DNA from: Clostridia bacterium
GTDB taxonomy: Bacteria; Bacillota; Clostridia; UMGS1883
Length of the DNA stretch: 15,688 bases
Assembly: GCA_051866635.1 (NCBI GenBank)
Contig: JBJDXJ010000017.1
Span: 1-15,688 of the forward strand
Direction of reading: 5' to 3'
Under the pieces are notes generated by a model. The model was not told the DNA's origin, searched no databases, and saw only the letters and a program-made list of their open reading frames with translations. Positions 1-15,688 of the stretch are shown here, piece by piece (position 1 is the stretch's first letter; each line of letters opens with the position of its first letter). The position numbers and the translations under genes are program-made.

Positions 1-16
1 GGCATTGCCTTTTTTG

Positions 17-41
17 AACCACGCCACTATGGCGTGGTTTT
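17..41 (+). terminator. Intrinsic terminator-like hairpin, probably for a convergent gene left of the window
   Basis: aaccacgcca (17-26) / tggcgtggtt (30-39) is a perfect 10-bp stem with a 3-nt loop; T-rich sequence follows on the + strand. Confidence 0.55.
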
Positions 42-53
42 CGTTTACACAAT

Positions 54-86
54 AAAATGGCTATGACAATTGTCATAGCCATTTTT
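54..86. terminator. Perfect 32-bp palindrome; likely bidirectional terminator of the cohesin/dockerin operon
   Basis: aaaatggctatgacaattgtcatagccatttt (54-85) is its own reverse complement. It lies 11 nt past the stop of the 702-aa gene and has T-runs on both strands. Confidence 0.75.
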
Positions 87-96
87 GTATTAAGTT

Positions 97-2205
97 TTAC
101 TTTACTTCAACTGTATTACTTAAATCCTTCATACCCTCAAAACTGTTCCATACAAAGGCTTTAAGTACTGCACCCTCTGTGCCTGTGAGCTTACCGCCAA
201 ATACAACGCTCTGACCCTTTGCAAATTCTGACTTCATATATGTCATATCTACAAAGACTCCGTCCTTGTACACCGCAATTATTATCGTATCCTTTTCATT
301 GCGGTCTGTGTTTTTAGTAACGCTCACTTCTGCATAGAAACTGCCGTTCCTTACTTCACCTGTAAGATAGTTTACGGTATAATCCATCACTTCTGTTGTT
401 TCACTTTCCACCTTAACAACGCCGTTTACAATTTCTACATTAAGCTCGTTAAGTATCTGGTCAGTGGGAACATCATATTCGTCATAGGAAAGCGTTACGG
501 GGATTTCGCCTTCTGCATCTTCAGATACAAGGAATTTTACAGTAAACGCTTCCCCTGTTCCTGTTACATTTGAGGGGTTTACCCAGTAAGCTGTTACAGT
601 GTCAAATCTGCTCAAATCGCCGCCCTGCTGAATGTTACTTGTAATTGTACCGGATGTAAGTGCACCGCCCTGTGTTATTGAAACAGGTGTCAGTTTTTCT
701 TTGTCGTAACCAAGCTGAAGGTTAAAGCCTGCAACGCCTGTATTCTTTGTTATTGACACAGGAATATCAACATATTCCCCTGCCTTTGCACTTACTTCTC
801 CTACTTCAAATGTGATTTCTCCCTGTCCGAACAAATCTACATTGAAAAGGGAAACATCCCACTTTGCAAGGTACTGGCTAAGGCGTACACCGTCCTTTGT
901 GTTTACAACTCCGTCACTGTAAACATCCGCGGCTTTAAGTTCGTAAGCATTAAGAGAAACTTCCCACTTTGCAAGGTACTGGCTAAGACGTACTCCGTCC
1001 TTTGTATTGACAATACCGTCTTGGTAAACATCGCCCATTACAATATTTTTAACTGTAACAGCACCGTTTGTAATTTCAAGTGCAACATCATCATAATCCT
1101 GATTTGTAATATCGCCTTCTTCATATGTGATTGTTACGGGGATTTCGCCTTCTTCTGCTCCTTCGGCAACTTTAAATGTTACATTAAGTATTTCACCGTT
1201 ATTGGTCACATTGGAAGGATTCTGCCAGTATGCTGTCACAAATTCATATGCACTCATGTCACCGCCCTGCTGAATGTTACTTGTAAGTGTACCGGCAGTT
1301 AACGCACTGCCCTTTTCTATTGAGACAGGTGTCAGAAGGGTTTTGTCGTAATTTATTGTAAGGTTAAAGCCTGCAATGCCTACGTTGTTTGAAATTGATA
1401 TGGGGATAGTTACCGTTTCACCTGCTTTTGCGGTAACTGTGCCAACTGTAATGGAGGCGGCGTTTGTAGGTTCATCTTTCTTAGTTACTGTTACAGTACA
1501 AGTAGCTTCTTTCCCTCCGTCTGCCGTTGTAACTGTAATTGTAGCAGTTCCTGCCGCCTTTGCTGTCACTTTGCCATTTGACACTGTTGCAACGCTTTCA
1601 TCTGATGATTTCCAAGTAACTGTCTTATTTGTTGCATTGTCAGGTGTAACTGTTGCAATTAATGTTTCACTGTCGCCCACTGTAAGATTTGCGGTTGTCT
1701 TGTTGAGGCTTACACCTGTTACAGAAACCTGTGTACTTTCTTCGGCAATTGAAATTGTTTTTTCGGCATTTGTACAAGTAAGATAATTTGTATCTATGTC
1801 AGCCAACTTAAATTTTTCCGTTGAAAAGCTTGCCGTTCCTGCATTTGTCAGCTTAAATGTGGCAGTTAACATAACTCCACCGCTTGACGATACCGTTTCG
1901 CTGCCTGCAAAATTCATTCTTATTTTGTTCACAGCATAGGTTTTATTTACCGTCTTTGAAAAGGCGGCAATAACATCGCCTGCCACAGCGTCAATAAGTT
2001 CCATCTTCGTATTGTCATAAACAAGGTTAAAACTGCCGCCTGCCGCATTTGTGTTTTCAGGAAGTGATACCGTAACTGTTACACTATCACCCACTTTTCC
2101 GCCTTCTGCCTTAATGATGGGTTGAAATGCCGCCGCATAGCATATATTGCCGAGAGACATCAATAACATACAAGTTATTATGATGCCGCTTAATATTTTT
2201 TTCAT
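97..2205 (-). CDS. Secreted scaffoldin-like protein: signal peptide, cohesin 1, Big_2 Ig-like domain, cohesin 2, dockerin, cohesin 3, ~95-aa unknown C-terminal domain
   Basis: RBS AAGGGGGAG precedes the ATG, and the N-terminus is a signal peptide (MKKILSGIIITCMLLMSLGNICYA). Three cohesin-like segments are visible (GDSVTVTVS..GGSFNLVYDNTKMEL; AKAGETVTIPISI..GIAGFNLTINYDKTLL; AKAGEYVDIPVSI..GVAGFNLQLGYDKEKL). The Big_2 motif reads VTGVSLNKTT..VTWKSSDESVATV. The dockerin repeat is duplicated (GDVYQDGIVNTKD..ADVYSDGVVNTKD). Confidence 0.88.
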   Translation of the reverse strand: MKKILSGIIITCMLLMSLGNICYAAAFQPIIKAEGGKVGDSVTVTVSLPENTNAAGGSFNLVYDNTKMELIDAVAGDVIAAFSKTVNKTYAVNKIRMNFAGSETVSSSGGVMLTATFKLTNAGTASFSTEKFKLADIDTNYLTCTNAEKTISIAEESTQVSVTGVSLNKTTANLTVGDSETLIATVTPDNATNKTVTWKSSDESVATVSNGKVTAKAAGTATITVTTADGGKEATCTVTVTKKDEPTNAASITVGTVTAKAGETVTIPISISNNVGIAGFNLTINYDKTLLTPVSIEKGSALTAGTLTSNIQQGGDMSAYEFVTAYWQNPSNVTNNGEILNVTFKVAEGAEEGEIPVTITYEEGDITNQDYDDVALEITNGAVTVKNIVMGDVYQDGIVNTKDGVRLSQYLAKWEVSLNAYELKAADVYSDGVVNTKDGVRLSQYLAKWDVSLFNVDLFGQGEITFEVGEVSAKAGEYVDIPVSITKNTGVAGFNLQLGYDKEKLTPVSITQGGALTSGTITSNIQQGGDLSRFDTVTAYWVNPSNVTGTGEAFTVKFLVSEDAEGEIPVTLSYDEYDVPTDQILNELNVEIVNGVVKVESETTEVMDYTVNYLTGEVRNGSFYAEVSVTKNTDRNEKDTIIIAVYKDGVFVDMTYMKSEFAKGQSVVFGGKLTGTEGAVLKAFVWNSFEGMKDLSNTVEVK

Positions 2206-2224
2206 TCAAAACTCCCCCTTTTCC

Positions 2225-5200
2225 TTAGTTAAATGATGATATAAGACCGCTGTCATACTTTAAAATAAGTATTGCATCTACAAAGTCAACATCGCCGTCG
2301 CCGTTTACATCTGCCGCCTTTAAGCTGTCTCCCGCAAGGGTAGTTACCCCTGCGTCATACTTTAAAATAAGTATTGCGTCTGCAAAGTCAACATCTCCGT
2401 CGCCGTTTACGTCACCTTTAACAATAGAAGGTTCAGCTTCTGTAACCGTTACTTTACATGTTGCTGTAAATTCGCCGTCAGACGTTGTAACTGTAATTGT
2501 AGCCGTGCCTGCCGCCTTCGCTGTTACTTTTCCGTTTTCAACTGTTGCTACACTTGTGTTTGATGATTCCCATGTAATAGCCTTATTTGTGGCAGTGTCA
2601 GGTGTAACAGTTGCCGTAAGTGTTTCAGTACCGCCAACTGTAAGATTTGCAGTTGTCTTATTGAGGCTTACGCCTGTTACCGAAATATTGTCGTCCTTTT
2701 TTTCAGTAACCGTTACTTTACATGTTGCCGTAAATTCACCTTCGAGTGTTGTAACCGTAATTATTGTTGAACCTACTTTTTTACCTGTTACAACACCATT
2801 TGCTACTGTTGCAACTTCTTCAATTTTGCTTGACCAACTTACTTCAGGATTTGTTGCGTTAACAGGGAGAACCGTTGCTGTAAGTGTATAAGTCCTACCT
2901 TCTTCAACACTTATTTCAAGTTTATCAAGCTCTACTCCCGTTACATCAATTCTGTATTCAGGTACATATCCTGTCAGGTAAGCGTAGCCACTGTTTATAT
3001 CGCTGTCAATGCTCCAGATGTTGTCAAAATCCCATCCCACAAAAGAATCCTTAATTTTTAATGCATCATCGGAAAGAGGGGTACCGCGGTCAATATCGGA
3101 AAGACCTGTCACTGTGCTGTTATAGTAGGAGGAAAGAACTGAGTTTCGTGTGGAACTGTTGCTTCCACCAATAAGACCACCTCTGTTTGAGCCTGTAACC
3201 TCACCGTTGGAATAACAGAAGTTAATTGCAGTATATCCATAATTACCATTATACACCTGCGTATATCCGACGAGACCGCCGGTGTATATTGTTGGTCCGT
3301 TACTCCATGTTTCACCGGTAACCTTGCCTACAGCAAAGCTGTTTCTTATTGTTGCCGTTGTGCCTGAATTGTTGTTATATAAATAACCGACTAAACCTCC
3401 GGCGTGGGCACCGTTTACGCTACCTGTTGCATAGCTTGCTTCAACGAGAGCATTGTGCACAAAGCCAACAAGTCCACCTGTTCTGCTGCCGTAGGAGTCT
3501 ACTTTAGCAGAGGAGTTTGAATATCTTATCTTGCCCGGGTTTTGGTGATAACCTACCAAACCACCTACATATCGTGATTCTCCATGTGTCCAGCTTTCAA
3601 CAAGACCGAAGGAGGAGCAGTTTTCAATAGTACCGGCATTTAATCCGCATAGAAGCCCTGTATATTCTGCCCCTTTAAAGTAACCTTCAACATTTAAGTT
3701 CTTGATTGTACCTTCGTTACTACCGAACAAGCCTGTATACTGATATTCACTGTTTGACAATTTAAGCCCCGAAATTGTATATCCGTTACCGTCGAATATA
3801 CCTTTGAACACCGTTCGTCCGTTACCGCCGATGGGCGTCCAATGTTCAGCTGTTATTTCAATGTCGTTTTGAAGCTGATAGTAAAAATTTGTTGTAAGGT
3901 CATATGTTTCAAGGACCAATGTCCACAAATCCTCTTCCGTTTCAATCAGGTATGGGTCTTCCTCGTCACCATATCCCTCGAGGTAATGTGTTTTAGCTTT
4001 TCCGTTTACGTTATGGTAAGGATAGCCGTTATTTACCGAAGGGTCAATTGCCCATATGTTTTTAAAGTTCCACATATAGTACAATTCTTCTGTTGCCATC
4101 TGTCCAAGGCTTGCGGAAAAACCGATTCTATTGCCGGTATTCGCTCCGTTATAATAGCTGTACCTTACATGTACACGGTCACGTGTATTATGGTCACCAA
4201 CAAGACCACCGCCTGTGCCGTTATTTATAAGACCTGTTGCATAACAATATTCAACATGGATATATCCATAGTTACCATTGTTTACCTTGGCATAACCAAC
4301 AAGGCCGCCGGTGTATATTGTTGGTCCTCCGCTCCATGTTTCACCGGTTACAGCACCTGTCGCATAGCTGTTTCTTATTGTTGCTGTTGTGCTTGAATCA
4401 TTGTTATATAAATAACCGACTAAACCTCCGGCGTGGGCACCGTTTACGCTACCTGTTGCATAGCTTGCTTCAACGAGAGCATTGTGCACAAAGCCAACAA
4501 GTCCACCTGTTCTGCTACCGTAGGAATTTACAGTAGCAGATGAGTTTGCATCAATTATTTTCCCTGGGTTTTGGTGATAGCCTACCAAACCACCTACATA
4601 TCGTGATTCCCCATGTGTCCAGCTTTCAACAAGACCGGAGGAGGAGCAGTTTTCAATAGTGCCGGTATTTAATCCGCATAGAAGTCCTGTAAATTCTGCA
4701 CCTTGAAAATCACCTTCAACATTTAAGTTTTTGATTGTACCTTCATTACAACCAAACAAGCCTGTATACTGGTATTCGCTATTTGACAGTGTAAGTCCCG
4801 AAATTGTATATCCGTTGCCATCAAATATACCTTTAAATGCATTTGTTGCATTGCCACCGATAGGAGTCCAGAAATTTGCGGTAACTTCAATATCATTCAT
4901 CAGCTTGTAAAAATGTTTGATGGATAAATCATAGTTGCCGTATGTGTCAAGTACAAGGGCACGCAAATCCTTTTCAGTGTAAATAAGGTAAGGATTATCC
5001 TCTTCACCGTTGCCTTTCAAAACGGTTTTCGGTGTTTCCCCACGTACATCAATGTGTGGGTAAGAGGTATTAACACCCTTAGTTATCTGCCATATATTAT
5101 CAAAATCCCATCCGTAGAAGGTTTCCTGCTTCTTTAAGTCAGCTGTAGACACTGCAAAACCAATGCGGTTGCCCGTGTTTGTATTGTTGTAATAACAGTA

Positions 5201-7348
5201 TCTTATTCTGTTTCTGTCACGTGTATTGTGACCGCCCAGTAAACCGCCGTTTGTGCCGCCAGTTACAAGACCACGGGCATAACAGTATTCAATATGGACG
5301 TATCCATAATTACCATTGTATACCTTGCTATAACCAACAAGACCTCCTGTATAGTTACTGCCGTTAACCTTACCCATTGCATAACAGTTTGAAATTGTTG
5401 CAACCGTACTTGAGCTGCCATTTTCAACATATCCAACAAAACCTCCGGCATTAGAACCTGTTACATCACCTGTTGCATAGCTGTACTTAATGGTGCCGTT
5501 ATAATGGTAGCCTACAAGACCTCCGGCATTTGCACCGGGTGCTTCAACAAAGGCAGAAGAGCCGCATTTTGTAATAACACCCCGGTTATTACCCACAAGA
5601 CCACCCACATCACGTGAGTTTGTATCATTCGTCACCTTATAATCTTCGTCTTCGATATAGGTATAACAATTATCAATTGTTCCGCTGTTATATCCGCAAA
5701 GAATACCGGTGTACACATTGCCGCTGAACCAACCTTCAACATTTAAGTTTTTAATTGTACCGTAATTGTACCCAAACAAACCTGTTCCGTTATAATAGCA
5801 ATTGTCAAGATGTACACCTGTTATGCTGTAACCGTTGCCGTCAAACACGCCTGTAAAGCCGCCTGTTGAGTCAACACCGATAGGTGTCCAGAAATTTGCC
5901 GTAACAGCAATGTCATTTGCCATTTTATAATGTGCACCAAGTGCATTGGGTAGCTTTTGTGATGCAATATAGCAAAGCTGTTTTTCGTTTGTCACTATGT
6001 AAGGGCTTGCCTCTGTGCCTTCGCCTTCAATATCTATTGTTATTTTCCCACGTAAATCAATGTAAGGGTAACCTCCGTTCTTATCGGAAGCAATGTTCCA
6101 CACGTGTTCAAAATCCCAGTCATAGAAATTTGTCTTATCGGTAAATTTCAAAAGGGACATACTGTGACCGTATTCATTCGTCTCATTAACAGTATTAAAG
6201 TAGGAATATTTAATAAGCACTCTGTCCTGACTTGATATACCGCTTGTAAGGCCGCCCTTGGAATTACCCTTTGTAATAACGCCCTTGGCATAGCAGTATT
6301 CAATAGTTGCATATCCATAGCTATTGTTGTATACTTTGGCATAACCTACTATGCCGCCTACTGTATTTCCGCCCTTAATTTTACCTAAAGAATAGCAGTT
6401 TGAAATTTTTGCATGAGTAGATGTACTGTTATTGTACATATAACCTGTAATACCGCCTACGGTATCACCAACTAAACCACCATCGTCAGCCTCTTCAACA
6501 TCTGCAGTTGAAGCACAGTATTCAATAACACCGTTAAGATTATAGCCTGCAATACCGCCTACAGTGGAGCTTGGTGCATCAATCAAAACTGCCGAGCTAC
6601 AGTTTGTAATTGTGCCGCCGCTGTTGTAACCTACAAGACCGCCGATGTATTTATTTTCGGCAGTTGTAATTGAACCTGTGGAATGACAGTTTTCAATTCT
6701 GCCGTAGTTCGTTGCACAAAGCGTACCTGTATTTGTTGCAACTTCTTCAATTGTCACATTTACATTAAGGTTCTTAATTAAACCCTTGTTCTGTCCGAAA
6801 ACACCGCTCATAGCAGTAGACTGAAACAATTTTGTGCTTGAAATGGTATGTCCGTTACCGTCAAACACGCCTGTAAACGGGTCATATGCACCGACAGGTG
6901 CCCATGTATCAGCAGTAAGTACAATATCAGATTGCAAGGACCAATATGCACTCATACCGCCATCCACGTTACCTACCGCAAAGCTTATAAGCTGTGCTTC
7001 TGTGTAAACAAGGTACGGGTCCTCCTCAGTACCGCTGCCTGTAATGCCTTGAGAAGCAGCATCGCCAAACAGTTGCACATCATCAGCCTGCTTCAAAATA
7101 GCTTCATCAAAAATTTCCTGAATCTCCTTTTCAAAGGCTTTTTCATCAGGTGGCGAAAGATGAAAAACTTCTTCTGTGCTTTCTTCTGCGACATATGATT
7201 CTTCACCTGTTTCTGCCGTCACTTCTTCCGCAATTTCAGTTTCTACATCGGAACTATCTTCCTCTGCCAATACGCCCACACTTGTCAATGAAAAAATCAT
7301 TGCAATTGCAAGCAAAACCGAAATAATTCTTTTACTTTGCTCTTTCAT
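2225..7348 (-). CDS. Large secreted GLUG-repeat (predicted beta-helix) protein with two Big_2 domains and a C-terminal dockerin; no catalytic domain recognised
   Basis: ATG at 7348 is preferred over the GTG at 7354 because GGAGGA (7355-7360) lies 6 nt upstream. A signal peptide is followed by an acidic pro-like region. Many GG(L/I)(V/A)G GLUG motifs form four modules, each starting G-x-G-x-E-x-x-PY. Two VTGV-x-L..VATV Ig repeats follow. The C-terminus is a dockerin (GDVNGDGDVDFADA..ADVNGDGDVDFVDA). Confidence 0.9.
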   Translation of the reverse strand: MKEQSKRIISVLLAIAMIFSLTSVGVLAEEDSSDVETEIAEEVTAETGEESYVAEESTEEVFHLSPPDEKAFEKEIQEIFDEAILKQADDVQLFGDAASQGITGSGTEEDPYLVYTEAQLISFAVGNVDGGMSAYWSLQSDIVLTADTWAPVGAYDPFTGVFDGNGHTISSTKLFQSTAMSGVFGQNKGLIKNLNVNVTIEEVATNTGTLCATNYGRIENCHSTGSITTAENKYIGGLVGYNSGGTITNCSSAVLIDAPSSTVGGIAGYNLNGVIEYCASTADVEEADDGGLVGDTVGGITGYMYNNSTSTHAKISNCYSLGKIKGGNTVGGIVGYAKVYNNSYGYATIEYCYAKGVITKGNSKGGLTSGISSQDRVLIKYSYFNTVNETNEYGHSMSLLKFTDKTNFYDWDFEHVWNIASDKNGGYPYIDLRGKITIDIEGEGTEASPYIVTNEKQLCYIASQKLPNALGAHYKMANDIAVTANFWTPIGVDSTGGFTGVFDGNGYSITGVHLDNCYYNGTGLFGYNYGTIKNLNVEGWFSGNVYTGILCGYNSGTIDNCYTYIEDEDYKVTNDTNSRDVGGLVGNNRGVITKCGSSAFVEAPGANAGGLVGYHYNGTIKYSYATGDVTGSNAGGFVGYVENGSSSTVATISNCYAMGKVNGSNYTGGLVGYSKVYNGNYGYVHIEYCYARGLVTGGTNGGLLGGHNTRDRNRIRYCYYNNTNTGNRIGFAVSTADLKKQETFYGWDFDNIWQITKGVNTSYPHIDVRGETPKTVLKGNGEEDNPYLIYTEKDLRALVLDTYGNYDLSIKHFYKLMNDIEVTANFWTPIGGNATNAFKGIFDGNGYTISGLTLSNSEYQYTGLFGCNEGTIKNLNVEGDFQGAEFTGLLCGLNTGTIENCSSSGLVESWTHGESRYVGGLVGYHQNPGKIIDANSSATVNSYGSRTGGLVGFVHNALVEASYATGSVNGAHAGGLVGYLYNNDSSTTATIRNSYATGAVTGETWSGGPTIYTGGLVGYAKVNNGNYGYIHVEYCYATGLINNGTGGGLVGDHNTRDRVHVRYSYYNGANTGNRIGFSASLGQMATEELYYMWNFKNIWAIDPSVNNGYPYHNVNGKAKTHYLEGYGDEEDPYLIETEEDLWTLVLETYDLTTNFYYQLQNDIEITAEHWTPIGGNGRTVFKGIFDGNGYTISGLKLSNSEYQYTGLFGSNEGTIKNLNVEGYFKGAEYTGLLCGLNAGTIENCSSFGLVESWTHGESRYVGGLVGYHQNPGKIRYSNSSAKVDSYGSRTGGLVGFVHNALVEASYATGSVNGAHAGGLVGYLYNNNSGTTATIRNSFAVGKVTGETWSNGPTIYTGGLVGYTQVYNGNYGYTAINFCYSNGEVTGSNRGGLIGGSNSSTRNSVLSSYYNSTVTGLSDIDRGTPLSDDALKIKDSFVGWDFDNIWSIDSDINSGYAYLTGYVPEYRIDVTGVELDKLEISVEEGRTYTLTATVLPVNATNPEVSWSSKIEEVATVANGVVTGKKVGSTIITVTTLEGEFTATCKVTVTEKKDDNISVTGVSLNKTTANLTVGGTETLTATVTPDTATNKAITWESSNTSVATVENGKVTAKAAGTATITVTTSDGEFTATCKVTVTEAEPSIVKGDVNGDGDVDFADAILILKYDAGVTTLAGDSLKAADVNGDGDVDFVDAILILKYDSGLISSFN
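3275..4820 (-). repeat. Intragenic direct repeat: GLUG modules 3 and 4 are highly similar at DNA level (offset 1029 bp)
   Basis: ~3275-3790 aligns with ~4304-4819 without gaps at the points checked. 3372-3487 and 4401-4516 are identical over 116 bp. Confidence 0.9.
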
Positions 7349-7367
7349 ATACACTCCTCCATTTTAA

Positions 7368-7455
7368 TCTCTTTTAGCTCCATTATAATTCTCTTTAAGC
7401 TAATTGTCAATAATATTTTGGTACGTTAAGCTAATCTAAAAGGAGCTGAAAGAGA
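7368..7455. promoter_or_regulatory. Three copies of AGCTNAAAGAGA; candidate operator sites of the adjacent XRE regulator
   Basis: Minus 7379-7368 agctaaaagaga; minus 7401-7390 agcttaaagaga (inside the promoter spacer); plus 7444-7455 agctgaaagaga (between the xre RBS and ATG). Confidence 0.55.
7382..7410 (-). promoter_or_regulatory. Consensus sigma-A promoter for the GLUG/scaffoldin operon
   Basis: Minus strand reads TTGACA (7410-7405) - 17 bp - TATAAT (7387-7382). Confidence 0.85.
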
Positions 7456-7457
7456 CT

Positions 7458-7778
7458 ATGATAAAACAAGGAGCTTTAGGCAATGCCATACGAAATACAA
7501 GGATTGAAAAGAACTTATCTCAGGAACAGTTAGCTGAATTAGTGGATATTACCCCTACCCATCTTAAGCACATTGAAAGCGAGCATAGAAAGCCCTCAAT
7601 CGAAGTGTTGTTCAAATTGGCTGAGGTTCTCCGTTTTTCTATTGACAATCTCATTTATGAAGGGGATTGTGAAGCTGTCAAATACCAAAAGTACGCTGAA
7701 CTTCTTTTAAACGACTGCTCGGTAAAAGAGTTGAAAACAATTATAGATATAATACAGGCACTTCAGAATAACAGATAA
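7458..7778 (+). CDS. XRE/Cro-C1 family helix-turn-helix transcriptional regulator
   Basis: LGNAIRNTRIEKNLSQEQLAELVDITPTHLKHIESEHRKPSIEVLFKLAEVL is a typical HTH_3 motif. RBS AAAGGAG lies upstream, and the gene is divergent from the GLUG operon. Confidence 0.9.
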   Translation: MIKQGALGNAIRNTRIEKNLSQEQLAELVDITPTHLKHIESEHRKPSIEVLFKLAEVLRFSIDNLIYEGDCEAVKYQKYAELLLNDCSVKELKTIIDIIQALQNNR

Positions 7779-7819
7779 AATTTTCCATTTGTTAAAGCGT
7801 TTGTTATATCTCTTGATTA

Positions 7820-7848
7820 TTGACAAAAACCATCCATCGTATTATAAT
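7820..7848 (+). promoter_or_regulatory. Consensus sigma-A promoter of the pyridoxal kinase gene
   Basis: TTGACA (7820-7825) - 17 bp - TATAAT (7843-7848). Confidence 0.8.
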
Positions 7849-7879
7849 TTAAGAAACTTTCACGAAAGAAGCGAAAACA

Positions 7880-8704
7880 ATGGATTACAAAAGAATTCTC
7901 ACAATACAGGATATATCCTGTGTGGGTCAGTGTTCTTTGACTGTGGCACTTCCCATAATATCAGCCTGCGGAATTGAGGTATGCCCCCTTCCCTCGGCTG
8001 TTTTGTCAACCCATACAGGTGGGTTCACCGATTTTACATTCCGTGATTTGACAGAGGATTTTTTATCAATCAGTGACCATTGGGAAAAGGAAAATATTCG
8101 CTTCGATGCAGTTTATACAGGTTATCTTGGCTCTATAAATCAGATTGATATTGTTAAGTTAATTATGGATAAACACAACAACGGTTTAAACATTGTTGAC
8201 CCTGCCATGGCAGATAACGGCAAACTTTATAGTGGCTTTGACATGGATTTTGTAGGAGCTATGGCGTCATTGTGTGCAAAAGCCGATATTATCATCCCCA
8301 ACATGACAGAAGCCTGCCTTTTGACGGGGATTGAATACAAAACAAAATATGACCGTGCATACATCGATTCTGTTTTGTCCGCCCTTTTGGATATGGGCGA
8401 TAAAACAATCATCATTACCGGCGTTAGCTATGATGATGAAACTACAGGTGTTGTAGTTTTTGAAAATGGCAAATATCACTATTACAAACATAAAAAAGTC
8501 CGTGGTGTATGCCACGGAACAGGCGATGTATTTGCTTCCGCATTCACAGGTGCATTAATGCGAGGCAAAAGTGCTTATGATGCGGCAGTTATTGCGGCAG
8601 ATTACACACTTTTATGTATTGAAAATACAATTTCAGACCCCGATCATTGGTACGGTGCAAAATTTGAAACCGCCATAGGTGATTTAATTAATATGTTAAA
8701 ATAA
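7880..8704 (+). CDS. pdxK: Pyridoxamine/pyridoxal kinase (ribokinase superfamily, vitamin B6 salvage)
   Basis: Motifs QDISCVGQCSL, LSTHTGGF, VYTGYLGS, VDPAMADNG, IIPNMTEA and the anion-hole motif HGTGDVFAS. Confidence 0.88.
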   Translation: MDYKRILTIQDISCVGQCSLTVALPIISACGIEVCPLPSAVLSTHTGGFTDFTFRDLTEDFLSISDHWEKENIRFDAVYTGYLGSINQIDIVKLIMDKHNNGLNIVDPAMADNGKLYSGFDMDFVGAMASLCAKADIIIPNMTEACLLTGIEYKTKYDRAYIDSVLSALLDMGDKTIIITGVSYDDETTGVVVFENGKYHYYKHKKVRGVCHGTGDVFASAFTGALMRGKSAYDAAVIAADYTLLCIENTISDPDHWYGAKFETAIGDLINMLK

Positions 8705-8715
8705 CTATCGATTTT

Positions 8716-8748
8716 AAAAGGAATGTGTTGTGACTTCATTCCTTTTTC
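8716..8748 (+). terminator. Intrinsic terminator-like hairpin after pdxK
   Basis: aaaaggaatg (8716-8725) / cattcctttt (8737-8746), followed by T-rich sequence. Confidence 0.6.
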
Positions 8749-8771
8749 TATTACTTTTCAGGAGGTAAACA

Positions 8772-9257
8772 ATGTTCATTCGCCACGCCACACTTTCAGA
8801 TATTGACGAAATAATGGAAATTTACAGCCACGCCCAAAAATTCATGGCTGACAACAATAATCCCAACCAGTGGGGAAGCGTTTATCCTCCAAGGCAGTTA
8901 ATCGAAAATGATATTGACTCAATGTATGTCTGCATGGAAAATGACTTTATTGCCTGCGTTTTTTACTATGCACAGGAAAATGACCCCACCTATGATGTGA
9001 TTTATGAAGGCAGTTGGCAAAACGATTTACCCTACGGTGTTGTACACCGCATTGCATCATCACACATTACAAAAGGTGCCGCACGGTTTTGTCTTAACTG
9101 GGCATATGAAAAATGTAAAAACCTGCGTATTGATACACATAAGGACAACATTCCAATGCAAAACCTTTTAAACAGCTTAGGCTTTAAATACTGCGGCATT
9201 ATCCATTGTGACCACACAGGTGATGAGAGGATGGCTTTCCAAAAAAATCTCCTATAA
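8772..9257 (+). CDS. GNAT family N-acetyltransferase
   Basis: AGGAGG RBS. The motifs IRHATLSD, NPNQW, VVHRIAS..KGAA and LRIDTHKDNIPMQNLLNSLGFKYCGII match the common Bacillota GNAT subfamily. Confidence 0.85.
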   Translation: MFIRHATLSDIDEIMEIYSHAQKFMADNNNPNQWGSVYPPRQLIENDIDSMYVCMENDFIACVFYYAQENDPTYDVIYEGSWQNDLPYGVVHRIASSHITKGAARFCLNWAYEKCKNLRIDTHKDNIPMQNLLNSLGFKYCGIIHCDHTGDERMAFQKNLL

Positions 9258-9404
9258 CTCAATTTTCTGTGAAATGAACTTTTCATTGAAATCTCGCAGA
9301 GAAATTGAATTGGATTGTGCAAATATGTCAATTTTTATGCATAGTTCGTGATGTAGCAAAGTTCCACACATTATGAACAATAGCAGCGATTTTATAAAAA
9401 GATG

Positions 9405-9433
9405 TTGAAAAATTATAAAACATGTTGTATGAT
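9405..9433 (+). promoter_or_regulatory. Putative sigma-A promoter for the small-peptide (toxin) mRNA
   Basis: TTGAAA (9405-9410) - 17 bp - TATGAT (9428-9433). Confidence 0.55.
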
Positions 9434-9528
9434 GTTTTTGTCGGAGAAATCTGACAAAAGGTAAGACTGAAAACAGTGTAAAAGCTGGGCGGTTATGCCA
9501 TCATCTCCCTGAAAGGAGGTGGTAGCTT

Positions 9529-9597
9529 ATGGAATATGTGTACATAATGATGTATATTATCACTTTAATTGTGCTTATTATAACCATAAAAAAATAA
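9529..9597 (+). CDS. 22-aa hydrophobic peptide MEYVYIMMYIITLIVLIITIKK; putative type I (holin-like) membrane toxin
   Basis: Strong RBS AAAGGAGGTG (9512-9521). The peptide is a single TM-like stretch with a C-terminal KK. The RBS is sequestered by atcatctcc (9500-9508), and a convergent antisense promoter exists. The ORF is absent from the supplied track, presumably because of its short length. Confidence 0.72.
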   Translation: MEYVYIMMYIITLIVLIITIKK

Positions 9598-9675
9598 CGC
9601 CCACCGCCAAGTAGTGCGTTATTTTTTATAAACAACATTTATTTGGCATAACCGTTTGAGGTCTTGCCTTTTTCC
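9586..9675 (-). ncRNA. Putative antisense antitoxin RNA (~90 nt), convergent on the peptide gene
   Basis: A perfect minus-strand promoter lies at 9682-9710. The RNA would end at the hairpin aaaaaataacgc/gcgttatttttt (9589-9627), which gives a U-tract on the minus strand. It overlaps the 3' end and 3' UTR of the peptide ORF. Both ends are estimates. Confidence 0.62.
9589..9627. terminator. Hairpin overlapping the peptide stop codon; likely terminator of the antisense RNA
   Basis: 12-bp perfect stem, 9589-9600 / 9616-9627, with A/T tracts on both ends. Confidence 0.65.
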
Positions 9676-9681
9676 ATATTC

Positions 9682-9710
9682 ATTATACGATTAAAATCAT
9701 GTTTTGTCAA
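9682..9710 (-). promoter_or_regulatory. Consensus sigma-A promoter for the antisense RNA
   Basis: Minus strand TTGACA (9710-9705) - 17 bp - TATAAT (9687-9682), with no credible protein-coding gene downstream. Confidence 0.8.
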
Positions 9711-9812
9711 CAAGTGATTTTGTAAATATGTTTACATTCATAAAAATACATTTGAAAGTGTCGGTTAAAAAGTATTGCTTTTTTCCAAAGGTATAGGAAA
9801 AACCTTTTAACC

Positions 9813-9846
9813 TTGACAAATATTAATACATATGATATTCTATAAT
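9813..9846 (+). promoter_or_regulatory. Promoter of the riboswitch-CDF transcript
   Basis: TTGACA (9813-9818) - 17 bp - TATTCT (9836-9841) with an upstream TG; an overlapping TATAAT lies at 9841-9846. Confidence 0.6.
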
Positions 9847-9869
9847 CACTCTTTGCACTGCAAAAACAA

Positions 9870-9981
9870 CAGTACAAACTGAGCAGACCGTGACACAGGT
9901 CATGGGGTCGGGTCGCATAAGCGACAGTGGAATTATTCATCCACGGGACAGTTTCCAATACTGATCCGTGGGTGTTTTTTT
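9870..9981 (+). ncRNA. NiCo (czcD) metal-sensing riboswitch with intrinsic-terminator expression platform
   Basis: Conserved-looking 5' CAGUACAAACUGAGCAG and 3' GGGACAGUU. The four-way junction is P1 9876-81/9949-54, P2 9886-94/9899-9909, P3 9912-16/9921-25 and P4 9927-31/9940-44. A competing terminator forms at 9938-46/9966-74 + T7. The element lies directly upstream of a CDF exporter. Confidence 0.85.
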
Positions 9982-10027
9982 GTCCATATATAATCACATA
10001 ATAATTAGATTTTGAGGGGAATAAAAT

Positions 10028-10948
10028 ATGAAAAAAGAAAAAACAACTATTAACAACGTGTCGGAAAATGAATTCCAGAAGGTTGCAAACAAGGTTTCTA
10101 TGACTACCATCATCGGCAATGTGGCGTTATCTTTAGTGAAGCTCCTTGCAGGTATCATCGCACATTCTTCTGCAATGATAAGCGATGCCGTACATTCCGC
10201 ATCGGATGTTTTCAGCACAATCATGGTTATTATCGGCATTAAGCTGTCTGCCAAGGAAGCTGATAAAGAACACCCTTACGGACATGAGCGTATGGAATGT
10301 GTTGCCGCAAATATTCTTGCCATGATTCTTTTCATTACAGGACTGGGCATAGGCTCTAAAGCTCTGGAAAACATTTTAAGCGGTGATTATACAACACTTC
10401 AGGTCCCCGGTGTTTTTGCTTTAGTTGTGGCGATTTTATCAATTGTTACGAAAGAGCTTATGTACCGATACACAAGGTACTATGCAAAGAAGATTGACTC
10501 CGGTGCACTTATGGCAGATGCGTGGCACCACCGTTCGGACGCCTTTTCTTCCATCGGTGCACTAATAGGTATATTGGGAGCAAGGCTTGGTTTTCCCGTT
10601 ATGGACTCCATTGCCAGTCTTGTAATATTCATCTTTATCGCAAAGGCGGCATTTGACATTTTCAAAGATGCCATGGATAAAATGATTGACCACGCCTGTG
10701 ATGACGAAACTGAAAGAGAGATTTATGATTGCGTTATGAAAAATGAAAAGGTCCTTGGCATCGATTTACTCCAGACACGCATCTTCGGCAACAAAATTTA
10801 CATTGATGTGGAAATTCAGGCAGATGCATCATACACCCTTCAGGAGGCACACAACATAGCGGAAGCTGTCCATGACGATATTGAACAAAACTTTCCCAAG
10901 GTAAAACATATTATGGTTCATGTGAACCCCGCAAAAATTGAAGAATAA
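10028..10948 (+). CDS. Cation diffusion facilitator (CzcD/FieF-like) divalent metal exporter
   Basis: SDAVHSASD and DAWHHRSD (HxxxD metal-site motifs), the HPYGH loop, hydrophobic TM segments, and a C-terminal dimerisation domain ending HIMVHVNP. Confidence 0.93.
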   Translation: MKKEKTTINNVSENEFQKVANKVSMTTIIGNVALSLVKLLAGIIAHSSAMISDAVHSASDVFSTIMVIIGIKLSAKEADKEHPYGHERMECVAANILAMILFITGLGIGSKALENILSGDYTTLQVPGVFALVVAILSIVTKELMYRYTRYYAKKIDSGALMADAWHHRSDAFSSIGALIGILGARLGFPVMDSIASLVIFIFIAKAAFDIFKDAMDKMIDHACDDETEREIYDCVMKNEKVLGIDLLQTRIFGNKIYIDVEIQADASYTLQEAHNIAEAVHDDIEQNFPKVKHIMVHVNPAKIEE

Positions 10949-10957
10949 TAAAATTAG

Positions 10958-10989
10958 AGAGCTTGGAACGAATTGTTCCAAGCTCTTTC
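10958..10989 (+). terminator. Terminator hairpin after the CDF gene
   Basis: agagcttggaac (10958-10969) / gttccaagctct (10975-10986) is a perfect 12-bp stem with a short T-run. Confidence 0.65.
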
Positions 10990-11217
10990 AGCCTGTCGAT
11001 AAACTTATTTTTATTCAATCGCAAGGGGTTTGGGGAGTAAGACTTTCAAAATAAAATAGGAGCCGGAAATCGCATTTTCGGCTCCGAAAGTGGCGATTTT
11101 AGGGGGTCGTAGACCCCTTGCACGAGAAATTGCCACTTTGTTCATTAGAAAAATACAGACCTCAAAGTGCCGAAGGACGTAGTCCGCCTTTGAGGTCCGT
11201 GTCGATACTTCGACACG
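10990..11217. other. Hairpin-dense non-coding element between convergent genes (structured RNA or miniature mobile/repeat element)
   Basis: Stems at 11059-70/11074-85; 11087-99/11127-39 enclosing 11103-08/11112-17; 11158-67/11188-97 enclosing 11175-78/11182-85; and 11198-205/11210-17. Confidence 0.45.
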
Positions 11218-11220
11218 ATT

Positions 11221-12039
11221 TTACAAATTCAGAAAATCTTTTCTGTACTTTACACCGAAAGCCTCTGCAAGTAATTTCATTTCTTCGTCCTTTATGGTGT
11301 TTATCCTTGGAAGATGGGCGGTTAACATATAAATCTGTGCCGCTTTTTCCACCGTTTCAATCAAGCCGAAGGTTTCGTCCATATTTTTGCCTGCACCGTA
11401 AATACCGTGCATGCCCCATACAACAAGCCTGAATTCCTTCATCTTTTCGGCTGTGGCTTCGCCTATTGTGTTATTACCGCAAAGCATCCAAGGAAGAACA
11501 CCCACCCCGTCAGGGAACACAACTATACATTCAGTGCACATTTCCCAAAGGGTGTGTGTAAATTGTTTTTCGTCCAAGGGATGAACATAGTTCATAGCCA
11601 AAGTATTTGTTGGATGGGAATGGATAATAACCCTGTTTTCGTTGTCAACACTAAGTCTTGCCATATGGCTCATAAGATGTGCGGGAAGCTCGCTTGTAAA
11701 CCTGCCTCCGTCTTTATACCCCCACAAAAGTTCCGCAGTTTTTCCGTCCTTACCAATGCGGATTATGCCAAGATTATTTTCAGGGTCTTTTTCCACATTT
11801 TTAAAATATTTGCCTGTGCCTGTCACAATAAAAATCTTCCCGATAAGGCTCTTTGCTTCAAACCCGATGGGGATTGTGCGAATTACATTGTCAATGTCAA
11901 GGTATTCTATAACCTCTTTTTCCTCCAGCATATAGCTTATATTTCCGCCATTTCGCTCGTCCCAGCCAAGGCGGTACATATTAGCGGTTGTGTCCATCAT
12001 TTCTTTTACAAAAGGGGCTGTAAGTATATCTTTCATCAT
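11221..12039 (-). CDS. rhaD: Rhamnulose-1-phosphate aldolase
   Basis: GWDERNGGNIS, VTGTGKYF, TSELPAHL, the HSHPTN zinc motif, and HGIYG. The start overlaps the rhaA stop (ATGA). Confidence 0.95.
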   Translation of the reverse strand: MMKDILTAPFVKEMMDTTANMYRLGWDERNGGNISYMLEEKEVIEYLDIDNVIRTIPIGFEAKSLIGKIFIVTGTGKYFKNVEKDPENNLGIIRIGKDGKTAELLWGYKDGGRFTSELPAHLMSHMARLSVDNENRVIIHSHPTNTLAMNYVHPLDEKQFTHTLWEMCTECIVVFPDGVGVLPWMLCGNNTIGEATAEKMKEFRLVVWGMHGIYGAGKNMDETFGLIETVEKAAQIYMLTAHLPRINTIKDEEMKLLAEAFGVKYRKDFLNL

Positions 12040-13256
12040 CTTTTCACCAAAACTTCCTTCTCGTATTTTAAAACTTCTTCATAATAATTATCTACAACGT
12101 TTTCACGCTTCAAAAATTCCTTCCATATCTGTCCGAAGGGTGCGGTTTTTAACTCCTCAGACAAATACATAAGGTATGTGAAATCGTTGTTTTCCTGTAT
12201 ATCCTTCATATCCGATGGCTCTAAAAGTGCATACAAAAGTGCCTTTTGCACGCTTCTCACCCCTGTAACCCATGCGGAAATACGGTTAATGGAAGCATCA
12301 AAATAGTCAGTTGAAATAAACACCCTGTCAAGTGCATCACAGCGGACAATTTCCTTTGCAATCTCTTTTGTTTCATCGTCAAACAGCACAACGTGGTCGC
12401 TGTCCCATCTTACAGGCCGTGTAACGTGAAGGGCAATTTTGTCGTTGAAAAGCAGTAGTGATGATATTTTGTCGCTTACCATTTCCGTGGGATGATAGTG
12501 TCCGTTGTCCATAAGTGGCGTTACGCCCTTTTCTTGTGCATAGGAAAGGCAAAATTCCGAAGACCCTACAGTATATGATTCAAGCCCGATACCGAAAACC
12601 TTGCTTTCAATGGTTATGTACACATTGTTTTTATCGTAGGGTGTCTCAAGTATTTCATCAAGGGATTTTTTAAACCTTGCACGGGGGCCAAGCCTATCTG
12701 CAGGTATGTCCTTATATCCGTCTGGAATCCATATATTCATAACGCAAGGTACACCGGTCTCGCGGGCAAAATAATCTGCAATACGCACGCACTGTACCCC
12801 GTGGCGTACCCAGTAGGAACGCACTTCTTCATCGGGGGATGAAAGTGTAAGGTTGTCACGAACCATAGGATGGGAGAAAAATGTGGGGTTAAAGTCAAGA
12901 CCAATATTTCTCTCCTTCGCAAAATCCACCCATTCTTGAAAGTCCTCGGGTTCTATCTTGTCCCTTCCCTTATCTCCCTTTAAAATAGCGTAGCTTGCAT
13001 GGAGATTAAGTTTCTTTTTTCCGGGGATTAGAGAAAAAGCCTCGTCAATATCTGCCATTAATTCTTCGGGTGTTGTTGCCTTTCCAATATAATTGCCCGT
13101 TGCCTGAATACCGCCCGACAACGCTTCACGATTGTCAAAGCCTGTCACATCGTCACCTTGCCAACAATGAACCGAAATTGTAACATTTCTAAGTTTTTCA
13201 ATAGCTTCTTCCACATCTACACCTAAAGCGGCGTAATATTTTTTTGCATCCTCCAT
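12036..13256 (-). CDS. rhaA: L-rhamnose isomerase
   Basis: ISVHCWQGDDVTGF, GGIQATGNY, NLHASYA, LDFNPTFFSH, NIWIPDG, ESKVFGIG, GHYHPTE, RPVRWDSDHVV, DYFDASINR; AGGAGG RBS. Confidence 0.96.
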   Translation of the reverse strand: MEDAKKYYAALGVDVEEAIEKLRNVTISVHCWQGDDVTGFDNREALSGGIQATGNYIGKATTPEELMADIDEAFSLIPGKKKLNLHASYAILKGDKGRDKIEPEDFQEWVDFAKERNIGLDFNPTFFSHPMVRDNLTLSSPDEEVRSYWVRHGVQCVRIADYFARETGVPCVMNIWIPDGYKDIPADRLGPRARFKKSLDEILETPYDKNNVYITIESKVFGIGLESYTVGSSEFCLSYAQEKGVTPLMDNGHYHPTEMVSDKISSLLLFNDKIALHVTRPVRWDSDHVVLFDDETKEIAKEIVRCDALDRVFISTDYFDASINRISAWVTGVRSVQKALLYALLEPSDMKDIQENNDFTYLMYLSEELKTAPFGQIWKEFLKRENVVDNYYEEVLKYEKEVLVKR

Positions 13257-13259
13257 TAT

Positions 13260-14624
13260 TTATACCTCCTTAATATCGAAAGACTTTTTCACTAATTCTC
13301 TTGCATTTTCAATTGTCAAATCTTTATCAAGATACATCATCTGACTTATAATATTTCCCGTTGCGGTTGCTTCCACAGGTCCCATATAAACGGGCTTTTT
13401 TGTATATTCATGTAAAAGATAGTTTAAGTACCCGTCACGGCTTCCGCCACCTACAACCCCTATGCTTGTGCAGCTTGTTTCTGTTATGGTTTCAATTTCT
13501 TCAACAGTTTCCTTATATGCCTTTGCCAAAGAATGGTACGTTGCACTTAAAACATCACTTACAGGCAGTTTTTCATCACCTAAAAGTTTTCTTATGGCAC
13601 TTATCATACAATCAGGTGCGGTAAGTGTACTGTCATTTGGGTTAAATGTTTTTGTATATGTACTGCATTTTGCCATATTCATCATTTCGTCGTAAGTGTA
13701 CTTTTTATCAAGGCTCTTCCTTATCCCCTGGAAAAGCCACATACCCATAATGTTTTTTAAAAACCTGTAACGGTAGTTAATTCCGCCTTCATTTGTAAAG
13801 TTTGCTTTTTCTGCACGGCTTTTAAGACAAGGCTCCTTAAGTTCAACGCCCATCAGGCTCCATGTGCCTGATGATATGTAAACCCCTCCTTCATCTAACG
13901 GGCAGGCTAAAACTGCCGAGGCAGTATCGTGGCTGGGGCAGAAAAGGACAAGGGAGTTAAACCCTGCTTCTTTTTGTATTTCCTCCTTAAATTCTCCCAC
14001 CAAAGCCGGCGGCATATCAAGGGGCTTAAAAATATTTTTGTCAATGCCCAGCTTTTCTAAAATTTCCCCGTCCCATGTTTTTTCTGTTGCATTTACAAGG
14101 TTTGTGGTTGTAGCGTTTGTATATTCATTTTTAATAACCCCGGTCAGTTTAAAGGAAAGATATTCGGGCATCATCAAAAAATGCTTTGCCTTATCTAATT
14201 TCCCTGTCAGCTTATCTGTATAAAGCTGATAAATTGTATTAAAGCTTTGTGTCTGTATTCCGCATCTTTCATACAAATCGGGACAAAGCGTTTTTACAGT
14301 GTCAATAACCTCATCGCACCGACTGTCCCTATAGCACATACAAGGCAAAATCTCTTTTTTGTTTTCGTCAAGAAGAACATAGTCAACACCCCATGTGTCA
14401 ATTGCCACGGTTTTGGGGATTTTCCCAATCTCGCCGCATTTTTTAATGCCTTTTTTTACATTTTCAAAAAGAGCTTCTATATCCCATATAAGACTTCCGT
14501 TTTCCGTTTTATATCCGTTTTCGAAACGGTAAATTTCTTCCGTAACAATCCTTCCGCTATCAATATGAGATAGAAGATGCCTACCCGATGAGGCTCCGAT
14601 GTCTATCGCCAGATTATACACCAT
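13260..14624 (-). CDS. rhaB: Rhamnulokinase (FGGY kinase family)
   Basis: LAIDIGASSGR, IDTWGVDY, SHDTASAV, ISSGTWSLMG, FTNEGG, RFLKNIMGMW, VVGGGS, GPVEATA. Start moved to ATG 14624 (MVYNLAID..) because the RBS-like GAAAGGCG precedes it. Confidence 0.94.
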   Translation of the reverse strand: MVYNLAIDIGASSGRHLLSHIDSGRIVTEEIYRFENGYKTENGSLIWDIEALFENVKKGIKKCGEIGKIPKTVAIDTWGVDYVLLDENKKEILPCMCYRDSRCDEVIDTVKTLCPDLYERCGIQTQSFNTIYQLYTDKLTGKLDKAKHFLMMPEYLSFKLTGVIKNEYTNATTTNLVNATEKTWDGEILEKLGIDKNIFKPLDMPPALVGEFKEEIQKEAGFNSLVLFCPSHDTASAVLACPLDEGGVYISSGTWSLMGVELKEPCLKSRAEKANFTNEGGINYRYRFLKNIMGMWLFQGIRKSLDKKYTYDEMMNMAKCSTYTKTFNPNDSTLTAPDCMISAIRKLLGDEKLPVSDVLSATYHSLAKAYKETVEEIETITETSCTSIGVVGGGSRDGYLNYLLHEYTKKPVYMGPVEATATGNIISQMMYLDKDLTIENARELVKKSFDIKEV

Positions 14625-14766
14625 AAAATTCACGCCTTTCGTAAAAATAAGGCAAGATCGCAAACAAAGTCTGCCCCTTGCCTTAATAATAACACATGCA
14701 TATGAAAAACACAATTTAATTTTGTTTATCCCATATTTGATTTTGATGAAAAACTTACTGTACTAT

Positions 14767-14796
14767 AAACAGCCTCACAAATCTGCAAGACTGTTT
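14767..14796 (-). terminator. Hairpin after the HTH gene; probable terminator of the DUF2975-HTH operon
   Basis: Minus strand aaacagtcttgca-gatt-tgtgaggctgttt forms a 13-bp stem whose G-U pairs work only on the minus strand. The U-tract is weak. Confidence 0.5.
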
Positions 14797-14807
14797 GAAA
14801 ATATGCA

Positions 14808-15017
14808 TCACTCTTTTTGAAACTCCAAAATATCGCCCGCTTCGCAATCAAGTGCCTCACATATTGCAGCAAGAGTATTGAAGCGAATTGCAGTCACCTT
14901 GTTATTTTTAATCTTTGAAAGATTGACATTGGAAATGCCCACTCGTTCCGCAAGCTCATTGAGAGACATTTTCCTTTCCACCATCATCCTGTCCAAACGG
15001 AGAACAATTTTACTCAT
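14808..15017 (-). CDS. YozG-type Cro/C1 helix-turn-helix transcriptional regulator
   Basis: IVLRLDRMMVERKMSLNELAERVGISNVNLSKIKNNKVTAIRFNTLAAICEALDCEAGDILEF; located in its usual position downstream of a DUF2975 gene. Confidence 0.9.
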   Translation of the reverse strand: MSKIVLRLDRMMVERKMSLNELAERVGISNVNLSKIKNNKVTAIRFNTLAAICEALDCEAGDILEFQKE

Positions 15018-15029
15018 GTCGGCACCCCC

Positions 15030-15587
15030 TTACAGAAGCCCTTCAACGTCTTTTTCCAAGTTTGCTCCGTGGATAAAATACTGCGTAATGCACAGAACAA
15101 TAATTCCCATACAGATTCCGCTTTGGTTAACACTAATCTCCACAGCATCTACACCAATCACAAGACGAATAATGATACTCATAATAAAACCAATCACCGG
15201 TACAGCAATAGAGAAGATACCAATTTCCTTCATCATACGGATATTATCCTTTTGGAAAGGAGAAGCGTTTTCGGACTTTTTAAAGATAAGGTACAGATTG
15301 CGGAACACCATTGCCATAACAGCCAAGATAATAGTCGCACCAATGCCAAAAAGCATAAATGATGTCATATCTGTGTTTCCGTTGGTGACAGGAGCATTGA
15401 CTTCAAAGCCATATACCTCCAGATTTGTGCCGCAGCAATCCTTTACATCAAAGCCCACAAAGTATTTTACCAAATCGGGAGCTACCACCGAGCAGACGGT
15501 AGCTGCCGCCATCAGCACAACCGCAACCCAATGGAACACTTCCAGTATCTTTGTAACGACCTTTGCAATTTTGTTAATGCTTTTCAT
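15030..15587 (-). CDS. DUF2975-family membrane protein
   Basis: About four TM segments, the motif SPFQKDNIRMMKEIG and the C-terminal FIHGANLEKDVEGLL; paired with a YozG-type HTH gene. Confidence 0.8.
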   Translation of the reverse strand: MKSINKIAKVVTKILEVFHWVAVVLMAAATVCSVVAPDLVKYFVGFDVKDCCGTNLEVYGFEVNAPVTNGNTDMTSFMLFGIGATIILAVMAMVFRNLYLIFKKSENASPFQKDNIRMMKEIGIFSIAVPVIGFIMSIIIRLVIGVDAVEISVNQSGICMGIIVLCITQYFIHGANLEKDVEGLL

Positions 15588-15688
15588 TTTGTATTACCCA
15601 CCCCTAAATATAAATTAACGTCTTATTATTTCCACCTCAATTGTAATCCGAAAATCCATACCTGCTTTTCGGACAATGTTAATTTTAA

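Follow-up and report, generated by a model that had tools for sequence, protein, structure and literature searches.

The stretch of DNA analysed here (the window, 15,688 nt) is an entire contig (C17), whose sequence ends at base 1. Between positions 97 and 7348 of its minus strand lie two secreted, co-oriented genes, which form a two-gene operon encoding a cargo protein followed by an adaptor. The features of the operon are, in the order of transcription:

7410-7382, minus strand: promoter TTGACA-17-TATAAT, sigma-70-type (12/12 consensus matches)
2225..7348, minus strand: cargo gene, 1707 aa, stop codon included (ORF translation, Pfam)
7265..7348, minus strand: cargo signal peptide MKEQSKRIISVLLAIAMIFSLTSVGVLA, predicted by eye from the translation
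7040-7264, minus strand: acidic linker after the signal peptide (translation)
6026..7039, minus strand: GLUG beta-helix module 1 (motif boundaries; 42% identity to modules 2-4)
5015..6025, minus strand: GLUG beta-helix module 2, the modelled one (P0003; motif boundaries, AF2, profile)
3977..5014, minus strand: GLUG beta-helix module 3 (69% identity to module 4)
2930..3976, minus strand: GLUG beta-helix module 4 (motif boundaries, comparison)
2444..2929, minus strand: two Big_2 Ig-like spacer domains of the cargo (Pfam Big_2 2.9e-25, two stretches)
2228..2443, minus strand: cargo-class C-terminal dockerin (GDVNGDGDVDFADAI ... twice; Dockerin_1 5.2e-09)
2206..2224, minus strand: intergenic spacer, 19 nt, with RBS GGGGGAG and without terminator (sequence scan)
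97..2205, minus strand: adaptor gene, 702 aa, stop codon included (ORF translation, Pfam)
1738..2127, minus strand: Coh1, a distinct cohesin class (sequence comparison)
1492..1722, minus strand: adaptor Big_2 (Pfam 3.1e-16, residues 162-238)
400..1455, minus strand: Coh2-internal dockerin-Coh3 cassette (Pfam, own HMMs)
1036-1455, minus strand: Coh2 (Pfam, own HMMs)
850-1035, minus strand: internal dockerin (Pfam, own HMMs)
400-816, minus strand: Coh3 (Pfam, own HMMs)
100..384, minus strand: C-terminal domain (CTD), Ig-like beta-sandwich, motif KAFVW..(x)..M..LSN (AF2, fold search)
51..82, minus strand: intrinsic-terminator-like hairpin, 13-bp stem (57-82) and U-run (51-56) (RNA folding)

The promoter sits in a 103-nt divergent region common to the operon and an XRE HTH gene. 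A terminator scan listed no minus-strand terminator after the adaptor stop codon; RNA folding revealed a hairpin followed by UUUUAUU, and the minus strand of positions 1-99 folded with a minimum free energy of -40.8 kcal/mol (z = -7.8), which none of 200 shuffles equalled. A perfect 32-nt inverted repeat occupies 54-85 in the same region. The matching promoter and the hairpin with its U-run bear out the preliminary description of two co-oriented secreted genes, 19 bp apart, with a consensus promoter and a terminator.

The start of the cargo ORF (2225-7354, minus strand) was placed at ATG 7348 because the ribosome-binding site GGAGG stands 7 nt upstream. The resulting protein, identical to library representative P0004, has four GLUG modules of ~340 aa followed by a pair of Big_2 domains, and ends in a dockerin. 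The four GLUG modules described earlier hold as four units, with boundaries set from a G-x-G-T-E-x-x-P-Y motif, but each is a 337-349-aa stretch (42-69% mutual identity) containing several GLUG motifs. Modules 3 and 4 are 88.7% identical in DNA over 574 bp, and the two halves of the cargo dockerin 95%. Pfam Glug (PF07581) matched at 3.6e-50 (165.4 bits; cut-off 20.5), all 10 GLUG matches of the genome falling in the cargo ORF alone, and the dockerin scored 36.6 bits (PF00404 cut-off 22.9). A search of 63 genomes of the family found no close cargo orthologue, the best match being 40% identical over part of one module.

The adaptor is arranged as Coh1, Big_2, Coh2, internal dockerin, Coh3 and Ig-like CTD. 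Pfam Cohesin (PF00963) matched three stretches (5.2e-35, 121.1 bits; cut-off 24.1), located by the genome search at 1750-2112, 1051-1452 and 412-816, and Dockerin_1 matched residues 391-446 (5.3e-07, 30.2 bits; cut-off 22.9). Three cohesins and one dockerin are therefore present, as had been proposed, but the dockerin is not terminal: it lies inside the chain, flanked by Coh2 and Coh3. The adaptor Big_2 (79% identical to the second of the cargo) and the C-terminal Ig-like domain of ~95 aa were absent from the preliminary description.

Cohesin and dockerin inventory of the genome

In the genome, a 63-contig draft that is 96.6% complete, Pfam identified four dockerin and five cohesin matches in four ORFs, none of which is a CAZyme. 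Unfiltered HMMs of our own, applied to all 10,927 ORFs of at least 60 aa, recovered the same four dockerin ORFs and two cohesin ORFs, with the next match at E of at least 0.09. The other two dockerin proteins comprise one with M23, CHB_HEX_C and Flg_new domains and one without any family. The former, a 2377-aa protein on contig C11 (the M23 giant), carries the same Coh-Doc-Coh cassette as the adaptor. With these two dockerin proteins encoded elsewhere, the earlier description of the system as self-contained is not supported. The four dockerin ORFs lack matches to plant-cell-wall glycoside hydrolases and to GH13, and neither operon protein contains a CBM, SLH domain or LPXTG motif. The genome has no GH9 match and a single GH5 match, below cut-off. 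Across the family, dockerins occur in 36/64 genomes, with at most 11 each.

These counts exclude an ordinary cellulosome into which the genes simply plug, a case that would have refuted the earlier interpretation. The operon might instead supply accessories to a larger cellulosome or amylosome, encoded in a part of the genome left unassembled or produced by a neighbouring species (cross-species docking), an idea that draws on the draft state of the assembly and on matches of the cargo-class dockerin profile to amylase dockerins of Ruminococcus bromii (6e-08 to 2e-05). This is hardly credible in view of the small inventory found by both Pfam and custom HMMs, the lack of GH9 and above-threshold GH5 matches, and the equally poor inventories of the genomes checked with the same operon type (2-4 dockerins and 1-5 cohesins each). 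In addition, the proposed cognate cohesin is encoded within the operon itself.

Cohesin and dockerin classes

Two dockerin classes can be told apart, a cargo class (40-81% identity within) and an internal class (54-70%), with 21-36% identity between them. The cargo dockerin of the window is 52-81% identical to the cargo-gene dockerins of five other genes (four loci) and 24-36% identical to the internal class. Both dockerins have duplicated DxNxDGxxD-type segments in alignment. The canonical dockerin calcium loop has Asn at its third position, as does the cargo class, whereas the internal dockerin has Tyr/Phe (GDVNGDG versus GDVYQDG); because of this replacement, the calcium loop of the internal dockerin may be atypical.

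Among the cohesins, Coh1 is only ~30% identical to Coh2/3 over 51 residues; it shares 73% and 59% identity with the two cohesins of locus L017, and 55-58% with those of L018. Eleven Coh1-type loci were compared (the window, L017, L018, L071, L072 and L094-L099), from families f1, f14, f20 (two genomes, one genus), f22, f63 and f72 and two further genomes. The loci are not fully independent: three lie in family f1, G144 and G205 belong to one genus, and L093 duplicates L018. With classes beyond the first loci assigned by our own small HMMs (4-6 sequences each), 10 of the 11 loci, which represent no fewer than five named families of Clostridia, have a cargo-class dockerin at the end of the immediately preceding co-oriented gene. 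The encoded cargos comprise GLUGx4, BspA LRR_5 (twice), RicinB, M23, Flg_new/Big_2, CHAP-SH3, GH25 (two cases, one genus) and Fn3_assoc/ChiA_N-type Ig arrays (two cases). The exception is L095 (G145), which has a cohesin-SLH fusion (three SLH domains) and no dockerin gene upstream; the ORFs in that position encode a CTD-like fragment of 82 aa and an ATPase of the Mg-chelatase type. This gene adjacency and co-occurrence point to Coh1 as the putative partner to which the cargo-class dockerin docks. The separation of the classes is not strict at the level of protein architecture, since L094, L097, P0022 and P0040 combine a Coh2/3-like cohesin and a cargo-class dockerin in one protein.

The complex had been described as multivalent. 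Because its three cohesins are unlike and the Coh1 type alone co-occurs with cargo-class dockerins, the adaptor is probably monovalent for the GLUG cargo. In classical cellulosomal scaffoldins, several cohesins take dockerins and the scaffoldin's own dockerin plugs into another cohesin protein. A trivalent mini-scaffoldin of this kind, in which all three Pfam cohesins would take the cargo dockerin (up to three cargos per adaptor) and the adaptor dockerin would plug into the M23 giant, is consistent with the similarity of the giant's dockerin to that of the adaptor (66%) and of its cohesins to Coh2/3 (49-67%). It is distinctly unlikely given the divergence of Coh1. Furthermore, the small proteins that follow cargo-dockerin genes in relatives hold Coh1-type cohesins only (two copies in L017, L018 and L097, three in L099), and cassette proteins exist in genomes without any cargo-class dockerin (G013, G022).

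The cassette of the window shares 61% identity with its counterpart in the M23 giant (Coh2 versus cohA 67%, Coh3 versus cohB 61%), and relatives carry it as the C-terminal part of 785-2385-aa proteins. Two genomes, G013 (completeness 96%) and G022 (79%), have their sole Dockerin_1 match and their only two Cohesin matches in one Coh-Doc-Coh ORF; this leaves the dockerin no endogenous partner other than a cohesin on its own polypeptide and implies self-association. The Coh-Doc-Coh cassette is a separate unit that would bind to itself, within one molecule or between molecules, for which Amy4 of R. bromii offers a precedent. It is conceivable, though unlikely, that the cassette is closed, folding back in cis so that one or both cohesins grip a near-symmetric dockerin; this would leave a rigid stalk, no network and an adaptor that is a simple monovalent holder. 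The linkers are short (~5 residues from Coh2 to the dockerin and ~15 from there to Coh3), the halves of the internal dockerin are 86% identical at the DNA level, and Bacteroides cellulosolvens reportedly has dockerins that hold two cohesins simultaneously. The cassette-only genomes, and the present data as a whole, fit cis and trans alike. Against obligatory closure, trans auto-aggregation is possible in Amy4 of R. bromii, whose dockerin recognises its own cohesin, according to the available part of that report (PMC4611034).

GLUG modules and the C-terminal domain

The AF2 model of GLUG module 2 has a pLDDT of 92.1 and a pTM of 0.92. The module profile matched BACOVA_03286 (PDB 3n6z; E 4.5e-36) and the N-terminal domains of the IgA1 proteases 6xja/6xjb/7jgj (E 2.3e-22). 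Across this group, which comprises the M26 IgA1 proteases of Streptococcus pneumoniae (6xja/6xjb/7jgj) and Gemella haemolysans (7uvk/7uvl) and 3n6z, all with a homologous GLUG beta-helix, E ranged from 4.5e-36 to 1e-19. The profile matches and Foldseek, which gave TM scores of 0.56-0.64 to the IgA1-protease N-terminal domains and 3n6z, confirm the earlier assignment of GLUG to an IgA1-protease-type beta-helix. Unlike the M26 proteases, with which it shares the N-terminal beta-helix domain only, the cargo has no M26 domain, HExxH or LPXTG, and consists of four tandem modules ending in a dockerin.

The right-handed beta-helix is also the fold of PL1, PL6 and GH28 enzymes. The GLUG modules might themselves be enzymes, whether proteases or polysaccharide lyases/hydrolases, and the complex encoded by the operon a small degradative one; the common fold type, weak Foldseek rows to these families (E 0.012-1) and the true hydrolases among sister-locus cargos (M23, CHAP, GH25) accord with this. 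However, TM scores to pectate lyases, polygalacturonases and chondroitinase B were 0.19-0.31, with probabilities mostly <0.3, and an alignment of 24 modules has 13 invariant columns, occupied solely by Gly, Pro, Phe or Trp. Furthermore, cargo and adaptor contain no HExxH motif and no GH, CBM or peptidase family by Pfam (NCBIfam returned 0 families for both), as the preliminary description had stated. The homologous stretch of the solved IgA1 proteases is N-terminal (residues 115-386 of ~1290), a part which we take to be non-catalytic. An enzymatic role is accordingly very improbable, and we read the GLUG beta-helices as binding or spacing modules (adhesin-like). One GLUG module matches 42,161 library representatives at E <=1e-3; we found almost no literature on multi-GLUG beta-helix proteins, and the combination of GLUG and dockerin was not found in print.

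The CTD matched no Pfam family, even at E 10. Its AF2 model (pLDDT 92.4) is a generic Ig-like sandwich with TM 0.6-0.7 to GH2 accessory domains and without functional precedent. It terminates all five Coh1-bearing proteins first examined, and its profile matches the extreme C-terminus of >20 large ORFs in the genome. The 76 SLH matches of the genome all lie in ORFs other than the four cohesin/dockerin proteins, in which no SLH domain, LPXTG motif or C-terminal membrane helix was found, and the genome search found no sortase. The CTD also occurs in many other large secreted proteins encoded here and is a candidate retention module for such an SLH-rich, sortase-less surface. We infer that cargo and adaptor are located at the cell surface and serve an adhesive function.

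A proposed display system and its relatives

On balance, the operon probably equips an uncultured gut bacterium of the Clostridia with a minimal, non-cellulosomal display system built on cohesin and dockerin. The cargo would be Sec-secreted and present four tandem right-handed beta-helix modules on two Big_2 spacers, followed by its cargo-class dockerin. Coh1 would act as a calcium-dependent receptor for this dockerin, giving one cargo per adaptor, while the Coh2-Doc-Coh3 cassette, with its own dockerin class, would bind itself in cis or in trans. The cassette may also bind that of the M23 giant, a predicted surface protein, which would link adaptors to one another and to the giant, and the Ig-like CTD is the candidate for holding the adaptor at the cell surface.

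A wider and rather improbable proposal is a small assembly code of two separate cohesin-dockerin pairs in sortase-less gut Clostridia rich in SLH proteins. The cargo pair would reside on operons with freely exchanged cargo (adhesin-like GLUG, BspA-LRR and lectin, or the cell-wall hydrolases M23, CHAP and GH25), the self pair would polymerise in trans into chains or a lattice, and the KAFVW-type CTD would be an unrecognised general surface-retention or sorting module. If true, adhesins and murein hydrolases would appear side by side on a single scaffold formed by the trans-polymerising cassette. Under the same proposal, lateral movement of the cargo pair would account for its patchy spread: it occurs in 3/87 genomes of the window's order, yet a 73%-identical copy lies in a genome absent from the matches of that order-wide search.

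To our knowledge, almost everything known of the natural roles of cohesin-dockerin pairs comes from polysaccharide degradation; the pairs are also used as high-affinity connectors in synthetic biology, and the Coh-Doc-Coh unit may serve as a natural self-assembling module. The locus and its relatives offer a compact, testable case in which connectors of cellulosome type apparently present adhesin-like proteins and cell-wall hydrolases on gut bacteria that have not been cultured, with a proposed partner assignment readable from gene order. They may also place multi-GLUG beta-helix proteins, a very large family, in a functional setting for the first time. Like classical cellulosomes (CipA of Clostridium thermocellum, Sca of Ruminococcus flavefaciens), the system uses type I-like cohesin and dockerin modules (PF00963, PF00404), dockerins with duplicated segments and an adaptor with both cohesins and a dockerin, and the PDB sequence matches of its cohesins and dockerins are cellulosomal. 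It differs in having no dockerin-bearing plant-cell-wall CAZyme, no CBM3, cohesin proteins without SLH or sortase anchor, only four dockerins in the genome, and a beta-helix cargo without catalytic domain. An earlier survey, 'Noncellulosomal cohesin- and dockerin-like modules in the three domains of life', is said to describe small non-cellulosomal inventories.

The amylosome of R. bromii (Sca1/Amy4, Sca2-4) likewise belongs to a gut Firmicute that employs cohesin-dockerin pairs for a non-cellulose purpose; it has GH13 amylase cargos and 26 dockerin proteins, against four here, none with GH13. As far as the available part of the paper describes it, Amy4 carries both modules and parallels the Coh-Doc-Coh cassette (PMC4611034), whereas in the cassette two cohesins flank the dockerin. 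The earlier suggestion of an undescribed system is not supported, since non-cellulolytic cohesin-dockerin inventories are already in print: the accessible portion of one survey reports 'scaffoldin-containing', presumably non-cellulolytic microbes such as Lachnoclostridium sp. MSJ-17, and a Coh2-Doc1-Coh1 scaffoldin-like protein in L. sulfuriphilus (PMC11557425). These microbes similarly have small inventories without lignocellulose enzymes, a Coh-Doc-Coh protein and dockerins fused to non-CAZyme domains. In that portion, the inventories come without partner assignment, to which the present loci add an operon rule (a cargo-dockerin gene, then a Coh1-type gene) under which cargos are exchanged, a division of the dockerins into two classes, and a GLUG beta-helix cargo (PMC11557425). 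The locus is of an already known non-cellulosomal cohesin-dockerin type; the classes with their operon rule and the cassette as a separate unit are the points added here. The neighbouring cohesin and dockerin genes ClcC/ClcD of Cellulosilyticum lentocellum, whose products form a heterodimer, are likewise minimal and show that highly reduced systems work; in the part of the report available, that pair boosts cellulase activity (PMC13487519), whereas the cargo here has no catalytic domain.

A predicted two-gene operon for a GLUG-repeat cargo and a cohesin adaptor

The source genome (G000) is a 2.33 Mb draft of 63 contigs with a completeness of 96.6%, and the window is its contig C17 in full. The preliminary description of two co-oriented secreted genes, a predicted operon, was borne out; the open reading frames (ORFs), the 19-nt gap between them, the promoter, the hairpin terminator and the Pfam domains were all recovered. 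The upstream gene encodes the GLUG-Big_2-dockerin cargo, and the downstream gene encodes a 702-aa adaptor with three cohesins (Coh1 to Coh3).

Features of the window (coordinates, strand, description)
97-2205, minus: adaptor ORF, second gene of the pair
100-384, minus: C-terminal Ig-like domain (CTD) of the adaptor, motif KAFVW...M..LSN
2225-7354, minus: cargo ORF, true start ATG 7348, 1707 aa; identical to library representative P0004
7410-7382, minus: perfect promoter (TTGACA-17-TATAAT) preceding the cargo gene
7458-7778, plus: XRE-family HTH gene, 106 aa, divergent from the operon promoter region
7820-7848, plus: second perfect consensus promoter (12/12), preceding a phosphomethylpyrimidine-kinase-like gene (7880-8704)
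10028-10948, plus: cation-efflux gene
11221-14714, minus: L-rhamnose catabolism cluster (class II aldolase, RhaA isomerase at E 2e-175, FGGY kinase)

The cargo start was placed at ATG 7348 because GGAGG sits 7 nt upstream, and GTG 7354 overlaps the same ribosome-binding site. The intergenic gap carries a ribosome-binding site and no terminator, and a 13-bp hairpin followed by UUUUAUU starts 17 nt past the adaptor stop codon; the 99-nt tail downstream of the operon folds at -40.8 kcal/mol (z = -7.8). Both proteins begin with a typical Sec signal peptide, as judged by eye from the translations. The XRE-family gene could regulate the operon. Adjoining the operon terminator, a GC-rich hairpin with a T-run (23-38, plus strand) resembles a terminator, which would belong to a convergent gene past the contig end.

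In the cargo, Pfam identified GLUG motifs at 165 bits, followed by two Big_2 domains and a Dockerin_1 at the C-terminus; the adaptor has three cohesins and a single copy each of Big_2 and Dockerin_1. This agrees with the preliminary domain list, with two corrections: the adaptor dockerin (residues 391-446) lies inside the protein, flanked by Coh2 and Coh3, and the C-terminus is formed by a further domain of about 95 aa without a Pfam family. NCBIfam returned no family for either protein, and Pfam, NCBIfam and a motif scan found no glycoside hydrolase (GH), CBM, peptidase family, HExxH or LPXTG motif in the cargo or adaptor. The adaptor Big_2 after Coh1 (1517-1727) and the cargo Big_2 before the dockerin (2475-2685) are 82% identical in DNA and 79% in protein, far closer to each other than either is to the other Big_2 of the cargo, which suggests a recent exchange between the two genes.

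Cohesin and dockerin classes and the gene order of relatives

Coh1 is only about 30% identical to Coh2 and Coh3 over 51 residues, whereas Coh2 and Coh3 share 60% identity. On these figures Coh1 is a class distinct from the other two, and the earlier description of the complex as multivalent is probably wrong in detail. The dockerins likewise fall into classes. The cargo class, at the C-terminus of cargo genes (GDVNGDGxVDFxDAI...KYDAG), has 40-81% identity within it, and the internal class of Coh-Doc-Coh cassettes (GDVYxDGxVNTKDGVRLSQYLAxWDV) has 54-70%, compared with 21-36% between the two.

Relatives were gathered by a protein pattern search and by genome searches. Coh1-type cohesins are rare, occurring in 3/64 genomes of the family, 3/87 of the order and 7 of the 399 scored genomes in a class sample of 401, the window's genome included. 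The directly upstream, same-strand gene ends in a cargo-class dockerin at 10 of 11 Coh1-type loci, which are partly dependent (three lie in family f1 and two belong to one genus).

Genes upstream of Coh1-type cohesin genes (locus, genome, domain content)
Window, G000: four GLUG modules, two Big_2, dockerin
L017, G064: BspA LRR_5, four Big_2, dockerin
L018, G065: RicinB-Big_3-Big_2-dockerin and M23-fn3-RicinB-Big_2-dockerin; two more dockerin genes upstream
L071, G014: Flg_new-Big_2-dockerin
L072, G023: CHAP-SH3-dockerin
L094, G099: Ig array of the Fn3_assoc/ChiA_N type that also carries a cohesin and a dockerin
L097, G227: Ig array of the Fn3_assoc/ChiA_N type that also carries a cohesin and a dockerin
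L096, G144: GH25 lysozyme-dockerin (genus shared with G205)
L098, G205: GH25 lysozyme-dockerin
L099, G471: LRR_5-Flg_new-dockerin
L095, G145: no upstream dockerin gene; upstream lie a CTD-like fragment of 82 aa and an ATPase of the Mg-chelatase type

From this gene order, Coh1 is inferred to act as the cognate receptor for dockerins of the cargo class. The cargo slot appears exchangeable, holding adhesin-like repeat proteins at some loci and peptidoglycan hydrolases at others. A complex prediction of Coh1 with the cargo dockerin, run without controls, scored 0.17 against a mark of 0.32 and is taken neither as support for binding nor as evidence against it. Genomes with this operon type are poor in such modules throughout, with 2-4 dockerins and 1-5 cohesins, and a metagenome scan with the Coh1 profile returned one locus (L093), a duplicate of L018 by ORF layout.

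The sole locus of the 11 without an upstream dockerin gene encodes a 380-aa protein (L095:7194-8336 on G145:C16, minus strand) with one Coh1-type cohesin fused to three SLH domains. It is a form of the proposed receptor that is anchored to the wall directly, and the 82-aa ORF upstream of it looks like a stranded CTD fragment. Judged by domain order, some relatives build a hierarchy, for example a 535-aa protein with three Coh1-type cohesins and its own cargo-class dockerin (L099:8042-9649 on G471:C1, minus strand), and the large cargo proteins of L094 and L097, in which a cohesin immediately precedes the dockerin.

GLUG modules of the cargo

The cargo contains four units of 337-349 aa, each beginning with G-x-G-T-E-x-x-P-Y, which are 42-69% identical in pairs. 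Modules 3 and 4 are 88.7% identical in DNA across 574 bp (3232-3805 and 4261-4834) and on this measure are a recent tandem duplication; with repeats this nearly identical, the module number may be mis-assembled in a short-read draft. A single module matched 42,161 representatives in a library of 1.84 billion proteins at E <= 1e-3 and 3,123 at E <= 1e-30, mostly giant multi-repeat proteins. Among the best 149 non-self matches, 23 end in a dockerin, in a cohesin with a dockerin or CTD, or in a CTD alone, so this architecture occurs repeatedly in metagenomes.

A single module sequence had no hits in the Protein Data Bank (PDB) at E <= 1, and relatives were reached only by a 24-row profile (the four window modules and 20 parts of library matches). 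This profile matched 3n6z (E 4.5e-36), labelled a 'putative IgA1 protease' and derived from Bacteroides ovatus, and the N-terminal region of the IgA1 proteases of S. pneumoniae and G. haemolysans (E 1e-19 to 2e-22). An AF2 model of one module (pLDDT 92.1, pTM 0.92) placed 3n6z and IgA1 protease structures at the top of the Foldseek ranking, and the invariant columns of the 24-row alignment are exclusively Gly, Pro, Phe and Trp. Based on the fold ranking, the profile matches and the invariant columns, the modules are therefore read as predicted non-catalytic beta-helices. A reading as an M26 protease was rejected on the absence of HExxH and of any peptidase family in Pfam or NCBIfam. A beta-helical lyase was likewise rejected, as pectate lyases, polygalacturonases, chondroitinase B and pectin methylesterase reached TM scores of only 0.19-0.31, compared with 0.56-0.64 for 3n6z and the IgA1 protease structures. 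At title and abstract level, no description of GLUG-dockerin proteins was found in literature on the GLUG motif, domain or repeat, dockerins and beta-helices.

Genome inventory, cassettes and the C-terminal domain

The operon might have served an ordinary cellulosome encoded elsewhere in the genome. A whole-genome Pfam search of G000 found four dockerin and five cohesin matches, and custom dockerin and cohesin HMMs, applied unfiltered to all 10,927 ORFs of at least 60 aa, returned the same four dockerin and two cohesin ORFs and nothing further better than E 0.09. With four dockerin ORFs, no GH9 match and a single GH5 match below the cut-off, no cellulosome was found in this 96.6%-complete draft, and a role as a cellulosome or amylosome accessory was rejected. 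Across the family, dockerins occur in 36/64 species, with a maximum of 11. The best dockerin match in the PDB is 8X39, labelled 'serine protease'. The non-degradative reading of the preliminary description is supported by domain content, fold and genome inventory. Its claim of a self-contained system is probably inaccurate in detail, since G000 encodes two more dockerin proteins.

The first, and the sole cohesin protein besides the adaptor, is a secreted 2377-aa giant (G000:C11:57690-64823, L011:5691-12824, minus strand) that combines an M23 peptidase and CHB_HEX_C/Fn3_assoc with repeats of Flg_new, a Coh-Doc-Coh cassette (61% identity with the one in the adaptor) and a C-terminal region of about 300 aa without assignment. 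Paired by position, its cohesins are 67% identical to Coh2 and 61% identical to Coh3. The second is a 273-aa protein (G000:C48:3643-4464, L012, minus strand) in which a divergent dockerin is the only family recognised. This dockerin is a third type, apart from the cargo and internal classes, and a cohesin partner is not identifiable. Neither Pfam nor the custom cohesin HMM gave a match in an 899-aa ORF 41 nt downstream (L012:902-3601, minus strand), which, to judge from the gene order of the operons, might contain a divergent receptor.

In genera g1, g3 and g4 of the family, proteins of 785-2385 aa that differ in their N-terminal parts (e.g., CHAP-fn3-Big_2 in L014) end in the cassette followed by a CTD. 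A single cassette ORF accounts for the sole dockerin match and the sole two cohesin matches of G013 (96% complete), and likewise of G022 (79% complete), so in these genomes the internal dockerin can find a partner only among the cohesins of the protein that carries it, whether in cis or in trans. The Amy4 dockerin of R. bromii is reported to recognise the cohesin of its own protein, leading to auto-aggregation (PMC4611034). G000 holds the cassette twice, and if cassettes bind in trans, the adaptor and the M23 giant could be cross-linked.

An earlier survey of noncellulosomal modules reportedly exists. Published inventories of non-cellulolytic cohesin-dockerin modules include a protein with Coh2-Doc1-Coh1 architecture and dockerins fused to domains other than CAZymes, and resemble the present system in their non-cellulolytic nature, the Coh-Doc-Coh-type protein and these dockerins (PMC11557425). 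A minimal cellulase pair of one cohesin and one dockerin (PMC13487519) and the amylosome of R. bromii (PMC4611034) have also been reported.

SLH, LPXTG and membrane anchors are absent from all four cohesin/dockerin proteins of G000, and genome searches found 76 SLH matches and no sortase in this genome. The CTD, of about 90 aa, ends all five Coh1-bearing proteins first examined and later those of L094 and L097. Pfam returned nothing for it even at E 10, a protein atlas only unnamed Bacillota clusters (0.92-0.93, with recognition below the usual mark), and a profile search of the PDB a marginal match (E 0.042) to the C-terminus of 8c8k, a 1734-aa 'cell surface protein'. Its AF2 model (pLDDT 92.4) is a generic Ig-like sandwich, for which Foldseek found only generic Ig-like domains of GH2 enzymes. 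A profile of 26 CTDs picked out over 20 further large G000 ORFs by matches at their extreme C-terminus (E 1e-9 to 1e-2; e.g., C41:18520-23001, C1:4593-9176, C54:3811-5361, C52:86143-88311, C48:11011-14409 and C38:139433-145228), with a few N-terminal matches as well, and the domain also occurs in many proteins of the taxonomic family. The CTD is the sole nameable candidate for keeping the putative complex on the cell, and may be a domain for surface retention or sorting that is specific to this lineage.
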